Source: a virus
Lineage: Duplodnaviria > Heunggongvirae > Uroviricota > Caudoviricetes
DNA length: 64,000 nt
Reading direction: 5' to 3' (one strand)
IMG/VR virus record: IMGVR_UViG_3300029705_000023
Coordinates: 45,563-109,562 of that record
Shown here: one piece after another, positions 1-64,000 of the stretch
Position numbering within the stretch: position 1 is the stretch's first letter
Layout: the number at the start of each line of letters is the position of its first letter
Made by a program: the position numbers and the translations under genes
The notes under the pieces: generated by a model
What the model was told of the DNA's origin: nothing
Database searches by the model: none
The model's input: the letters and a program-made list of their open reading frames with translations, nothing else

Positions 1-525
1 ACACCGGCGCTTCTTTACTGGAACACGACGCATGACCGGGACATGGTTCGGGATTTCGCGGCTCGATTGGATAAATCGACCCGCATTAAGGTCAGTATCT
101 CGCCTTTTCCTATTTTTGACATTACGCCTCCGCTTCGGGAATTGACAGTTTCCTGCGGAGGCGCGGCAGGAGACAAGAAGGAGATACTGGACTTGTCTCG
201 AACACTTTACTTCTGTCCAAAGTCAGTATGGCCGGAGCTTCGGAACTATCTGATCAGTTACGGGTCCGTAGATGTGAAGAAACAGCGGGTAATGTTCGCG
301 GCGGAATGTCCTGTTATGCAGATCCCGGATTATGTTCGGATGGCGCAGGGACACATGCCTCCGGGTGTTATTAATATCGCGTCGATCGGGATCTACGCTT
401 CGGACTTTTGCAGTCTGTGGCGCAATGACCCGTCCAATCCGTTCGTCAGACCGAAGGCGATGCAGAAGGATCGCTGCGAAACGGCGTACTACGATGGAAT
501 GATGTTTCTGAAAGGGAGAGTATGA
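1..525 (+). CDS. Hypothetical protein, probably 5'-truncated by the window edge
   Basis: Frame is open from base 1 to TGA at 525; stop overlaps the next ATG (ATGA). Confidence 0.7.
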   Translation, partial: TPALLYWNTTHDRDMVRDFAARLDKSTRIKVSISPFPIFDITPPLRELTVSCGGAAGDKKEILDLSRTLYFCPKSVWPELRNYLISYGSVDVKKQRVMFAAECPVMQIPDYVRMAQGHMPPGVINIASIGIYASDFCSLWRNDPSNPFVRPKAMQKDRCETAYYDGMMFLKGRV

Positions 526-845
526 AACACTACATCATCCACTATAGATCATCACTGGATGATCCAGAGATCAAGGTCTGCGAATCGCTCGAGGAATTAA
601 CGGGATCCGTAACGGCGTTTCTCGCGGAGAAGCGAACTATTGCCGTGATCTCTGGAGAGATGTGGCAGTTCACGACCAACGGGCAGAGAATGACTTGCTC
701 TGGGCAGGACATTTGGCTTTTTGATCGGGATCTGTATACCACAGGTTTTATTAAAGGAAATGAGGAACATGCAAAACTTAAACAGCTACAGGAGACTGAT
801 CCTCAAGGAGGACGCTCCGGCGATGGCGGGTCATCTGGCGAATGA
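522..845 (+). CDS. Hypothetical phage protein
   Basis: ORF with GGGAGA RBS and ATGA coupling to the upstream gene. Confidence 0.7.
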   Translation: MKHYIIHYRSSLDDPEIKVCESLEELTGSVTAFLAEKRTIAVISGEMWQFTTNGQRMTCSGQDIWLFDRDLYTTGFIKGNEEHAKLKQLQETDPQGGRSGDGGSSGE

Positions 846-1197
846 CGAGACGATCTGGGAAGATCCTCCGGCATCCATGATCCAGTTTATGGACTCCAAA
901 AACCGGGAGCGGGCAGTGTCGGCAGACTGGTTTTCCGGAGAAAAGCTGGAGCGTTTGAAGAAGGAAGCCGTGGTACGGCATGGACGGGAGCTTTCATGGG
1001 TAGGCATGGCGGAACTGGCATTGCGGCTGGAGTATGAAGATCAGCAAAAGGAACTGATGTCAGAGGAACCTGCTGCTGAGCCGGAGCCGATCCTGGAGGT
1101 TCAGGAAGAGGACTATCAGTCGCTTCTGTCTATTCTTACCCGGCAGGCGGTAAAAGAACAGAAGAAAGCAGAGGAGAGTATTCAGGACTGGTTCTGA
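769..1197 (+). CDS. Hypothetical acidic phage protein
   Basis: ORF 721-1197; likely start ATG769; stop overlaps next start. Confidence 0.65.
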   Translation: MQNLNSYRRLILKEDAPAMAGHLANDETIWEDPPASMIQFMDSKNRERAVSADWFSGEKLERLKKEAVVRHGRELSWVGMAELALRLEYEDQQKELMSEEPAAEPEPILEVQEEDYQSLLSILTRQAVKEQKKAEESIQDWF

Positions 1198-1685
1198 TGA
1201 GACTCTCGGAAGCGATACGGTTTCTATTCCAGCGGAAGGAGTCTGTCCGCAGGCGTTCCTGGGATGCGAGCCGCCGGTTGGAATCGGAACCCATACAGGG
1301 TCTGATGTATGATCAGACAGGGAATACACGAAAGATCTTCATTCCCGAACTGGATGACTATCTGGCGCAGGACTGGGTGTCCTGTTCCGGCGAAGAACTT
1401 GCGGAAAGCGAGGAAAAAGATACTATAGAGAAGAGTATCTGCTGGATGCTTCTGACGCATGGTTTCGTGCGGAGAAGAGCATGGCACCCGCAGGCGTATG
1501 TGCATCTGCCGGAAGGCGGGCGGCTGCCGATGCTCCATAGTCTGACAGCGGGAATGGAAATGGATACGCTCCTGATACCTTCCAGGGAAGATTGCCTTGC
1601 GGAGGACTGGGGTTATTGTGACTTTAAGATAAGGAGAAAACATGGAAAAGACGACATTGATTTGCATTGCGGACGTTCTGCGTGA
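1197..1685 (+). CDS. Hypothetical phage protein
   Basis: Coupled ORF in the + strand run. Confidence 0.7.
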   Translation: MRLSEAIRFLFQRKESVRRRSWDASRRLESEPIQGLMYDQTGNTRKIFIPELDDYLAQDWVSCSGEELAESEEKDTIEKSICWMLLTHGFVRRRAWHPQAYVHLPEGGRLPMLHSLTAGMEMDTLLIPSREDCLAEDWGYCDFKIRRKHGKDDIDLHCGRSA

Positions 1686-2061
1686 GCAGGTGAAGGCAAC
1701 GCAGGCAGTTCTGAAGGATAAATCTGCAGACGCCCGGGTATTGCTTTGTCAGATAATGCAGTTCAACTCGGGAATGCTTGCAGCCCTTCAGGCAACCGGA
1801 CTTCTGGATGAGGATGAGATCATTGAGATGACGGACGAGGAGCTGAAAGCATTTATCGAATCCTGCGGCGAGGAATCTGTGGAGGATCTTGGTGATCCGG
1901 CAGAGGAACGGGAGGAAGCCGGTTCGGAAAAGACGGAGCCGGAAGCGGACGCGAAACAGGAAGACATGGAAAGATGTGCCATCGTATTCGAGTTTTCTCC
2001 TGATGTTACTGTCGTCATGACGGATGAGCCGCACAAGTCCTGCGGCAAGTGTTGCAAATAA
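1642..2061 (+). CDS. Hypothetical acidic protein ending in CxxC
   Basis: AAGGAG RBS; followed by a terminator. Confidence 0.75.
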   Translation: MEKTTLICIADVLREQVKATQAVLKDKSADARVLLCQIMQFNSGMLAALQATGLLDEDEIIEMTDEELKAFIESCGEESVEDLGDPAEEREEAGSEKTEPEADAKQEDMERCAIVFEFSPDVTVVMTDEPHKSCGKCCK

Positions 2062-2075
2062 TCAAACTTAAGTTT

Positions 2076-2107
2076 CAGCCCGGTGAGCGATCATCGGGCT
2101 TTTTTTT
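2076..2107 (+). terminator. Intrinsic terminator
   Basis: GCCCGGTGA-GCGA-TCATCGGGC stem followed by a T8 tract. Confidence 0.8.
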
Positions 2108-2437
2108 ATGGAGGTTTTTATGTTTGTTCAAACATTTACGCTGACGCCTGGGAATACGCGGGTCAGAGGTGTTGCGGCGGTTCCGATGGCAGGCGGGTAT
2201 GAGGCTTCGGATGGAAACTACGTGCTTATTCTGGATGAGGAGCTGGACTGCACCGGGACCATTCGCGTCATTGGCGAAGATGGTACCGTGTATGAATGCG
2301 TGGACTCGTTCTTCGTCGGAAATGGAAGAACGGTCCTGCTCGGAGATCATTGGCGTCTGTTCGAGGCGGACGAGCTGGCGAAAGTCTCTGATAAATTGGA
2401 AGATGCGACTCGTATCGTAAATGAAGTGCTTTGGTAA
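2108..2437 (+). CDS. Hypothetical phage protein
   Basis: ORF; GGAGG precedes the internal ATG at 2120, the more likely start. Confidence 0.75.
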   Translation: MEVFMFVQTFTLTPGNTRVRGVAAVPMAGGYEASDGNYVLILDEELDCTGTIRVIGEDGTVYECVDSFFVGNGRTVLLGDHWRLFEADELAKVSDKLEDATRIVNEVLW

Positions 2438-2449
2438 AAGGAGCTCAGG

Positions 2450-3169
2450 ATGAAAACGTTCAAATATAGACATTGGGGCACGCTGGAATCAGTGCTCATG
2501 GAGCTGATGGGACTGGAGTTTATAGAAGAGATGTCCGAGGGTCCTGTGTGTCATATCGCTATCCAAGACGAAGCCGCGGGCAAGATCGAGGAGCTGGCGA
2601 AGGAGTATGCGGTTCTGTGTTTCTGTAAAGCGGAGACCGCAAAGGTCCGTGAGTTTTTCGAGGAACATCGTCAGCTTCTTCTCGAGTTCATCGACCAGCA
2701 GATCGAAGAGGATTACTCTATGACACGGTGGTCCTATATCGGAAGTTTAAGCGAGATAGACCGCTGTCGTATGGACGCGGTATTTTCTATTTTTACAGAC
2801 GGTCCGGATCATACCCTCGAAGACGTAGAAGCTGTAGCGGTCGCGATCGTAAGGGACGCGGCCGAGAAGTTCTTTAAGGAAGCCGTTGTTTGTTTGGAGC
2901 AGGCGTTTGAAAGCTCTTCTGCCTGCGCGGTTATTGAGGAAGCGGTGAAGAGGTTCTGCGGGGAGATCAATGATAAGTCGACGGACATACGGCTGATCGA
3001 AGACGTATTGCACTCGGTCCTGTATCCGCTGCTCGGAGAAACATCACGCCGTTATTTTCAGGAACACCGCGATAAGTATTCCGCCGGGTACGCGGATGCA
3101 GATGACATGAGCTTCGCGATCGAGGAGCTGAAAACAAAACTCTGGGAACAGTATCAAAAGTTCGTTTGA
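2450..3169 (+). CDS. Hypothetical protein, paralog of 3881-4588
   Basis: AAGGAG RBS; shared motifs (FKYRHWGTLE/FLYQRWGALE, FTDGP/ITNGP, LYPLLG/LYPWLG, KYSAGYAD/KYSKGYAD). Confidence 0.85.
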   Translation: MKTFKYRHWGTLESVLMELMGLEFIEEMSEGPVCHIAIQDEAAGKIEELAKEYAVLCFCKAETAKVREFFEEHRQLLLEFIDQQIEEDYSMTRWSYIGSLSEIDRCRMDAVFSIFTDGPDHTLEDVEAVAVAIVRDAAEKFFKEAVVCLEQAFESSSACAVIEEAVKRFCGEINDKSTDIRLIEDVLHSVLYPLLGETSRRYFQEHRDKYSAGYADADDMSFAIEELKTKLWEQYQKFV

Positions 3170-3180
3170 CAGGAGCAGGA

Positions 3181-3348
3181 GCGATGATCGTTCATGAATT
3201 TGATTGGAACGGGTGGCACGTTGAAGTGCATTATGATGATCTGGCAGAGAATCCGCGGAAGTGGGATGGGAACCTTGGTTACATGCGGACGCGGGATCGG
3301 CGTGATGCCGGACAGGTCTGGGAGGATATTCCGGAAAAGGAGGCATGA
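3181..3348 (+). CDS. Short protein resembling the N-terminus of 4596-5165 (possibly truncated paralog)
   Basis: GWHVEVHYDDLAENPRKWDGNLGY vs NWRFEVDYDQWSESPRSWDNIGY. Confidence 0.6.
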   Translation, partial: AMIVHEFDWNGWHVEVHYDDLAENPRKWDGNLGYMRTRDRRDAGQVWEDIPEKEA

Positions 3349-3349
3349 T

Positions 3350-3781
3350 ATGAAAAAGGACACCTACCTCGTGGCCAGCTTTGACAGTGCTGAAGGACTT
3401 CACCTCTATATCGCGACACCCGAAGACTTCCGTGCAAGCGGTCTGGCGCACCTCGCCGAACTCATCGGCGGCAGGCAGCATCTTGTGAGGCGGCGCGGGC
3501 ACTATTACGACGCTGTTGCGTGGTCAGACTCGGAAGATCGCGATGAGCTTGGCTACTACACGACGACCCGCCACACCTGGCGCTATGTGGCGGACCACGC
3601 CAGAGATTGTGCGTTCGGTGGTTGCATGACGGCCAGCGATGTCCTCTGGGAGATGTCGCGCCATGACGTAACAGACCTGCGCATGTACGCAGATGGTGAG
3701 TATGGCGTCTACGGCGACGATGACGCAATCGAGATCCTGCGAGCAGCCGCAGCCGAGTTGCTGCATACCCGGGACGCATGA
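3350..3781 (+). CDS. Hypothetical phage protein
   Basis: AAGGAGG RBS before ATG3350; in frame with track ORF 3194-3781. Confidence 0.75.
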   Translation: MKKDTYLVASFDSAEGLHLYIATPEDFRASGLAHLAELIGGRQHLVRRRGHYYDAVAWSDSEDRDELGYYTTTRHTWRYVADHARDCAFGGCMTASDVLWEMSRHDVTDLRMYADGEYGVYGDDDAIEILRAAAAELLHTRDA

Positions 3782-3880
3782 TGCGGAAGTGAACCGCGGT
3801 CGGAACCGCGGCCGCTTCAGCCGGATCCCCGGTTCCGCTTAAAAAGACTTTACAAAAAAGACAAAGAAAAGGAATAAGTT

Positions 3881-4588
3881 ATGAGATCATTTTTGTATCA
3901 GCGCTGGGGCGCTCTGGAAGACGCCTATATGCGGACATTCGGTATCAGCTTCCTGAACGAGGAAGTGGGTACCAGGGAGCCGATTACATTTTGTATCACC
4001 TTCACGGACAAAGCCGTGGAGGAGCTCGAAGACATTGATGAACCGCTGCTCAAGCGATTGACGGACGAGCTGTGCGAGGAGTTCTTTGACAGGCACCGCG
4101 AAGAGATCTTCGAGTACATCGACTGGACGAACGAGGATGATAAATACGCCACGCGGCTGTCGTATATCCTTAACCTGACGGACGCGGATAGTGACACTGT
4201 GTTCGATTTTATTACGAACGGTCCTCATTGCTGCAGGGAGGAACGGCGGGAGATCGCGTCGGCCGTCGTTAAGCACAGCGCCGGAGAGATCCTTAGAGAG
4301 ATCCGGGAATGCCTCGAACAATTCCGGACGGCATCTCTGGAATGCCAGGCGATGGACTATGCAGCAAGAAAGCTGTGTACCGCCGTCAAGGAGAAGTCCG
4401 ACCGGATCGAAGAGCTGGTTGACACCCTGACGGCGGTTCTTTACCCCTGGCTCGGCATTACGCCTGAACGAATCTTCAAGGAACATCTGCAGAAGTACTC
4501 TAAGGGGTATGCGGATGACGGCGACGCGGAACTGGCGTGCCTGGAGTTGCAGGAAAAACTGCGTGATCAGTATAAGAAACTTTCGTAA
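3881..4588 (+). CDS. Hypothetical protein, paralog of 2450-3169
   Basis: AAGGA RBS; colinear similarity to 2450-3169. Confidence 0.85.
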   Translation: MRSFLYQRWGALEDAYMRTFGISFLNEEVGTREPITFCITFTDKAVEELEDIDEPLLKRLTDELCEEFFDRHREEIFEYIDWTNEDDKYATRLSYILNLTDADSDTVFDFITNGPHCCREERREIASAVVKHSAGEILREIRECLEQFRTASLECQAMDYAARKLCTAVKEKSDRIEELVDTLTAVLYPWLGITPERIFKEHLQKYSKGYADDGDAELACLELQEKLRDQYKKLS

Positions 4589-4595
4589 GGAGAGA

Positions 4596-5165
4596 ATGAT
4601 GAAACACGAACACGAACATGAAATCGAATTCCGAAACTGGCGGTTTGAAGTGGATTACGATCAGTGGTCTGAGAGCCCCCGAAGCTGGGATAACATCGGG
4701 TACCTGATCACCCACGAAAGCCGCTATGTCGGCGGATATAATGAACGGGTGCCGGAAGGCGAAAAGGTCGTCCTGACTCTGCCGGTCTATCTCTACGTTC
4801 ACAGCGGAGCGACGATCAGTACGGCTCCGTTTGGCTGCCCGTGGGACTCCGGGCAGTGGGGCGTCATCCGTGCGACGAAGGAGCGGTGCCGGGAAATCCT
4901 CGGCTGGGATGAGATCACGCCGGAACGTAAAGAGAAACTTAAGACGTATCTCGAAGGGGAGATCGACATCCTGGACACATACATACGCGGTGAGGTGTAT
5001 CGTGTCATCGCCTATAAAGACGGCGACGTTTACGACTCCTGCTGTGGATTTCTGGGTGAAGAATGGAAGGACTACGTGCTGGACCTGTATCACGACCCGC
5101 AGCTTACGTTTGACTGGTACGGGAACCCAAGAGAGCAGCTGAAAGAGCTGCTCGCTGCGTGTTAA
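4596..5165 (+). CDS. Conserved phage/MGE hypothetical protein (LPVYLYxHSG...CPWDSGQ type)
   Basis: AAGGAG RBS; motif LPVYLYVHSGATISTAPFGCPWDSGQWG, recalled as a recurrent MGE family. Confidence 0.75.
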   Translation: MMKHEHEHEIEFRNWRFEVDYDQWSESPRSWDNIGYLITHESRYVGGYNERVPEGEKVVLTLPVYLYVHSGATISTAPFGCPWDSGQWGVIRATKERCREILGWDEITPERKEKLKTYLEGEIDILDTYIRGEVYRVIAYKDGDVYDSCCGFLGEEWKDYVLDLYHDPQLTFDWYGNPREQLKELLAAC

Positions 5166-5169
5166 GAAC

Positions 5170-5197
5170 TTGACGCGGCGTACAGACTGCATAGTAT
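5170..5197 (+). promoter_or_regulatory. Sigma70-like promoter upstream of dut
   Basis: TTGACG-N16-TAGTAT, followed by AGGAGG RBS. Confidence 0.55.
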
Positions 5198-5212
5198 ACT
5201 TTCATAGGAGGT

Positions 5213-5635
5213 ATGCTTATGCAGATCAAAATTCAGTTGATCGGGGACGGCAAGGTTCCCGAGAAAGCTCCAGGCGGAGCGTGGTACGATGTCAGTGCCG
5301 GTAAAGACATTGAGTATAAAGCGGGAGAACGGGTCATGATCCCGCTGGGGTTTGCGTGCAGGCTGCCGGATGGGTATGAAGCCTGTCTGGTAGCGAGATC
5401 CAGTACTTATAAAAAGTACGGTCTTTTGCAGGCAAACGCCTTTGGAGTGATCGATCCTGCGTTTTGTGGTCCCGGGGATCAGTGGCACTTTCAGTGTCAT
5501 GCGGTCCGTGACGGGGTTGTGAAAGCAGGTGAGAGGGTGGCGCAGTTTCGTATTCAGGCGGTACAGCCGGATGCCGAGATCGTGCTGGGTGAACTGGACT
5601 CTCCGGACAGGGGAGGATTCGGGTCTACAGGTTGA
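5213..5635 (+). CDS. dut: Trimeric dUTPase
   Basis: Motifs AWYDV, RSS, GVIDPAFCG, RVAQF and C-terminal RGGFGSTG. Confidence 0.93.
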   Translation: MLMQIKIQLIGDGKVPEKAPGGAWYDVSAGKDIEYKAGERVMIPLGFACRLPDGYEACLVARSSTYKKYGLLQANAFGVIDPAFCGPGDQWHFQCHAVRDGVVKAGERVAQFRIQAVQPDAEIVLGELDSPDRGGFGSTG

Positions 5636-5689
5636 ATTTGGATCGCCGCGCAGTGAAGAGCTGTGCGGTTTTTTTGGTGGAGAGACGAC

Positions 5690-6220
5690 ATGAAAATCGC
5701 AGGATTTACGTGGATCGGGGAAGAAAAGTACGGAATCATTACACCGGAACAGACATCCGGCGAGTATCGGGGCGGGGACATCACGGCACTGGCATACCTG
5801 TCGGATGCAGGTCCCTGTTTTATCGGAAGTCAGGAATTTCAGGACTGTAAGCAGCTGCGCGAGATCCTGTTTCAGCCTGGTCTGATCTCGATCGGCGCGG
5901 ATGCTTTTCAGGGCTGTTCCAGTCTGACCGCTGTTACGTTTCCATACACACTGAGGTGTGTTCATACAAATGCCTTCGGGGATGTGAAACTTCGTATGGC
6001 CCGCTTTGAGGAAGGTGTCCAGATGCTCTGTGCTCTGGCATTTCGAAACGGGATCAAAAGCGGGTGTGTGCATCTTCCTGTATCTCTGAAATACATTCAT
6101 GAGTCTGCTTTTGACATGTGCCGGGATGTGGTCTTTCACGTGGTGAAGGGGACGTATGCCTGCGACCGTATGCGGGAGCTGGCGAAGCAGCATTCGGACT
6201 GGATCATCGACGAGTTTTAG
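5690..6220 (+). CDS. BspA/TpLRR leucine-rich repeat protein
   Basis: IGADAFQGCSSLTAVTFP and IHESAFDMC repeats. Confidence 0.85.
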   Translation: MKIAGFTWIGEEKYGIITPEQTSGEYRGGDITALAYLSDAGPCFIGSQEFQDCKQLREILFQPGLISIGADAFQGCSSLTAVTFPYTLRCVHTNAFGDVKLRMARFEEGVQMLCALAFRNGIKSGCVHLPVSLKYIHESAFDMCRDVVFHVVKGTYACDRMRELAKQHSDWIIDEF

Positions 6221-6228
6221 GGGGAGTT

Positions 6229-6792
6229 ATGTGCCGGATCAAAAACTGCGGATGCGGCGGGTCGGTTTATTATGAATGTTCCGGTTACGACCCGGTTCAT
6301 TGGGAGAAAGACATTCTTCGAGGCGACGCGGATTTTGGCTGTCCTGATCCGACGTTTCGGCTGAGGTGCACGGCATGCGGACGCGAAGTCTGCGGAAGGC
6401 ACTATAGTCCGACGGTCCATGAATGGAATACGGGCGAGTCCGACCTCGAAGGCTATTATCGGCTGCGCCGGGAGTGTATCAGGAAAGCTGGAGACAGTGC
6501 CGTTACGTGTCTGCTTCCTGTGGTCCATTCGATACAGGACCGTCTCTATGCGTTTTTTGATGCAGAGACGGAGATCGAAAAGTACGTTGCGTGGCGGGTC
6601 GCAGAAGTCGAGGCTATCTGTCTGATCCTGCCTTATATCGGATCCGACTCGGTCATCGATGTGGTTCGAAGAGCCATGTCGGATTATATTCAGGGTCCAA
6701 AATTCGATGCGGTCGCGGATAATGTTTTCGTAAAGAACTTTCTGGGAGATCTTCTGGAAGAAAAATACTGGTACGACCTGGAAAAGGCGTGA
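6229..6792 (+). CDS. Hypothetical protein with Cys-rich N-terminus (possible Zn-binding)
   Basis: GGGGAG RBS; CGCGG and CTACG motifs. Confidence 0.7.
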   Translation: MCRIKNCGCGGSVYYECSGYDPVHWEKDILRGDADFGCPDPTFRLRCTACGREVCGRHYSPTVHEWNTGESDLEGYYRLRRECIRKAGDSAVTCLLPVVHSIQDRLYAFFDAETEIEKYVAWRVAEVEAICLILPYIGSDSVIDVVRRAMSDYIQGPKFDAVADNVFVKNFLGDLLEEKYWYDLEKA

Positions 6793-6793
6793 C

Positions 6794-6867
6794 TTTATTA
6801 AAAGTTTTGAGTCTTTCCTTTAATAAGGAAATTCTTATTAAACGTTTTGAGCGTTTCCTTTAATAAG
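6794..6867. repeat. Tandem pair of 33-bp units, each bounded by inverted TTATTAAA/TTTAATAA arms
   Basis: 6795-6827 and 6835-6867 match at 30/33; junction TTTAATAAG-GAAATT-CTTATTAAA is a 9-6-9 inverted repeat. Confidence 0.85.
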
Positions 6868-6919
6868 AAGACTTTTCGAGCCGGAGCGGTTCGGGAGGTC
6901 TGCTTTTGTGGAGAAAGAA

Positions 6920-7888
6920 ATGGAAAAGAAATACTATTTTCTGAAAGATTCGGAAATTGGACTTAGATGTCTTCCGGCAGAAATGGCGGAAAAGGACATG
7001 CAGGAGATCTTCGGCTATCGGTTTCTTCTGCCGCGTGACCTGCGGGCTGAGGCGGAACGCCTGCAGGCTTTCAGTACCGCGGAAGGAGACTTGACTGCAT
7101 TCTGTCCGGAGAACGCGGCGTACCGCCGCGTGACGGAAGAATATTCTCTTGAACTGAAACGTAACTACTTTGCATTTTTCGGCGGAAACGGGCGTGGTGA
7201 CATCTGGTACTATTACGGGTGGCTTTGCACGCCGACGGAGTTCGCGGTCGCGTACCGGGAGATCTGGGATCGTTACCCGGCTCCGGAAGATTTTCTGGAA
7301 GACACCCGCGGAGCGGCAGATGAGGCTGCTGTGAGTCTGGATACGCTGCGGAACTCCGACACGCTGACGGAGCCGGATCTTTGCCAGCGGCTGACCGGGG
7401 GCGTTTTATATCTGCCGGAGGGGTTCAGGCGCGTGGGTCCCGGATTGCTTCAGGGAGATTTCTCGGTTGATGTACTTATCATTCCGGAAGGGTATGAAAG
7501 TATCGAGATGTCGGCATTTCGGAGGTGCGGCAATTTGCGTACGGTGATGTTTCCGTACTCGCTGCGGCATATTCGGGAACATGCGTTTGACGGATGCCGC
7601 CAGCTGCACTCGGTCCTTTCCTGGGGCGGTATTGAAACCATCGGAGAGGAAGCGTTCTATGGAAATGACTTCTGGTCCATTGAACTCCCGAACTCGGTAC
7701 GGAGTATCGGGAAGCAGGCGTTTTACTCTTCCCACTTCGCGTACGTGCATCTCGGCGAGGGAGTGGAAGTGGAAGAGGATTCGTTTCATAGCGATACCCT
7801 GTGTTATGCGCCGATGGATTCGGATACGATGCGGCGGCTTTTGATCGCGGGGTGTAGAGTCAGGAGCTCAGGAGAAAATAAGAAATGA
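6920..7888 (+). CDS. Protein with unknown N-terminal domain and C-terminal BspA-like LRRs
   Basis: IEMSAFRRCGNLRTVMFP, IREHAFDGCRQL, IGKQAFY repeats. Confidence 0.85.
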   Translation: MEKKYYFLKDSEIGLRCLPAEMAEKDMQEIFGYRFLLPRDLRAEAERLQAFSTAEGDLTAFCPENAAYRRVTEEYSLELKRNYFAFFGGNGRGDIWYYYGWLCTPTEFAVAYREIWDRYPAPEDFLEDTRGAADEAAVSLDTLRNSDTLTEPDLCQRLTGGVLYLPEGFRRVGPGLLQGDFSVDVLIIPEGYESIEMSAFRRCGNLRTVMFPYSLRHIREHAFDGCRQLHSVLSWGGIETIGEEAFYGNDFWSIELPNSVRSIGKQAFYSSHFAYVHLGEGVEVEEDSFHSDTLCYAPMDSDTMRRLLIAGCRVRSSGENKK

Positions 7889-8541
7889 AACAGCATTTGG
7901 TATTAAAAGACAGTGTTCTGAATGTTTACTGTGATACGATCCGGGACAAACAGTTTGCAGGATGGCGCGACATCCAGGAGATCGTGTTTCACTCGGAAGT
8001 GAAACGCATTGGAGAATCGGCGTTTGCGGGCTGTACCTGCCCAAGGGTTCATTTCAAGGAGGGGGTCGAATTTATTGAGGAGTGTGCCTTTTACGGTTCG
8101 ACTCTGGAGGAGCTTTGTTTCGACAGGACCGTTTATTCGATCGGAGCGTTTGCCTTTGAAAATACGAATGTTGAAAAAGTGACTTTCGGAGGAGGTGTAG
8201 GTGCCCTAGGGAAGGGTGCGTTCAAGGGAAACTACTGGCTGGAGAAGTTCCATAATCCAGGTCCGCTGCTCAGGCTCGGAGACGGTGTTTTTCAGGATTG
8301 CGAAAAGCTGGAGGATGTTTCTCTTGGAAGCAGTATGGCTGCCCGGATGGGGGAGCGTATGTTCCAGAACTGTTCTCGGCTGCGGGATGTGATCCTGCCT
8401 CCGCGTTTGGAAAGTATTCCGTTGAACACCTTTGACGGCTGTTTCAGTCTGGAAGAGGTGACGATGCCGAATGTTCTGACACGGGATGAACGGGAGCAGC
8501 TGTTTAAGGACAGTTACTCGTATCCTGTTATTAATAAATAA
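7885..8541 (+). CDS. BspA/TpLRR protein
   Basis: IGESAFAGC, VFQDCEKLEDV, FQNCSRLRDVILP repeats. Confidence 0.88.
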   Translation: MKQHLVLKDSVLNVYCDTIRDKQFAGWRDIQEIVFHSEVKRIGESAFAGCTCPRVHFKEGVEFIEECAFYGSTLEELCFDRTVYSIGAFAFENTNVEKVTFGGGVGALGKGAFKGNYWLEKFHNPGPLLRLGDGVFQDCEKLEDVSLGSSMAARMGERMFQNCSRLRDVILPPRLESIPLNTFDGCFSLEEVTMPNVLTRDEREQLFKDSYSYPVINK

Positions 8542-8555
8542 TCGTGATTTCCGGA

Positions 8556-9661
8556 GGGGTCGAAAGGCTCCGCCTGTTTTGTTTTGAGGAGGAAAAGTAT
8601 GTCAAAACTGTATCTGGATAAAAAGGTTATTTGTGAAAAGGACATTATAGACAAAGACGTTGAGGTGGTCGAACTTGGCTACGATGTCAAAAAGATCGAG
8701 GATGATGCCTTTCGGGAGCTGGGATCTCTTCGGGAAGTTACCTGTTACAGCAAGTGGGTAACACTGGGGAAGAGAGCGTTTGAGAACTGCACTTCTCTTG
8801 AGAAAGTGAAACTGCACACAGAATGTATTCCGCCGGCATGTTTCAGGCATTGCGGCTCACTGCGGGAGTTCGACTTCACAGGAGTGAGACATATTCTGGT
8901 TGATGCTTTCGTGTGTTGTTTTTCTCTCGAAAAAGTAGACCGTCCAGAAGTGGAAGCGATCGAGTCTTTTGCATTTGACGGCTGTACGGGCCTCAAGGAG
9001 TTTGAAAGTGCGTTCCCTGAAGCATACATTTCACCTTGTGCCTTCGACGACCACGTTAAAGTGTATCGTGCTGAGGAGAATGCAGGTGTCCGCCTGCTGC
9101 GGGACGGCGAGGTCCTTTGTTCGGGACACCGCTGTACAGTAGACGCGTATGTCGTTCCGGACACTGTGAAGACGATCCAGCGGGCGGCATTCAAAGGCGC
9201 GACGATCGCATCTTTGACGGTTTCTGTGGAAGAGATACCAAGCAGCATGTGTGAGGAGTGCATTTGGCTCTCCTCTCTGGATCTGCAGGAGGGTGTGCGG
9301 CATATCCGGGACTATGCCTTTGCTGGCTGCCAGCGGCTGCATAGGCTGGTACTTCCAGAGGGGCTGGAGTCTATCGGGCCGTATGCTTTTTCCGGTTCGG
9401 GAGTTGAGACCGTGCAGTGGCCCTCGACGCTAAGGGTCATCGAAGAAGCGGCTTTCTTAGACATAAAACTGAAAGAGACGTCACTTCCGGATTCGGTAGT
9501 GTACATCGGCGACGCGGCATTCGATGGACTTCGGCGTGTCAGCGTGAGTAAAAACACGTACTGTCATCCGAATGCGTTTCCGGAGAACTGTATCGTAGAG
9601 TATCGTGATTAAACAGAATTAAGTTGTTGGGCGGGGTCGAGAGGCTCCGCCGGTTTTGTTT
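8556..9661 (+). repeat. Direct repeat pair (hairpin + T-rich) flanking the LRR gene 8599-9612
   Basis: GGGGTCGA(A/G)AGGCTCCGCC(T/G)GTTTTGTTT at 8556-8584 and 9633-9661, 27/29 identical. Confidence 0.8.
8599..9612 (+). CDS. BspA/TpLRR protein
   Basis: Many IxxxAFxxCxxL repeats; AGGAGG RBS. Confidence 0.9.
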   Translation: MSKLYLDKKVICEKDIIDKDVEVVELGYDVKKIEDDAFRELGSLREVTCYSKWVTLGKRAFENCTSLEKVKLHTECIPPACFRHCGSLREFDFTGVRHILVDAFVCCFSLEKVDRPEVEAIESFAFDGCTGLKEFESAFPEAYISPCAFDDHVKVYRAEENAGVRLLRDGEVLCSGHRCTVDAYVVPDTVKTIQRAAFKGATIASLTVSVEEIPSSMCEECIWLSSLDLQEGVRHIRDYAFAGCQRLHRLVLPEGLESIGPYAFSGSGVETVQWPSTLRVIEEAAFLDIKLKETSLPDSVVYIGDAAFDGLRRVSVSKNTYCHPNAFPENCIVEYRD

Positions 9662-9675
9662 ATAAGGAGAAAGAG

Positions 9676-10281
9676 ATGGCTTTTACGGCAGTACTGGAAA
9701 AGTATACCAAACGTGCACTGATGTTAGCGGCAGGAGAACACAGGTTTCTGTTTTACGATGATAACGGTGATCACGAGTTGCGGGATCTTCCGGAGGGGAA
9801 GACAGCTTGGGATTGCGCGAAAGAGATCTGTGGAGAGCGCTGGGAAGAAGAAAAGCAGTTCTGGGACGGATACAGGCCTGACCTGTGCCGAATGAATGAC
9901 GGTGCAGGAGGCATGTGTACGGTCCGGTGCGCAACGCTGACGGAATTGAAGAAGCTGCGTGTGAGCATCGACAGCTTTCGCGACTCCGAGGACTGGACGA
10001 AAGCTGCGTGGGAAGGACTTCAGAAGGAGCAGTACACATGCGACGGCTTTCGCGTCTGGCGGTTCTTTCGCAATTTCGGTACGGGATGGCGTCCGTGGTT
10101 CATTTTGAGTACGCTCCTTGGGGATGAGCCGGAGATAATGGAAGATTTTATCAAATCGGAACTTTACAGGGTCCTTCCTTTTGATGAGTATGCTCGTCAC
10201 ACCAGTTCCTGCGATACGGAATGGGCTGTTGTTTACAATGACACGTTCAGTGACAGAAGAATTGAGGAGGATCCGGAATGA
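9676..10281 (+). CDS. Hypothetical phage protein
   Basis: AAGGAG RBS; coupled to next ORF. Confidence 0.8.
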   Translation: MAFTAVLEKYTKRALMLAAGEHRFLFYDDNGDHELRDLPEGKTAWDCAKEICGERWEEEKQFWDGYRPDLCRMNDGAGGMCTVRCATLTELKKLRVSIDSFRDSEDWTKAAWEGLQKEQYTCDGFRVWRFFRNFGTGWRPWFILSTLLGDEPEIMEDFIKSELYRVLPFDEYARHTSSCDTEWAVVYNDTFSDRRIEEDPE

Positions 10282-10790
10282 TCATTATCGAAAGACCATC
10301 ACTTCATATTGAAGTGGAAAAGACGGACCGTCCGGAACTGCATAGGGAGTACCGGCTGTGTACGTTCCTCTCGGATCGGGAGGATCTGCCGTCGGATACG
10401 CTGGATCCGGAAGCGGAAGTGATCTTCCGGACGCCTGTCTATCTGTTTGAGGTGGACGGGGAAAAGGTGTTGAGCGTCTTTGAGGATGCCTGCGCTGCAG
10501 AAAGTACGTTCTGCGGAGAAGCGTGTGTTACGAAGGAGACGCTTAAAAAGCGCGGATATGACAACGATAACGCGCTGTGCTATATCCGCGGACTGCTGGA
10601 AGCGGATCTGGCGTTCTTCACACACGGTCTGAATGACAGACTGTATCGTGTGGGTGTCACGGTAAACGGTGAGGATTACATGCGGGATGCTGTGTTTCAC
10701 CAGAACCACATTGAGACGGTCTTGAATGTGGTTTGTATCAAGCATGGTGAAAACCCGTTGTCTCTTGAAGAAAGGAATAAGTTGCGATGA
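10278..10790 (+). CDS. Hypothetical protein, possibly a distant homolog of 4596-5165
   Basis: TPVYLFEV resembles LPVYLYVH; similar overall layout. Confidence 0.7.
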   Translation: MIIIERPSLHIEVEKTDRPELHREYRLCTFLSDREDLPSDTLDPEAEVIFRTPVYLFEVDGEKVLSVFEDACAAESTFCGEACVTKETLKKRGYDNDNALCYIRGLLEADLAFFTHGLNDRLYRVGVTVNGEDYMRDAVFHQNHIETVLNVVCIKHGENPLSLEERNKLR

Positions 10791-11326
10791 GTTACGCGGA
10801 CCAGAAATTGATGTACGTTGTGGACGGGGAAAGCCACTGGGTGAACGCGTGGCGAGAATCGGATGATGAGCTGACCTCTGAAGAGCTCTATCAGGAGGTG
10901 TATCCTGATGGAGACGGTCCCCGGAATCTTCCCGGCTTCCGGTTCACAGACTACGGCTGGTACGTGATCGGCAAGCCGTGTTACAGGGCGTATGTCTGTA
11001 CGTTTCGGGAGCTGGCGGAGCAGCTCCTTCGGGAAGGCCGAAGTGCTGAGGACATCCTGAAGGATGACTTCCAGGGGCCGCTTCACTGGGACAAGGCTAT
11101 GTGGGAGATCCTCAAGGAGAAGGGTTTGATACCGAAGAGAAGGTTCCGGGTGAAAGTCAATTGGAAGATCGTGCAGTACAAAGAGGAGGAATACGATGTC
11201 GAGGCGTATACCCGGGAAGAAGCCGAAAGGCTGGCGTATGATCTCTGGGATAACACAGAGGAAGAGCCGCAGGACGGTCGGCTGATGGATTATGACGTAA
11301 CTCAGATATATGAGGTGGAGCCATGA
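10787..11326 (+). CDS. Hypothetical phage protein
   Basis: Coupled ORF; C-terminal YDVEAYTREEA module is shared with the next gene. Confidence 0.75.
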   Translation: MSYADQKLMYVVDGESHWVNAWRESDDELTSEELYQEVYPDGDGPRNLPGFRFTDYGWYVIGKPCYRAYVCTFRELAEQLLREGRSAEDILKDDFQGPLHWDKAMWEILKEKGLIPKRRFRVKVNWKIVQYKEEEYDVEAYTREEAERLAYDLWDNTEEEPQDGRLMDYDVTQIYEVEP

Positions 11327-11889
11327 AAAAATTTGAAGTTGAGATCCGCTGGACAAGATGTGAACAAATGCAGCGTACCTACGAGGTCGCGGCGGAGACA
11401 GAAGAAGAGGCGATCCGCAAGGCATGGGAAGAGTGGGACTACGATGTCGTCGGAGACAGTACACGGGATGAAGATGTGTATTCCTGCGACCTGGTAGAAG
11501 AATATGAGGAGGAAGAGGATGAGGACAGGATGAGGACTAAGAGAGTTTTCGTACATGAACGTTCCAGTACCGGTTTCTGGCTGTCTCCCTGGACGGAGGA
11601 AGACATGAAGAAGACCGGACGGCAGCTCTATGAGGAACATTGCGAGCCTGTCGACGTCTCCGAAGAGTGCGGAGCGGAGCTAACGTTTGACAGGCACGGC
11701 TGGCTCGCGCAGTATCCGGACGGTGAGTATGACGCTGGTGTGGTCATGCGACTGGATTGTATATTCGAGGAGTTGTTCAAGTATGTGGATACACTCGAGG
11801 AGCTGCTTACTTGTCCTATGAATCCCAGCGACATCCCGGAATGGGAAGCTGCTATGCGGGAGCTGTGGGAAGAAAAACAAAGAGCTTGA
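11323..11889 (+). CDS. Hypothetical acidic phage protein
   Basis: GGAG RBS; N-terminal YEVAAETEEEA module. Confidence 0.78.
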   Translation: MKKFEVEIRWTRCEQMQRTYEVAAETEEEAIRKAWEEWDYDVVGDSTRDEDVYSCDLVEEYEEEEDEDRMRTKRVFVHERSSTGFWLSPWTEEDMKKTGRQLYEEHCEPVDVSEECGAELTFDRHGWLAQYPDGEYDAGVVMRLDCIFEELFKYVDTLEELLTCPMNPSDIPEWEAAMRELWEEKQRA

Positions 11890-11966
11890 GAATTGTAGAA
11901 GAGTGAGGCAGGACGGAAGGTCCTGCTTCGCTTTTTATTCAAACATTTTTAGAGAAGGAGTTTATC

Positions 11967-12734
11967 ATGGGAAACCGTGCTTTGGTTACTTTCAGGAATG
12001 CCCGTGCGTCGGTGTATCTTCATTGGAACGGAGGACCGGAGTCAATATGTAATTTCGTGGAGGCGATGAAGCGGCAGGGTGCTTTCGGATCGGATGTGCC
12101 GCCGTCCGCGTTTCCTGCCCGCCTGTGTCAGGTGGTTGGAAATTTTCTCAGAGGATCACTCAGCCTGGGTGTTCAGTACGGTGTGAGCGATCCCGGTGAC
12201 AATGGGATCTATGAATTGGATATTTATGGAGACCTTGCGGCACATTATGCGTTTCGATATGGAGACGACGCCCGTTACGAGATCTTAGACCGAAATTACG
12301 AAGTCGATCCGGAATGGCAATCCGAGCTGGCATTCCACCGGGAGCAGCTTGAGACGCCGCGGGAAGAGAGACTTACGGAAGAAGCGAAGCCGATGTATGT
12401 CTGGCTCGGCCCGGATACCGCGCTGTTTGAAGTATGGACGGCAAAACCGGTCCCGGCGGAAAGCATTGCGGAGATCTGCAAGAGAGTCCGTTATCGGGAT
12501 TGCGGCGACACGATGTACAGCTCGGCGCGGATGGCGCAGCTGCTGTGCAATTTGTACGCGGACCCCAAAGCGGTTAGGATCCTTGACATCGAGGTCCCGC
12601 ATGAAGAGCATTATGCTGCTATGGTCCGGTTCGGTAAGGACTGGGCTATCGAGGAGGCGTCCGCCGAGATCGGTGAGGAGCTTTCGGAAGAGAGTATTGT
12701 GGGTTGGATCCGCTACTTGAAGGAGCAGCGATGA
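11967..12734 (+). CDS. Conserved phage hypothetical protein (MGNRA...VYLHWNGG type)
   Basis: AAGGAG RBS; YLHWNGG, ARLCQVVGNF and GDNGIY motifs recalled from phage proteins of unknown function. Confidence 0.8.
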   Translation: MGNRALVTFRNARASVYLHWNGGPESICNFVEAMKRQGAFGSDVPPSAFPARLCQVVGNFLRGSLSLGVQYGVSDPGDNGIYELDIYGDLAAHYAFRYGDDARYEILDRNYEVDPEWQSELAFHREQLETPREERLTEEAKPMYVWLGPDTALFEVWTAKPVPAESIAEICKRVRYRDCGDTMYSSARMAQLLCNLYADPKAVRILDIEVPHEEHYAAMVRFGKDWAIEEASAEIGEELSEESIVGWIRYLKEQR

Positions 12735-12803
12735 AATAGAGACAGGGGCCGCGATCGCGGTGTGGTTTGAGTATTTGAGAGAGAGCTGAAAGGAGAATAA
12801 CGA

Positions 12804-13184
12804 ATGAAAACCAGAAGCGTTCTTGACGCGCTGATCGAGTTTTCGAATCTGGAGAAAGGGGAATGCCCGGATAAGCTGAGAGCTACTTTTCGAGACGGTG
12901 AAAGGGAATACTACGTGACTTTCTGTAACGAGCGGCTGATGTTTGAATGCTACGGCTGGGAAGGCATGTTATTGTGTGCCTTTGTGTCCGCGCATTTTCC
13001 GGAACATTGGACATTTGCCGGCTGGAGATTCGCGTTTGATTCTTTCGCGGATCTAACGGATCGGGTCTTGCTAGGCGCACGGGCACAGGATCTTACAGAC
13101 GCGTTTAAGTTAAAAACGGAAGAGCTTGAGGCTCGGCTGAATAAAATTACAGACATTATTAAGAAGCACGAACAAAAGGAGTGA
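12804..13184 (+). CDS. Hypothetical phage protein
   Basis: AAGGAG RBS. Confidence 0.78.
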   Translation: MKTRSVLDALIEFSNLEKGECPDKLRATFRDGEREYYVTFCNERLMFECYGWEGMLLCAFVSAHFPEHWTFAGWRFAFDSFADLTDRVLLGARAQDLTDAFKLKTEELEARLNKITDIIKKHEQKE

Positions 13185-13187
13185 GTG

Positions 13188-13397
13188 ATGGCTGGGTCTT
13201 ATAAATGCCCGCTTTGCGAGGCATGGATACTTGTTCGGACGGACGGTATTGGAAGAACGAAGTATCGCGTTAGCTGCAAGTGTGAAGATGTGTCTTACTG
13301 CGGAGAAACCGTCGAAGAGGCGGTTACCAAATGGCGAGAATGCGGCAGGCTAGTGTGTAAGATATGGAGAAAGGAATACAGAGAGGAAAGCAGATGA
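13188..13397 (+). CDS. Small Zn-ribbon-like protein
   Basis: CPLC and CKC motifs; AAGGAG RBS. Confidence 0.65.
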   Translation: MAGSYKCPLCEAWILVRTDGIGRTKYRVSCKCEDVSYCGETVEEAVTKWRECGRLVCKIWRKEYREESR

Positions 13398-13594
13398 GAT
13401 ACTTTGTTGAAGTCGTGGAAACCAGAGCGAAGATCGTAGGGATCAGCGCGGAGACGTTGGCTCAGGCACAGGAGATCGCCAGAGGGAAAATGGAGACGAT
13501 CCGGAATGGGTTGTCTGCCGAAGACTGGCTCAGCACCGAACTGCGCGTCCTGGACGAGGAGTACAGCCCGTTGAGTGCAGAGGAGTATAACTGA
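13394..13594 (+). CDS. Small protein resembling the DpnD/PcfM family
   Basis: YFVEVVETRAKIVGISAETLAQAQEIA pattern. Confidence 0.5.
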   Translation: MRYFVEVVETRAKIVGISAETLAQAQEIARGKMETIRNGLSAEDWLSTELRVLDEEYSPLSAEEYN

Positions 13595-14046
13595 TGAGAG
13601 ACAAATTCCTGTTCAGACTCGTGTTTTACGGGGATAATCTTGTCGGCGGGATGTGGGAGACCTATATTTTTACTCGCATCAGGGACGCAGGACGTCTGGT
13701 ACGAAAGGACGGCGACAGGATCGAGGGACCGGCGGCACCGCCGGATTCGGCATACCGCGGTCCAAAAGACCGTGTCTCGATGTCTGCGACGCGGGAGGAG
13801 GCACCGCCGCTTCCACCATGGCGTGTGACGCTGCAGATCACGGAGATCCGGCTGGATGACAAAGAGCCGGTGTATAACGGTCAGCAGGAGTTCGTGATCT
13901 TCGCGCTGGATGACGCGGACGATCAGCTTGCCGCTGCGATCGCACGTTGGAAGGGCTTCGGGGGCACGCTGCCGGACAGCGCGTCCTACTCGCTGGGGAA
14001 AGTGGTTCCTCTGCATTGGACAAAGGAAGGAGTACTGACCGAATGA
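13594..14046 (+). CDS. Hypothetical phage protein
   Basis: Coupled ORF with AGGAG RBS. Confidence 0.72.
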   Translation: MRDKFLFRLVFYGDNLVGGMWETYIFTRIRDAGRLVRKDGDRIEGPAAPPDSAYRGPKDRVSMSATREEAPPLPPWRVTLQITEIRLDDKEPVYNGQQEFVIFALDDADDQLAAAIARWKGFGGTLPDSASYSLGKVVPLHWTKEGVLTE

Positions 14047-14369
14047 GTTCAAACTATGAGATCTATTGTCATTTTCGAATGATGGATCCGGCGCTCTCCA
14101 GAGACATTGACTGGTATTGCAGTCAATACGAACCGCCGACCCCGGAATGGGAGATCTGCGTGGGGCTGACGCCTCTCGATCTGACGTGGTACACGATCGA
14201 GTCGGACAGCATGGATGATGCTGTTGATGAAGCGGCATCGCTCTGGGTGCACACAAATGGCGAGCCACTCGGTCCGGATGAGGACCTGATCTGGCAGGCA
14301 TACCTGGATGGTGAGTTGATCGACGAAGAGATGCTCGGCGTTTATCCGGAAAAGGTGAACCGGCTGTAA
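14043..14369 (+). CDS. Hypothetical acidic phage protein
   Basis: AAGGAG RBS, ATGA overlap. Confidence 0.72.
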   Translation: MSSNYEIYCHFRMMDPALSRDIDWYCSQYEPPTPEWEICVGLTPLDLTWYTIESDSMDDAVDEAASLWVHTNGEPLGPDEDLIWQAYLDGELIDEEMLGVYPEKVNRL

Positions 14370-14431
14370 TAGAATCTGCGGGTGAGGGGCGTACGGCCCC
14401 TCTCCGGCTTTTATTAATAAAAGGAGAAAAT

Positions 14432-15019
14432 ATGTTTGAAGAGATGGTTTGGTATCAGCATAATCTCGACATTTTCCCCGGCTTCTACTGCACCATCCTC
14501 GAAGGAGATGACGCGATCGATCTGGTGTCAGAGTACGAGGGGTCGCCGATGACCTTCAAGCCGGGGGTCTTCCCGGACTACATGAGGGCGGTCTCGAAGA
14601 GGTACGTCAAACGGCTGGAATACGAGGTGACAAAGGACATGGGGCAAATGATCCGGGATCTGAAACTGGAAGAGGTCCGTTCGCCGAAGTATTACAACTT
14701 CGAGACGGACAAGCTGTCGATTCGGCTGAAGGTTAATAAATGGAATGTTCTCCGGGAACTTGTGAAAAACAAGGAGGACTTCAACCAGTACTTGCGAGAA
14801 CATTATACAAGTCGTTCAGGATTCATCAGCTTCGTGGAGACGGAGATCCACGAGCTGTGGCGGCAGAAAAAGTATTTCTGGGACGTCGCTCTTGACTACC
14901 TGATCCTGAAACAGAAGTTCTTTGATGACGTGAACGATGAGGATGGGTCCAAGAGCTATTGGGCACTTGCCCAGATCGTGGATGACGTCATCCCGGAGTT
15001 TCTGGAACCGGTAAAGTGA
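14432..15019 (+). CDS. Conserved phage hypothetical protein (SPKYYNFETD / YTSRSGFISF type)
   Basis: AAGGAG RBS; motifs recalled from uncharacterised phage proteins. Confidence 0.8.
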   Translation: MFEEMVWYQHNLDIFPGFYCTILEGDDAIDLVSEYEGSPMTFKPGVFPDYMRAVSKRYVKRLEYEVTKDMGQMIRDLKLEEVRSPKYYNFETDKLSIRLKVNKWNVLRELVKNKEDFNQYLREHYTSRSGFISFVETEIHELWRQKKYFWDVALDYLILKQKFFDDVNDEDGSKSYWALAQIVDDVIPEFLEPVK

Positions 15020-15035
15020 GTTTTGAAACAGGATC

Positions 15036-16585
15036 GGATCTGAGAGCGGACGGCTTTCAGGTCCGGTTTTTTATTTCAGGAGAAGGAATTATGAAAACAG
15101 TGTGTGTGAATGGAATGCGTTTCGAACTTCACGAGGATCATGCGGAACTTTGCTCCGCGGAAGCGGGGCTGGAAAGGGCGGTGATCCCTGACGAGGTGGA
15201 AGGGCTGCCGGTCACGGTCTTGAAAAGCAGAGTATTCGCCCGCAGCAAAGCACTTCAGGAAGTTGTGTTTCCGAAGTATCTGGAGCGGATCGACCTCCAC
15301 TGTTTTGAACAGTGCTTCCTGCTGGACAGACTGGAGTTTCCAGAGTCGCTGAAATGGATCTGCCAGGGAGCATTTGAGTACTGCTGGGGTCTTCAGAGTA
15401 TTCATATCAATTCCCGGTGCAGTCTGGGTGACTTCGCATTTTCGAACTGTACGTCTCTGCGGGTGGTACAGCTCGAAGATGTTACGGACCTGGGTCTCTA
15501 CGTGTTCCACGGGTGCAAGAAGCTGGAGTACATTACAGGAGACATGTACCTGAGTGAGATCGGATTCGGCGCCTTCTGGGGGTGTGCCTCTCTTCAGAGG
15601 CTGGACACCTGCGCGAAGCGTGTTCGTACTTATGCCCTCGAAGGGTGTGACTCACTGACACACTTCATGTGTGCTGCAAACTGCGTGCTGGATCCTGCCT
15701 GCGGTCTGTCGGATCTTATGAATCTCCAGAGGGTGGACGGTGCCGGGCTGGACAGCGATGGACTTTTTGTGTATACGCCAGACGGGCGTATGGTCGCACA
15801 TTATGTCACCTCTATGACCGGAACCATGGAGCTGCCGGATACCATTACGCGGCTGTGTGAGAACGCATTTCGGGATTCTAAGCTGCGCAGAGTCGTCTTG
15901 CCGGAGACGATCACGAGCCTGCCTCCGAGCTGCTTCAAGAATGCCGTTCAGCTTCAGGAGGTCATTGCACCGGGAGTTACGAAAGTCGCGGAAGGGTGCT
16001 TTTCGGGCTGTATCTCTCTGGAAAAGGTGGTGACAAAGCCGCTGAAGGAAGTGCACCCAGACGCGTTTAAGTACTGCCACCATCTGCAGGAGATCCGCCT
16101 GTCGCCAGAGTGTTCCTGCATCGGTTCCCGCGCGTTCATGAATTGCTTCCGCCTGCGGTCGGTTGAGGCGAAAGGGGTGGAACAAGTTTATCCCCGCGCG
16201 TTTGCATCCTGCGTCAATCTTCGCGAAATGCCGGATATGCCGTATCTGCAAGCTGTGGGCTTCGGTGCGTTTTCCGGCTGTCCGAAGCTGACGCATCTGG
16301 AGTTTCCGGAGACGCTTCAGGTGATCAAGGAATACGCATTTGAAGATTGTTCTGGACTGAAGTCGATCAGTTTTCGCGGAGACGCATCGGGTAAGGTGCA
16401 TGAGACGGCTTTTGATGAGAACTTCAAAAACGCGCTTTTTCTCGATCCTGAGCTGTTTTACACGGATGACGATCTTTGGCAAATGGACGAAGACGAGTAC
16501 GAAGAAGACGGTGAGTGACCGGCTTGAGTTAAACAGTTGAGATGGGACCTGAGAGCGGACGGCTTTCAGGTCCGGTTTTTATTTG
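15036..16585 (+). repeat. Direct repeat pair (terminator-like hairpin) flanking the LRR gene 15091-16518
   Basis: GGA(T/C)CTGAGAGCGGACGGCTTTCAGGTCCGGTTTTT at 15036 and 16545. Confidence 0.85.
15091..16518 (+). CDS. Large BspA/TpLRR protein with acidic tail
   Basis: About 15 AFxxCxxL-type repeats. Confidence 0.92.
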   Translation: MKTVCVNGMRFELHEDHAELCSAEAGLERAVIPDEVEGLPVTVLKSRVFARSKALQEVVFPKYLERIDLHCFEQCFLLDRLEFPESLKWICQGAFEYCWGLQSIHINSRCSLGDFAFSNCTSLRVVQLEDVTDLGLYVFHGCKKLEYITGDMYLSEIGFGAFWGCASLQRLDTCAKRVRTYALEGCDSLTHFMCAANCVLDPACGLSDLMNLQRVDGAGLDSDGLFVYTPDGRMVAHYVTSMTGTMELPDTITRLCENAFRDSKLRRVVLPETITSLPPSCFKNAVQLQEVIAPGVTKVAEGCFSGCISLEKVVTKPLKEVHPDAFKYCHHLQEIRLSPECSCIGSRAFMNCFRLRSVEAKGVEQVYPRAFASCVNLREMPDMPYLQAVGFGAFSGCPKLTHLEFPETLQVIKEYAFEDCSGLKSISFRGDASGKVHETAFDENFKNALFLDPELFYTDDDLWQMDEDEYEEDGE

Positions 16586-16598
16586 GAGGAGGTGTTTA

Positions 16599-17252
16599 AT
16601 GGAACCTGTATTTTCAGAAGACGGCAAGGTATTGATCCGGTATCCGGTGGAGAGCCGGAGGCGAAAATATAAAGTTCCGGAAGGCGTGGAGGAGATCGCG
16701 GAAGGCGCTTTCCGTAACGGCCGCTATCTCTGGAGCGTTTCCCTGCCTGAAAGCATTAAACGCATCGGAAACTTTGCGTTTGAGAACTGCTGGAGACTGC
16801 GGGAGATAGATTTCCCGGAGGGATTGAGCTGCATCGGTCGTCATGCGTTTTCACGATGCGAGCAGCTGAAAAAAGTGGACCTTCCTCACAGTCTGGAAAG
16901 TCTGGGTCCTGGGGCCTTTTCCTTTTGCTATGAGCTGACAGAGGTGAATGTGCACGGAAAGCTGTGGAACGTCCCCATCGGTGCCTTTAGCGACTGTTAT
17001 GAGCTTGAAAAAGTCACTTTGGCAGCATCGGTGCACACGCTGGAGTGCTGCGCCTTTGCACATTGTCCCCGCTTAATAGCCGTCGTGGTGAAGGGAAGAC
17101 TGCGTCACATTGAGTATGGCGCGTTTGACTACTGTGCGCAACTGAATGTGTCGTCTATCGATCTATGCGGTGTGTATATCAGCAGTGGGGCGTTCTACGG
17201 CGTACTTGGCTGGACGCATGAGATCGGACGAGACAAGTCCGGACGTTTGTAG
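16599..17252 (+). CDS. BspA/TpLRR protein
   Basis: FSEDGKVLIRYP N-terminal motif plus IGxxAFxxCxxL repeats. Confidence 0.9.
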   Translation: MEPVFSEDGKVLIRYPVESRRRKYKVPEGVEEIAEGAFRNGRYLWSVSLPESIKRIGNFAFENCWRLREIDFPEGLSCIGRHAFSRCEQLKKVDLPHSLESLGPGAFSFCYELTEVNVHGKLWNVPIGAFSDCYELEKVTLAASVHTLECCAFAHCPRLIAVVVKGRLRHIEYGAFDYCAQLNVSSIDLCGVYISSGAFYGVLGWTHEIGRDKSGRL

Positions 17253-17274
17253 AAAATTTTACAGGAGGATGAAT

Positions 17275-17505
17275 ATGAAATTATACTGTCTTTTGTTGTT
17301 TGTCGTTGTGTTTGCCGGTTGTGCCGGCGTTCGTGAGAAAGCGCACACTCCAAAACCGCAGTTTGTTGTGGAGCCGGTGTTCCGGGATTTTCCGCCGGTC
17401 GAGGAGGAGTATCCTGCGGATGAGGAGCAGGATCCGAGCAAGGATCCGTACTACAACAATATCTCGATCCTGTCAGCGGAGGAGCGCGGGGTCTATATCC
17501 GGTAG
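17275..17505 (+). CDS. Small lipoprotein
   Basis: MKLYCLLLFVVVFAG-C signal peptide and lipobox. Confidence 0.7.
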   Translation: MKLYCLLLFVVVFAGCAGVREKAHTPKPQFVVEPVFRDFPPVEEEYPADEEQDPSKDPYYNNISILSAEERGVYIR

Positions 17506-17584
17506 TTAGGCGAGGAATAACACACCGGTCCGCTGTCATAGGTTTTGATAGTGGACCACTACTCTTATATGAAAGGAAGATAAA

Positions 17585-18184
17585 ATGGAAAGTCTGAACT
17601 TTATAATTGAAAAAGGCGTTCTTACGAGTGTCGAGGGGGAAGCCGTGTCGGTAGTGATCCCCGTCGGCGTGACGAGCATTGGAGATTCCGCGTTCCGCTG
17701 GTGCGACAGCCTCGAGTCGGTAGTGATCCCCAACAGCGTGACGCGCATTGGAGATTCCGCGTTCCGCTGGTGCGGCAGCCTCACCTCGGTGACGATCCCC
17801 GACAGCGTGACGAGCATTGGAGATTCCGCGTTCTGGTACTGCTATCGCCTCACCTCGGTGACGATCCCCGACAGCGTGACGAGCATTGGGGATAATGCGT
17901 TCAGCGGCTGCGAGAGCCTCACGTCGGTGACGATCCCCGACAGCGTGACGAGCATTGGAAATTCCGCGTTCCGCTGGTGCAAGAGCCTCACGTCGGTGAC
18001 GATCCCCGGCAGCGTGACGAGCATTGGGGATAATGCGTTCAGCGGCTGCGAGAGCCTCCGGTCCGTGACGATCCTCGATGGCGTGAAGAGCATTGGGTAT
18101 CGGGCGTTCGACGATTGCTCCAGCCTCGAGTCGGTGACGATCCCGGAGAGCGTGACGCGCATTGGTGCGTGTACGCTGAAATAA
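17585..18184 (+). CDS. BspA/TpLRR protein built from near-identical 69-bp units
   Basis: Repeated VTIPDSVTSIGDSAF; DNA unit GTGACGATCCCCGACAGCGTGACGAGCATTGG. Confidence 0.93.
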   Translation: MESLNFIIEKGVLTSVEGEAVSVVIPVGVTSIGDSAFRWCDSLESVVIPNSVTRIGDSAFRWCGSLTSVTIPDSVTSIGDSAFWYCYRLTSVTIPDSVTSIGDNAFSGCESLTSVTIPDSVTSIGNSAFRWCKSLTSVTIPGSVTSIGDNAFSGCESLRSVTILDGVKSIGYRAFDDCSSLESVTIPESVTRIGACTLK

Positions 18185-18251
18185 TAATAACATCGGTCTG
18201 CTGTTGGGTATTCCAATGGCGGGCCGGCTACTTTTAAGAAAGGAGCTAAAC

Positions 18252-18728
18252 ATGAAGAAGTGTGATGCGATTCGGTTCTCCGCTGACGGCAAAACGCTCA
18301 TTCAGGTCCCGAAAGGCAAGGACCTTACCGAATACACCATCCCCGACGGCGTGACGAGCATTGGAGATTCCGCGTTCTACGAGTGCAAGAGCCTCACGTC
18401 GGTGACGATCCCCAACAGCGTGACGAGCATTGGAAATGAAGCGTTCTACTGGTGCACGAGCCTCACGTCGGTGACGATCCCCAACAGCGTGACGCGCATT
18501 GGAAATTCCGCGTTCTGGCACTGCGAGAGCCTCAAGTCGGTGACGATCCCCGGCAGTGTGGCGAGCATTGGAGACCGCGCGTTCTACGGGTGCAAGAAAC
18601 TCACGTCGGTGACGATCCTCGACGGTGTGACAAGTATCGGGGATGAGGCGTTCGTCAAATGCTCCAGCCTTGGGTCGGTGTCGCTTCCCGAAAGCATTAC
18701 ACGAATTGGGAGGTATCAGCTGCGGTAA
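18252..18728 (+). CDS. BspA/TpLRR protein with the same 69-bp units
   Basis: FSADGKTLIQVP plus VTIPNSVTSIG repeats. Confidence 0.92.
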   Translation: MKKCDAIRFSADGKTLIQVPKGKDLTEYTIPDGVTSIGDSAFYECKSLTSVTIPNSVTSIGNEAFYWCTSLTSVTIPNSVTRIGNSAFWHCESLKSVTIPGSVASIGDRAFYGCKKLTSVTILDGVTSIGDEAFVKCSSLGSVSLPESITRIGRYQLR

Positions 18729-18796
18729 AACGTACGCCGGTCCGCTGTCAGATCTTTGATGGCGGACTGGTTATTTTTAGTGGGAGCATAGACTGC

Positions 18797-19330
18797 ATGA
18801 AAAATATACCATTTTACAGGAGGACCACAGCACACCGCAAACTGCATCTGGTGTACTGGACCAGAAAGCTGAACTACTGGACCTGGAGGGTCTACGATGT
18901 TGGCGACGATCTGCATCTGGTTGACAGACTTCCGGTCTGGCTTAAAAGAGTATTGACCGGGGAAGTTTCACCGGAGGTCCAGCCGTATCAGCAGATGGAC
19001 CCGGGCCGAATCAACTTCTGGCTGCAGCACGCGGCGGTTCGGGAGGGGCTCGTTTATTCCAGCTCGGACTACAGGTGGACCTACACGCCGGAAACTTCAT
19101 TTTGCAAGGGTGCTGAGATGCCGACGTTGTGGTATGATGACTACAACGAACTGATCAAGTGTGGTAAGGATTATTACGGCGAATGTCAGGTCCTGACCAC
19201 ACGCGAGTACGGCGAGATGTCAGACGATGACGTTACTGCCTGGGCAAATCTGAGAGCTGTAGAGGAACGTTCAAGGCGCCGTTCTGAACAGGTTGATATT
19301 TTAAGACAAAGGAGAGCCTATGATCGATAG
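18797..19330 (+). CDS. Hypothetical phage protein
   Basis: GGGAG RBS; in frame with track ORF 18659-19330. Confidence 0.7.
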   Translation: MKNIPFYRRTTAHRKLHLVYWTRKLNYWTWRVYDVGDDLHLVDRLPVWLKRVLTGEVSPEVQPYQQMDPGRINFWLQHAAVREGLVYSSSDYRWTYTPETSFCKGAEMPTLWYDDYNELIKCGKDYYGECQVLTTREYGEMSDDDVTAWANLRAVEERSRRRSEQVDILRQRRAYDR

Positions 19331-19715
19331 TGAAAACAATCCGTTTGAAGAGGGAGATGTCCGTAAGGAGATCGTAGACATAATGACGACTCTGTCGGAA
19401 AGACAGCTGACCGAGGAGGAAGCGAAGCATGCTGCGGAGCTGTATCTGCAGCTGATTGACTGCTGCTTCGAGAAGTTCAATACGCTTCTGGACGAGAAGA
19501 ATTTGTTTGCCATGCTGCTGACGCCGCTGCTGACCCAAAAGACGCTGCTGACCGATGCCGAGCTGGCATTGAGGACCACGAATGAGCACTGGAACGGCTT
19601 TATGGACACACTGCTGTCCCTCTATCTGCTTCGAACGATGGAAGCTGCCGGGAAGGTGCAGACACCGTTTACCATTACGATCACAATGGATGAGGAGGAA
19701 AAGGATGATCATTAA
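19320..19715 (+). CDS. Hypothetical helical protein
   Basis: AAGGAG RBS. Confidence 0.78.
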   Translation: MIDSENNPFEEGDVRKEIVDIMTTLSERQLTEEEAKHAAELYLQLIDCCFEKFNTLLDEKNLFAMLLTPLLTQKTLLTDAELALRTTNEHWNGFMDTLLSLYLLRTMEAAGKVQTPFTITITMDEEEKDDH

Positions 19716-20496
19716 CTGGCTCACGGAAACTTTAAGGACTGTTCTGTCCGCGCAGCTGCCGTATCTGTGGATGATACTGCTGTCTCTGGGGCTGTTCTGT
19801 ATGTTGTTCGCCGTCATGTTTGTGAACATTAAGAATGGTGCTGTCGGATGGCTGGCGTTTGTCATGACGGCAGGGGTGATGATCTTCGGCTTGTGCAGTC
19901 TTCAGTACAAGAACCATGAGCTCCCGGAGGACGGGGAGCTGGATGGGAAGGCGGTGATGGTACGCCGGATCACGCAGAAAGGTCTGAAGCTGGAAACAGG
20001 CGATACGGTCATGCCGGCCGGGATCGAGTTTCTGGCTCGACGGGATAAGCAGTATCGGGAGATGGTCGAGGAGCTGGAAACGGTTATTAATAACAAGCCG
20101 GTGACGCTTGACAGGCTGCGGGTGCCGGAAGGGTATCTGATCTGTACCTATGACGGAACGGATCTGGCGGAGCACCTTCTCAGGAAGGGACTGGCGCGTG
20201 CGGGAGCAGGTGCGTCGGACATGCAGCGGCGTTTACAGTTTGAGGCGCAGGAATCCCGGGTCGGGATCTGGAAGCAGGCATGGCAGGGCAGGGCATCCAG
20301 TCCGTTCATGACCGCGTTTCGCGCGTTTGGGAACGCCTGTCTGGTATCGGTTCTGTTCTGGGGCTTCCTGTTATGGAGGCTGGATGCTGTTTCGGCATGG
20401 CGGGAAGACAGGGAATTGACACGGTTGTGTGAGAAGTTGGATCTGATGGAGAAGAATCATGACGAAGAAAGCAAAGCAGGATGCGGGAACATCTGA
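19705..20496 (+). CDS. Membrane protein with a degenerate SNase (thermonuclease)-like domain
   Basis: Two N-terminal TM segments; DLAEHLLRKGLA...EAQESRVGIW matches the SNase C-terminus; C-terminal TM. Confidence 0.6.
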   Translation: MIINWLTETLRTVLSAQLPYLWMILLSLGLFCMLFAVMFVNIKNGAVGWLAFVMTAGVMIFGLCSLQYKNHELPEDGELDGKAVMVRRITQKGLKLETGDTVMPAGIEFLARRDKQYREMVEELETVINNKPVTLDRLRVPEGYLICTYDGTDLAEHLLRKGLARAGAGASDMQRRLQFEAQESRVGIWKQAWQGRASSPFMTAFRAFGNACLVSVLFWGFLLWRLDAVSAWREDRELTRLCEKLDLMEKNHDEESKAGCGNI

Positions 20497-21190
20497 AAAT
20501 CAGGCAGCTGGAAAAACACGTGCTGCTTTTTGGGTCGGCGCAGCGGCTGCGGTCATTGCGGCTGCTGCCGGATCCGTGCTGTTTCTGTTCGGAAACCACG
20601 TAGAGGATCATGAGCTTGAGCTGAAGACCTCCGCCCTTGGCGAGGTCGTGACCTACCAGTTTGATCAGAGGGTCCACTATTATATTTCAGGTAAGCACAT
20701 GGCGCTCTGTACGGAGGATGGACTGCTTCAGGTCTATCCGCTGGAATGCGGACGTTTTGAGCTGTTCTGCGTCATTCCGGGAAGGAAGACGCAGGTCTGG
20801 CACGGGGTGCTGACCTGCGAGTTTGAGGACAATCTGATCATTCCGCAGCCGGACAACTCGGATGCCCTTGCGAAGAAGGTAGCCGAGCTGGTGCAGAAGG
20901 TGCCGCAGGAGTATCGGACGATCCTGCCGGAGCTTGCGGAAAACTATCGCAAGGTAGCGAAGCTGGGTCTCACCGACGAGGGTGAGATCCTTCAGGCGGT
21001 GATGTTTAAGAACCGGAAGACGCTGGGCTTTGACGACCCGGCTGGGGACCCGAAGTTTGAAGCGGCGTGGCAGGCAGTACTGGGTGCCGGAGGGACACTG
21101 AGTCAGCTGCTTGAGAAGGAGTTTCCGGAGGGTATCAAGGACTGGACTCCTGTACTTAATTCCATTGCGAAAGGGTTTGAAGCGAAATGA
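20459..21190 (+). CDS. Membrane-anchored hypothetical protein
   Basis: Hydrophobic AAFWVGAAAAVIAAAAGSVLFLF segment. Confidence 0.75.
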   Translation: MTKKAKQDAGTSENQAAGKTRAAFWVGAAAAVIAAAAGSVLFLFGNHVEDHELELKTSALGEVVTYQFDQRVHYYISGKHMALCTEDGLLQVYPLECGRFELFCVIPGRKTQVWHGVLTCEFEDNLIIPQPDNSDALAKKVAELVQKVPQEYRTILPELAENYRKVAKLGLTDEGEILQAVMFKNRKTLGFDDPAGDPKFEAAWQAVLGAGGTLSQLLEKEFPEGIKDWTPVLNSIAKGFEAK

Positions 21191-21501
21191 TCGGATATTC
21201 TTCAGACGCGGCTGCCGAGGCGGCAAGACTTTATAAAGAGGGTTCCATTCGTGTTCCGGATGGGATGGAGCCGCTTCTTCGGGATGTCATGGAACATTGC
21301 GGCAATGACCCATGGTCGGCGTATCTCGGATTTATCAAGTACGCCGGGATGGCTGCCCTGGATCAGGGGCTGGATGCGACGACGCTCTACGAGATCCTCC
21401 TGAAGTCCTGTTACGTTTTGAATTATCTTCGTTCCGAGCAGGAGGCGAAGGAGTTTGACGAGTGGATGTCCGCTCCGGCTTATCGGAAGGAGGGGGAATG
21501 A
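21187..21501 (+). CDS. Hypothetical protein
   Basis: ATGA-coupled ORF. Confidence 0.7.
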   Translation: MIGYSSDAAAEAARLYKEGSIRVPDGMEPLLRDVMEHCGNDPWSAYLGFIKYAGMAALDQGLDATTLYEILLKSCYVLNYLRSEQEAKEFDEWMSAPAYRKEGE

Positions 21502-21797
21502 AACCGATCCGAGTACTTGCCAGTGCTGCCGTGGAGAATCCGGAAGGGCTTCTTGCGTTGGCAAAGGAGGTCTGCGCAAGGGCGCAGGAGTGTGATTTCG
21601 ACCGCGGTTATCTGGTGGAGATGCTCATGCAGAAGATGCTCCGGACGGGAGATTTTGCAGAGTATGCTCTGATCTACTACCTGACTGCTCTGATCCTGGA
21701 CGCAATGAATGCCGCATCCACTCTCAGGGAGCCGGAAAGGTTTCAGTGGGAGTCTTTTCTGCATGAGCTGAAACGGAGTGTTCCAGCTTATAAATAG
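21498..21797 (+). CDS. Hypothetical protein
   Basis: AAGGAGG RBS, ATGA overlap. Confidence 0.72.
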   Translation: MKPIRVLASAAVENPEGLLALAKEVCARAQECDFDRGYLVEMLMQKMLRTGDFAEYALIYYLTALILDAMNAASTLREPERFQWESFLHELKRSVPAYK

Positions 21798-21800
21798 CCC

Positions 21801-21820
21801 GTTTTGAGGCATATATATTG
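21801..21820 (+). promoter_or_regulatory. Copy of the recurrent GTTTTG(A/G)GGCATA-TAnnnT-G promoter-like motif
   Basis: GTTTTGAGGCATA-TATATT-G; other copies at about 26116, 27187 and 38834. Confidence 0.6.
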
Positions 21821-21831
21821 ATACACCATCG

Positions 21832-21876
21832 CCGGTGTGCTATTGGGAGGTCCAATGGTACACCGGCTGTTTTTTT
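21832..21876 (+). terminator. 15-bp hairpin with T-tract just downstream of the promoter motif
   Basis: CCGGTGTGCTATTGG-GAGGT-CCAATGGTACACCGG then CTGTTTTTTT. Confidence 0.65.
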
Positions 21877-21893
21877 ATAGAAAAGGAATTTGT

Positions 21894-22718
21894 ATGAAGA
21901 GTTATCTTATTTCAGATGTCAGTTCATTCGCCTTCAAAGAAGGCGAGAAAAAGGTGTTCGTCCAGGGTGGCTTGGGACTGCACGGGGTGTGCAGTCTCCG
22001 GGACTGCAACTGGTTCCTCGCGGTGGAAACCGAGCAGGAGCCGGTGTTCATCCGGGCGAAGTTGAGCCTGGGGTCGAAAGACTCCAGGCGGATGGAGGTC
22101 CGCCTCCACACCCGCATGGACGCGCTCCGGCGGGAAGAGGCAGAGGCCAGCAGGGACCTGTATGGTCCCGTGCTGGAGGCATTTGACCGCCGGTTGGAGG
22201 CTGAATATCCAGTCCTGGATTGTGCGATCCAGGAACGACGGGGTAAGTTCCATGTCCGCGAACTGGCGGACATCTGGGACGATGTCCCCATGTTAGTTTC
22301 TTCCGAAAATGTATTTCGGAAGGAAAAGACCGAATACCGGATCGCCAACCCGATCCGGTCGAAACAACATAAGTACCGGGACACGCTGCGTCCCGGTGAG
22401 GAAAGCCGAGAGGCTTTCCAGAGCTGGCGCCGCCATCTGCTGGGGCAGTTCTCCGCTGCCCTGCAGATGGCGGGCGGCGAACCGCTCTCCTCTTCGGAAG
22501 AGGAGAAAGCCTTTGCGCTGTGCGTGAATTACGCCGAGCGCAGGGAGCTTTTCTTCAAGCGGGAGAAGGTCTCCCCGGCTATCCTGAAGCTGGGGGAGAG
22601 CCAGCTGTCCTTTGACGGCAAAGCCGTCATTGGAAATACGGACGGCGGGTTCAGCGTGATGCTGAAGGACAGACGTCCTGAGAAGATGCGGGAGCTTTGC
22701 GAGAAGCTCCACATCTAA
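21894..22718 (+). CDS. Hypothetical protein
   Basis: AAGGA RBS; followed by a terminator at about 22724-22766. Confidence 0.8.
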   Translation: MKSYLISDVSSFAFKEGEKKVFVQGGLGLHGVCSLRDCNWFLAVETEQEPVFIRAKLSLGSKDSRRMEVRLHTRMDALRREEAEASRDLYGPVLEAFDRRLEAEYPVLDCAIQERRGKFHVRELADIWDDVPMLVSSENVFRKEKTEYRIANPIRSKQHKYRDTLRPGEESREAFQSWRRHLLGQFSAALQMAGGEPLSSSEEEKAFALCVNYAERRELFFKREKVSPAILKLGESQLSFDGKAVIGNTDGGFSVMLKDRRPEKMRELCEKLHI

Positions 22719-22785
22719 TAAAATAGACGTACACTCCGGGTGGGGGTGTGCGTCTGTTTTTTTTACATATGGGAGCTGACAGCCT

Positions 22786-23622
22786 ATGCCTATACACAGG
22801 AAGGAGCCGCATCCGGTTCCGGTCACTAATGAGGTTCATCCTGACCGTACTTTTCAGGACGACACTGTACTTCGCACCAGACTTCGAGCGTTCACGGTCA
22901 GTGCAGCCTCGGAGCTTTTATTTGAGTTTCAGAATCAGGAGGGGGTACCTTATGAACTGGAAGACGACGGCAGCGTATTTAAGGCGCATGTTCGCGAGAT
23001 GGTGGTGGGTGGTAAACCCTGTACCCTTCCTGTTACTGTGAAGGACTACAGCAAGGGACAGTTATTAATATCAGTACCTGCCAACTTTCGTCCGGGCGGC
23101 TATCGCGGCACAGTCACCATGTATCGGAACGACACGCCCATACTCACCAATGACTTTCGTCTTTATGTTTCCACGGATTCTCCCAAAGGTCCGCCTTCCT
23201 TACAGGAGATAAGACTATACCTCAGGGACACATCCCGTCATGAGAGTCTTCTTCTGGAGGACAGAGCCTTTGAGGATTCAGAGATCATGGCGGCTATGGA
23301 GCGTGCCTTAAGATACTGGAACGAGACGCCTCCTGATCTTGGCAGACCTGCTTCTACGCATAACTTTCCCTATCGGCATCATCTCATCGAGGGCACCTTG
23401 GGACAGCTCTTCATGATCGCTGCCGAGGACTACAGGAAGAACTCGCTTCAGTATCAGGCTGGAGGACTCAGTGTTGCCGACAAGGACAAGGAGATGAACT
23501 ATCTCAAGGCGGCGCAGTATCACTGGGACACTTACAGACAGTTTGTGGACTCCAAAAAGTCGGAGTTGAATGCTTCGATGGCATGGGGCGTCATCCCGTC
23601 ACCTTATTCGTACATCTGGTAG
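22786..23622 (+). CDS. Putative virion neck/head-tail adaptor-like protein
   Basis: C-terminal IRLYLRD...WNETPP...FPY...LQYQAGGLSVADK pattern recalled from large-phage structural proteins; function is inference. Confidence 0.45.
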   Translation: MPIHRKEPHPVPVTNEVHPDRTFQDDTVLRTRLRAFTVSAASELLFEFQNQEGVPYELEDDGSVFKAHVREMVVGGKPCTLPVTVKDYSKGQLLISVPANFRPGGYRGTVTMYRNDTPILTNDFRLYVSTDSPKGPPSLQEIRLYLRDTSRHESLLLEDRAFEDSEIMAAMERALRYWNETPPDLGRPASTHNFPYRHHLIEGTLGQLFMIAAEDYRKNSLQYQAGGLSVADKDKEMNYLKAAQYHWDTYRQFVDSKKSELNASMAWGVIPSPYSYIW

Positions 23623-23630
23623 GAGGAAAA

Positions 23631-24494
23631 ATGAAAGCTGGCTGGTTAGGTTTAGACGCAGCAGAAAAAGCCTATTCTGTTTTACGTGACAAATTTGTCC
23701 CTCTTCGCAAGAGAGACAACAATTCCACGGAGGAATATCTGTGGAGGTATACCAAGAGGCTCAACAACGGAGAGAACCTGGAACCCCTGACGCAGGAGAC
23801 CGGTGACTGTGTTTCCTTTGCTACGGCGCAGGCGGGTAAGTATCTCACTGCCGTAGCCATCTGTGAGCATGGCGAGAACTTCCAGTTCAAAGACTGGTTT
23901 CCTCCCTTTATTTACGGTGTCTCCCGTACTGCTCCGGAGTGCGGCAACGGGGAGCTTGGGCGTTCTGCCGGGTCGGTAGGGTCGTGGGCGGTCATTGGAC
24001 TTCAGAAGCACGGCGTCCTTTTCTCGGACGACGAGGGAGTACCTGCCTATTCCGGTGCTCTTGCGGACCGGTGGGGTTATCGGGGAGTACCGCAGGAGTT
24101 CTATGATCTGGCGAAGGATAATCCCTGCAAATCCGCCTCAAAGATCACCAGCGTGGAGCAGCTTCGGGAGGCACTGCTTAACAAATGTCCCGTAATTATC
24201 GGGTCGCAGTGGGGTTTCAAGGTCGTGGAGAAGGATCATCATCTGGTCTATGTTCCGGAGGGGCAGTGGGGTCATGAGATGTGCTTCATTGGCTGGCATG
24301 ACGATCCGTTCCCTGGAGCTTTCCGACTGAACAGCTGGGGCAGGCAGGGGATCCGTCCTTCTCTCAACGGCGAGCCGGACGGCGGTGCGTGGTGTACTGC
24401 CGAGCAGCTGGAGCGGGAAATACCGCAGTCGGAACTGTTCGCGCTGGATTGTTTTCAGGGCGACCGGACGGCGGGAAAGTACTCTTTTGTTTAG
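23631..24494 (+). CDS. Papain-like (C1) cysteine peptidase
   Basis: Q-x-x-GDCVS catalytic Cys region, GHEM His, LNSWG Asn. Confidence 0.85.
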   Translation: MKAGWLGLDAAEKAYSVLRDKFVPLRKRDNNSTEEYLWRYTKRLNNGENLEPLTQETGDCVSFATAQAGKYLTAVAICEHGENFQFKDWFPPFIYGVSRTAPECGNGELGRSAGSVGSWAVIGLQKHGVLFSDDEGVPAYSGALADRWGYRGVPQEFYDLAKDNPCKSASKITSVEQLREALLNKCPVIIGSQWGFKVVEKDHHLVYVPEGQWGHEMCFIGWHDDPFPGAFRLNSWGRQGIRPSLNGEPDGGAWCTAEQLEREIPQSELFALDCFQGDRTAGKYSFV

Positions 24495-24506
24495 GAGCTG
24501 GAAGTG

Positions 24507-25340
24507 ATGTGGATGCTGTTGCTGTGCTCACTTGCCGGGAGCTATGACATGGTAGGTCCCGTGCGGTCGGAGCGGGAGTTTCCGAAGGTTTACGTTTATG
24601 TCACGCCGGATGACGGAGACAGCTGGGAGCTGCTTGACCGTTTTGAAGAGTATTCGGACTGGAATCTCTTCTGGTCGGAGTATCAGGACCGGGTGCCCGC
24701 GTTTGAGACGATGCCTACCGTGACGGCGATGCGGTCGGCGGAGGATCATCGGACGTGGATCGGTCCGGTAACTCCGGAGGAAGTGCAGGCGTATCTTGAC
24801 AAGCCGGAGGAGGAGCCTATCATAGAGCCGGAGGAGGAGCCTATCATAGAGCCGGAGGAGACTGTCGAGGAGACGGCTTCGGAGGAGCTTGTTGAGGAGA
24901 CTGTCCCGGTAGAGGATCTTCTTCCGGAGGAGGAGCGGGTGGCGCCTCCGAAGGCGGAAGCGGAGCCTGTAGATCCGATCCCCTCGGAGGAGCTTGAAAC
25001 GCTTCTTCCGGAGGCTGCTCTTCTTGAGAAGGAGCTGGAAGTTCAGGAGGAGTCGGAGGCTCTGCCGGCGGAGTCGAAGAAGGTTTACACATTGTATGTC
25101 TATACTTTGCCGGGCTGCGCTCCGTGTCATCTCCTGAAGCAGGAGCTGGACGCGCAGACGGAACTGCGTGTGGAGTACTATTCCTATCCGGTCTGTTTCA
25201 CGGACGGGACACGTGTCCAGAAGTTTCCTTCCATGGAGTTATTCTGCGGTTCTGAGAAGATCCACAGATACATTGGTTATGTTCCGGTCAGTGTGATAAA
25301 AGGAGATGTGGCTTTGCATGAAGCTGGATCAGTACGATAA
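24507..25340 (+). CDS. Secreted protein with Glu/Pro linker and C-terminal thioredoxin-like domain
   Basis: Hydrophobic N-terminus; VYTLPGCAPC CxxC; 24-bp tandem repeat at 24801-24860. Confidence 0.75.
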   Translation: MWMLLLCSLAGSYDMVGPVRSEREFPKVYVYVTPDDGDSWELLDRFEEYSDWNLFWSEYQDRVPAFETMPTVTAMRSAEDHRTWIGPVTPEEVQAYLDKPEEEPIIEPEEEPIIEPEETVEETASEELVEETVPVEDLLPEEERVAPPKAEAEPVDPIPSEELETLLPEAALLEKELEVQEESEALPAESKKVYTLYVYTLPGCAPCHLLKQELDAQTELRVEYYSYPVCFTDGTRVQKFPSMELFCGSEKIHRYIGYVPVSVIKGDVALHEAGSVR

Positions 25341-25701
25341 GTGTCTGAGTATGATCCGGGAGGGTCTTTCAGCGGAGGAAATACAGAAGGAAACACAGGT
25401 TCCTGCCTCGGAGCTTTCAATGATGCAGAATGGAGCGCGGATGGCGGAGTATGTCCTGCTTCAGATGACGGGGATGATGGAACGATGTCCGAAATGCGGT
25501 GCGAAGGTCCAGCTGCCCTGTTATTACTGCTTTCTGAAGGACCATCCGGACGTGATGTGCGTGGAAGTGGTCGCGAGACCTTTGCGGAATCAGTTGATGC
25601 CCTTGCATATCACTTTGGATGAACAGCTTTTGGACGGAGAAGACGAGGAAGGATATGATGACGAAGACTGGGAAAGCGAGTACCACGACAACTGGGGCTG
25701 A
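25318..25701 (+). CDS. Hypothetical protein with Zn-ribbon and acidic tail
   Basis: CPKC...CYYC. Confidence 0.7.
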   Translation: MKLDQYDKCLSMIREGLSAEEIQKETQVPASELSMMQNGARMAEYVLLQMTGMMERCPKCGAKVQLPCYYCFLKDHPDVMCVEVVARPLRNQLMPLHITLDEQLLDGEDEEGYDDEDWESEYHDNWG

Positions 25702-26056
25702 AAACTTCCGCAGGTTTGATATTAATAAAAAGGAATGGGTCGCCTGTGACCGGGACGGGTTCCATGACGGCGTTCCGGTCTTCACGGCTGGGTTAGCCAG
25801 AAGACTGAGAGGCTGTCCGCCGGCAAAAGCGGTGAAAGAGTTTGGCATCCCGGAAGAACATGCCGCGGAATTCTGCAAAATGGCAGGAGAAGCCTACCTG
25901 CCGATGTTCGATACGCGCGGCAGATACCGGAATACCAACATGTCCGGACTGGAAGCACAGGAAGAACTGCGGGCGGTCCAGTATAAAGAACTGAATCTGC
26001 CTCCGGAGGCGTTGCAGCGGCTGCTGGCACTGCGAAGAAAAAAGGGTTTGGATTAG
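25655..26056 (+). CDS. Hypothetical protein
   Basis: ORF ends before a terminator; start uncertain. Confidence 0.6.
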   Translation: MMTKTGKASTTTTGAENFRRFDINKKEWVACDRDGFHDGVPVFTAGLARRLRGCPPAKAVKEFGIPEEHAAEFCKMAGEAYLPMFDTRGRYRNTNMSGLEAQEELRAVQYKELNLPPEALQRLLALRRKKGLD

Positions 26057-26066
26057 TTTCTCCTGC

Positions 26067-27264
26067 AGGAGGGAGCGAGCTTCGGTCTGCTCCCTTTTTT
26101 TGCTTAAAAATGCGGGTTTTGGGGCATATAGCATGAATAAAAAGGAGTTAAGTGTTTTAACTCCGCGAATTTTTTTTAAGAAAGGAATAGAAAAATGAAA
26201 AAAGAAAACATGAAAGACGTGAATGGTGTACTGCTGTCGGGCGACGGCAGTACTCTTGTGAGAGTTGCACAGGAGAAGACGAGTTACACCATCCCGGACG
26301 GTGTGACAAGTATCCAGAGCCAGGCATTCTGGCTCTGCGAGGACCTCGAGTTGGTAGTGATCCCCAACAGCGTGACGAGCATTGGAGATCGCGCGTTCGA
26401 CGGGTGTAAGAGTCTCACGTCTGTGACGATCCCTGCTAGCGTGACGAGTGTTGGGAAGGATTTGTTTCCGCACTGTTGGAAACTGACCGAGATCCAAGTC
26501 TCCGCGGGCAATACGCATTTCAAGAGCGTGGATGGAGTCCTGTTTTCCGCAGACGGGAAAACGCTCATTCAGGTCCCGCCCGGGAAACCGGGTGACGAAT
26601 ATGTGATCCCGGAAGGGGTTACGCATATCGGAGATGAAGCGTTCAGCGGCTGCCGTAGCCTCACGTCGGTGACGATCCCCGACAGTGTGACGAGCATTGG
26701 GGCGGGGGCATTCAGCTGCTGCGCCAACCTCACGTCCGTGAAGATCCCCGCCGGCGTGACGAGCATTGGAGCTCGGGCGTTCTTCTTCTGTGAGAGCCTC
26801 ACGTCGGTGACGATTCCCGTGGGCGTTACGCGGATCAGCAGCTTCGCGTTCCAAGACTGCCGTAGCCTCACGTCGGTGACGATCCCCGACGGCGTGACGA
26901 GCATCGGCATGGCCGCGTTCGCCGGCTGTACGAGGCTCACGTCTGTGACGATCCCCGACAGTGTGACGAGGATCAAGGGTGTAGCCTTCTACAGCTGTTT
27001 CCGTCTCACGGACGTGAGACTCCCCGCCGGCGTGAAACTCGAATACGGGGCATTTTCGGATTGTCCCGCATTCGAGTAGGACCGAGAGACCGCCAGTATC
27101 CGGGGCGGTATAGAAGTTCCGGTTTTTGTTTTCAAATAGGAGGGAGCGGGCTTTGGTCTGCTCCCTTTTTTTGCTTAAAAATGCGGGTTTTGGGGGCATA
27201 TATCGTGAGTAAAAGGAGTTAAGTGTTTTAACTCCGCTGATTTTTACTGAAAGGAAATAAAATG
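26067..27264 (+). repeat. ~130-bp direct repeats (terminator + promoter-like motif + hairpin + RBS) flanking the LRR gene 26195-27079
   Basis: 26067-26197 and 27138-27264 share GGGAGC...GCTCCCTTTTTTTGCTTAAAAATGCGGGTTTTGGGG(G)CATATA and GGAGTTAAGTGTTTTAACTCCGC. Confidence 0.9.
26195..27079 (+). CDS. BspA/TpLRR protein with 69-bp units
   Basis: VTIPDSVTSIG repeats and FKSVDGVLFSADGKTLIQVP motif. Confidence 0.93.
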   Translation: MKKENMKDVNGVLLSGDGSTLVRVAQEKTSYTIPDGVTSIQSQAFWLCEDLELVVIPNSVTSIGDRAFDGCKSLTSVTIPASVTSVGKDLFPHCWKLTEIQVSAGNTHFKSVDGVLFSADGKTLIQVPPGKPGDEYVIPEGVTHIGDEAFSGCRSLTSVTIPDSVTSIGAGAFSCCANLTSVKIPAGVTSIGARAFFFCESLTSVTIPVGVTRISSFAFQDCRSLTSVTIPDGVTSIGMAAFAGCTRLTSVTIPDSVTRIKGVAFYSCFRLTDVRLPAGVKLEYGAFSDCPAFE

Positions 27265-27585
27265 TTTGAGGTGCGAGATTATCTGCTGGCTACCGAATGC
27301 ACACCGAACCTGAAAACGCTGGACGACTGGTGGCAGTCGGACCAGGAATATCAGAGCGACCGCCGGATGGCAGGGTATCTCCAGACAGGAGATACGCCGT
27401 ACCAGGCGGAACAGAGGGGTGCATTGAATGCCTGGGAACAGGCACATCAGGCGTACCGCCGTTGCGCAGAGCGGTGGCATCGGGAGAATCCCGGTGATGC
27501 CGGGGAGGCGGAATTGCGCCGTCTGTCGCTTCGAGTGATACGCCGGTATGTGCGGCATCCCAAGTGTAACGAACCGGAGGAGTAA
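27262..27585 (+). CDS. Hypothetical protein
   Basis: AAAGGA RBS. Confidence 0.75.
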   Translation: MFEVRDYLLATECTPNLKTLDDWWQSDQEYQSDRRMAGYLQTGDTPYQAEQRGALNAWEQAHQAYRRCAERWHRENPGDAGEAELRRLSLRVIRRYVRHPKCNEPEE

Positions 27586-27587
27586 CA

Positions 27588-27818
27588 ATGAAAGAGATGC
27601 TTGTATCCAGCCTGTGCTGGGTCGGTTCCACGCTGTGGACCTTGTTTTGGGTCAGCAGCGTGTTGTTGGCTATGTGGCTTTTGTTCGGGCTGCTGCTTAT
27701 TGTTATAGCGGCGACCCGAAACCGCCCAGGGCTTCGGGCCGCCTTGTGCTATCCGCTGACCGGCGGCATAGCGCGAGGAGTTCGTGTTCTGGGCTGGAAT
27801 GACAGCCCGCTGAAGTAA
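27588..27818 (+). CDS. Small membrane protein
   Basis: GGAGGAG RBS; long hydrophobic stretch. Confidence 0.72.
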   Translation: MKEMLVSSLCWVGSTLWTLFWVSSVLLAMWLLFGLLLIVIAATRNRPGLRAALCYPLTGGIARGVRVLGWNDSPLK

Positions 27819-27916
27819 AAGAGACCGCCTGTCCCCGGGGCGGTATAGAAGTTCCGGTTTTTGTTTTCAGAGAAGGCAGTCCGCGCGGGCTGCCTGTTTT
27901 TTATAAGGAGAGAAAC

Positions 27917-28156
27917 ATGAACAAAAATAACAATAATTTCAATCTTTCAGTCCTCGACGAGGAGTGGATCGAAGAAATCCGTCAGGGTGATTTTACCCTG
28001 ACGGTGGAGGCGGAGAAGGAGGCGGAAGACTCTTTCGACGTCGCGTCATGGGATACGTTTGAGTTGTCAGAAGACTGGGTCGAGGAACTCCGCCAGGAGG
28101 ACCTCGACCTGACAGCGCAGGGAAACAGTCTGAAGTGGAAAGACACTTTGGACTGA
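27917..28156 (+). CDS. Small highly acidic protein with an internal repeat
   Basis: AAGGAG RBS; 23 of 79 residues are D/E; bracketed by terminator-like hairpins. Confidence 0.78.
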   Translation: MNKNNNNFNLSVLDEEWIEEIRQGDFTLTVEAEKEAEDSFDVASWDTFELSEDWVEELRQEDLDLTAQGNSLKWKDTLD

Positions 28157-28213
28157 GGAAAAAAGACTCGCACCGTATGGTCCGCGGGTCTTTTTTTTAG
28201 CTGTTGGAACTTC

Positions 28214-28327
28214 AAAAACTTGCGCTCCCGCTGGAAGAAACTTGCACTCTATTTCTCGGAAGTATCGTAGAACAGGGAACATAGTCGGAAACGGGCGCAA
28301 GTTTTTATTTGCGCCGGCGCAAGTTTC
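28214..28327. promoter_or_regulatory. Four AAACTTGC(G/A)C operator-like sites in inverted arrangement
   Basis: 28214-28225 and 28237-28247 forward; 28295-28306 and 28317-28327 reverse. Confidence 0.65.
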
Positions 28328-28334
28328 TACCCCC

Positions 28335-28362
28335 TTGTAATTTATTGTCTTCCCGCTATAAT
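28335..28362 (+). promoter_or_regulatory. Sigma70-like promoter of the fic gene
   Basis: TTGTAA-N16-TATAAT. Confidence 0.65.
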
Positions 28363-28379
28363 CAGGAAGGGAGGGGATC

Positions 28380-29468
28380 ATGTTTGATGTAAAGGAATTT
28401 CAGGATTTTGAGTTGTTTCGGCGGGTGTCGGAACTGTTGTCTTATCGGTCGGAGGTTCAGGATCTGGATCCGATCGCGGCGCAGCTGCATGAGATGTTTT
28501 TTATGGCGGAGTGTGTCGCTTCCGCCCGGATAGAGGGAAATCATACGACCATCACAGATTATCTTTTGAGGGACAGGACCCTAGAGGATACGGACCTGCA
28601 CAAGCAGATCACGAATATTCTCTCCGCGATCCGGTTCGTACAGGATACGGCGGATGTAAGGCTGGACGTAGGCTACATTCGGGAGCTTCATCGGCGGGTG
28701 ACGGAGGGACTTCAGGAGGAAGGGGACAGGAATCCGGGCTGTTTCAGAAGCGCGGAAGTTCGTATTCAGGGCGCGGATGTGTGTCCGCCTTCTGCGGGGG
28801 ATGTACCGGACAGGATCCATCAGCTGGTACAGGAGATCAACGCTCCCTGCGAGCCGCTGGTTTATCTGTTGAAGACGCTTTGGGCGCACCATGCTTTTAC
28901 GGTCATTCATCCGTTTGAGAACGGGAACGGCAGGACAGCCAGGCTCCTGACTTACGCCATGCTTGCGCGGGCGGGGCTGACGACGGTCAACGGCTGGGCG
29001 CTTCATCCGTCGGTGATCTTCAGTTACGACCGGGAAGCGTACTATCATCATCTGACTTTGGCGGACAGGGGAGACATATCCGCGTGGATGAGGTACATGG
29101 CGGACGGGCTGGTCCAGAATATCCGGGGACTGGTGTCTCTGGGCACACAGCAGGAAGTCGCGCGGAAGAATCTGGCTCCGCTTCTGCGGAAACTGGCTCC
29201 GGGAGACTGCGCTCCCATACTGGTATTGGCTCTGTGTGTTCCAGGAGGGATACGTCCGGCGGATGTCAAGAAGATATTGCCGGACTGGTCGGAGTTTGCG
29301 GTCAGCCGAAGGCTTCGTTCTCTGCGGGAGTCCGGATGGCTGAAGCGCGATATTAATAACAGGAGGATCCATCACCTCCAGCTTTTGGGCTGCAAGCCGC
29401 TGCTTCGGGCGATGATGGAGTTCTTTAACCGGAAAGGACTGCTTCTGGACGATCAGGTCATGCGGTGA
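28380..29468 (+). CDS. fic: Class II Fic-domain protein with C-terminal HTH-like domain
   Basis: HPFENGNGRTAR Fic loop; N-terminal SARIEGN inhibitory (S/T)xxxE(G/N) motif. Confidence 0.9.
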   Translation: MFDVKEFQDFELFRRVSELLSYRSEVQDLDPIAAQLHEMFFMAECVASARIEGNHTTITDYLLRDRTLEDTDLHKQITNILSAIRFVQDTADVRLDVGYIRELHRRVTEGLQEEGDRNPGCFRSAEVRIQGADVCPPSAGDVPDRIHQLVQEINAPCEPLVYLLKTLWAHHAFTVIHPFENGNGRTARLLTYAMLARAGLTTVNGWALHPSVIFSYDREAYYHHLTLADRGDISAWMRYMADGLVQNIRGLVSLGTQQEVARKNLAPLLRKLAPGDCAPILVLALCVPGGIRPADVKKILPDWSEFAVSRRLRSLRESGWLKRDINNRRIHHLQLLGCKPLLRAMMEFFNRKGLLLDDQVMR

Positions 29469-30391
29469 ACATGGGCGTAGGTGCCTAATCCTGTGGAAGA
29501 GACTTCGGTTTCTTCTTCCGGACCTTCCGGCGTGACGGTTTCCAGTTTCACGTTGAGTATTTCCTGAATACGGGCAAGCTCGCAGGGGTCGGTAATGGGG
29601 CGGGCATTGAGGATTCCCTGCCGGTGGATATGGTCCAACATTTCTTTCGGGAGTGTTTCGATGTCCGCGCGGGTGAGATCGTCTTCGGTACGGACCGTGA
29701 CGGCGCAGGGACGGTTCAGGAACGTTACCGGGCAGCACAGTCCGGTGTATCCCCGGTCCAGAACCAGTGCAGGGACATCCCAGGTGAGGTCCTTTTCACT
29801 GACTTCCGTTCCGGTCATGGCACTTAGTCCCCGAAACAGTGTTCCTGCGGACGGTCCGTTGACCAGGGCATCCAGCAGAGCATTCAGGAATGCCTTGCTT
29901 TGCTCGCTGGAGGGTGTTTTCAGTCCGAGCAGGTAGCCGAACTGCCGGTAGAGGTCCTCCTTATCGAGCCGGGCATTCTTCAGCCAGACTCTTTTCAGAC
30001 CGGCCGGGACAGAAAACGAGCGTGTATCCGGGTGCAGTTCCCACGATGGGTCGGTAATGCGGTCGGTCACTGCCTCAAAGGAGACGATCTCTTCCGGTAT
30101 CGTGACGCTGACGGTCCCGAGAGCCTGATCAAAGAGTCCGGCTTCATCGAAAACCGCTCCGGAATCCCAGGTCTGGACAGTTTCGGACTCGGCAATATCG
30201 AGCGGATACCAGAATTTCAGCCGATACACATCGATCGTATGTCTTGAGAGCGCATTTTCCAGCTCCCGGACTTCCTGATCGGTCTGTTTCTGGACTTCTG
30301 CCAGCGCGTAAACGAGTTGACGGACAGCCGGAACTTCATTCCAGAAGCCTCCGAGTGCCTGAAAGAGCTGATTTTTCATTGGATCCTCCAT
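29453..30391 (-). CDS. Putative baseplate/tail structural protein
   Basis: Last gene of a coupled minus-strand block; function inferred from context. Confidence 0.5.
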   Translation of the reverse strand: MEDPMKNQLFQALGGFWNEVPAVRQLVYALAEVQKQTDQEVRELENALSRHTIDVYRLKFWYPLDIAESETVQTWDSGAVFDEAGLFDQALGTVSVTIPEEIVSFEAVTDRITDPSWELHPDTRSFSVPAGLKRVWLKNARLDKEDLYRQFGYLLGLKTPSSEQSKAFLNALLDALVNGPSAGTLFRGLSAMTGTEVSEKDLTWDVPALVLDRGYTGLCCPVTFLNRPCAVTVRTEDDLTRADIETLPKEMLDHIHRQGILNARPITDPCELARIQEILNVKLETVTPEGPEEETEVSSTGLGTYAHVHRMT

Positions 30392-31746
30392 GATTTACAG
30401 AGACTGTGGTGCAGATAGACGCCGGTCTGTCCCAGTTCGGTAACAGGGACCGTCAAAGAGCCTGCCAGAGTGCGTCCGGCGAAGAGTTCTCCGGTGAGCT
30501 GATGGTTTTCAACAGCTAAAATAAAAGTCAGTTCCGGCTGCCGGGTACTCAGAGGCAGTGTTTTGGAGCCCAACCGCAGGGTCTCTCCGTCGTAGGAGAA
30601 GAGCGAGAAGCGATCCGGATTCAGGATCCCGTAGACGATACCGCACGTTCCGTCCTGAGAGCGGGTGAACGAGGCGGAAACATAGCTGCCGTGCGTATCC
30701 GTGACAGCGACAGCCGGTTCAATGCTCTCGCTTTGGAGTCCGACGCCGGAAAGATAGCTCAGACCGGTCCCGGTCAGGGGATAGAAGTCCTCCGGGAGCA
30801 CGCCGGGGCGGTTCAGGCGGTAGGGGATGACGTCTTCCGAGGTTTCTTCACAGGGATCCTGCCCGCAGCGTCCGAAATTCATCGGTTCCCGCTCCTGCTT
30901 TTCATCCTGAATGGTGAGCTGGACGCCCTGACAGAGGTTATCCTGACATCTTTCCTTCTCTTCCGTACTTCCGAAGAACTGGAGTGCGGTGTAGGCGTAG
31001 AGATCAGAGGCAGAGGCGTCCGTCACCAGCCGGATCTGGACGTTTCCGGTCTCATCCGGCACAGCGCCTCCCAGTGAAGTGATGCAGTTGCAGTCGCCGT
31101 TCTCAGGACGCTGGTCACATTCTCCCCGGTAAGGTCCTGTCGGGTCTCCGTCTCCGGTGTCGGAGGGGGACAGATGAAAGACCAGCGCCTGTACTTCTTC
31201 CAGACCTTCTCCGGAGATGCCCTGTGCGCGGGTCTCGCCGAGGTAAACCGTCTCTTTTCGTATGGTGACTGCCGTTCCTGCCTCAAAAACGATGTCGCCG
31301 GTCAGACGATGGTTCCGGATGCCGAGGGAGGGGACAGGCCACGGCTTCAGGCGGACGATACAGGAGGGGGAGATTCCGCTTTGAGAGGGGGAATCGAAGC
31401 GCCATTGCCCCTTTTCCTGAGTATGCCCGAACGCGATGACCCCCTGCAGGCTGTCGTGGAAGCATTCCAGCGGGTAATGGGTCAACGGAGCGACCGGCTG
31501 CGGCAGCGCGACGGCTGCTTCGGTACCGAACTGGGAGGCGATGACGACGCTGATCAGGTATTCCGAGCAGGTGACGCCTGAAATGTAGAATATTTTCTCG
31601 TTTTCAGCGGACATCAGCCGAATATCGGTGATCAGCGCGGTCGGGAGCGCGTTTCCGGACAGGTCATAGCCGGAAGCATTGCTGTCCAGCGGGTATTTTA
31701 CTTCTTCATTGCCTGCATACCAGGCTGCATTATAGATTTCCTGCAT
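30376..31746 (-). CDS. Putative tail/baseplate protein
   Basis: ITSLGGAVPDETGNVQI motif, Cys-rich segments, beta-rich C-terminus. Confidence 0.55.
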   Translation of the reverse strand: MQEIYNAAWYAGNEEVKYPLDSNASGYDLSGNALPTALITDIRLMSAENEKIFYISGVTCSEYLISVVIASQFGTEAAVALPQPVAPLTHYPLECFHDSLQGVIAFGHTQEKGQWRFDSPSQSGISPSCIVRLKPWPVPSLGIRNHRLTGDIVFEAGTAVTIRKETVYLGETRAQGISGEGLEEVQALVFHLSPSDTGDGDPTGPYRGECDQRPENGDCNCITSLGGAVPDETGNVQIRLVTDASASDLYAYTALQFFGSTEEKERCQDNLCQGVQLTIQDEKQEREPMNFGRCGQDPCEETSEDVIPYRLNRPGVLPEDFYPLTGTGLSYLSGVGLQSESIEPAVAVTDTHGSYVSASFTRSQDGTCGIVYGILNPDRFSLFSYDGETLRLGSKTLPLSTRQPELTFILAVENHQLTGELFAGRTLAGSLTVPVTELGQTGVYLHHSLCKSWRIQ

Positions 31747-31749
31747 TTT

Positions 31750-33396
31750 TTATGCCTCTTCTTCTCCTTTGCAGGGCCAGTAGCGCTGCTTGATCTCGAA
31801 GATCTTCTTTCGGATGGTCTCTGCGTCTTCTTTTCGGGGTGCCGGGTCCATGATGGAGTCTTCATCGATGACACAGTTCAGGTTTACGGTAGTTTTCTGG
31901 GTACCGGAGAGGTACGGACCGCCCAGCTGCCGGTATTCCAGCGGTATTTCCGAGCCGTGAGCGAAGAAATCGATGTGTCCGGAGTCCAGCGTGAACTGGA
32001 TACGGTAGTTTTCCGAGAATGTTTCCTCTTTATCGTCGAGAATGATCTGGTAGATGCCGTGCCAGTAGACGGTCTCGCCTGCCGGGACGCAGTACCACTC
32101 CATGAACGGGCTGTTTTTGAACCATTTCTCGAAAAGGTCCGGTGTTTTGGTGTCTCCTTCCGCGATCAGGTTCCCGTTTTCGTCCGTCAGGGTGCGATTT
32201 GCCTCCGTGACGGCTTCTCTTTCGTTTGTTTCCTCGTCATAGTGCCCCTGCCAGAGCAGGTAGACTTCGCTGTCGGCAGAAACGTCGCTGAATGTCTTGG
32301 TTCCTTCGGACGCGAAGACTGCTTTCAGCCTCCGGACCAGCTTTTTCTGCTCCGGGTCATAGTGCGTGACCCACTGCGGTACCTGATTTCCCTCAAACTG
32401 GTAGTTGGAGATGATCTGCCGGACGAGTTTCAGGCTTCCTTCTCCTTCCAGTATCTCCGCATGACTGTTTATCTTGATGAAAGAGGCTGCCTGAGAGTGC
32501 AGGTTGGTGATGGCCGCCCGGACTTCGATCAGGGGACAGCTTTGCGCCAGTCCAATGACGCTGGCAGCCGCCGTGCCGGTACAATCGGGGATACTCTGCC
32601 ACAGTTTTACGAGTTTATCGTGCTGTTCCCGCAGCCAGCGTGCTTTTCCGCCTATCTCACGGTAGGCGTCGGCTACCTTATTGAGGTATTCCGCGAAAGC
32701 CGTCATGTCTTCGCAGGTACAGCAGGGTTCATTGGTGTTTGCGAGCTGAAGATGCCCGCATCCGACCGCTAACGTCTGTCCGTTGACAGTAGGCAGGAAG
32801 ACAGCTCCGTCTGCATTGGGCTTTACTCCGTTGATGCTGCGCAGAAGGAACTTTTTTTCGACCTCTTCACAGGGGACCGTGACTTTTCCTGTTCCGGCAC
32901 CGGGTACAGCATCCAGTGTGAGCTGATTCTCGCTGCGGAAGTCTTCTCTGGGAGTGCTTCCGAGCTGGATATTGGTTCCGGCAGCGATCTCTATCCTGCC
33001 GGAATGTCCATTGACCGTGCGGATCCTCGGCGGGACGCAGTAAACGGCTCGCAGGTCCAGAACGGCGTGTTCCGGGAGGAGAACGTCCGGGAAATTCCGC
33101 TGATTATTAATAACCATCTTGACCTGAACCGTAGCGGAAGTCCAGGTATAGAGCGTGTAGGCGCCGAAGGGAAGGATCTCCGCTTCTTCGGAGTCCAGAA
33201 CCGGCTGTCCGCTGCAGGTTTCCAGCCGGAGATGTCCTTTGGGCGTGATGCGGGCTATCCGCAGGGGAAGGTCATACTCAAAGCGCGGATCTTCATGACT
33301 GACGGTCATGTCGGCGATGAGGAACTGAATATCCGGCGACGGATCCACAAGCGGATAGTGGTCGCCGTACTGAATATGAGAAATACCGACCGGCAT
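31750..33396 (-). CDS. Putative tail/baseplate protein
   Basis: GGAGG RBS before ATG33396; IRTVNGHSG and SINGVKPNADG fibre/baseplate-type motifs; PCCTC. Confidence 0.55.
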   Translation of the reverse strand: MPVGISHIQYGDHYPLVDPSPDIQFLIADMTVSHEDPRFEYDLPLRIARITPKGHLRLETCSGQPVLDSEEAEILPFGAYTLYTWTSATVQVKMVINNQRNFPDVLLPEHAVLDLRAVYCVPPRIRTVNGHSGRIEIAAGTNIQLGSTPREDFRSENQLTLDAVPGAGTGKVTVPCEEVEKKFLLRSINGVKPNADGAVFLPTVNGQTLAVGCGHLQLANTNEPCCTCEDMTAFAEYLNKVADAYREIGGKARWLREQHDKLVKLWQSIPDCTGTAAASVIGLAQSCPLIEVRAAITNLHSQAASFIKINSHAEILEGEGSLKLVRQIISNYQFEGNQVPQWVTHYDPEQKKLVRRLKAVFASEGTKTFSDVSADSEVYLLWQGHYDEETNEREAVTEANRTLTDENGNLIAEGDTKTPDLFEKWFKNSPFMEWYCVPAGETVYWHGIYQIILDDKEETFSENYRIQFTLDSGHIDFFAHGSEIPLEYRQLGGPYLSGTQKTTVNLNCVIDEDSIMDPAPRKEDAETIRKKIFEIKQRYWPCKGEEEA

Positions 33397-33489
33397 AAAA
33401 TCCTCCTTTATTTTAGATTCTGAAGATTTTAGCATAATTCTGCATTTTCTGCTTGCTTTCGGAAATGGTTTCTTTATCAGATAAGTAAA

Positions 33490-33605
33490 GAGGTCGAACG
33501 CGGTCTCTCAGGTTAGGCGATGTAAGACCTGCTTCGGCAGGCAGACGCCGTTTGAGCCTGGAAGCGCCCTTGAGGCGCGTGCGGGTCCCAAAAAAGGGAC
33601 CGCCC
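33490..33605 (+). ncRNA. Candidate structured RNA upstream of the array (tracr/scaffold-like or leader)
   Basis: CCTGC-UUCG-GCAGG, GCGCC-CTTGA-GGCGC and GGTCCC-A6-GGGACC hairpins within ~110 nt. Confidence 0.45.
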
Positions 33606-33649
33606 CAATATACTGCGTGACGCAAAGGGTAAAGATACAATATACTGGT

Positions 33650-33982
33650 GTGAAGCCCGCGCGTGAGTTGGGGTTTCCAAGGCTGGTATTCATGAAGAGA
33701 GCCAGAGCGGGTGAAGCCCGCGCGTGAGTTGGGGTTTCTGGATCCGTTTTTCTCTTCCCCCTTTGGTCGAGGTGAAGCCCGCGCGTGAGTTGGGGTTTCT
33801 GTAGAGCCGTGGCCCTCGTCGATACCCTGCGGGTGAAGCCCGCGCGTGAGTTGGGGTTTCTACACCCTTTTTGAAGGACAGCCACGCCAATGTGTGAAGC
33901 CCGCGCGTGAGTTGGGGTTTCTAACCATAAGAGGAAAAGAAAAGTGTAACGAAAGTGAAGCCCGTGCGGGAGTTGGTTTTTT
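33650..33982 (+). CRISPR. CRISPR array: 5 identical 28-nt repeats plus 1 degenerate repeat, 5 unique 33-nt spacers
   Basis: GTGAAGCCCGCGCGTGAGTTGGGGTTTC at 33650, 33711, 33772, 33833, 33894; degenerate copy at 33955; period 61; orientation inferred from the degenerate end. Confidence 0.95.
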
Positions 33983-34200
33983 TGGGGGAAGTGACGCAAG
34001 ACGCGCCGCCTCCCAAATGAAGTCTGTGCCCGGGCCGAGGTCTCCGCTGTCTGCCGTAAGCTGGCGGAGCCAATACGCGGGCATGGTTTCCGTTTTCTTT
34101 CAGTTATCCAGGATCCTCGGATAACTGCCTGAGTCCTGATGGACTGTTTTTTTTGAGAGACATGGCGCGGAAGCGCTTATTTTTTTTAGGAGATGTGACA

Positions 34201-35361
34201 ATGCGCGGTTATCGATTCAAGCTCTATACCAAGGCGAAGGAGCGGAGGCAGCTGTCGGATATGATGTATTTGTGCGGAAAGTACTATAACCGCTGTATCA
34301 GGATCTGCCGGCTTTATTACCGCAGGACCGGCAGGAACATTTTTGTGGACCATAAGCAGTACGCGCTGTCTTATTATTTGACGGAAACCCGGAAACGCGC
34401 GAAGGCGAGGGGGAACGGGAATATTCGGAAGTATGACGCGATACCTCGCGACACCCTGTGTAACATTCACAAGCGCATCCGTCTTTCCTACAATCAGTTT
34501 TTCAGAAACCTGAAGCAGAAGCGCAGAGCGTCGCCTCCGAAGTTCCAGCGTGTTCGCGAGTACGGCACGCTCTTTTTTCAGCCGGGCAAAGGCGCGGCTG
34601 TACTTCCTGACGATCAGATCCGGGTAGGAAAGACAAGGTATCGCTACTTCCGTAATCAGCAGTGGACAGGACAGGTGAAGACGATGACAGTCACACGGGA
34701 CGCCTGCGGTGATTTCTGGGTATCCCTGACGGTAGACGAGACACGGACGGAGCAGATGCCAAACTATGGGCGTTCCGTCGGTTTTGACTTCGGGATCAAG
34801 ACTTTCCTGACAGGCAGTGATGGTTCTTCCTTTGAGGCGCCGCAGTATTTCAGGGAGTCGCTCAAGGAGCTGGCGAAGCTCCAGAAGCAGTTTGCCGGAA
34901 AGGAGCGGAGATCTAATAAGCGGGAGGCAATGAGGCTTAAAATAGCGAGACTTCACCGCAAGATCCGGCATCAGCGGGAGCATTTTCAGTGGGAGCTGAG
35001 TAACCGTCTTTTGGAGAAGTATGATATAATCTGTTTCGAGACGCTGAACCTTCAGGGGATGAGCCGCAGTTTCGGCAGGAAGATCGGCGAATATGCTCTG
35101 TACAGCTTTATTCAGAAGCTGACGTACCTTGCGGAAGCCGCGGGAAAGACCATCATACAGATAGACAGGATGTTCCCGTCTTCGAAACTCTGTTCCTGCT
35201 GCGGGTTTAAGAATACGGAGCTGACATTAAGCGACAGGGAGTGGACCTGCCCGCAGTGCGGCAGAAAGCACGACCGGGACATCAATGCCGCTATTAATAT
35301 ACATAACGAAGGAATGGCCCTTTACCATAATCAGGAGAAAGCATGTCCAAAGACAGAGTAG
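34201..35361 (+). CDS. tnpB: TnpB-family (Cas12f-like) RNA-guided nuclease, ~386 aa, array-adjacent
   Basis: N-terminal YRFKLY HTH; RuvC D (VGFDFG), E (CFETL), D (DRDINAA); CxxC...CxxC Zn ribbon; AGGAG RBS. Confidence 0.92.
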   Translation: MRGYRFKLYTKAKERRQLSDMMYLCGKYYNRCIRICRLYYRRTGRNIFVDHKQYALSYYLTETRKRAKARGNGNIRKYDAIPRDTLCNIHKRIRLSYNQFFRNLKQKRRASPPKFQRVREYGTLFFQPGKGAAVLPDDQIRVGKTRYRYFRNQQWTGQVKTMTVTRDACGDFWVSLTVDETRTEQMPNYGRSVGFDFGIKTFLTGSDGSSFEAPQYFRESLKELAKLQKQFAGKERRSNKREAMRLKIARLHRKIRHQREHFQWELSNRLLEKYDIICFETLNLQGMSRSFGRKIGEYALYSFIQKLTYLAEAAGKTIIQIDRMFPSSKLCSCCGFKNTELTLSDREWTCPQCGRKHDRDINAAINIHNEGMALYHNQEKACPKTE

Positions 35362-36986
35362 AAGAGTATCTCGGAAAGAGAGACTGGCGCATTCAGGAGA
35401 ATGCCAATTCCAATTACTGTTATCAGAGTCTGATCAGCCACGTTGCCGGGGCGGCGATCGCGGAGCATACCCTGGAGAATGTATATCCGAAAGAGATAGC
35501 GGACCTGCATCGGGACGGCAGTATGCACATCCACGACCTTTCCAACGGCATTGTTCCCTACTGTGCGGGCTGGTCGTTCATGGATATTCTCCTGAAGGGT
35601 TTTGAGGGCGGACCGGGACGCTTGAGGAGTGCGCCTGCGAAGCATCTGGATTCCATACTTGCCCAGCTGATGAACTTCCTGATCACATTGCAGGGTGAGT
35701 GGGCGGGAGCGCAGGCGATCAACTCCTTCGATACCTTTCTGGCTCCGTTCGTCCGTGCGGACAACCTGACGTATGAGCAGGTCCGGCAGGATATTCAGCG
35801 GTTCGTGTTCATGCTTAACACCGGAATGCGTCTTGGGCAGGCGAGTTTCACCAACGTAACGCTGGACTGGAACTGTCCGAAGGACCTGAAGGACACGCCG
35901 GTCATTATTGGCGGGGAACCTCACGACGAGTGGACGTATGGGGATTTCCCGGAAGAGATGGCGATGATCAACCGCGCTTTTCTGGAAGTGATGCTTGAAG
36001 GGGACGCCGACGGGCGCATCTTTTCCTTCCCCATCCCGACGTACAGCATGACGCCTGATTTTGACTGGAAGGATGAGAATGCCCGGCTTTTATTTTTAGC
36101 TACGGGCAAGTACGGGCTGCCGTATTTCCAGAATTTCATCAGTTCCGACCGGGACCCCAGTGAAGTGCGCAGCATGTGCTGCCGTCTTCAGCTTTCCCTC
36201 AAGGATCTTCGCCATAAGGGAGGCGGACTGTTCGGCTCCGGCGACAAGACAGGAAGCATTGGCGTAGTGACGCTGAACCTGCCGCGGATCGGGTATCTCG
36301 CGAAGGATAAGGAGGACTTCAGGGCACGGCTGGGATCCCTGCTGGACAGTGCCATGCAGGCTCTGGAACTTAAGCGCGGGGAAGTGTCGAAGAACTTCGA
36401 GAACGGGCTGATGCCTTATTCCAAGATCTACCTTGGTACGCTGGATAATCACTTCCATACCATCGGCACGATCGGGATGCACGAGATGTGCATGAACTTC
36501 CTGGGAAAGGGGATCGAGACAGAAGAAGGACGCGCTTTTGCACTGGAGGTCCTGGAAATGATCCGGGAACGCCTCCAGGAATTTCAGGAAAAAACAGGGC
36601 ACCTGTATAATCTGGAAGGTGTCCCGGGCGAGGGAACTTCGTATCGTCTTGCGAAGGAAGACAGAGACCGGTATCCGGAAATGTACACATCGGGAACGGA
36701 GGTGCCGTACTACACGAATTCCTCTCAGCTTCCGGTCGGCTACACGGATGACTTGTTTGAGGCATTGCGGCATCAGGATGAACTCCAGTGCGCCTATACC
36801 GGCGGAACGGTCTTTCATGCCTATATAGGCGAGCAGGTCGAGGATCCGGAGACAGTGGGCAATCTGGTCCGCAAGGTCTTTGAGCACTTCCGTATGCCGT
36901 ATTTCTCCCTGACGCCGACATTCAGTATTTGTCCCGTGCACGGCTACATCCCGGGTGATCACGAGACGTGTCCTTACGATACCTGA
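35343..36986 (+). CDS. nrdD: Class III anaerobic ribonucleotide reductase, core only (no ATP cone, no glycyl-radical tail)
   Basis: DWRIQENAN, HIHDL, PYCAGWS, RSMCCRL, YTGGTVFH, TPTFSICPVHGY motifs. Confidence 0.9.
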   Translation: MSKDRVEEYLGKRDWRIQENANSNYCYQSLISHVAGAAIAEHTLENVYPKEIADLHRDGSMHIHDLSNGIVPYCAGWSFMDILLKGFEGGPGRLRSAPAKHLDSILAQLMNFLITLQGEWAGAQAINSFDTFLAPFVRADNLTYEQVRQDIQRFVFMLNTGMRLGQASFTNVTLDWNCPKDLKDTPVIIGGEPHDEWTYGDFPEEMAMINRAFLEVMLEGDADGRIFSFPIPTYSMTPDFDWKDENARLLFLATGKYGLPYFQNFISSDRDPSEVRSMCCRLQLSLKDLRHKGGGLFGSGDKTGSIGVVTLNLPRIGYLAKDKEDFRARLGSLLDSAMQALELKRGEVSKNFENGLMPYSKIYLGTLDNHFHTIGTIGMHEMCMNFLGKGIETEEGRAFALEVLEMIRERLQEFQEKTGHLYNLEGVPGEGTSYRLAKEDRDRYPEMYTSGTEVPYYTNSSQLPVGYTDDLFEALRHQDELQCAYTGGTVFHAYIGEQVEDPETVGNLVRKVFEHFRMPYFSLTPTFSICPVHGYIPGDHETCPYDT

Positions 36987-36994
36987 GGTATTCA

Positions 36995-38074
36995 ATGATC
37001 AATTTTCATTTATTGTATAAGGCCGCGCAGGCGGAGCGGATGCTGAAAGAAGCAGGTCCTGCTCCGGGTCCTGCACAGCGGGCAGCGGGTCCTGTGAAGA
37101 ATCCGGCGGCAGTGCCGGCTCCGAGGATGAGCACTCTGGATGTTTTGGCGCGGCAGAACGCCAGACCGACGGCGGCGGGTCCTCCGCCGGGATGGGTCCC
37201 GCCTTCCATGCGAAATATCGGACCCGTACCGGTCCCGCGCAGTCCGCAGGGCGGTCCGGCTCCGAAAAGGGTGTACATTCCGCCTGTGCGTCAGGTTCCT
37301 GGATCTGTTACAGGTCCGGGCCGCAAGTTTGCGGCGCTTATAACAAAGGAGACGGAGGCGCAGAACAGGTATCTACGGGATCCTGCTTCTTTAGTGGAGG
37401 GGACACAGCAGGCAGAAGAGGCGTGGCGGGCTGCAGCAGAGAGGGCACAGCGGGAGTATTATCGGAAGCTGTGGGCGGAGGATAAGAAACTGGATCCGAC
37501 ACGGCCGCGCTGGTATCACGGCACTCCGCAGACCGGCTTGTATCCTGTACCGCGTTCGGAGAGAGCTTATCTGGATCGGACGTTTCCTTCGGGCGGCGGA
37601 TGGACAGGTGAAGGTATCCACGGTACCCACGAGTTTGTGCTGCGTACTACACCGGATGAGCTGCCGTATGCGTTGGGAGTTATAGAGCGGTATTCGAAGC
37701 ATCACGGGGTACGGGTGGCACCCACAACACCGCGGGCTATAAGCGATGGAGCGGAGCAGACAGCGCTCTCGCTGCTTAAGTGGTGTCCGCGTGGCTTTAT
37801 TATGCCTTCTCCTCTCAATACTGGTGCCGTGTGGTCAGGCCCGGGTGATCGCGATATGGACTCGTTTTATAAAGAAGACGACGGCAAGAAGATTGAGCGT
37901 TGGGACGGAACCGCGTACGACTATGGAACACGAAGGCGCAGGGCAGATCAGGCTGACGACGACAATTTTTATAATATAGGGACACCGACCCGGTACTCGG
38001 ATAATGTTAGTCTTGGTGGCAAACAGTGGGAGCCTGTGCGGGGAAATGTCAAGCCTCCGGCGGCTAAGCGGTAG
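36995..38074 (+). CDS. Pro-rich hypothetical protein, possibly virion-internal
   Basis: GAGG RBS; KxA motifs; followed by a terminator at 38079-38107. Confidence 0.7.
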   Translation: MINFHLLYKAAQAERMLKEAGPAPGPAQRAAGPVKNPAAVPAPRMSTLDVLARQNARPTAAGPPPGWVPPSMRNIGPVPVPRSPQGGPAPKRVYIPPVRQVPGSVTGPGRKFAALITKETEAQNRYLRDPASLVEGTQQAEEAWRAAAERAQREYYRKLWAEDKKLDPTRPRWYHGTPQTGLYPVPRSERAYLDRTFPSGGGWTGEGIHGTHEFVLRTTPDELPYALGVIERYSKHHGVRVAPTTPRAISDGAEQTALSLLKWCPRGFIMPSPLNTGAVWSGPGDRDMDSFYKEDDGKKIERWDGTAYDYGTRRRRADQADDDNFYNIGTPTRYSDNVSLGGKQWEPVRGNVKPPAAKR

Positions 38075-38171
38075 ATTTAAGACCCGATTCCTGTCGGGTC
38101 TTTTTTTATCTCTTGCAGACAGGCGGTTTTTACATAACATAGAGAGGAGTTATTAATAAAAGGAGGTTTTT

Positions 38172-38399
38172 ATGGACACGAAACGAAGCACGGTCGAGGA
38201 GCTGCTTGCCCGGTTGGCTATTGCGGCGGACACGATCGACGACTGTCTGGTCTTCTTGAGGAGAGCGCAGCTGCGCTCAGATGAGCAGATAATGGCGGAA
38301 GCAAACCTGGGCATGGGGCTGCATTGCCTGTGGGAGACGCTTTCACACGCACAGACAAAGGAACAGGGGAGGATTAAAGATGACACTGTCAGCGGATGA
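38172..38399 (+). CDS. Hypothetical protein
   Basis: AAGGAGG RBS directly after TTATTAATAA. Confidence 0.78.
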   Translation: MDTKRSTVEELLARLAIAADTIDDCLVFLRRAQLRSDEQIMAEANLGMGLHCLWETLSHAQTKEQGRIKDDTVSG

Positions 38400-38787
38400 G
38401 TACAGGAGCAGTCCCTCGCGGATATTCAACGGGTATGCCTGCGGGATGCCGTGCAAGGAACAGGAACAGGTGCAGGCGATCCTGAAATACATGTCGAAAA
38501 AGAAGAACTTCACCGTGGGAGGGGAACGGATGCACTTTTTGGCATGGGCAGTCAGGGAGCTTATCGAGAGCCGGGCGGTCTATGCGAAAGGGTCGCCGTT
38601 TAAGAGATGGCTTCGGGAATGGGCTTCGAAGATGCGCCCGTCCTGGTATGTCACGCCGCAGGACGGGGGTCCGCTGGGGAACGATTCCTACGAGCGGGCG
38701 ATAGCGGAGACAGTCGCGGATCTGGTCAGGCTCCTTTATCCGGAAGAGCTGGAGGACTGGCTGCCGAAAGAGGCATGGAAGCGTTGA
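38380..38787 (+). CDS. Hypothetical protein
   Basis: GGAGG RBS; terminator follows. Confidence 0.72.
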   Translation: MTLSADEYRSSPSRIFNGYACGMPCKEQEQVQAILKYMSKKKNFTVGGERMHFLAWAVRELIESRAVYAKGSPFKRWLREWASKMRPSWYVTPQDGGPLGNDSYERAIAETVADLVRLLYPEELEDWLPKEAWKR

Positions 38788-38819
38788 ACAGCAAGGGCAG
38801 GGATGCCCTTCTTTTTTTT

Positions 38820-38854
38820 ACTTAAAAACATAGGTTTTTGAGGCATATACCATG
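38820..38854 (+). promoter_or_regulatory. Copy of the recurrent promoter-like motif
   Basis: ACTTAAAAACATAGGTTTTTGAGGCATA-TACCAT-G. Confidence 0.6.
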
Positions 38855-38902
38855 AGCAACTTATGGTGAGCTGTAAATGATCGCTTTTTTGAAGGAGAAA
38901 GT

Positions 38903-39289
38903 ATGAAAAGAGTAGTTGTGTTTATGGGTATTCTTTTGGCGTCTACTGTTACTGTTACTGCTGGCGAGTTTCCTAAGGGTATTGGGCGGATTATTGCTGG
39001 CAACCCGCCGCGGGAGAAGCCGGTAAAAAAAGAAAAAGTTCTGCCCGATGATCTCGGGCGGATCGTCGCTGGCAACCCGCCGCGGGAGGAGCCGGCAAAG
39101 AAAAATAAGGAGGCGAGAGTTGTGACGGACGAATTGGTCCGCACAATGCTCGGGCTGCCTCCAGCGCCGGAGAAAGAGAGCCCGGTGCGGAAGATGGATC
39201 CGGAAGAACGGATCCAAATTCTGATTGGACCCCCTCCGGCGCCGCAGCCGGATCCGTGGCATCCTGAGTGGAAAGGAGGTCTGGGGTGA
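38903..39289 (+). CDS. Secreted protein with four GxPP-ending repeats
   Basis: Signal peptide MKRVVVFMGILLASTVTVTA; GRIIAGNPP and GRIVAGNPP repeats. Confidence 0.78.
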   Translation: MKRVVVFMGILLASTVTVTAGEFPKGIGRIIAGNPPREKPVKKEKVLPDDLGRIVAGNPPREEPAKKNKEARVVTDELVRTMLGLPPAPEKESPVRKMDPEERIQILIGPPPAPQPDPWHPEWKGGLG

Positions 39290-39858
39290 TCCGGTCCTTC
39301 TTTTTCCATCTGATGCTGTTAGTGGCTCTGCCGTTCTTCTGGACGGCGGAGCCGCAGCCGGTTCAAGCCACGGTGCCGGCTGTTACGGACGAGGTATGGC
39401 AGTTAAATTGGTTCGTAGCCTGTCTGAATAGGGTGGGGCTGGAATACTCCGCAGAGGAGGATGACCGGCTCCGGGACAGGGTGCTGAATTATACACTCTG
39501 GCTGCTGGAAACGCGGCCGGAAAGCTACTATTGGGTCTACGACTCTAAGACGGGAGTTTTAGAGAAGTTTGACCCGATGACAGGAACTCTGTGCTTGTCG
39601 TCGCTTTGCCGCGACGCGGGCACGCTGCGCCTCTTTCCTCTGGAGGCGCAGATCGTATGGGATATGTATAAGGTCCCGTATGATCATCGGCAATACAGTA
39701 CAGCCTGGGTCCTCTTGAAGGCTCAGACTGAATACTGTGTTGCCCGTGAGCCGGGGCGGTTCCGGCTTTGGATACTCGCGACGGAGGAACAACTCCGGAA
39801 CGAGTACCCGGGTATTTTCCGGCATGAACCGGAGATCCGGGATAGAACAGAAGAATAA
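39286..39858 (+). CDS. Secreted or membrane-anchored hypothetical protein
   Basis: GGAGG RBS, GTG start, hydrophobic N-terminus. Confidence 0.72.
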   Translation: MIRSFFFHLMLLVALPFFWTAEPQPVQATVPAVTDEVWQLNWFVACLNRVGLEYSAEEDDRLRDRVLNYTLWLLETRPESYYWVYDSKTGVLEKFDPMTGTLCLSSLCRDAGTLRLFPLEAQIVWDMYKVPYDHRQYSTAWVLLKAQTEYCVAREPGRFRLWILATEEQLRNEYPGIFRHEPEIRDRTEE

Positions 39859-39955
39859 GGATAAGGATAAGTAGACCCGGCAGTGTGCCGGGTTTTTTTC
39901 GTTTTCATTTAGCGGAGGCGCGTAGGGCGCTCCGTGTAATTTTAAGGAGAAAAAT

Positions 39956-41212
39956 ATGTTGTATTCTGAATTCGCTAAGAGTTTTAATAAGAAAGCCATT
40001 ATGTACATTCATAATGGCGGATTCCATGCTGATGACGTTCTGGCTGTAGCACTGGTGAAGGCGGTGCTGCCCAGCGTTTGCTGGAAGCGGACCCGGCACG
40101 TCCCGGACGGTGCCTTCGCGGTGGATGTTGGTGGTGGTCCATACGACCACCACTCCGTGCCGCGCCCGCGGTGGGAGGAGTATGACGCCCCGCATTGCGG
40201 GGCATCCCGTTTGTGGGTCGACCCCTTCTTTCAGGAGGTCTTCACTCGCCGGTTCGGCGTCGGACCGGCGGGAAGGCGGTGGATGGAAGAGACCCTCTTC
40301 CTTCCGATTTGTCGGGAGGACAATGGACTGCCCAGCCAGGGCACCAATTTATTGGGTGTAGTCAGGCATATGAACCCTGGCTGGGACGCGGTCCCGGACC
40401 AGGATTTCGAAGATACTTGCTTCGCCGAGGCCGTGGCCTTGGCGGAGAAGGTGCTGGAGGCTTGTATCAATCAAGCTCGGTGCGTCGACAGGGCCCAGTA
40501 CGTCCTGGAGGATATTCCGGACGAGGAGATCGTCCGGATCCCCGCCGGGTTGTCCGGCTGGAAGGACCGTTTGTCCGGTAAGATCACGAAATTCGTGATC
40601 TATCCGGCTTTATCCGGTGGATGGTCGGTGCAAGCCGTACCACCCGCGGCGGACCGGGTGACGGAACAAAAGATTCCGCACCCGGCGTCCTGGCGAGGAC
40701 TTCGCAACGAAGCCCTCTCGGAAGCCTCCGGACTTCCTGGCGGTATATTTTGCCACGCGTCTGGCTTCCTGTCTATCTGGCTGACGGAAGCGGACGCGTG
40801 GCGGGCAGCCCGTTGGATGGTACACAACTCCGGTTCGATTTATGAACCGGAATTGTTTACGGAGGATGCCCTTGCGGATCTTCGGGACGACGACGTCCAG
40901 AAAATTCCCCCGGGACTTAAGGGCTGGGAGCCAATCCTGGCAAACTTCGCGAAGGCGAAGTTCGTGATCGATTGGTATCTTGGCGCCTGGCGGATCCGCG
41001 GTGTACCGTCAAGCCCGGAGCCAGGGGCGCCGGTTAAAGTGCCGTTCCCGAAAGAATGGCACAACAAGATAGAAGGGGAGCTGGTCCGGGAGACCGGTCT
41101 ACCCGCCGCGATAGAGTGTCAAGAGGATTATGCCCTCTGGGGTACGATTCTTGACGCGCTGGATGCCGCGCGCCTGGCGATCAAGTTGTTTGAGGGTGAC
41201 TCGAAAGAGTAA
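39956..41212 (+). CDS. MYG1/UPF0160 (DHH-like) family protein with duplicated C-terminal domain
   Basis: HNGGFHADD, VDVGGGPYDHH and FCHASGF motifs. Confidence 0.8.
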   Translation: MLYSEFAKSFNKKAIMYIHNGGFHADDVLAVALVKAVLPSVCWKRTRHVPDGAFAVDVGGGPYDHHSVPRPRWEEYDAPHCGASRLWVDPFFQEVFTRRFGVGPAGRRWMEETLFLPICREDNGLPSQGTNLLGVVRHMNPGWDAVPDQDFEDTCFAEAVALAEKVLEACINQARCVDRAQYVLEDIPDEEIVRIPAGLSGWKDRLSGKITKFVIYPALSGGWSVQAVPPAADRVTEQKIPHPASWRGLRNEALSEASGLPGGIFCHASGFLSIWLTEADAWRAARWMVHNSGSIYEPELFTEDALADLRDDDVQKIPPGLKGWEPILANFAKAKFVIDWYLGAWRIRGVPSSPEPGAPVKVPFPKEWHNKIEGELVRETGLPAAIECQEDYALWGTILDALDAARLAIKLFEGDSKE

Positions 41213-41289
41213 CCTTCGCGAGACCCCAGTCCTCCGGGGGTGTAATAAATACGGAGTTTTTGTTTTTCTATTTTTTTCAGGAGAGAAAC

Positions 41290-41490
41290 ATGAACGAACA
41301 AGACGTTCTGAAGGTCCATGGGTCCCTGTCGACACTGCGTCAGCAGTTTCACGAGTTGGAAGATAAAATCGCCGAGTTGCTGGCGAATTTTTATGTCTCC
41401 CTCAAGTGGACTCAGCTGGACCTCGACGAAGAGTTGGGGCTGCGGGACGCACTGGAGCTGTTGACAGCCGAGCAGGCTGAAGAGCTGTAG
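41290..41490 (+). CDS. Small coiled-coil hypothetical protein
   Basis: AGGAG RBS; between two terminator-like hairpins. Confidence 0.7.
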   Translation: MNEQDVLKVHGSLSTLRQQFHELEDKIAELLANFYVSLKWTQLDLDEELGLRDALELLTAEQAEEL

Positions 41491-41625
41491 TCTGTTCATA
41501 GCCGTGGTGAGGAGTCGTAGGGACCCTCGCCGCGTTTCTCTTTTTTTACCTATTGGAACTCTTTACAGGTTTGGTTTTTCTTTTATCATAGAAGGAGACA
41601 CGATACTTTACAGAAAGGGAATGAG

Positions 41626-42327
41626 ATGGGAGTTGGGAATTTACATGGCTTAGAGAAATGCAGTCTGGTAGACTATCCGGGAAAGATCTCGGCAGTTCTT
41701 TTTTTCGGAGGCTGCAATCTGCGGTGCCCGTTCTGTCACAATCCGGCGCTGGTGCTGGATCCGGACAGTCAGCCGCAGGTGTCGTTTAATGAGTACATCC
41801 GGTTCCTGAACGGGCGTAAGGGATTACTGGACATGATCGTCTTTTCCGGAGGCGAACCGACATTGTGTCCAGATCTTGGGGAGTGGATCTCCGCCGCGAA
41901 GACACGGCATTTTGACACGAAGTTGGACACGAACGGAACAAGACCGGAGATCGTGCGGAAGGTGCTGGATGAGCTGAGCCACCTGTCGCTGGACTTTAAG
42001 ACCGCTCCGGATCGGATGAGCGAGCTGGGAATGGATTTTCAGGAGAAGTGGCTGGAGACGCTGGATCTGGCGTGCTCCGCCCCGAACATCCAGCTGGAAG
42101 TCCGCACGACGATCCATCCGCAGATCCAGACGGCGGAAGACTTGAAGGCAATGGGCGTGCTTCTGAAAGAGCGCGGCATTACCCACTGGGTCTGGCAGCA
42201 GTTCCGCCGGATCGAGACGGTCGCGGCGGGTTTTGAGACATTGCCGATCTACACGCCGGATAACCTGTTCGATATGGCGGAAGAGATCCATTGTGATGAA
42301 CTTCAAATCAAGATTCGCGGTATATAA
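41626..42327 (+). CDS. nrdG: Anaerobic RNR-activating radical SAM protein
   Basis: SLVDYPGK, GCNLRCPFCHNP (CxxxCxxC), FSGGEPT, KLDTNG. Confidence 0.88.
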   Translation: MGVGNLHGLEKCSLVDYPGKISAVLFFGGCNLRCPFCHNPALVLDPDSQPQVSFNEYIRFLNGRKGLLDMIVFSGGEPTLCPDLGEWISAAKTRHFDTKLDTNGTRPEIVRKVLDELSHLSLDFKTAPDRMSELGMDFQEKWLETLDLACSAPNIQLEVRTTIHPQIQTAEDLKAMGVLLKERGITHWVWQQFRRIETVAAGFETLPIYTPDNLFDMAEEIHCDELQIKIRGI

Positions 42328-42328
42328 A

Positions 42329-42359
42329 AGAAGGGATCTGAAAAGGATCCCTTTTTTTT
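42329..42359 (+). terminator. Intrinsic, possibly bidirectional, terminator
   Basis: AAGGGATC-TGAAAAG-GATCCCTT plus T-tract. Confidence 0.75.
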
Positions 42360-42367
42360 CGGGTGTG

Positions 42368-42490
42368 CTATTTACGAGGAAGGCGGTCTTTGTTGGCAAA
42401 GTAGTAACACACAAAGGGTAACTCGAGCAGGAAACCGATGACAGAGAGCAGGTTAGGAATGAGGCAAATAAAAAACATCCAGGTAAACAT
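42368..42490 (-). CDS. Possible 40-aa membrane peptide
   Basis: Hand translation: MFTWMFFICLIPNLLSVIGFLLELPFVCYYFANKDRLPRK; no clear RBS. Confidence 0.35.
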   Translation of the reverse strand: MFTWMFFICLIPNLLSVIGFLLELPFVCYYFANKDRLPRK

Positions 42491-42589
42491 ACGCAGTGCG
42501 GCGTAGGGGTTTCGATAGAACGCTGTCCTGTTACAGTTCTTGTTATTTTTTCAGGAATTTGTTAAACTTTTCTTCTGTGAGGGAAGTTT

Positions 42590-43102
42590 ATGGATCATGA
42601 AAGGCTTAAATCGGCACTGGAGTTATTGTGGGACATTCCCGGGGAATGGACCTGCGGGGAACTGATGTCCCGGTATCCGTCCTTTATCGATGCGCTGGCG
42701 GATGTGCTTCACGCGGCGGGCTACCGGTTTCCGCGGGTATTCTCGTGGGTGCATGAGATCGCGTCCTGGGCAGTGACCGCGGAGAAGGACAGGAAGTATT
42801 ATCATATCTACCGGGCAATGGATCATCTTCCGGCGATGGACTCTGAATCGCTTTCGGAGGAGGAGTTTCGGCGGCGGATCGTTCGGTTATTAATAACCTT
42901 CGCGGAGCGTCCCGTACCGGGACAGGATCTTCGGGAGACACACCGGAGGACAGCCTACTTCTCCGCTCTGGTGCGGATACTGGATCACCTGAAGCTCTGG
43001 GACAGCTCTCTGGCGGAGACGCAGGCATTGATCCGGGATATGAGATGGGGGCGGGTCACAAAAGACGGCATGGACAGGATCGAAGGACAGCTGAATGGAT
43101 AA
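42590..43102 (+). CDS. Hypothetical protein overlapping the RNAP start
   Basis: GAGGG RBS; 8-nt overlap with the RNAP gene. Confidence 0.75.
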   Translation: MDHERLKSALELLWDIPGEWTCGELMSRYPSFIDALADVLHAAGYRFPRVFSWVHEIASWAVTAEKDRKYYHIYRAMDHLPAMDSESLSEEEFRRRIVRLLITFAERPVPGQDLRETHRRTAYFSALVRILDHLKLWDSSLAETQALIRDMRWGRVTKDGMDRIEGQLNG

Positions 43103-46100
43103 CTTGAAGGATTTTCGGGAAGTCGGGGATATTGAAGCTACCCGGCAGGCGATCTGGGATCAGGCATTGGAAGCGGCATCCTCGCTGGAGCCGGTGAGCA
43201 ACAGCCGATACACACTGGGGCTGACGGACGTCCGCTGGCAGGGAAAGGACGTCTTCCCGAAGGCGGAGCATAAAAAGGCTCTGATGAACGGGACCTATCT
43301 GACCCGAAAACTCTCCGGAACGTGGACGCTTACAGACAACGCTACCGGACAGCAGGTCGCCAAACGCCGTACGGTCATTGCGCACGTGCCGTATATGACA
43401 GATATGGGGACCTTTGTACGCGGCGGGAATGACTACACGCTGGCGCACCAGCTGCGTCTGAAGCCGGGGGTCTACACCCGCTGGCTGGATAACGGTGAGC
43501 TGGAAGCGCATGTGAACGTTTCCAGGGGGCTGGGGCACAAGATCTATCTGGATCCGGCGTCCGGTATCTTCAAGCTCAAGATGGGGCAGGCTTCTGTTCC
43601 GGTAGCCGATGCACTGGAGATCCTCGGTGCTCCGCAGGATAAAATGCGCAAGGCGTGGGGCGAGGAGCTTTACCGGCAAAATACATTCAAGCGCGATCCG
43701 AAAGCGCTCAACAAGCTCTACGAAAAACTGACTTACGGCAAGGGTGAGGCGCAGACGCAGGAAGAGAAGAAGCTCGCCATTCAGCAGGCATTCGCAAAGA
43801 TGGGGCTGGATCCGCAGGTCTCGCAGGTGACGCTCGGTAAGCCGTACTCGGTCGTAGATCCGGATGTTATTCTGGATACGACCGCCAAGCTCCTGCGCAT
43901 CAACAAGGGGCTTCAGGATACGGATTCCCGCGACGACATGGCTTTTCAGCGTCTGTTTGGTCCGGAGGATCTCATCGCGGATAAAATACGCTCTTCCGGT
44001 AATCTGATGCGGCAGTATCTCTGGCGGGCATCTCAGCGAAATGCACTGGATAAGATACCTGCGGGAGCTTTTGACGCGAATGTGGACAGTGTACTTATCG
44101 GCACGGGGCTGGGAATGCCTATCGAAGGGATCAACCCGATCGAAACGTTCGATAACCAGTTCCGCGTAACGCGCCTTGGCGAGGGCGGTATCGCTTCGCT
44201 GGACGCGATCCCGGCTTCTGCCAGAAACGTGCATCCTTCCCAGATGGGACTGATCGACCCGATCCGTACGCCGGAATCGCTGAAAGTCGGTGTGGATGCC
44301 CGTCTTGCCGGAAACGTCCGCAAGGGAAAGGACGGGCAGATCTACACACGGCTTCTGGATAAGAAAGGAAACAGTCAGTGGCGGTCTGCTACGGATATTG
44401 CGCAGTATGCCGTAGCGTTTCCGGGAGCGATGCAGTCGCCGTATAACTTCGTTCCGTGCGTGAAGGCCGGACGGATGCTGATGCTTCCGAAGGCGGAGAT
44501 CGACTTTGCCTATCCGAATATGCAGTCGGCGCAGCATGCTACCGGGCGGCTGGTGCCGATGACTGCCAACGTAAAAGGGCAGCGTGCCGTGATGGCCGCC
44601 AGAATGCTGACGCAGGCGCTTCCGCTTCAGAACGCGGAGGCTCCGCTGGTCCAGACCGGGATGCCGGATGAGGAAGACAAGAGCTACGAGGAGCACTACG
44701 GCTCCCGCTTTGGGGCGATCCGAGCTACGGAACCGTGTCAGGTCATTGACGCGGGTCCGGATAAGGTGACGGTACGCACGAGGTCAGGAGAGACCAAAGA
44801 TATTGAACTCTATCGGGATCTGGTATTCAACCGAAAGACGGGACTGTCTCAGCAGGCGGTAGTCCAGCCCGGCACGGTCCTGAAGCCGGGGGACCTGATC
44901 GCGCGTTCCAACTTCACGGACGACAAGGGTGCGATGGCTGTCGGGATGAATGCCAGGATCGCGTTCCTGCCGTATCAGGGACTGAACTTTGAAGATGCTA
45001 TCGTGGTGAGCGAGAGCTTTGCGAAGCGGATGGCGTCGGAGCACTACTACAAGAACCGGCTTGCCGGAGGCTCGGACACGACAGTCGATACCCAGAAATT
45101 CCTTGCCATGAAGCCGGGAATGTACACGAAAGAGCAGACGGCGAACTTTACGGAGGATGGTTTGATCAAGCCGGGCACGGTAGTGCGTCCTGGCGATCCG
45201 CTTATCCTCGCCGTCACGAAGATCGAACCGACAGAGGCGCAGCGAAAGCTCGGAAGAAAGGCGCATTGGCGGGATTCTTCCGTGAAATGGGAGCACCATG
45301 ACGACGGGATCGTGACGGATGTCTATCAGGACGCCAAGGGTGCGCAGGTCATCGTAAAATCCCGGCAGGAACTGCAGGTCGCGGATAAGATCTCCGGGCG
45401 GTACGGCAATAAGGGAGTCGTTTCCGCCATCGTTCCGGATGCTGAACTGCCTTCTTTGCCGGATGGAAGCAAGCCGGAGGTGCTTATGTCCCCTCTGGCG
45501 ATCGTTGGACGCGTGAATCCAGGCTTTGTTTTGGAGACTCTGCTCGGAAAAATAGCGAAAGTGACCGGCAAACGCTATGCTCTGAAGGATTTTGGAGGCA
45601 GTACGGAGGATGTTGCGCGTTTTGTGGCGGAGGAAGCGAAGAAATACGGCATCAAAGACGTGGAAGACATGATCGATGACTCGGATCCGGACCATCCGAG
45701 GGTCATTCCGCAGGTCCTTAACGGCTACACCTACATGATGAAGCTCCATCACTCTGCGGAATCGAAGGCGCAGGGACGCGGAATAGGCTCCTACACCAAC
45801 GATCTTCAGCCTGCGAAGGGCGGAGATGACGGCGCGAAGAAGATCGGGATGCTGGAACTCTCCGCGCTGCTCAGTCACGGTGCTCTGAGCAACGTCGCGG
45901 ACATGAAATACGTCAAAGGGCAGGAAAATCTGGACTATTGGCGGCAGTATACCGCCGGATACAACCCGCCGACACCCCGGATCCCTTACGTTTACCACAA
46001 GTTCGTGAATTTTTTGAAGGGTTCCGGCATTCACGTGCAGCGGGAAGGCTCCAGAGTCCACATTATGGCGCTGACCGCGAAGGATGTGGACCAGATGACC

Positions 46101-47480
46101 GGCGATAGAGAGCTGAAAGGGGTCAAAGACCCGCGGACGGGACTCATGACGCTGCCTACAGTCGCCTGGGATGACAATTTGAAGGCACTTCCGGGCGGAC
46201 TTTTTGATCCGAAGACCACCGGAGGTCACGCAGGGAACCAGTGGTCGTACATTCAGCTCGATCAGCCGTATCCGAACCCTGTCATGGAGCAGCCTTTGCG
46301 CTTGATGCTCGGTTTGACAGAGAAAGAATTCCGCGATACACTGGCAGGGAAGCATAAATTATCCACAGGGACAGGTCCGGAAGCGCTTTACGCCGCTGCG
46401 AAGGCGCTGAATATCGAAAATGAGCTGATCCGAGCCAGAAATGACATAAAATCGGGCAGAAAAACGTATCGGGACGCTGCGGTCAAGCGGCTGGGCTACC
46501 TTAAATCCGCTCAGAGACTCAAACAGGAGCCGAAAGACTGGTTCCTGACGAAAGTTCCGGTCATTCCGCCCTATTTTCGTCCGGTTTCCCAGATGGGCGA
46601 TAAAAAAATGCCGCTTGTTGCGGATGCGAACTACCTCTACAAACAGCTATTTGAAGCAAATCAGGCTTACAGGTATAATAGGCGCGTGTTTGGTGATGCA
46701 GAGTCCGGTGATCTGAGCTTGAACGTCTACGACTCATTCAAAGCGGTAACTGGGCTTGGTGAACCCACTACCTCGGAGCTTCAGCAGAAGGAAGTGAAGG
46801 GACTTTTGAAGTCGATATTCGGTTCCGGACCGAAATATTCGATGATGCAGACCCGTTTGCTCGGAACGCCGGTCGATATGGCGGGAAGAGGCGTCGTGGT
46901 GCCCAATCCGGACTACGATATGGATACGGTAGGCATTCCGGAGAACATCGCATGGGATACTTACAAGCCGTTTGTGATCCGGGAGCTTCGCAGACACGGC
47001 AGAGCGGGCATTCAGGCGATCAATGACGTGGAAAACCGCACGCCGGCAGCCCGTGAGATGCTTCAGAAGGTCATGGCATCACGTCCCGTGCTTGTAAACC
47101 GTGCTCCAACGCTCCACAAGTTCGGGATCATGGCTCTAATGCCGAAATTGATCAAAGGGGACGCCATCCGGGTGAATCCATTTGTTTATCCGGGCGCTGC
47201 GATGGATAATGACGGCGATACGATGGTTTTTCACGTCCCGTCTACGGATGAAGCGGCGCAGGAAGCGATCGAACGGATGCTTCCATCCAGAAACCTCCTT
47301 TCGCCGTCGGATTTTACCGTCATGCCGAAGATCACCAAGGAACATTTGATAGGACTCTACGAATCCACACGCCCCAGACCCGGAACGCCGACCCGAACCT
47401 TCCGAAATTCAGCCGATGTCGTCGCCGCCTGGCGCCGGGGCGATCTGGATCCGCATGAGAAAATAAGAGTAATGGAGTAA
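43095..47480 (+). CDS. Multisubunit-type DNA-directed RNA polymerase: beta fused to the N-terminal (catalytic) half of beta'
   Basis: Beta motifs DKISGRYGNKGVV and KIGMLELSALLSHGA; beta' motifs VPVIPPYFRP, VDMAGRGVV, VNRAPTLHK, AAMDNDGD. Confidence 0.92.
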   Translation: MDNLKDFREVGDIEATRQAIWDQALEAASSLEPVSNSRYTLGLTDVRWQGKDVFPKAEHKKALMNGTYLTRKLSGTWTLTDNATGQQVAKRRTVIAHVPYMTDMGTFVRGGNDYTLAHQLRLKPGVYTRWLDNGELEAHVNVSRGLGHKIYLDPASGIFKLKMGQASVPVADALEILGAPQDKMRKAWGEELYRQNTFKRDPKALNKLYEKLTYGKGEAQTQEEKKLAIQQAFAKMGLDPQVSQVTLGKPYSVVDPDVILDTTAKLLRINKGLQDTDSRDDMAFQRLFGPEDLIADKIRSSGNLMRQYLWRASQRNALDKIPAGAFDANVDSVLIGTGLGMPIEGINPIETFDNQFRVTRLGEGGIASLDAIPASARNVHPSQMGLIDPIRTPESLKVGVDARLAGNVRKGKDGQIYTRLLDKKGNSQWRSATDIAQYAVAFPGAMQSPYNFVPCVKAGRMLMLPKAEIDFAYPNMQSAQHATGRLVPMTANVKGQRAVMAARMLTQALPLQNAEAPLVQTGMPDEEDKSYEEHYGSRFGAIRATEPCQVIDAGPDKVTVRTRSGETKDIELYRDLVFNRKTGLSQQAVVQPGTVLKPGDLIARSNFTDDKGAMAVGMNARIAFLPYQGLNFEDAIVVSESFAKRMASEHYYKNRLAGGSDTTVDTQKFLAMKPGMYTKEQTANFTEDGLIKPGTVVRPGDPLILAVTKIEPTEAQRKLGRKAHWRDSSVKWEHHDDGIVTDVYQDAKGAQVIVKSRQELQVADKISGRYGNKGVVSAIVPDAELPSLPDGSKPEVLMSPLAIVGRVNPGFVLETLLGKIAKVTGKRYALKDFGGSTEDVARFVAEEAKKYGIKDVEDMIDDSDPDHPRVIPQVLNGYTYMMKLHHSAESKAQGRGIGSYTNDLQPAKGGDDGAKKIGMLELSALLSHGALSNVADMKYVKGQENLDYWRQYTAGYNPPTPRIPYVYHKFVNFLKGSGIHVQREGSRVHIMALTAKDVDQMTGDRELKGVKDPRTGLMTLPTVAWDDNLKALPGGLFDPKTTGGHAGNQWSYIQLDQPYPNPVMEQPLRLMLGLTEKEFRDTLAGKHKLSTGTGPEALYAAAKALNIENELIRARNDIKSGRKTYRDAAVKRLGYLKSAQRLKQEPKDWFLTKVPVIPPYFRPVSQMGDKKMPLVADANYLYKQLFEANQAYRYNRRVFGDAESGDLSLNVYDSFKAVTGLGEPTTSELQQKEVKGLLKSIFGSGPKYSMMQTRLLGTPVDMAGRGVVVPNPDYDMDTVGIPENIAWDTYKPFVIRELRRHGRAGIQAINDVENRTPAAREMLQKVMASRPVLVNRAPTLHKFGIMALMPKLIKGDAIRVNPFVYPGAAMDNDGDTMVFHVPSTDEAAQEAIERMLPSRNLLSPSDFTVMPKITKEHLIGLYESTRPRPGTPTRTFRNSADVVAAWRRGDLDPHEKIRVME

Positions 47481-47486
47481 ATAGGG

Positions 47487-48008
47487 ATGAGTCAGTTTAC
47501 GATGCAGAAGCAGGCACACGTCCGCCTGATCAAGCTGGCGAACGCGGCTGCGGTTATCCGTAGGACGCGCAGGCAGGTGAAATGGGCAAGCGGGACAACA
47601 CCTGATACCGAGGCTGCTGCACCCAGCGGGGAGGCTACTGCGGCGGCTACGCCCGCGGGACCGCCATCGGAGCCAGTTGTGCCGAACTCGGATACCGGGG
47701 GAGACACCAGCTGGCTTGACTGGGCGAAGACGCCGGCGGGTATTGGTACTTTGGCGGGTGTCGGGATCGGCGGAGCGCTGGGTGCTTCTCAGTTCGGTCC
47801 TTTAGGCGGACTGGTTGGTGCTGCGGCCGGTGGTTTTGTCGGCAATTATGCTGCGCCGTGGTTTACGTCGGAAGATGAGGAGGGACTTGGTGGTTTGTAT
47901 ATACCGTACACTGCTAACCTGAACTGGTACCCGCAGTCTCCGCCGATCGCCGCTCAGTATGACTGGTCCCGTAAGTGGGATGCCGCGAGGGGCGCAGACC
48001 TGGGGTAG
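47487..48008 (+). CDS. Gly-rich hydrophobic putative virion protein
   Basis: KxA motifs at the N-terminus; GGxxGxxxG helices; frame continues to 48170 across two TAGs. Confidence 0.75.
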   Translation: MSQFTMQKQAHVRLIKLANAAAVIRRTRRQVKWASGTTPDTEAAAPSGEATAAATPAGPPSEPVVPNSDTGGDTSWLDWAKTPAGIGTLAGVGIGGALGASQFGPLGGLVGAAAGGFVGNYAAPWFTSEDEEGLGGLYIPYTANLNWYPQSPPIAAQYDWSRKWDAARGADLG

Positions 48009-48194
48009 ATTCCTGATAACATATCACTCTAGGAAGCTGCTTCAGGCGCAGTTGCCAATGTAGAAGAGAGGGCAATACTGATGCAGCCGCCGAACTCTAA
48101 TGAATTACAGCAGGTCCCGCCAGGGGATGTTCTGACTCTGGAGAGTGCCGGATGGCAGCGTATCCAGTGATTACTTTTTTTTTAGGAGACTAAC

Positions 48195-48707
48195 ATGACT
48201 ACATACATCAAACAGGCTGCAAGCCGAATCAAATTGCACAAGTACGCCAGCGCCGCGAAATGTATCCGCCGGCAGCGTGCCATGGAGAAGTATGCTTACT
48301 TCCTGAAGCAGGCCGAAGAAGAGGACAAGAAAGAGGATTCGAAAAGTGACAAGAAGGACGACAAGAAAGACGGTAAAAAGGGACCCGGTTTCTTTAAGAC
48401 GGTAGGCGGCTATGCGGGTGCTGCTGCTCCGACAGTTGGCGGTGTCGGTCTGGGGTCTCTTTCTGGCTATGGTCTTGCCAAGCTGTTTGGAGCTAAACAT
48501 CCGTTGCTGTGGAGCCTAGGCGGGGGTGCTGTAGGAGGACTTGCGGTCAATAAAGATCCGATTCTGGATTTGGCAACACTCGGTCTGGGCGCACGTGAGC
48601 TTAGTCGGCGCGCTAAAGGGAAGTCTGCGCTGTCGAAAACGACGGGGCTCCTTCCAGCGGAGCAGGAGGCTAACGTTAATGCCGGGTTGGCCAACTTACT
48701 CAACTAA
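48195..48707 (+). CDS. Gly-rich hydrophobic putative virion protein, similar in layout to 47487
   Basis: AGGAG RBS; similar N-terminus (IKQAASRIKLHKYASAAKCIRRQR) and glycine-zipper-like segments. Confidence 0.78.
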   Translation: MTTYIKQAASRIKLHKYASAAKCIRRQRAMEKYAYFLKQAEEEDKKEDSKSDKKDDKKDGKKGPGFFKTVGGYAGAAAPTVGGVGLGSLSGYGLAKLFGAKHPLLWSLGGGAVGGLAVNKDPILDLATLGLGARELSRRAKGKSALSKTTGLLPAEQEANVNAGLANLLN

Positions 48708-48719
48708 AGTCAGACGTGT

Positions 48720-49391
48720 ATGATAAAGGGCAGCGCAGCAATACTTTTCTACGAGGCGTATGATGCGGCAACCGGCTTGCGAAAGCCGGGTGACGCGGCG
48801 CAGCATACCGTATTCTATTCCGCGGGAGGCGGTCTGGAGCCGCTCTCTGTAGTGCCGGAGGAACTTTCTTCTTCGGGCGTATATACGTTTACACTTCCTG
48901 CGGAGTATACATGGAAGGATACGGCGGTGTGCCTTATCATTTCGGCTTCGGTTGACGTTGTGATTCCACTGATTACGCTTTCGTTTGAGGAGCAGACGGA
49001 AAGGGTACCGGATATAACGGCGCTCTGTGCGGAGCTTCCTGCACGCACTGCGGAAGCAGTACATGCCCGCACGCTGTCCTCTGGGCAGTCACTTGCAGAG
49101 GCTGTGACAGGGGTCAGTACTAAACTGGCGTCTTATCCCGCAGGAGACGACATTGCCTGTAAGCGGGATATTCCGACGGTGGAATCTTTGTCGGAGGCAT
49201 TATTAATAACAGACGTAGGTGCTTTGACACCGGCAGCGTATTCCCTCGGTTCCATGGTCCTGGCGGGTTTCTGCTCTACGATGGACCCGCAGACGGGCAT
49301 TTGGGAGATACGCAAGCCGAACGGTACTCTGGTCGCTTCCAGAAGGTTTTTAACTTCAGATAAGCTGGCACCCGTTGTTGAGGTATACTGA
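48720..49391 (+). CDS. Hypothetical, probably structural, protein
   Basis: ORF in the structural cluster; terminator follows at about 49408-49439. Confidence 0.72.
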   Translation: MIKGSAAILFYEAYDAATGLRKPGDAAQHTVFYSAGGGLEPLSVVPEELSSSGVYTFTLPAEYTWKDTAVCLIISASVDVVIPLITLSFEEQTERVPDITALCAELPARTAEAVHARTLSSGQSLAEAVTGVSTKLASYPAGDDIACKRDIPTVESLSEALLITDVGALTPAAYSLGSMVLAGFCSTMDPQTGIWEIRKPNGTLVASRRFLTSDKLAPVVEVY

Positions 49392-49455
49392 GCGTCTTCG
49401 GAACGAAGGGCACGGCCGCTGCTGTCGTGCCTTTTTTTTAGCTGTTGAGGTAATC

Positions 49456-50478
49456 ATGCAAGAGTATTTACAGGCTGCAGAAGATATTGCACAGCTGATA
49501 CATAAAGGTCGAAAGTATCAGGAGAAGCTGGCAGGTGCGAATCTGGCGGGGGCTTTTGTTTACTGGAAGCCGGAGACCGGTGAATTTTCAGTGAGAGTCA
49601 CAGGCAGGCGGCAGAGAGAGAAAAGGGCGTTTTATAGTCAGGAACTCTATGCCAGTGGAAATCTGCCGTTTTCCAGTTTTCGTGATGATACGAATGAAGA
49701 GAACGGCTGGGTACTGCTTCAGCATCCGTATAGCTATCGCCCGGCAGAGCAGTTGAAGAAATACGCTTCGTTTATCGATACGCCAGCTAAACTTTCGTTG
49801 ACAGGAGCTTTGCTGGGAGGCGGAGCTTTATTTGGGAAGAGCCTGTATGATACCTGGGATCTTCCGGTTCCTTTCAAGTATAAGCTGCGTCATGCACTAA
49901 AGCCTACATTGATTGCAGGCGGGGTTGGGCTTTTGCCCGGGCTAGCGGCGGGTGCGCTTCATAGTTACCAGACGCGTCCTGTATTGGAGGATGGTACCCG
50001 CGCTCGAAGACCGGAGGTGGGTTTTTTTCGCGCGATGGGGATGACAGAAGACGAGCTTAAAGACGCCTCGCCAACTTATGCAGTCAAAAAGGAAGTAGAG
50101 GAAGCCAGACGACAGGCTTTTGGTAAACGGGCGGAAGTTAATGCCTTTGGGGCTCTGGAGAGAGACGCTTCTTTAATCAATGTAGACACGTTTAATCGTG
50201 CGATCTGGGACGACACCCAGAGCGGCTGGATCCAGCCGGACAACGCCCTGCTGGTATCCAGTACGCTGGAGGCTTCCCGCCCGAATAACAGTCCGTTTAC
50301 TACACCTACTGCCGTAATGGGGACACTGGTAAATGCCGGCATCGGCTGGGCGACATCGGCAGTTGTTGGTAAAACGTTAGGAGCCTTGAGTATACTGTCT
50401 CCTGCTGGAGAACAGAAATTACGCGAGATCGGCACATGGGGAGGGATCATCGACGGACTGGGCGGTTCCTTACATTAA
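49456..50478 (+). CDS. Putative virion protein with KxA motifs and Gly-rich hydrophobic segments
   Basis: GAGG RBS; LTGALLGGG, IAGGVGLLPGLAAG. Confidence 0.75.
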   Translation: MQEYLQAAEDIAQLIHKGRKYQEKLAGANLAGAFVYWKPETGEFSVRVTGRRQREKRAFYSQELYASGNLPFSSFRDDTNEENGWVLLQHPYSYRPAEQLKKYASFIDTPAKLSLTGALLGGGALFGKSLYDTWDLPVPFKYKLRHALKPTLIAGGVGLLPGLAAGALHSYQTRPVLEDGTRARRPEVGFFRAMGMTEDELKDASPTYAVKKEVEEARRQAFGKRAEVNAFGALERDASLINVDTFNRAIWDDTQSGWIQPDNALLVSSTLEASRPNNSPFTTPTAVMGTLVNAGIGWATSAVVGKTLGALSILSPAGEQKLREIGTWGGIIDGLGGSLH

Positions 50479-51329
50479 TTTTGCTTATTGTCATTCGGTT
50501 TAGAAGCGGGATTCATGGATTCCGCTTTTTCTTTTTTAGGTGTTTCAGGAGTTTTGCTGGAAAACAGTCCGTTGAATGAATCGGCGGCACTGTTGATCGG
50601 CTCCCAGCCTTTCCAGCCGTTTTGTCTTGCGGCACCGTAACCTGCGCCGGCAGCGCCGATAACGGCGGCTCCGGTAAGACCCAGGAGCGGTTTTCCTGCC
50701 AGTATTCCGCCCAATGCTACAGGTGCACCCAGTGCCATTGCAGGCGCGGTGTAGTGCATGATGTCAGGTGTGTATGCTTTCGGTTTATGCCTGAAGCTGC
50801 CCTGTGCAGGATCCGCGGAATCCTTTGTAAGAATTCCCTCTCGGATAGCATCGGCCAGGGGTCCTCGATACCAACTGTCCGGCAGCATATAATATCCGGC
50901 ACGCAGTCCGAACCAACCGCCGAGGGTAGCATCCATATCCCGCAGAGCGTTTAACGCGGAGCTGCGTATATTCTGCATACCTGGTGCGGAGAAAAGGCCT
51001 GTACGTTTCCCGGCCCACTCATCGACGGCATTTGAGGCAATCATACCCCAGAGGTGCCGGTTTGGCTCGCCGGATGCTCCTGCGCGCATAAGTAGCTGGA
51101 GGGCATTGATCTTTCCTCCATGCTGACTCCGCCAGTCGTTAATGTACTCTCGTGTTTTGGGATCAGAAGCCAGGTACAGCTGTTGGATACTGGTGGCGTC
51201 TGTCCAGTTGTCGTCCCTACCGGTCAGGTGTATCGGGTCTAGAGAAGGCTGCTGTCCAGCCGTCTTGCATCTTTGCATGGTTTGGGCGTATCTGTTATAC
51301 TCCGAGAGTTGTTGATAGTAAGTGGTCAT
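50475..51329 (-). CDS. Putative virion protein with Gly/Ala hydrophobic C-terminus
   Basis: Lone minus-strand ORF, convergent with 49456. Confidence 0.7.
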   Translation of the reverse strand: MTTYYQQLSEYNRYAQTMQRCKTAGQQPSLDPIHLTGRDDNWTDATSIQQLYLASDPKTREYINDWRSQHGGKINALQLLMRAGASGEPNRHLWGMIASNAVDEWAGKRTGLFSAPGMQNIRSSALNALRDMDATLGGWFGLRAGYYMLPDSWYRGPLADAIREGILTKDSADPAQGSFRHKPKAYTPDIMHYTAPAMALGAPVALGGILAGKPLLGLTGAAVIGAAGAGYGAARQNGWKGWEPINSAADSFNGLFSSKTPETPKKEKAESMNPASKPNDNKQN

Positions 51330-51346
51330 AATTTTGGATTCTAAAC

Positions 51347-51664
51347 ATGGCTAAGGACACGGGACATTACACTGCACTTGATCATATTATCAAGTTTATC
51401 AAAAATGACCAAGCCTCTCCATTACTTCCAGTCGCTGGATTAGGTGCAGGGGCCTTGACCGGGCTGCTGACCAGAAAGCAGCTTCCACAGGAAGAGGTCG
51501 GCAAGTATCTGTTACGCTGTACCCTGATGGGCGGATTGACCGGGACAGGTGCGGAACTAGCACGTGTAGGAAGTGCAAAGGGATGGAAACATCTAACACA
51601 GGCAAATAATATTCCGGACGGTGTAGGCGGTGTTATTGTGGATAAGCCGCTCGGGAGAGGGTAA
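51347..51664 (+). CDS. Small Gly-rich hydrophobic protein
   Basis: VAGLGAGALTG and MGGLTGTG segments. Confidence 0.65.
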   Translation: MAKDTGHYTALDHIIKFIKNDQASPLLPVAGLGAGALTGLLTRKQLPQEEVGKYLLRCTLMGGLTGTGAELARVGSAKGWKHLTQANNIPDGVGGVIVDKPLGRG

Positions 51665-51676
51665 AAGGACAAAGCT

Positions 51677-54259
51677 ATGTTAAAAGTCATATCCAGCGAT
51701 GCCTGGAAGGATAGTTTATGGAGCGACGAGACGCCGCGGTCGGCACTGATCAAGTGTTCGTCGCGCGGGGTGGTGGACCGGAAGTCGTTTGTGAAGCGGG
51801 CATGTGCTTCGTCAGACGAACTGCTCGACAAGTTCGCGTCCATGGAGAAGAAGCCGGGTGAAGAATATGTGCATTTGATCGGGCTGGGATCCACGGAAGC
51901 ATATGGCCCGAACCGGAATGGCGACGGCTTTTCGGAGGAAGCGTGCCGGAAGTATCATCCTACTTTCGTAAAGGATGCGCGGGTCTATCGCGATCACAAA
52001 AACACGGATAAGTCCAAGAGCTACGGACTTGTGAAGGCGTCCGCGTTCAATGAGGCCATGTCCCGTGTGGAGCTGATCGTGGCGCTGAACGCTACCGAAG
52101 CCGCGGCGCGGGCTAATAACGGCTTGCTGGCGGATAAGGAGATGGAGAAACTGGCAGCCGGGAAGGATCTCCCGGTATCGATGGCCTGTCTTACAAATCC
52201 GGACTACCCGATCCTGACGCGTGATAAGGGTTACGTGCCGATCAAGGATATTCAGGTCGGTGATCTTGTGTGGACAAAAGACTCGGGTTGGAAACCAGTA
52301 ACGGCGTTGAACCGCCGGAGATATACCGGGCAACTTTGCGAACTGCACATAACAGGGCTTCCCTTTCCGCTGGAGCTGACGGCGGATCATCTTATGTGGG
52401 CGAAGTGTCTGCGCAGTGACAATCCGCGAAAAGAGATCACACGTTTCTTTGCGGGGGACTCGGCGGAGGCAGGTCCGGAGTGGGTGCCGGCAGAGAAGCT
52501 GCAGATCGGTGATTACTTGTTTTATCGCGCTGTATCCAGACACACGGCTTTTGGTGCACTGGATGACACAGAGCTGGCAGCGGTTCTGGGATACTACATG
52601 GCGGAAGGCTATGTCAGTTTTTGCAAAGGGAATCCTAACACGGTAGCTTTCGCGTGTAACGTGAGCGACTCGCTCCCCAGAAAGGTTCCGAAGTATCTAC
52701 ACGAAATGTGGCCGGAGATTACAGTAAGTATCAGACCGCATCGCAGTTCAGTGCAGGGGCTGGTAGTTTCTGTGTACTCAGCGGAGCTTGCCCGATTTGT
52801 GAATAAGCTGATACGCACGGGCAGTCACGACAAGATTGTCCCGCCGGAAATCAGTAATGCCCGGCGGGAAGTACAGCTTGCGTTCCTCGGTGCATGGATC
52901 GACGGCGACGGCTACGTTGATGACAAAGGGGCGCATATCTCGACTTGCAGCCGGAGTCTTGCGCTGCAGGCTCGCGATTTGGGCATGCAATTGGGTTACG
53001 CGGTGTCTATTTACTGCATAGATCATACCCGCTGTGCGACCAGTGGAATGAAGAACAGCGGAGTTGAGTTCCAGATCAATTTCGCGAAACCTGATCTCGC
53101 GGAGCTGGCAGCTTATTCGGACAAGATCAGCAGCAGGATACCCGAAGTTACAGATCGAGAGCGAGGCAGCAAGATACGTACGTATCAGGACGGATTCTTT
53201 GCTTACAAGATTAAGGAGATCCGGTACCGCGCGGTTACGGATATTCAGACGTATAACTTTGAGGTCGCCGATGACCCTTCTTACTCCGCGGCGGGATTGA
53301 TCAGTCATAACTGCAGTGTCCCCTATGATATTTGTTCGTTTTGTGGAAATAAGGCGCAGACCACGGCGGAGTACTGCACCGGGACACATGAAGGCGGGAA
53401 GTGCCGGGCTGGCGGACTGAAGCACCATATGGGAAAGATCGCCAGTGTGGATGGGAAACTGGTCCAGCTTTATGCGGATAACACAAGACCGTCCTTTTTT
53501 GACATCTCGCATGTCTTCGTACCGGCCGATCGTATCGCGTACTCTTCCGGCAGACTCACGAAGCAGGCTTCCGCAGGTACACCAGTAACTTACGGAGGGG
53601 CAGAACTTGCCCGTCAGCTGTGCGTGACCGGGGGCGGACACTATATGGAGGATCCGGAGCAGGTCCACGCACTCCAGCTGCTGAAGAGAGCTGTTGCGGA
53701 CTTCCATGCCAGACGGCTCTGGGAAAAGCGTGCTTCTTTCCTTTCCGTGCTGAACCACATTCCGCTGAAGAAGGTCGCCGAGGCGAAGCGGTATTCTTTT
53801 GACGCGGTACAGAAAGCATTTCAGGACCTCCATGTCTGCCTGACGCCCAGCCAGTTTGTGCAGTTGACCGGGGATCTTCCGCTGGAAAAGGCGGCACAGC
53901 TCGGAGAGATCATCGCTCCGCTTTCCAATGACTTCTTGGAGAAGTGCGCTGCAGCGCAGGCGCTTCCGAAACCGGCGGTCCACGCTCCGGAACCGCTTTT
54001 CCATTGGGCTGCTTCCCAGAATCTTCCGTCCATTCATCCGGACAGGTTCTTTAAGCAGGCTGCACTGGCGGCGGTTTCTCCGGCACCTGATTTTACGCTG
54101 AGTCCTGAAGAAGTCTACGCTCTGGGCGAGGATCCTTCGATCCGGAAACTGGCGGCTCAGTATGCTCTGTATAAAGCGGCGTTTGTTGCCAATCTTCCGT
54201 CTTCGCTGCGGGAGACGGCAGCGGAGCTTTTGGTAGGGCGCGACTACACGGGGTTCTGA
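51677..54259 (+). CDS. Putative prohead (maturation) protease, interrupted by an intein
   Basis: NRNGDGF, YRDH (candidate His) and extein junction VSMA|CSVPYDICSFCGN (candidate Ser); C-terminal KxA-rich region. Confidence 0.7.
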   Translation: MLKVISSDAWKDSLWSDETPRSALIKCSSRGVVDRKSFVKRACASSDELLDKFASMEKKPGEEYVHLIGLGSTEAYGPNRNGDGFSEEACRKYHPTFVKDARVYRDHKNTDKSKSYGLVKASAFNEAMSRVELIVALNATEAAARANNGLLADKEMEKLAAGKDLPVSMACLTNPDYPILTRDKGYVPIKDIQVGDLVWTKDSGWKPVTALNRRRYTGQLCELHITGLPFPLELTADHLMWAKCLRSDNPRKEITRFFAGDSAEAGPEWVPAEKLQIGDYLFYRAVSRHTAFGALDDTELAAVLGYYMAEGYVSFCKGNPNTVAFACNVSDSLPRKVPKYLHEMWPEITVSIRPHRSSVQGLVVSVYSAELARFVNKLIRTGSHDKIVPPEISNARREVQLAFLGAWIDGDGYVDDKGAHISTCSRSLALQARDLGMQLGYAVSIYCIDHTRCATSGMKNSGVEFQINFAKPDLAELAAYSDKISSRIPEVTDRERGSKIRTYQDGFFAYKIKEIRYRAVTDIQTYNFEVADDPSYSAAGLISHNCSVPYDICSFCGNKAQTTAEYCTGTHEGGKCRAGGLKHHMGKIASVDGKLVQLYADNTRPSFFDISHVFVPADRIAYSSGRLTKQASAGTPVTYGGAELARQLCVTGGGHYMEDPEQVHALQLLKRAVADFHARRLWEKRASFLSVLNHIPLKKVAEAKRYSFDAVQKAFQDLHVCLTPSQFVQLTGDLPLEKAAQLGEIIAPLSNDFLEKCAAAQALPKPAVHAPEPLFHWAASQNLPSIHPDRFFKQAALAAVSPAPDFTLSPEEVYALGEDPSIRKLAAQYALYKAAFVANLPSSLRETAAELLVGRDYTGF
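52187..53311 (+). mobile_element. Intein (375 aa) with LAGLIDADG homing endonuclease
   Basis: Starts CLTNPDYPILT, ends YNFEVADDPSYSAAGLISHN followed by Cys+1; LGYYMAEG and FLGAWIDGDG blocks. Confidence 0.92.
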
Positions 54260-54260
54260 C

Positions 54261-54551
54261 ATGCAGCCGTTTGATAGTATTTCCGGCCCCTCCTACTATT
54301 CAGAAGCAGGCATCCCGAATCAGCTGGTTGCGGAGGTTTCTGCCGAGCAGCTGGGCGTGACGCCTGCGTCGCTCATCTGGTCAGATCCGGGACGGGCAGC
54401 CAACATGATCCTTCAGAATCTGGTACGGGATGGACAGCAAAAAAGAAACACTTCGGCGGGTAGGCTTCCGAACGACAAAAACATCAATGACCGTGCCCAA
54501 GGCTGCCAAACAGCTGGGTGTGTCCGCCGAGTTCCTCCGCGAGGAAATTAA
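54261..54551 (+). CDS. Hypothetical protein (overlaps the next ORF)
   Basis: Starts 1 nt after the protease stop; 3' part overlaps 54487. Confidence 0.5.
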   Translation: MQPFDSISGPSYYSEAGIPNQLVAEVSAEQLGVTPASLIWSDPGRAANMILQNLVRDGQQKRNTSAGRLPNDKNINDRAQGCQTAGCVRRVPPRGN

Positions 54552-55062
54552 GCGCGGGCACCTGCATACGACGCGCGGTTTTTACCGTTACGGGCACGTG
54601 GTTCGAGTCAGTTTTCTGGAACTGCGCGAGTACTTTCGGTATCTGGGTCTTGAGCCGTGGCATCTTCGCGGCGCGGAGACCGCGGCGTATCTTGGCGGTT
54701 CCATGAAGGAAGCCGCACGGCGGGACGGTGCTTTGTGGGATCAGTCTCTGCGGCGGTTCCTTACGTTTTTCATTGGGTTTGACGGATCCTTTATTTTAGG
54801 TCCTGACGCGATCCGGTGTCTTCAGGAGGAAGAGCTGGAATTTGCCTGTCGGGACCTGTTCCATTATAATCAGATCGTCTTGAGGCACCGTCCGTTTTGT
54901 TCCCTGCGGTACATAAAGCTGGGCTACGATCGGAAGACACATGAGAAGTCGCGGGAGCTTCAGGAGCAAATGCAGGTTCTGTATCCTGGGGTGGTCCAGC
55001 GGGTTCCTGCCGATCATTTACTGCGTATGACCTGCATTTCCTGGAGAGACGATAATGGCTGA
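54487..55062 (+). CDS. Protein with N-terminal excisionase/MerR-like HTH
   Basis: MTVPKAAKQLGVSAEFLREEIKRGHL; start could be 54430. Confidence 0.65.
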   Translation: MTVPKAAKQLGVSAEFLREEIKRGHLHTTRGFYRYGHVVRVSFLELREYFRYLGLEPWHLRGAETAAYLGGSMKEAARRDGALWDQSLRRFLTFFIGFDGSFILGPDAIRCLQEEELEFACRDLFHYNQIVLRHRPFCSLRYIKLGYDRKTHEKSRELQEQMQVLYPGVVQRVPADHLLRMTCISWRDDNG

Positions 55063-55354
55063 GCATTGGCCTGCAATACACAGTATGCTGCTTTACGGGC
55101 TGTTCGGACTGATAGGCGGGGTTATGAAACTTCTTGAACCGGGGCGCCCTTTTACGTCCCGTCTGGTAGTCTACCGCCTGTTCAGCAGTTTTGCGGCGGC
55201 GATGGCGATCTCCGGCATGATGGCGCTGGTTACGGACAAGGAGAATGTTCTTCTGGCAGCCGGCGTTGTTGGCGGTTTCGCTGGAAAAACGACGTTTGAG
55301 TTTCTTTGCGCGGCAGGCAGAAACGTGATCAAACGCAAGACGGAGGAATTTTAA
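55055..55354 (+). CDS. Putative holin (LydA-like)
   Basis: 99 aa, three hydrophobic segments, GVVGGFAG, basic C-terminus. Confidence 0.6.
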   Translation: MAEHWPAIHSMLLYGLFGLIGGVMKLLEPGRPFTSRLVVYRLFSSFAAAMAISGMMALVTDKENVLLAAGVVGGFAGKTTFEFLCAAGRNVIKRKTEEF

Positions 55355-55842
55355 TGCACAAGATACGGAAGCTGCTGGTCGTCGTAGGGAAGGAAGAAGA
55401 TACGCTCCATCCTGAATTGGACTGGGACCGGATCAAGGAAAGCCTTTCCGTGGATATGTACCACATTTGTGATGAAGCCGTCTGTATTCAGGAAGATCTT
55501 CCGGATGCCGCCGCAGTGATCCAGTTTGCGGGCTTTGAAAAGCCGTATTCGTGGACTTCCGAACTTGCTGCTGCACAGTGGGGTGCTCCTCCGGTATTTT
55601 ACATTGAGCCGGGAGGAGCTGGTTTTTGTATTCGCTACGGTAAACGCAAAGAAGAGGGGCTGGCAGCACGCGCTGTTCCGGACGCACTTCGGATGCTTTA
55701 TCAGGAAGGCTTGCAGGAGTACTATGCCCGGCACGCTGCCTTCCTTCTTGCCGCGTTTCTGGCGATGTTATGCGTGATCCTGATCCACGGTGTAAAGCAT
55801 ACACTGGCACAGGATCCGCCAATGATCGAGGTTTCAGAATGA
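55354..55842 (+). CDS. Hypothetical protein with C-terminal TM segment
   Basis: GGAGG RBS, coupled start. Confidence 0.7.
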   Translation: MHKIRKLLVVVGKEEDTLHPELDWDRIKESLSVDMYHICDEAVCIQEDLPDAAAVIQFAGFEKPYSWTSELAAAQWGAPPVFYIEPGGAGFCIRYGKRKEEGLAARAVPDALRMLYQEGLQEYYARHAAFLLAAFLAMLCVILIHGVKHTLAQDPPMIEVSE

Positions 55843-56792
55843 ATTCGGATTTCGCGGCTTCCTTTAACCGGTCTCCGGACTGGAAGTGGAAGCGTGCTCA
55901 AAGCATTGTGTCCGGAAGCGGTCCGGCAGCAACGCCGTTCTGGGATACTGAGAACGGCTGTCAGTGGATCCGCCGGGCGGAAGCGTTCCTTCAGTCGCTG
56001 GCGCGGGAAGAAGACCCTGTTATTAATAATGAGCTGATCATTATGTACGGGGACATTTACACAGCGTGGTCCATTTATACGGACACATCCAGCAATTACC
56101 GATTTGAGCTGGAGGGGATGATCCTGGCTCGTGTGGAGCGGGAAGAGCTGGCAGTCCGGATCGATATTCCGATTGCGGCCATTACCGCTTTTGAGGAGCT
56201 TTTCTTTGATGTCCGCGGGAAACTGGAATCCGAATCCTATATTTTGAATTACGTCATTGGTCCGGATATTCAGCGTTTGAAGGAGAGCAATGTCGGCGCA
56301 CTATGGAAGCTGTTCGGCTACTATCAGGGTCCGGAAGTCCTTCGCGCGGTCATTTCCAGAACAGTGAATCCGACATTCGCCATGACGCCGGATGCGGTAG
56401 GTGCCCGGCTGAACGAGGATATTGCCGGTTCCTTCAAGATCTCCTGCGCCATTGCCGCCAAGAAAGCAGGCGGGGGAAACATGGCGGACAGACAGCTTCT
56501 TCAGCTGTTTGCCAAAGTTATGGAAGTGGACAAGATGGAAGACCTTTCCTCCGGATCCTCCAAAGGGCAGATCGCGGAACATATTCAGGCGATGCTCGGT
56601 ACGCTGGGACTTTCCGTCGGCGGGATCCCGAAGACCAACCCGCTTTCCGACTACAAGCATAAACCGGTCGAGCCTCAGTTTCATGAGCTTGTCAGCCTGA
56701 CTCTGACAGGTGAAGCGGAATCGCTGAAAGAGGCCGCCGACTTCAAGTTTCCGATCCCGACCAATCGGGGTCTTCCAACAGCAAAGGATTAA
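55839..56792 (+). CDS. Hypothetical large-phage protein
   Basis: GAGG RBS, ATGA overlap. Confidence 0.75.
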   Translation: MNSDFAASFNRSPDWKWKRAQSIVSGSGPAATPFWDTENGCQWIRRAEAFLQSLAREEDPVINNELIIMYGDIYTAWSIYTDTSSNYRFELEGMILARVEREELAVRIDIPIAAITAFEELFFDVRGKLESESYILNYVIGPDIQRLKESNVGALWKLFGYYQGPEVLRAVISRTVNPTFAMTPDAVGARLNEDIAGSFKISCAIAAKKAGGGNMADRQLLQLFAKVMEVDKMEDLSSGSSKGQIAEHIQAMLGTLGLSVGGIPKTNPLSDYKHKPVEPQFHELVSLTLTGEAESLKEAADFKFPIPTNRGLPTAKD

Positions 56793-56794
56793 TC

Positions 56795-58834
56795 ATGCCG
56801 TCGATCAATACTCAGGAAAGAGAACAGCTCAGTGCAGCGGTCGAGAAGATCAGCGATTACTGTGCGGAGGGCTGTTCCCCCAATACCGCTATTATTAAGA
56901 CTGCGAAGGAGATGAATTTGACTCCGGACCGTCTTCCGATACTCGTCAACGCCTACAATGCAGGCGCAACCGCAGATCATTGGGCACAGCACGATTCGGT
57001 GCGCTCAAAGACTGCTTCGTTCCCCATTGCCAATCTTGCGAAGATTCGGAGCGAGCTCTACCCGGATCAGGTCAAGAAAGCGGCGGCACGGCAGCGTCCC
57101 ATGCGGGCGGACAATACGTTCAGTCTGTCAGCTGGTGCCCTTTTTCAGAAGGATCCGCTGGATTGCTACCGCGGACAGGTTCCTATGCAGAAGACCGCTT
57201 CTGTTCCTTCTGCGGATCAGCTCTCCAATACGAACCGGGATCTCCGGCTTCAGCTTCGTTTTACGCAGGAGCAGACGGATGCCGCGATGGAGCTGGCGAA
57301 CGCCGAGCTTTATGACCGGATGGATAAACTGGCCGGGATCCTTCGCCGTCCGGAAATGCCTTCGTTTGGCGATATGTGCAAGACCGCGGCGGCAGTCTAC
57401 GGCAAAAAGGGCGGGGAGGTCATGCAGTATATTGCGGAAACGTATCCAACGGTCAAGGTAGCAAAATACTCTCCCAGTACGGAACTGCTTCCGGCGACGC
57501 ATGACTTCTTCAAGCAGTTCGAGGAGGTCCTCAACTCGCTGGATACCTGCGGAAAACTGAAGAACACGCAGGTCATCGTCCGTTCCAAATGTGCTGCTGT
57601 CGAGCAGGAGATGGACGAGGCGTGGAAGTCCGAGATCCACGGTTCTGAGATGCACCGCGCCCTTCTGACTCCGATCCAGGTCAAGAAAGCTGCTCTGGAA
57701 ATGAGAAAGGAGGCCTTCCGTGAGGAGCTGGATGCTACGCGCCCTTTCTCGCGTCTGGAAACGATGCTCCATCCTGAATGGCAGGGGGCTACGGAGCGGG
57801 AATACGGTATTCTGAATACGCTGAACGATCCGCTTCACGAAGCGCGTATGCGTAAGATCATGAATGAGTCGCTGTTCATAGACATCATGAACTCGGATGA
57901 GTTCTTGAAGGAGCAGGATCCGGAGGAAGTTCTGGAAGCGTACAACGACCTTCTGGAGGTAGCTCCGCATCTTCGCGGCAAGAAGATCCTTGTCCGTCAG
58001 GCGCTCAAGGAATATCTTGCTTCAGGCACTCTGGATCTTCCGACAGCGGGACAGCTCACCAAGATGGACGCGGAGGAAGCAGCAAAGCAGGATCGCCGGT
58101 CGCAGGCACAGGCGGACCAGGCTGCCCGGTATGCCGATCAGCGTCAGCGTAAGGAACAATCTGAAAAAGAACTGGCTCAGCGCGAGCAGTTTGAAAAAGC
58201 ACGCTGGGAGGCGCAGAAAGAACAGGCTGCCGAGGATCGTGCATTACGCCGAAGTGAGGCGAAACAGCGTCAGAGCAACTGGGAAGCGGAGCAGCGGACT
58301 CGTAAAGAAGAAGCGGAGCAGCGGCAGCGGAACTGGAAGAGGGAACAGAAACTGCGTAAAGCCGAGGCAGCCCAGCGTCAGGTGAACTGGCAGGCAGATT
58401 TCGATGCGCGTCAACGCGAGGCAAACCAGCGTCAGAGCAACTGGAAGGCGGAACAGCAGACGCGCAAAGATGAGGCAGCTCAGCGTCAAAAGAACTGGGA
58501 AGCCGATCAGCTGCTGCGTAGGGATATTGCGCGGAGCGATTATGAGCCTAAGCGGGAAGCACAGGATTATCGACGTGCGTATGATGAGTATAAGGAGCAG
58601 CGGCGTAAATGGGAACGGAGGCAGGAGGATACTGCCAGAAGAGTTTCATTGGCACGGCAGATGGCTGAAAAAGATTCGCAGTTTGAGCAGTTCTATCGCG
58701 ACGCATTAGCGGCGCAGCATAAAGGGTATGTATGGGAACAGGGTGACACCAACGAACCTTTCAACGGCAACTGGGTGGCTGATACGGAGCCGACGTTTTC
58801 ACCTCCAAGTGTGCCCGCGAGTCCGACCTTTTAA
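56795..58834 (+). CDS. Putative head protein: KxA-rich N-terminus and charged helical C-terminus with 18-aa repeats
   Basis: AAGGA RBS; AACTGG recurs at 58277, 58331, 58385, 58439 and 58493 (54-nt period). Confidence 0.72.
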   Translation: MPSINTQEREQLSAAVEKISDYCAEGCSPNTAIIKTAKEMNLTPDRLPILVNAYNAGATADHWAQHDSVRSKTASFPIANLAKIRSELYPDQVKKAAARQRPMRADNTFSLSAGALFQKDPLDCYRGQVPMQKTASVPSADQLSNTNRDLRLQLRFTQEQTDAAMELANAELYDRMDKLAGILRRPEMPSFGDMCKTAAAVYGKKGGEVMQYIAETYPTVKVAKYSPSTELLPATHDFFKQFEEVLNSLDTCGKLKNTQVIVRSKCAAVEQEMDEAWKSEIHGSEMHRALLTPIQVKKAALEMRKEAFREELDATRPFSRLETMLHPEWQGATEREYGILNTLNDPLHEARMRKIMNESLFIDIMNSDEFLKEQDPEEVLEAYNDLLEVAPHLRGKKILVRQALKEYLASGTLDLPTAGQLTKMDAEEAAKQDRRSQAQADQAARYADQRQRKEQSEKELAQREQFEKARWEAQKEQAAEDRALRRSEAKQRQSNWEAEQRTRKEEAEQRQRNWKREQKLRKAEAAQRQVNWQADFDARQREANQRQSNWKAEQQTRKDEAAQRQKNWEADQLLRRDIARSDYEPKREAQDYRRAYDEYKEQRRKWERRQEDTARRVSLARQMAEKDSQFEQFYRDALAAQHKGYVWEQGDTNEPFNGNWVADTEPTFSPPSVPASPTF

Positions 58835-58858
58835 CGGTCTTCACTCCGCATAAACTAA

Positions 58859-58886
58859 CAAAAAAGGCGCTTTTCAGCGCCTTTTT
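58859..58886. terminator. Bidirectional terminator between convergent genes
   Basis: AAAAAGGCGCT-TTTC-AGCGCCTTTTT, immediately followed by TTATTAATAA. Confidence 0.85.
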
Positions 58887-58900
58887 GTTATTAATAATTG

Positions 58901-61126
58901 TTACTTACTGTTATCACTCAGATCCAGCGGTTCCAGTGTTTCGTAATCTGCCTGATTCAGCCGGTTGCGTTTCAGGAAGAGGACGACATCGCCGAGGATC
59001 TCGAAGAGTTTTTTGAGGTTGGCTTCCAGTTCCGGCAGGTTCTTGGGACCATAGATCTCCTTGAACTGATCGCCTTTCCAGTAAAAGCGGAAGAGGAGGT
59101 CTCCTGCTTCCGTCATGGCGCGAGTCAGTTCTGCGGTCTGCTCGTCGATCATGGAGTCTGTATCACCGGAGGTGTAGAGACTCTTGAGCATGGAGACATC
59201 GAAGATGTCTTTCTGTCCGCTCTGGATCGCCTTATTGACCGCCGCGACATCCTGCGACGCATAGTCGGAGTCGATCGAAATGTAAGGATCAGCTGAGACA
59301 TCGTGAGATTTTGTAGTGGAGTATTCCTGCCCGGAAGGGCCTGCTGCCAGACGGTCAGTCAGGATGCCGACAGGGGAATCGTTGACCTGCGGGATCGGCG
59401 GCGTGACCAGTTCCGCCCGCTTCAGGAAGACTTTACAGGCGCGGGTCGGTTCTGCTCCCGCTTTTTTTAGCAGAGCCTTTGCGGTTTTTTCGCGAAGTCC
59501 GTAATCCTCGACCAGCGATTTGAAACCTTCAAAAGTACTGATCCGGGGACCCTGGTTCAGGCGGCATTCGTCGCCCCAGACGGAGACTTTCAGCGGTTCC
59601 AGTCCGGCATAGGCGGATTCCTTGATCTTCTGTGCTTTTACTGCCTGAGGAAGCTGGTCCAGACCGTTACTTTTCTGGATCAGATCCGAATTCAGGTGCA
59701 GGTCCAGCAGTTTCATATCCTTGGGAAGTTCCATTGTGTGCTTTGAGACACGGAAGTCGCTTCCTTTCGGAGTTCTGCGTATCGTCCATTCCATAGAGCG
59801 GCAATTATGCCGGTAGCCGTCGTTATACCCGTAGCCGTAGCGCAGCGGAGGTTCTTCCTGTGTTTCGGTTTTGCAGATGATACCTCTTGTGTAATTATTG
59901 AACGGACCATGTACTTCACAGCATCCGCGAAGGACCGCGAAGCAGTCGCTGGGACTGCCGAACGGAAGATTATCGACCCATTTCACATAGTCGGCTGTCG
60001 GATATTCTTTCGTGCACCAGATCTCGGTCCCGGCGCACTCGCAGTATTCATGACTGGACGGGTTCACGACCAGCATAAAGGGACCTTCCGCATCGGAAGA
60101 GCGCAGAACGACCATACGGCGGGATTTGCCGGGTTCTACCAACACGTCGTAGATGCCGGTGCCTCTCGGGTTGAAAATGTTTGCCTTGTTTCCGGAAGCG
60201 TCGATGACTTTGGTAACTTCCTCGTCACGGCGGTCATCCTGAACAAGGTATCCTTCCCGCAGCAGCTTTTCTTTTTCTTTATCGGAGAGTCCGAAGGGGA
60301 GAGACGAACCAGAGATGGAAACGGAATAAGAAATGACCTGTACGGAGTTGGCGTATTTGACGTTCGGCTCCGGGAGCGGTTTTACTCTCAGCGCAGCGGA
60401 TTTCCGAAGAATATCACGTTCCGTGAATTCCCGCCGAAGAGCATCGGTTCCTCCGGGGTGGACCTGTTCAAAGGCGGCTTTGATCAGCGGATAGGTATCC
60501 AGCATTTCCAGTGTGCGCTTCAGCCCGCCGTAGGACGCATATTTGATATGACGAAGCGGATTCAGCTTTTGATGAAGCGAAAAGGCTTTCTTAGCGAGAC
60601 TGAATTTGGAATTCCGGGCAATATCCCGGTAGACCGCGTGCCATTCGCGCGGAATGGCAGAGGCGTACTTGGTCGGGATGTCTACCAGATCGGTCAGATC
60701 CGGTGTGGAAGAACCGGGTGTGGATTTCGGAGCACTGTCGCCGATCATCATCGGCTTTCGGCGAAAGATCTCATTAAGCCACGCTTCTTTCAGCGGCACC
60801 CACAAGTTCTGATCTGCCAGCCGCAGAAGTTCGTGTCCCTTGATCTCTCCGTTGATGCAGAAGGTCGGCGAGAAGAGCTGCATACCGTTTACTTTGAATC
60901 CGGTCACGCCCAGCACTTTTGTGTCGTCCTCATTTCTCTCCACGACCTGAAAGCCTTGTTCGTACGGCATCAGTGACGGTGCTTTATCCTGTAGATAGGT
61001 ATGAGTGAGCTGCCCGAACATTTCTTCCAGCGGAACATCGTTTCCATCACCTCCGAGGGCGGCAGTTTTGTTCAGTACGCGGTTCCGGATCGATGTTTTC
61101 AGTGTATAAGTATCCTTTGTTCGCAT
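58901..61126 (-). CDS. Large putative virion/head protein with KxA motifs
   Basis: 741-754 aa ORF; GFQVVERNEDDTK...GEIKGHELL motif recalled from large-phage proteins. Confidence 0.72.
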   Translation of the reverse strand: MRTKDTYTLKTSIRNRVLNKTAALGGDGNDVPLEEMFGQLTHTYLQDKAPSLMPYEQGFQVVERNEDDTKVLGVTGFKVNGMQLFSPTFCINGEIKGHELLRLADQNLWVPLKEAWLNEIFRRKPMMIGDSAPKSTPGSSTPDLTDLVDIPTKYASAIPREWHAVYRDIARNSKFSLAKKAFSLHQKLNPLRHIKYASYGGLKRTLEMLDTYPLIKAAFEQVHPGGTDALRREFTERDILRKSAALRVKPLPEPNVKYANSVQVISYSVSISGSSLPFGLSDKEKEKLLREGYLVQDDRRDEEVTKVIDASGNKANIFNPRGTGIYDVLVEPGKSRRMVVLRSSDAEGPFMLVVNPSSHEYCECAGTEIWCTKEYPTADYVKWVDNLPFGSPSDCFAVLRGCCEVHGPFNNYTRGIICKTETQEEPPLRYGYGYNDGYRHNCRSMEWTIRRTPKGSDFRVSKHTMELPKDMKLLDLHLNSDLIQKSNGLDQLPQAVKAQKIKESAYAGLEPLKVSVWGDECRLNQGPRISTFEGFKSLVEDYGLREKTAKALLKKAGAEPTRACKVFLKRAELVTPPIPQVNDSPVGILTDRLAAGPSGQEYSTTKSHDVSADPYISIDSDYASQDVAAVNKAIQSGQKDIFDVSMLKSLYTSGDTDSMIDEQTAELTRAMTEAGDLLFRFYWKGDQFKEIYGPKNLPELEANLKKLFEILGDVVLFLKRNRLNQADYETLEPLDLSDNSK

Positions 61127-61225
61127 AATTTCTTCCGTATTACAGATGCCTGATTTGCGCGGCATGAAGCCTACAGCACGACGTATAATTGCGCAGTATA
61201 CCTGTTTTCCGGGAAAAGGACAAAA

Positions 61226-61915
61226 TCAGTCCTCAAACAGGTCACGCAGGTTATTTACCCGGATCTCCGGATCCAGAGAAAAGTAAAGGCTTGGCTTCGG
61301 CAGCGTGCGCTGGACACGTTTCTGGAGTACCCACGAATTTACAATATCCGCGCAGTCCATCCACTTGTCCAGAGCACGCTGGGACCAGCCTGTGAAGATC
61401 TTGAGCTCTTTCAGAAGCCAGGCCAGTTCATAAAGCTGATCCGGAGTAATGTGGCGGACGCGAATATCCTCGGTCAGGGACAGGATCGACGACAGCACTC
61501 GGCATAGCGCGGCTATTTTTACGACGTCGGTCCCCTGTGCCAGCTGGTTTGTGTAGCGGGGGATACGCTGATCCGACGGCATGCGCATATCCGGGTTCAG
61601 AATGAGTGCGGCGCCTGCGACTTCGATATGTGACCGCAGCATGACTGTTTCAAACGGGAGTCCGGTGTATTGCTGCGCCAGTGAAAGGAGTGCGGTATGC
61701 CATGTGACCTCTGCCAGTTCGGAGACTTCCGGATGCAGTATTTCATAGCCCGGACGGTAGCGGGAACGAAAAACCTCTTCCGTGAGGTCAGCAGTATCGA
61801 TCACGAAAGAGGCGAGAGGTTTCCCGCAGTCCGCGATCCTTGAGTTGAGGAGCTCGCGGACAAAACGGGTATTTTCGGAACGGGACAACCGGGGACGTGT
61901 GTTTTTGTTTTCCAT
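61226..61915 (-). CDS. Hypothetical protein
   Basis: GAAAGAG RBS-like sequence; 229 aa. Confidence 0.72.
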   Translation of the reverse strand: MENKNTRPRLSRSENTRFVRELLNSRIADCGKPLASFVIDTADLTEEVFRSRYRPGYEILHPEVSELAEVTWHTALLSLAQQYTGLPFETVMLRSHIEVAGAALILNPDMRMPSDQRIPRYTNQLAQGTDVVKIAALCRVLSSILSLTEDIRVRHITPDQLYELAWLLKELKIFTGWSQRALDKWMDCADIVNSWVLQKRVQRTLPKPSLYFSLDPEIRVNNLRDLFED

Positions 61916-61951
61916 ATATCACTCTTTCAGGCAAAAGCCCGCCAGAGCGTA

Positions 61952-62374
61952 TCAGGCACGTTCCAGCCAGGCGTTCAGTTCTTCTTCAATGATTTTGGCG
62001 CTCTTGGCACCGACCTTATCCAGAGCTTCGAGCGTCGCGCCGGTGTTGAGATAAGCGGTCAGCTGTTCGATCGTCTGGATGCTGTTAGCACCAAGGTTCC
62101 GGATGGAGGCAGCCGAAAAGCCGGCGGATTCCAGTGTTGTGCCGGCGGCTGCTTCCTGTTTCACTTCTTCGGCAGCTGGTACTTCGATAACTGCTTCCTG
62201 TTTGACTTCTTCCACAGCAGGGGCTTCGATGACCGGCTCCTGTTTGACTTCTTCGGCAGCCGCCGGAGTTTTCGAAGCGTCCGTTGTGTTGACTTCCAGC
62301 AGGTTCAGGTCTTTGCGCTTCAGGAAGCGGATCCCGTACCGGAAAGGGGCTTTGGCTTTGCAGCTCTGAATCAT
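61952..62374 (-). CDS. Protein with 14-aa low-complexity repeats and a C-terminal RNAP alpha-CTD-like (HhH) domain
   Basis: FSAASIRNLGANSIQTIEQL...VGAKSAKII resembles LSVRSxNCLxxxGIxTIxDL...GxKSxxEI; 42-bp repeat at about 62152-62254. Confidence 0.6.
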   Translation of the reverse strand: MIQSCKAKAPFRYGIRFLKRKDLNLLEVNTTDASKTPAAAEEVKQEPVIEAPAVEEVKQEAVIEVPAAEEVKQEAAAGTTLESAGFSAASIRNLGANSIQTIEQLTAYLNTGATLEALDKVGAKSAKIIEEELNAWLERA

Positions 62375-62424
62375 AATATTAATCCTTTTGAATAAATGAC
62401 TTGCCCTGCAAAGCCTTTACCTTT

Positions 62425-62452
62425 ATTATGGAAGGATAGACTTCTCTGTCAA
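62425..62452 (-). promoter_or_regulatory. Sigma70-like promoter for 61952-62374
   Basis: TTGACA-N16-CATAAT on the minus strand. Confidence 0.7.
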
Positions 62453-62545
62453 GGGCGTGAATAAATTCCGATTTGTCAGAATTTTCAGGATACGTTAAAG
62501 TATCAATGTAACGTAAGGTTTCACTATTTGCAAACAGGAGCCGGA

Positions 62546-64000
62546 ATGTCTCAGATTTCCTATATTCGACCGGGCGAGCCGGTCAGTGCGAGTGTCGCGA
62601 ACCGACCGGTCAAAGGACTGGCGAATCAGGTCGAGGCGCTGGATCAGGCAATGTCTTCCGCGTCTTTAGGGGAATTGCTGATCCTCCGGGATATGCCGGT
62701 GTCGGAAGATGTCCGCACAGGGATGCCAGTCTATTGGGACGCACTGGAAAGCCGGTTCTGTCCCGCGAGATCCGGAGCGCGGATGAACTGCCGGACGGGC
62801 GAGTTTGAGTCAGAAGCCTGCACGGACTGCATGGGGCTGGTAAAGGCCAAGCATACCGAGTCCTCCGGAGACATTCTTCTGTTCGGAGTGACGGACCTTC
62901 CTCAGATCCGCGATTTTCTTCCGGAAGGGACAGGGCGGTTCTATCTCGGGACCGACGCGGGAAGTTTGACGTTCACTCCAGGAACGATCCAGGCACCGAT
63001 CGGTGTTTTAATGGGACCTTCCGATCCCTGTGACGAACGGACCCGTGTTTACGTCAACCCGGAGTTTGCCGGCAAACTGACCGGGCATCATCATTACCGT
63101 CATGTTTTGAAACCGGAGAACTGGAAAGCCGCTTCGGAGTTTGCGAATGCTCCCTCAACTGCTGTCTATGCTTACGACATCGAGAGCGACCCAGACCTGA
63201 AGCGTGTCTTTCCCCCGGTCCCTCTTCAGGCGTGCTCCTGCACGATCGACTGGAACGGCAAGACCGATGATGCCTCTGCAATTGAAGAAACATTTGGCGG
63301 ACGCGAGATCCCGGTCAATGAGGAGAATTCTTTGATCCGCATCGACTGCTCCGGGATATGGTGGATGTCCTCCGAAATAAGTCCCTTCGCGCCAGAGACC
63401 ATGCTGAATGACGAGTCTTGGCGGGGCTTTCGGATCACCCTCCATTTCTCGCGCACCGCCTTTGAGAATTCCAAAGTCTATGTGACCTCTCTCCAGCCGG
63501 ACGAGGATCAGCCGTTTGAGTTTGTGGACTGTCACGGCGACATTGCTTCTACCGGCGAGCTTTTCATTCGATTTACGCTTGGGCACCGGTTCCGGAACGC
63601 GGAACTTCTTTCCGGTTCAGCTTTAAGCCGGATCAGTGAGGACTGGTATCAGGAACAGGTACCGGTCATTCACGGGATCCGTTCGACTTCCCGGAATCTG
63701 CTCGTTAAGGGAAGTCTTGAGTTTGAGCAGGATCAGAAAGTCTGGCAGCGGGGTCTTCTTGAAGTGACCGCCAGCCCCTATTCCGAAGACTTTGAACTTC
63801 AGCCGCAGATCGTAAAATTGTCTGAGGCGCTTGAAAGTGAGTATTACCAGATACAATATCTTGCACTTCCGTACTCCAGAACCAGCGCGGTATCCATGAA
63901 GATGGAGATACCCGGTAAATTTGGTACGGATCTGAATGTGAGGATGCGGCTGACCTGTCTGGCAAAGCTGGCAGGTCTTTATCCGGAGATGCAGCTTCAC
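62546..64000 (+). CDS. Putative tail/baseplate structural protein, 3'-truncated by the window edge (absent from the ORF track)
   Basis: AGGAG RBS; hand translation is open for 485 codons from MSQISYIRPGEPVSASVANRP to the end of the window. Confidence 0.75.
   Translation, partial: MSQISYIRPGEPVSASVANRPVKGLANQVEALDQAMSSASLGELLILRDMPVSEDVRTGMPVYWDALESRFCPARSGARMNCRTGEFESEACTDCMGLVKAKHTESSGDILLFGVTDLPQIRDFLPEGTGRFYLGTDAGSLTFTPGTIQAPIGVLMGPSDPCDERTRVYVNPEFAGKLTGHHHYRHVLKPENWKAASEFANAPSTAVYAYDIESDPDLKRVFPPVPLQACSCTIDWNGKTDDASAIEETFGGREIPVNEENSLIRIDCSGIWWMSSEISPFAPETMLNDESWRGFRITLHFSRTAFENSKVYVTSLQPDEDQPFEFVDCHGDIASTGELFIRFTLGHRFRNAELLSGSALSRISEDWYQEQVPVIHGIRSTSRNLLVKGSLEFEQDQKVWQRGLLEVTASPYSEDFELQPQIVKLSEALESEYYQIQYLALPYSRTSAVSMKMEIPGKFGTDLNVRMRLTCLAKLAGLYPEMQLH

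Follow-up and report, generated by a model that had tools for sequence, protein, structure and literature searches.

A phage locus joining an omega-RNA-type scaffold, a CRISPR array and tnpB: a probable, very young TranC-like system

Introduction

The question raised by this locus, carried by a gut or rumen phage of 187,654 bp (~190 kb), is whether a TnpB protein takes its guides from the CRISPR array lying next to its gene or whether the two are neighbours that do not work together. The window analysed is a stretch of 64,000 nucleotides of that genome, and all coordinates refer to it. Phage-borne arrays without cas genes are known, and the type I-E arrays of E. coli combine a 61-nt period (28/29-nt repeat, 32/33-nt spacer) with a GTG repeat start and acquisition at the leader end. 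Transposon-CRISPR intermediates (TranC), a kind first described in 2025, have nucleases of about 300–600 aa (bioRxiv 10.1101/2025.09.28.678669); among them are LaTranC (PDB 9JFO/9JFQ) and the phage-borne, TnpB-sized CauTranC9 (bioRxiv 10.64898/2026.03.27.714800). Since TranC systems have been published and one of them is carried by a phage, the kind of system considered here is no longer unheard of.

Results

Organization of the locus

The elements of the locus are as follows.

33474–33591, plus strand: omega-RNA (reRNA)-homologous scaffold, candidate tracrRNA (model R1, cmsearch, 59.7 bits, E 2.4e-13)
33561–33590, plus strand: candidate anti-repeat in the scaffold 3' module, complementary to nearly the whole repeat (RNAduplex, -31.8 kcal/mol)
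33592–33649, plus strand: leader, with a predicted hairpin (GGGTCCC-A6-GGGACC) closing the scaffold, followed by an A/T-rich stretch
33650–33982, plus strand: CRISPR array, with spacers at 33678–33710, 33739–33771, 33800–33832, 33861–33893 and 33922–33954
33983–34200, plus strand: structured region with three terminator-like hairpins (34077, 34132 and 34164) and the tnpB ribosome-binding site
34201–35361, plus strand: tnpB, 386 aa, ISDra2-like TnpB type, predicted RNA-guided nuclease
35290–35349, plus strand: possible remnant of a collapsed native 3' omega-RNA (cmsearch with filters off, 6.0 bits, E 0.6)
35343–36986, plus strand: nrdD, anaerobic ribonucleotide reductase (Pfam NRDD, 3.1e-160)

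The array is built as an earlier note on this DNA had described it, from five identical copies of a 28-nt repeat, GTGAAGCCCGCGCGTGAGTTGGGGTTTC (starting at 33650, 33711, 33772, 33833 and 33894), a sixth and degenerate copy at the trailer end (33955, five mismatches) and five 33-nt spacers, with a period of exactly 61 nt. No further copy of the repeat was found elsewhere in the 187,654-bp phage genome. The distance from the array end (33982) to the tnpB ATG (34201) is 218 nt, close to the 220 nt estimated before. A promoter scan placed a promoter-like site (GTGACG, 18 nt, TATACT) at 33617–33646, directly 5' of the first repeat; this site, the terminators on the plus strand and the location of the degenerate repeat point alike to transcription of the plus strand. 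At the equivalent place in the leader of the related locus L002 there is also a hairpin, though its sequence differs.

The region between array and tnpB (33983–34200) is missing from L002-type loci, where the array abuts tnpB, and is read as terminators plus the tnpB 5' untranslated region. It was also considered as an alternative scaffold and rejected on several grounds: it has no R1 match and no similarity to the sequence upstream of tnpB in relatives, the repeat forms no exceptional duplex with it (-26 kcal/mol), and L002-type loci do without it.

The TnpB protein and its 3' end

The protein carries the Pfam domains OrfB_IS605 (2.5e-20) and Cas12f1-like_TNB (5.8e-22). The RuvC residues D196, E280 and D360 and the zinc-ribbon cysteines C331, C334, C350 and C353, which the earlier note had reported as retained, are invariant across three variants and 40 homologues; with these domains and the RuvC D-E-D triad, it is a member of the TnpB (IS200/IS605 OrfB) family. 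A phmmer search of PDB gave ISDra2 TnpB at 1.2e-40 and LaTranC at 1.6e-22. The AlphaFold2 model (pLDDT 88) superposes in Foldseek on 8H1J with TM scores of 0.78/0.82 and on LaTranC with 0.68, and as modelled it shows a plain TnpB fold with no REC or WED expansion. Compared with the variant of 82% identity, tnpB has a dN/dS of 0.14 at a dS of 0.83 (0.09 for nrdD), and is under purifying selection. Judged by this ratio, the invariant residues and the predicted fold, TnpB is evidently functional as a protein.

A single copy of tnpB is present in the phage genome, with no second copy or IS ends, and Pfam models for Y1 TnpA, Cas1, Cas2, Cas4 and Cas6e match nothing in the whole phage genome, so that the absence of tnpA and of cas1, cas2 and cas4 noted earlier for the window, and that of cas6 as far as the Cas6e model goes, holds for the phage. 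The insertion site of tnpB is identical in all of the about 20 related phages, across 18% protein divergence. Its fixed position, single copy number and low dN/dS support the earlier description of a domesticated TnpB.

The tnpB stop (35359–35361) lies 19 nt inside nrdD, an overlap already pointed out before. The block formed by tnpB and nrdD is 80.8% identical to L002, versus 96–98% for the flanks, the two genes having diverged together. No significant R1 match was found at the tnpB 3' end; the covariance search that the earlier note had proposed for the stretch overlapping nrdD returned only the 6-bit remnant, in which the first 16 and last 9 R1 positions (GCATGTCCA versus GTATGTCAA) are 35 nt apart instead of 97 and a right-end-like motif includes the nrdD ATG. 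This remnant, not significant on its own, is possibly a collapsed native 3' omega-RNA. The lack of a significant match here leaves the upstream scaffold as the only recognisable guide scaffold for TnpB.

An omega-RNA-type scaffold 5' of the array

Covariance model R1 (122 positions) was derived from the omega-RNAs of 27 IS605-type relatives. Its match at 33474–33591 covers model positions 1–122 of 122 and is the only match that the window, or indeed the entire 187-kb phage, contains; the earlier note, right about the 3' end of tnpB, had overlooked it within its own coordinates. The same model matches the tnpB 3' end in about 54 relatives and the corresponding scaffold in L002, L009, L010 and L014, and a blastn comparison of the scaffold with the segments 3' of tnpB in relatives gave 87% identity over 39 nt (E 3e-8). 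Stems 1 and 2 have been preserved; divergence from the IS605 consensus is seen in the last hairpin and in the tail adjoining the guide. The guide-abutting tail GAGTATGTCAA, conserved in IS605 relatives, is lost, the sequence that follows the scaffold is wholly different between lineages, and this putative fixed guide has no match within the phage genome. With its tail gone and a lineage-specific sequence downstream, the scaffold no longer resembles a fixed-guide omega-RNA.

Between lineages the scaffold is 98% identical, a value not above that of the flanks, and hence it gives no separate selection signal. A search of 32000–37500 against Rfam gave no match, and an exact-match scan of IMG/VR did not find the scaffold core. 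What ties array and TnpB together most strongly is that an omega scaffold has apparently moved to a position 5' of the array. By homology, the candidate scaffold would correspond to the tracrRNA derived from a right-end (omega) RNA that characterises TranC and type V-U systems.

Pairing of the repeat with the scaffold 3' module

The duplex of the repeat with 33561–33590 ranks among about the seven best loci on the plus strand of the phage (187 kb). For the L002-type repeat, the corresponding scaffold site gives -35.1 kcal/mol, so that both repeat families are complementary to the same module, and the 3' end of the repeat pairs immediately after scaffold stem 2. Compared with composition-matched shuffles, the duplexes gave p values of about 0.03, 0.02, 0.19 and 0.16, which are weak statistics. 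The repeats pair no better with the module of their own lineage, and no covariation of the anti-repeat with the repeat of its lineage was seen. The assignment of 33561–33590 as an anti-repeat is thus only suggestive. The idea that the repeat is a direct copy of the last scaffold module was discarded, the alignment scores not being significant (p 0.19 and 0.017).

Related loci and spacer turnover

The order scaffold, array, tnpB and nrdD is kept in about 20 related loci from independent samples, in agreement with the expectation of a conserved arrangement with differing spacers. The two repeat families that occur in them share GGGGTTTC as the end that adjoins the spacer. Their TnpBs are 82–100% identical and all lie beside an array, of three to six spacers, so that the linkage of this TnpB lineage with an array is stable, as in TranC and type V-U systems; close homologues never found next to arrays, which the earlier note would have taken as evidence against its reading, were not encountered. 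Among 59 IS605-type relatives, all at 44% identity or below, no array was present within 1.5 kb of tnpB. In the phylogeny a single clade (SH-aLRT 100) contains the array-associated TnpBs; it has a long branch, and its sister group consists of IS605 TnpBs linked to tnpA.

Twelve distinct spacers occur across these loci. The tnpB-proximal (trailer) spacer is common to them, the leader-end spacers are lineage-specific, and one internal deletion is present. A common trailer spacer together with differing scaffold-proximal spacers indicates polarised acquisition, with new spacers entering at the leader end. Turnover is greatest in the lineage with the window-type repeat, among near-identical phages.

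In two runs a variant of the phage was met from which scaffold, array and tnpB are all missing; the junction of this variant was not found by exact-match scans of IMG/VR and JGI, and in a look-up of nrdD every exact-match contig carries tnpB. The close TnpB relatives all come from the protein collection, and peptide patterns (P0001 and the P0001-3 alignment) revealed no further close relatives in IMG/VR and JGI metagenomes.

Searches for hosts, targets and transcripts

An exact-match search of 185,579 species-representative (GTDB) genomes did not find the repeat as an array, and one isolated repeat match, in a Brachybacterium contig, was taken as chance. The spacers have no match in INPHARED phages, PLSDB plasmids or the phage's own genome, and three of them gave no exact match in IMG/VR; these searches thus gave no target and no PAM. 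In the sole metatranscriptome run (X19, Logan contigs), parts of the flanks and of tnpB are covered, the array hardly.

Discussion

A domesticated TnpB with a split guide

The reading favoured here, with somewhat more confidence than doubt, is that of a domesticated, non-mobile TnpB using a split guide, in which the omega-derived scaffold serves as tracrRNA and the array supplies the crRNAs, in the manner of TranC and type V-U systems. The locus probably represents a miniature type V (TranC-like) system of very recent origin. The order of parts, their homology, the turnover of spacers and the selection on tnpB were observed directly; transcription, RNA pairing, cleavage and targets are inferred, as follows. 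The scaffold (33474–33591) would be transcribed from the plus strand as a tracrRNA-like RNA whose stems 1 and 2 are bound by TnpB. The array would be transcribed from the leader, also on the plus strand, into repeat-then-spacer units, and pairing of the repeat with the scaffold 3' module (33561–33590) would bring the spacer to where the fixed guide of an omega-RNA normally sits. TnpB may then cut matching DNA beside a TAM/PAM, the likely use being against competing phages or other mobile elements. Spacers appear to enter at the leader end; since the phage has no cas1 or cas2, the probable integrase is the host Cas1-Cas2, and the 28 + 33-nt geometry indicates one of type I-E-like kind.

A more novel version, put forward tentatively, would be a chimera of two unrelated machineries with one array in common. 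A host type I-E Cas1-Cas2 would measure and insert the spacers, which would account for the 28 + 33-nt geometry, and the phage TnpB would use them through the relocated omega scaffold as tracrRNA. If so, no younger intermediate of this sort would be known so far, given a tracrRNA that the omega-RNAs of living IS605 elements still match over its full length.

Alternative readings

The alternative that survives best, a real though minority possibility, is an orphan type I-E-like mini-array whose crRNAs are processed and used by the Cascade-Cas3 of the host and whose spacers are added by the host Cas1-Cas2. TnpB and the upstream scaffold would then be leftovers of IS605 insertions beside the array, and for TnpB, if active, the scaffold and the fixed sequence next to it would serve as a normal omega-RNA, for instance in homing or retention. 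Several features recall type I-E: the exact 61-nt period (28 + 33) is common to both repeat families, the repeat begins with GTG, and a pyrimidine comes first in 12 of 13 spacers of 33 nt. In the predicted fold of the L002-type repeats, a short stem in the middle is followed by an 8–9-nt tail, roughly as expected of a type I-E repeat (29 nt, with a central stem of 6–7 bp and then an 8-nt handle). Polarised acquisition requires an integrase, which the phage lacks, and terminators separate array and tnpB. However, the stem predicted for the window-type repeat reaches its last base, leaving no type I-E central stem and no free 8-nt handle, and yet this repeat has the most spacer turnover. The exact-match search found the repeat as an array in none of the representative genomes, the scaffold has lost the conserved guide-adjacent tail, and the putative fixed guide is neither conserved between lineages nor matched in the phage. 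Chance adjacency also fails to explain why the parts are retained jointly in two diverged lineages and lost jointly in the variant. Given the type I-E geometry, host Cas proteins may nevertheless play a role, and the nascent miniature type V system of the earlier note, with its presumed crRNA guidance and use against competing elements or host loci, is supported only in part.

Several observations count against the split-guide reading itself. The 61-nt period, the GTG start and the stem and tail of the L002 repeats are features of type I-E, whose arrays normally serve Cascade; in the window type three terminator-like hairpins stand between array and tnpB; the anti-repeat statistics are weak; and the spacers match nothing that was searched.

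A decaying remnant, in which scaffold and array are non-functional relics and TnpB is kept for some task that has nothing to do with the array, or only for its overlap with the nrdD start, appears improbable. A variant without the module exists and the native 3' omega-RNA seems to have collapsed, as decay would have it. Against this, tnpB is constrained to a degree similar to nrdD and keeps all its catalytic residues, scaffold stems 1 and 2 are intact, and the repeats are identical within arrays whose spacers turn over in a polar manner between near-identical phages. An active IS200/IS605 element lying by chance beside the array is very improbable, since, although the protein is a typical ISDra2-like TnpB, there is no tnpA, no second copy and no significant omega-RNA or right end 3' of tnpB, and the insertion site is one and the same in all related phages despite their divergence.

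Comparison with known systems

The split-guide reading places the locus closest to TranC, with which it shares a nuclease of the TnpB lineage that has undergone no domain expansion, a short array, the lack of cas1/2/4 and, as a candidate here, a tracrRNA thought to have split off from the right-end RNA of a transposon. Like CauTranC9, it is carried by a Caudoviricetes-type genome. Unlike LaTranC, the protein is far nearer to ISDra2 TnpB (phmmer 1e-40 versus 2e-22; TM 0.78 versus 0.68). The repeats of TranC clades 3, 9, 11 and 20 are reported to be 32–38 bp long, whereas those described here have 28 nt, with 33-nt spacers. Unlike in TranC, the scaffold still matches the omega-RNA of living IS605 relatives significantly and along its whole length, and scaffold and array are upstream of the nuclease gene.

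With the IS200/IS605 TnpBs (ISDra2; PDB 8H1J, 8EXA, 8BF8) the protein shares fold, size, catalytic triad and zinc ribbon, and it has in common with 44%-identical IS605 relatives that carry a Y1 tnpA (L006) an omega-RNA family marked by stems 1 and 2 and a conserved GTAAGAC loop. The right end of the IS605 relatives finishes in TCAA, like that of IS608. The locus differs from these elements in having no tnpA, a single copy, a fixed position and no guide-adjacent tail, and in that the scaffold lies 5' of the gene and not at its 3' end, with the array between scaffold and gene. A TnpB-derived effector linked to a short array alone recalls type V-U/Cas12f-like systems; a survey of these found the array downstream of the effector gene in nearly all cases (Altae-Tran et al. 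2023, PMC10691335), unlike the upstream array found here, and the present protein shows no REC or WED expansion. The 61-nt period, the GTG start and leader-end acquisition are those of E. coli type I-E arrays, but no gene for Cascade, Cas3 or Cas6e, nor any of the cognate Cas1 and Cas2, is present in the phage, and an omega scaffold lies in the leader.

Significance

If active, the protein would be a CRISPR-programmable nuclease of 386 aa with a plain TnpB fold. The locus catches in nature the transition from the guide RNA of a transposon to CRISPR, with a candidate tracrRNA that is still a recognisable omega-RNA, and in wild phage populations its array acquires new spacers with neither cas1 nor cas2 in the phage. 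Within one small locus it becomes testable how arrays couple to TnpB and who supplies adaptation to array-only type V systems. Should the chimera be true, a type V system would have arisen here in a phage, by an omega-RNA right end landing beside a pre-existing class 1 array and not by omega segments being duplicated. Phages with such systems would now number two cases, their presumed role being competition between mobile elements.

Architecture and relatives of the locus

The locus would encode, with a likelihood that we put somewhat above even, a TnpB effector with a split guide made up of an omega scaffold and a CRISPR array. Architecture and evolution speak for the crRNA-guided, domesticated TnpB proposed in the earlier note; its function is the part that we infer. 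The features concerned are:

33474–33591, + strand: omega scaffold, aligned with covariance model R1 from end to end of the model (59.7 bits, E 2.4e-13)
33650–33982, + strand: CRISPR array, five identical 28-nt repeats (33650–33921), a sixth at 33955, and five 33-nt spacers
34201–35361, + strand: tnpB, a 386-aa ORF with Pfam OrfB_IS605 and Cas12f1-like_TNB

The virus record (187,654 bp), of which the window covers bases 45563–109562, has an estimated completeness of 94%. Public runs that contain this stretch come from at least 14 studies and represent metagenomes of animal faeces or gut. Models of Cas1, Cas2, Cas4, Cas6e and Y1 TnpA had no match anywhere in the phage genome, in line with the lack of tnpA and cas1/2/4/6 noted earlier for the window. 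A Fic-domain gene (28380–29468) and a MYG1-family (UPF0160) exonuclease-like gene (39956–41212) flank the region, and three minus-strand genes at 29453–33435 have no Pfam matches.

TnpB variants in the protein collection are 98–99% identical, plus one at 82%, and the next closest reach at most 44%. About 20 related loci were fetched from independent samples, all having a 548-aa gene on the minus strand followed by a non-coding block, the array, tnpB and nrdD; the conserved array-tnpB-nrdD arrangement with differing spacers, raised as a check in the earlier note, is present throughout. A tree of 115 homologues places the array-linked TnpBs in a single long-stemmed clade (SH-aLRT 100); the sister group of this clade includes a tnpA-linked IS605 copy. 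No array lies within 1.5 kb of tnpB in any of 59 more distant IS605-type relatives.

The closest non-array relative (L006:262–1838, 44%) is a complete IS605 with Y1 tnpA, tnpB and omega-RNA, placed in a Mu-like prophage region where genes for a Mu portal and a Mu protease also occur. On another viral contig, a 48-nt-period repeat that follows an IS605 tnpB at a distance of 1.3 kb (L029:4006–4113) is probably a plain tandem repeat. Variant phage contigs in two public runs (X20 and X8) join window position 33500/33501 to 35281 with 37–38 other letters between, which resemble portions of the omega scaffold; nrdD and the final 80 nt of tnpB remain, and X8 contains the full form too.

The omega scaffold

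The 59 IS605-type relatives gathered from IMG/VR have a common scaffold of about 122 nt terminating in GAGTATGTCAA, beyond which similarity ends; RNAalifold gave 27 base pairs and showed compensatory changes at 20. In blastn searches their tnpB 3' segments match window 33505–33563 (up to 87% over 39 nt, E 3e-8) and find no match past the coding part at the window's own tnpB 3' end. R1, made from 27 of these relatives, matches the tnpB 3' end in about 54 relatives; its match at 33474–33591 is the sole one in the window and in the whole phage genome, and the equivalent position is matched in four related loci (L002, L009, L010 and L014). In the phage scaffold stems 1 and 2 are retained, as is the conserved GTAAGAC loop; the last hairpin and guide-adjacent tail are replaced with respect to the relatives.

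At the tnpB 3' end, R1 with filters off yields only 6 bits (the first 16 and last 9 model positions, 35 nt apart versus 97); the omega-RNA covariance hit there that the earlier note had named as refuting was not obtained at a significant score. This match (35290–35349) may be a collapsed omega-RNA remnant. Within the same interval the nrdD start codon falls in GCATGTCCA, resembling the IS605 right-end terminus GTATGTCAA, and nrdD may be fused directly onto a collapsed transposon end, the 6 bits being weak support. Some IS605 relatives on other viral contigs have a second omega-RNA match: L064 has two matches downstream of tnpB, 684 nt apart (3114–3248 and 3798–3922), and L072 has one upstream of tnpB (545–679). 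Solo right ends or duplicated omega segments could account for them.

The TnpB protein and its junction with nrdD

TnpB, of which the phage genome has one gene copy, retains D196, E280 and D360 plus all four zinc cysteines, as the intact RuvC site and Zn ribbon described before imply, and the reported overlap is confirmed, the tnpB stop sitting 19 nt within nrdD. Against the 82% variant, tnpB has a dN/dS of 0.14 at dS 0.83, similar to that of nrdD (0.09). The AlphaFold model (pLDDT 88) is closest to ISDra2 TnpB (8H1J, TM 0.78/0.82), followed by ISFba1 TnpB, LaTranC (0.68) and Cas12f (about 0.65); PDB sequence searches concur with this ranking, with ISDra2 TnpB best.

The tnpB and nrdD block (34201–37059) is 80.8% identical to that of L002–L004, the loci of the 82% lineage (dS 0.83–1.0), and its flanks are 96–98% identical (dS 0.07 for the 548-aa gene). 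On these values the region is a mosaic relative to L002–L004, its block either swapped by recombination or much faster-evolving.

The CRISPR array

The array is real at its described positions, with a period of exactly 61 nt and a degenerate sixth repeat (five mismatches); the repeat has no copy elsewhere in the phage genome. Arrays with this repeat hold 3–6 spacers each, 12 distinct ones in total across loci. The tnpB-adjacent spacer is common to almost all of them and those at the opposite end are lineage-specific; one related array equals the window array without its first spacer, and another has an internal deletion. This pattern is read as the signature of polarised acquisition with the leader on the left, which together with the degenerate last repeat sets the array direction as the + strand.

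The array of L002–L004, which directly abuts the tnpB start, consists of three copies of a repeat from another family and two spacers, again with a 61-nt period; GGGGTTTC is the spacer-side end of the repeat in both families. A promoter-like site lies immediately 5' of repeat 1 and three terminator-like hairpins lie 3' of the array on the + strand. The -35-like hexamer of the leader varies by sub-lineage (GTGACG versus GTGTTG/TTGCAA; window 33617–33622 versus L009:1850–1860), and its GTGACGCAAG word is found again just past the terminal repeat (~33991).

The proposed guide and its alternatives

The window repeat is complementary over nearly its entire length to 33561–33590, the last module of the scaffold, its 3' end pairing immediately past stem 2. 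The duplex (-31.8 kcal/mol) ranks in about the top seven loci on each strand of the phage genome, and the L002-type repeat reaches -35.1 kcal/mol at the homologous site. These energies are only moderately unusual (p 0.02–0.19 against composition-matched shuffles) and neither repeat prefers its own lineage's module; 33561–33590 is therefore kept as a candidate anti-repeat. A hairpin follows the scaffold in both lineages, different in sequence in each, and the post-scaffold sequence has no other match within the phage, which counts against a conserved fixed guide.

An orphan array whose crRNAs host Cascade could in principle use is the main rival, clearly less likely than the split guide. In its favour, the 61-nt period from a 28-nt repeat and 33-nt spacers is type I-E geometry, as in E. 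coli arrays, the repeat starts with GTG, and the L002 repeat has the central stem and 8-nt tail of type I-E. Against a purely host-served array, the window repeat lacks the type I-E stem and handle, and an exact-match search of 185,579 representative genomes found no array of it; the omega scaffold is located in the array leader, and most of scaffold, array and tnpB are missing together from the variant in two runs. Decay or other readings take the small share left. New spacers would likely be inserted by host Cas1-Cas2, since the phage has no integrase.

Relation to known systems

TranC are TnpB-lineage nucleases with arrays and are guided by a right-end RNA that has been divided into tracrRNA and crRNA; a TnpB-sized member from a Caudoviricetes genome, TranC9, is reported to have 38-bp repeats and phage-targeting spacers (preprint, bioRxiv 10.64898/2026.03.27.714800). 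The size range given for TranC is about 300–600 aa (bioRxiv 10.1101/2025.09.28.678669). A TnpB/Cas12 survey listed 40 array-linked V-U groups and found that the effector gene almost always precedes its array (PMC10691335). The phage locus differs from TranC and V-U in having scaffold and array upstream of the nuclease gene, 28-nt repeats with type I-E-like spacing, a plain ISDra2-like TnpB, and a scaffold whose match to living omega-RNAs is still significant and full-length. As judged from published TranC descriptions, it fits the TranC kind.

What the first reader, a model, noticed from the sequence alone, without database searches (positions are those of the whole stretch)
33650..33982. Repeat has I-E geometry but a broken Cas6 hairpin, and its reverse strand ends like an IS605 right end
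Seen: period is exactly 61 nt (28+33) and 4 of 5 spacers begin with T. The repeat aligns at 17/28 positions with a type I-E-class repeat as I recall it (GTCTTCCCCACGCACGTGGGGGTGTTTC), but the central stem is destroyed; instead the ends can pair (GAAGCCC/GGGTTTC). The reverse complement GAAACCCCAACTCACGCGCGGGCTTCAC ends in TTCAC, reminiscent of IS200/IS605 right-end/omega-RNA 3' ends. Inference: either an I-E array, still extended by host Cas1-Cas2, was re-tooled for TnpB loading, or the repeat derives from an omega-RNA end and is read on the minus strand. Orientation is unresolved.
Basis: partly seen in the sequence, partly recalled or inferred. Interest (0 to 1): 0.75.

Follow-up and report, generated by a model that had tools for sequence, protein, structure and literature searches.

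The report
Phage TnpB with borrowed CRISPR array
A large gut phage appears to have built a miniature CRISPR system by joining the guide-RNA scaffold of a transposon nuclease (TnpB) to a CRISPR array of the host's type I-E kind, and the array's repeat lost its usual hairpin while changing in step with that scaffold.

Summary
The array is real: five exact 28-nt repeats, two degenerate ones, 33-nt spacers. It is read on the + strand and grows at its 33650 end (strain variants), so the minus-strand 'TTCAC / omega-RNA end' reading fails. The repeat is type I-E-derived: complete I-E loci of Thermoguttaceae share the 28+33 geometry, pyrimidine-first spacers, 16-18/28 repeat identity and 11/15 of the leader junction, and a related phage keeps I-E-like repeats. 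The positions that break the Cas6e hairpin are the ones that pair with it. Best reading (0.75): a TranC-like compact type V system: intact TnpB (dN/dS 0.14), omega-RNA-derived tracrRNA, I-E-derived crRNA, spacers added by host Cas1-Cas2. No protospacer, PAM, host or RNA ends were found; function is inferred. Precedents: TranC, Cas12r. This scan noted a similar layout before in Klebsiella phages (other DNA).

The parts
33487..33563 (+). IS605-type omega-RNA scaffold core (stem 1 with pseudoknot loop, stems 2/3); 5' part of the proposed tracrRNA
   Evidence: Model from 15 ordinary IS605 omega-RNAs of related TnpBs hits 33488-33591 at 55.7 bits, E=3e-11; next best in the window 11.7 bits; 53 bits in L002 and L011. 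No Rfam hit.
33496..33501 (+). Pseudoknot strand GAACGC, in place of the GGCAT/GACAT loop of related omega-RNAs; complementary to repeat nt 22-27
   Evidence: 6/6 pairs with the bacterial I-E repeat end, 5/6 with the window repeat; placed by the model alignment. Pairing inferred from the ISDra2 structure (PMC10097598), not measured.
33564..33601 (+). Two hairpins (33564-33578, 33584-33601) where the omega-RNA terminal stem would start
   Evidence: Both kept in L002 through compensatory changes (C-G to T-A in the first; several swaps and one extra pair in the second; C-G to T-G in L011).
33602..33613 (+). Anti-repeat, pairs repeat nt 14-25 (8 bp, A.A mismatch, 3 bp)
   Evidence: Duplex -14.4 kcal/mol with its own repeat, -9.8 with L002 repeats 1-2; L002 anti-repeat -14.6 with its own, -9.1 with the window's. 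Top 0.8% and 4.5% of random 16-mers. Double compensatory changes at repeat nt 14, 19, 20; G-C to G-U at 21, 23 (read).
33614..33649 (+). Short leader; its last 15 nt resemble type I-E leader-repeat junctions
   Evidence: 11/15 identical to each of two Thermoguttaceae I-E leaders; spacers are gained next to it. The L002 leader end is not similar.
33650..33982 (+). CRISPR array: 5 exact 28-nt repeats, 1 degenerate trailer repeat, five 33-nt spacers
   Evidence: 15 distinct spacers over the variants, all 33 nt, 14 start with C or T (p=5e-4).
34017..34044 (+). Seventh, strongly degenerate repeat in register (old trailer end)
   Evidence: 17/28; 62 nt after repeat 6 here, 61 in L005.
34201..35361 (+). 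tnpB, 386 aa, RuvC D196/E280/D360 and zinc-finger Cys intact; stop overlaps the nrdD start by 19 nt; no omega-RNA at its 3' end
   Evidence: Pfam and NCBIfam; alignment; dN/dS 0.14 vs L002; model pLDDT 84, best fold match ISDra2 TnpB 8h1j; no model hit at the 3' end.

Best explanation
A phage-borne compact type V (TranC-like) CRISPR system. An IS605 TnpB lost its transposase and the omega-RNA at its 3' end; the omega-RNA scaffold now lies upstream of a type I-E-derived array and works as a tracrRNA. Each repeat supplies the two pieces that the scaffold lacks: nt 14-23/25 pair with the anti-repeat (equivalent of omega-RNA stem 4 / Cas12f repeat-antirepeat 2) and the GTTT at nt 24-27 pairs with the scaffold loop (pseudoknot / repeat-antirepeat 1), which puts the guide start at spacer nt 1. 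TnpB cuts DNA matching the spacer, probably of rival mobile elements. The host's I-E Cas1-Cas2 adds 33-nt spacers at the leader. The Cas6e hairpin is no longer needed and decayed while the repeat co-evolved with the anti-repeat, which may also keep the crRNAs out of host Cascade. Shown by sequence: array, polarity, ongoing spacer turnover, I-E likeness, scaffold homology, covariation, intact conserved TnpB, no cas1/cas6e/cas7/tnpA in the record. Inferred: the RNA pairings, loading, cleavage, the acquiring enzyme, targets, and whether scaffold and first repeat pair in cis on one transcript or in trans.
For: Scaffold E=3e-11 on +. Every close relative examined is an ordinary IS element with the omega-RNA at the tnpB 3' end and no adjoining array, whereas here that place is nrdD. 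Cognate repeat/anti-repeat duplexes beat crossed ones by 4.6-5.5 kcal/mol, with 3 double compensatory changes. Polarity: L009 lacks spacer 1; L011/L014 share only trailer spacer 5; a repeat variant fills the three leader-side repeats of L011. I-E origin: complete cas3-cse1-cse2-cas6e-cas7-cas5-cas1-cas2 loci with 28+33 arrays, pyrimidine-first spacers (37/40, 27/28) and similar leader ends; L002 repeats are 16-20/28 identical to them and retain part of the central stem. TnpB under purifying selection, dN/dS 0.14. No cas1, cas6e, cas7 or tnpA in the 94%-complete record. The omega-RNA is a natural tracr+crRNA fusion through stem 4 and the pseudoknot (PMC10097598).
Against: Covariation rests on only two lineages (one independent comparison) and the anti-repeat was located by eye; a 16-mer at 34053 on the minus strand pairs more strongly (-18.2) and the oldest L002 repeat pairs the window tail at -13.5. 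The 100% identity of the scaffold core between the lineages is no sign of selection: the upstream gene is also 99% identical. With the full-length repeat, its own end stem leaves only -2.9 kcal/mol for tracrRNA binding, so processing or protein help is needed. No protospacer or PAM found. The host is only suggested by NrdD names; no host spacer matches the phage.
Confidence: 0.75

Rival explanations
1. crRNA-only system like Cas12r: TnpB loads the repeat through its own end-to-end stem and the omega-RNA scaffold is a leftover.
For: The window repeat folds into a 7-bp end stem (z -2.7) whose start, GAAGCCC, recalls the GAATCCC start of the omega-RNA terminal stem; Cas12r works without tracrRNA on a 29-nt I-E-like repeat (10.64898/2026.04.20.719267).
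Against: The end stem is absent in L002 although its TnpB is 82% identical; hairpins and anti-repeat of the scaffold show compensatory change; the protein has no added domains and matches ISDra2 TnpB, which binds the whole scaffold.
Confidence: 0.08
2. Orphan type I-E mini-array that feeds (or decoys) host Cascade; the TnpB and its scaffold are an unrelated or relic IS.
For: Geometry, first-base bias and leader are those of I-E; cas-less phage mini-arrays are known (own knowledge); L002 repeats keep a 5-6 bp central stem.
Against: The Cas6e hairpin is gone in this lineage while spacers are still gained; no identical repeat in 261 Thermoguttaceae genomes, viral contigs or plasmids; scaffold-array-tnpB order is shared by both lineages and the scaffold has no guide end of its own; anti-repeat covariation is unexplained.
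Confidence: 0.07
3. A decayed system: spacers still accrue passively, but the nuclease is inactive or acts only as a binder or repressor.
For: Long branch (1.19) to the nearest IS TnpBs; degenerate repeats and only two spacers in L002; no targets found.
Against: All three RuvC acidic residues and the zinc finger are kept, dN/dS 0.14.
Confidence: 0.06
4. The repeat is a duplicated omega-RNA / IS605 right end read on the minus strand.
For: The reverse complement ends in TTCAC; arrays with omega-RNA-like repeats are described (PMC10691335).
Against: Scaffold, tnpB, leader-side spacer gain and trailer decay all point to +; no model hit on the minus strand of the array; the L002 repeats lack the motif.
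Confidence: 0.02

Closest known systems
TranC, transposon-CRISPR intermediates (Jin et al., Cell 2025, doi 10.1016/j.cell.2025.09.004, not held; known through PMC13639567 and bioRxiv 10.64898/2026.03.27.714800; LaTranC PDB 9jfo/9jfq)
   Same: IS605 TnpB-sized effector, omega-RNA-like tracrRNA plus crRNA, no adaptation genes; the phage-borne CauTranC9 also lacks domain expansions.
   Different: Repeats reported for clades 3, 9, 11, 20 are 32-38 nt of unknown subtype; here 28 nt and I-E-derived, so the crRNA half looks captured, not split off the omega-RNA. The protein is far closer to ISDra2 TnpB (E 1e-40) than to LaTranC (1e-22). Clade assignment could not be tested.
Cas12r-CRISPR of Thermus Lalka phages (bioRxiv 10.64898/2026.04.20.719267)
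   Same: Phage TnpB-like nuclease with a short array of I-E-like repeats; leader-side spacer gain; host I-E adaptation proposed.
   Different: Cas12r uses crRNA only, and its array follows the gene; here an omega-RNA scaffold with anti-repeat precedes the array, which precedes tnpB. No Lalka phage among the 45 best phage matches.
IS200/IS605 TnpB with omega-RNA (ISDra2, PDB 8h1j, PMC10097598)
   Same: Fold, size, RuvC triad, scaffold stems and pseudoknot loop.
   Different: No tnpA, no right end, no omega-RNA at the gene's 3' end; scaffold moved about 600 nt upstream of the gene and lacks its 3' strand.
Type I-E arrays of the GTCTTCCCC...GTGTTTC class (here G169 and G163, Thermoguttaceae family)
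   Same: 28-nt repeat, 33-nt spacers, pyrimidine first base, leader junction, 16-18/28 identity.
   Different: Cas6e hairpin lost; no cas1, cas6e or cas7 in the phage.
Cas12f / Cas12n (tracrRNA-dependent miniature type V)
   Same: Two repeat-antirepeat contacts predicted.
   Different: No REC/WED expansion, far below the Cas12f2 and C2c8 cut-offs; the tracrRNA is not inside the gene as in Cas12n.

Membership tests
TranC / type V-U (CRISPR-associated TnpB) | TnpB-family RuvC effector with intact catalytic triad | tested here: met
TranC / type V-U (CRISPR-associated TnpB) | Stable link to a CRISPR array, loss of mobility (no transposase, fixed locus) | tested here: met
   Same locus and gene order in all variants and in the 82% relative; no Y1 transposase
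TranC / type V-U (CRISPR-associated TnpB) | tracrRNA homologous to the omega-RNA / reRNA | tested here: met
   E=3e-11; expression not shown
TranC / type V-U (CRISPR-associated TnpB) | Repeat:anti-repeat pairing | tested here: met
   Predicted and covarying in two lineages only
TranC / type V-U (CRISPR-associated TnpB) | crRNA repeat descends from the 3' part of the same reRNA | tested here: not met
   Repeat resembles I-E repeats and not the omega-RNA end of related elements; whether Jin et al. require this could not be read
TranC / type V-U (CRISPR-associated TnpB) | Belongs to a named TranC clade or V-U number | not testable with these tools
   Reference sequences not held; only two clusters above 43% identity, both from this phage group
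TranC / type V-U (CRISPR-associated TnpB) | Dual-RNA-guided, PAM-dependent DNA cleavage | not testable with these tools
   Needs experiment; no protospacer found
Type I-E CRISPR array | 28+33 (29+32) geometry with PAM-derived first base | tested here: met
Type I-E CRISPR array | Central 7-bp hairpin for Cas6e | tested here: not met
Type I-E CRISPR array | I-E cas genes in cis | tested here: not met
   cas1, cas6e, cas7 absent from the 94%-complete record; the cas6e and cas7 searches rang in only 1 of 14 controls, so they are not very sensitive
Type I-E CRISPR array | Identical repeat in a bacterial I-E locus | tested here: inconclusive
   None in 261 Thermoguttaceae genomes; Lentisphaeria genomes could not be reached; host unknown
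IS200/IS605 element | omega-RNA and right end at the tnpB 3' end; tnpA or left end | tested here: not met
Cas12r | No tracrRNA; array directly after the gene | tested here: not met
   Scaffold present, array upstream; dispensability of the scaffold untested

The most novel reading that the evidence does not exclude
An independent, recent birth of a type V system by capture and not by splitting: the omega-RNA lost its 3' strand and re-paired, through a rewritten pseudoknot loop and a new anti-repeat, with a host type I-E repeat, so gaining the host's spacer-acquisition machinery. The two phage lineages record two stages (I-E hairpin partly kept, then lost), and the lost hairpin shows that I-E Cas1-Cas2 keeps integrating 33-nt spacers into a repeat that Cas6e and Cascade can no longer use.
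Probability: 0.55. Interest if true: 0.75.

Novelty: new variant of a known kind. Interest (0 to 1): 0.62.

Why it matters
About 50 independent TnpB-to-Cas12 transitions are inferred (PMC12669027), but how a new effector gets an array and a way to acquire spacers is mostly unobserved. The published model splits the omega-RNA into tracrRNA and repeat (PMC10097598; Jin 2025). Here the scaffold half is plainly omega-RNA and the repeat half plainly type I-E, with the compensating changes readable. It gives a testable guide design for a 386-aa nuclease, and a natural test of which repeat features I-E Cas1-Cas2 needs once the Cas6e hairpin is gone. The general kind (phage TnpB with array, host I-E adaptation proposed) is published for Cas12r, and this scan noted a like layout in Klebsiella phages, which limits the surprise.

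Tried and rejected
Protospacer searches, all negative: 21-23-nt spacer cores in viral contigs, metagenomes, species genomes; arrays against phages and plasmids, a related phage and 261 Thermoguttaceae genomes; no self-target with fewer than 9 mismatches. A 16-nt match of an L005 spacer in two I-E loci has 13-16 mismatches over 33 nt and was rejected. The E=6e-6 hit in G247 lies within a protein-coding stretch, is single, and is not an array. Exact repeat and scaffold patterns find nothing else in viral or metagenome contigs. A related phage (RNA polymerase 45% identical, 88% complete) has no TnpB (76, 77). The one RNA run gave low-depth contigs; one covers 33040-33518, none spans scaffold or array, and DNA cannot be excluded: no evidence either way. 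Near-matches at genome 163450/163777 are coding repeats of a giant gene. The segment 33983-34150 was considered as tracrRNA: no omega-RNA model hit, absent in L002, explained as old array. The phage's own promoter motif is not found ahead of scaffold or array; the sigma70-like site at 33617-33646 is at chance level. Rfam: no hit. The tree is unrooted and quick, so no donor is named. The nrdD dN/dS is from an ungapped pairing and is not used. Jin 2025 and Tordoff 2025 are not held.

Full report
Observation. The window lies in a 187,654-bp phage record, 94% complete, with a multi-subunit RNA polymerase and NrdD. Five identical 28-nt repeats and a sixth with five mismatches stand at a period of exactly 61; spacers are 33 nt and four of five begin with T. 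A seventh degenerate repeat lies in register at 34017-34044 (17/28, background 1.4e-4 per position). The repeat lacks the I-E central stem and folds through its ends.

Orientation. Variants fetched through near-identical TnpBs show gain at the 33650 end: L009 has the window's spacers 2-5 but not spacer 1; L011 and L014 have five other spacers and share only the last; a one-letter repeat variant fills the three leader-side repeats of L011; the degenerate repeats are at the tnpB end. The array is read on +. The TTCAC on the reverse strand is near chance, since any repeat starting GT gives a final AC; it is missing in the relative L002, and the omega-RNAs of related elements end GTATGTCAA.

Origin of the repeat. 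A related phage (TnpB 82% identical, same gene order; L002-L004) has three repeats at period 61 that keep part of the I-E stem. The NrdD relatives that carry names are Victivallaceae, Thermoguttaceae and Lentisphaerae, a weak host hint. In Thermoguttaceae-family genomes I fetched complete I-E loci. Two have 28-nt repeats ending GTGTTTC and 33-nt spacers that start with a pyrimidine in 37/40 and 27/28 cases; they are 18/28 and 16/28 identical to the window repeat, 16-20/28 to the L002 repeats, and their last 15 leader bases match the window's at 11/15. Of 15 phage spacers 14 start with C or T (p=5e-4). The array is therefore I-E-derived; that a host I-E Cas1-Cas2 extends it is an inference from geometry and from the lack of cas1 in the record. 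The identical repeat was not found in any bacterial locus searched, but the host is unknown.

The close relatives of this TnpB that I examined are ordinary IS605/IS1341 elements with an omega-RNA at the gene's 3' end. Here tnpB runs into nrdD. A covariance model built from 15 of those omega-RNAs, without the phage, finds one strong hit in the window: 33488-33591 on +, 55.7 bits, E=3e-11, next best 11.7 bits. The 5' three quarters align well; the terminal stem and the GTCAA end do not. Two hairpins follow, kept in L002 by compensatory changes, then a 12-nt segment (33602-33613) that pairs with repeat nt 14-25. The same place in L002 differs in sequence and pairs with the L002 repeat. Own-lineage duplexes give -14.4 and -14.6 kcal/mol, crossed ones -9.8 and -9.1; there are double compensatory changes at repeat nt 14, 19 and 20 and G-C/G-U changes at 21 and 23. 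These are the positions whose change destroys the Cas6e hairpin. In ISDra2 the omega-RNA acts as tracrRNA and crRNA joined by a loop, held by stem 4 and a pseudoknot just before the guide (PMC10097598). In the phage scaffold the loop that reads GGCAT/GACAT in relatives reads GAACGC, complementary at 6/6 to the bacterial I-E repeat end and 5/6 to the present repeat, in the register that starts the guide at spacer nt 1. Caveats: two lineages are one comparison; the site was found by eye (top 0.8% and 4.5% of random 16-mers); the identity of the scaffold core between lineages reflects a recent exchange, since the upstream gene is 99% identical while tnpB is 81%; the full repeat's end stem competes with the tracrRNA.

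The protein. 386 aa, D196/E280/D360 and zinc finger intact, dN/dS 0.14, fold closest to ISDra2 TnpB without expansions, much nearer to ISDra2 TnpB than to LaTranC by sequence, on a long branch from IS TnpBs (unrooted). Only two clusters in 5.8 billion proteins exceed 43% identity, both from this phage group. No tnpA, cas1, cas6e or cas7.

Mechanism (0.75). Scaffold as tracrRNA, I-E-derived repeat as crRNA handle, TnpB as nuclease, host Cas1-Cas2 as the source of spacers; targets probably other mobile elements (by analogy with Cas12r; none found). Whether the scaffold pairs in cis with the first repeat, 50 nt away with no terminator predicted between, or in trans with all, is open. Rivals: crRNA-only loading (0.08), orphan I-E array (0.07), relic (0.06), minus-strand omega-RNA repeat (0.02).

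Comparison. It works like TranC (PMC13639567; bioRxiv 10.64898/2026.03.27.714800), but the repeat is 28 nt and I-E-derived, where the reported TranC repeats are 32-38 nt; clade membership could not be tested. It shares with Cas12r the I-E-like repeat and the proposed host adaptation, but Cas12r has no tracrRNA. It fails the tests for an I-E locus and for an IS605 element. I found no paper describing this combination in eight searches, with the main TranC paper unreadable. Earlier notes of this scan describe a TnpB + scaffold + I-E array in Klebsiella phages; I did not check them, no Klebsiella phage is among the 45 best phage matches of this protein, and I reached my reading before seeing them.

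Verdict. Observation confirmed, interpretation partly supported, new variant of a known kind, interest 0.62.

Noticed in passing
window about 31990-33564 versus L002: The upstream gene and the scaffold core are about 98-100% identical between the two phage lineages, while tnpB (81%) and nrdD (86%) are not: a recombination boundary falls inside the scaffold near 33564, so one core serves two repeat types.
   Followed up: partly
window 34100-34132; L005 spacer at 88-120: A hairpin upstream of tnpB is 22/33 identical to a hairpin-forming spacer of variant L005; may be an old spacer, a cross-phage target or chance.
   Followed up: no
window 33606-33615 and 33638-33647: 10-nt direct repeat CAATATACTG, 32 nt apart, one copy in the anti-repeat and one at the leader-repeat junction.
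   Followed up: no
L011 spacer 4 (s11): Translates in one frame to ERKKIMADWT, which recalls the C-terminus of P4-like tyrosine integrases (from memory); no match in species genomes.
   Followed up: partly
window 21784-21822, 26099-26137, 27171-27209, 38818-38856: Four copies of a strong shared intergenic motif, probably a phage promoter; no fifth copy in the window and none at the CRISPR locus.
   Followed up: partly
window 35343-36986: NrdD lacks the ATP-cone and the C-terminal tail; Victivallaceae, Thermoguttaceae and Lentisphaerae relatives encode a separate 47-60 aa NRDD piece downstream.
   Followed up: no
window 36968-38074 versus L002, L005: The 368-aa ORF after nrdD is not called in the variants, where the next gene starts about 460 nt after nrdD: probably a strain-specific insertion.
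   Followed up: no
genome C1 41075-41608 (outside the window): Five tRNA genes, with anticodons TAA, TGT, TAC and TAT for A-ending codons.
   Followed up: no
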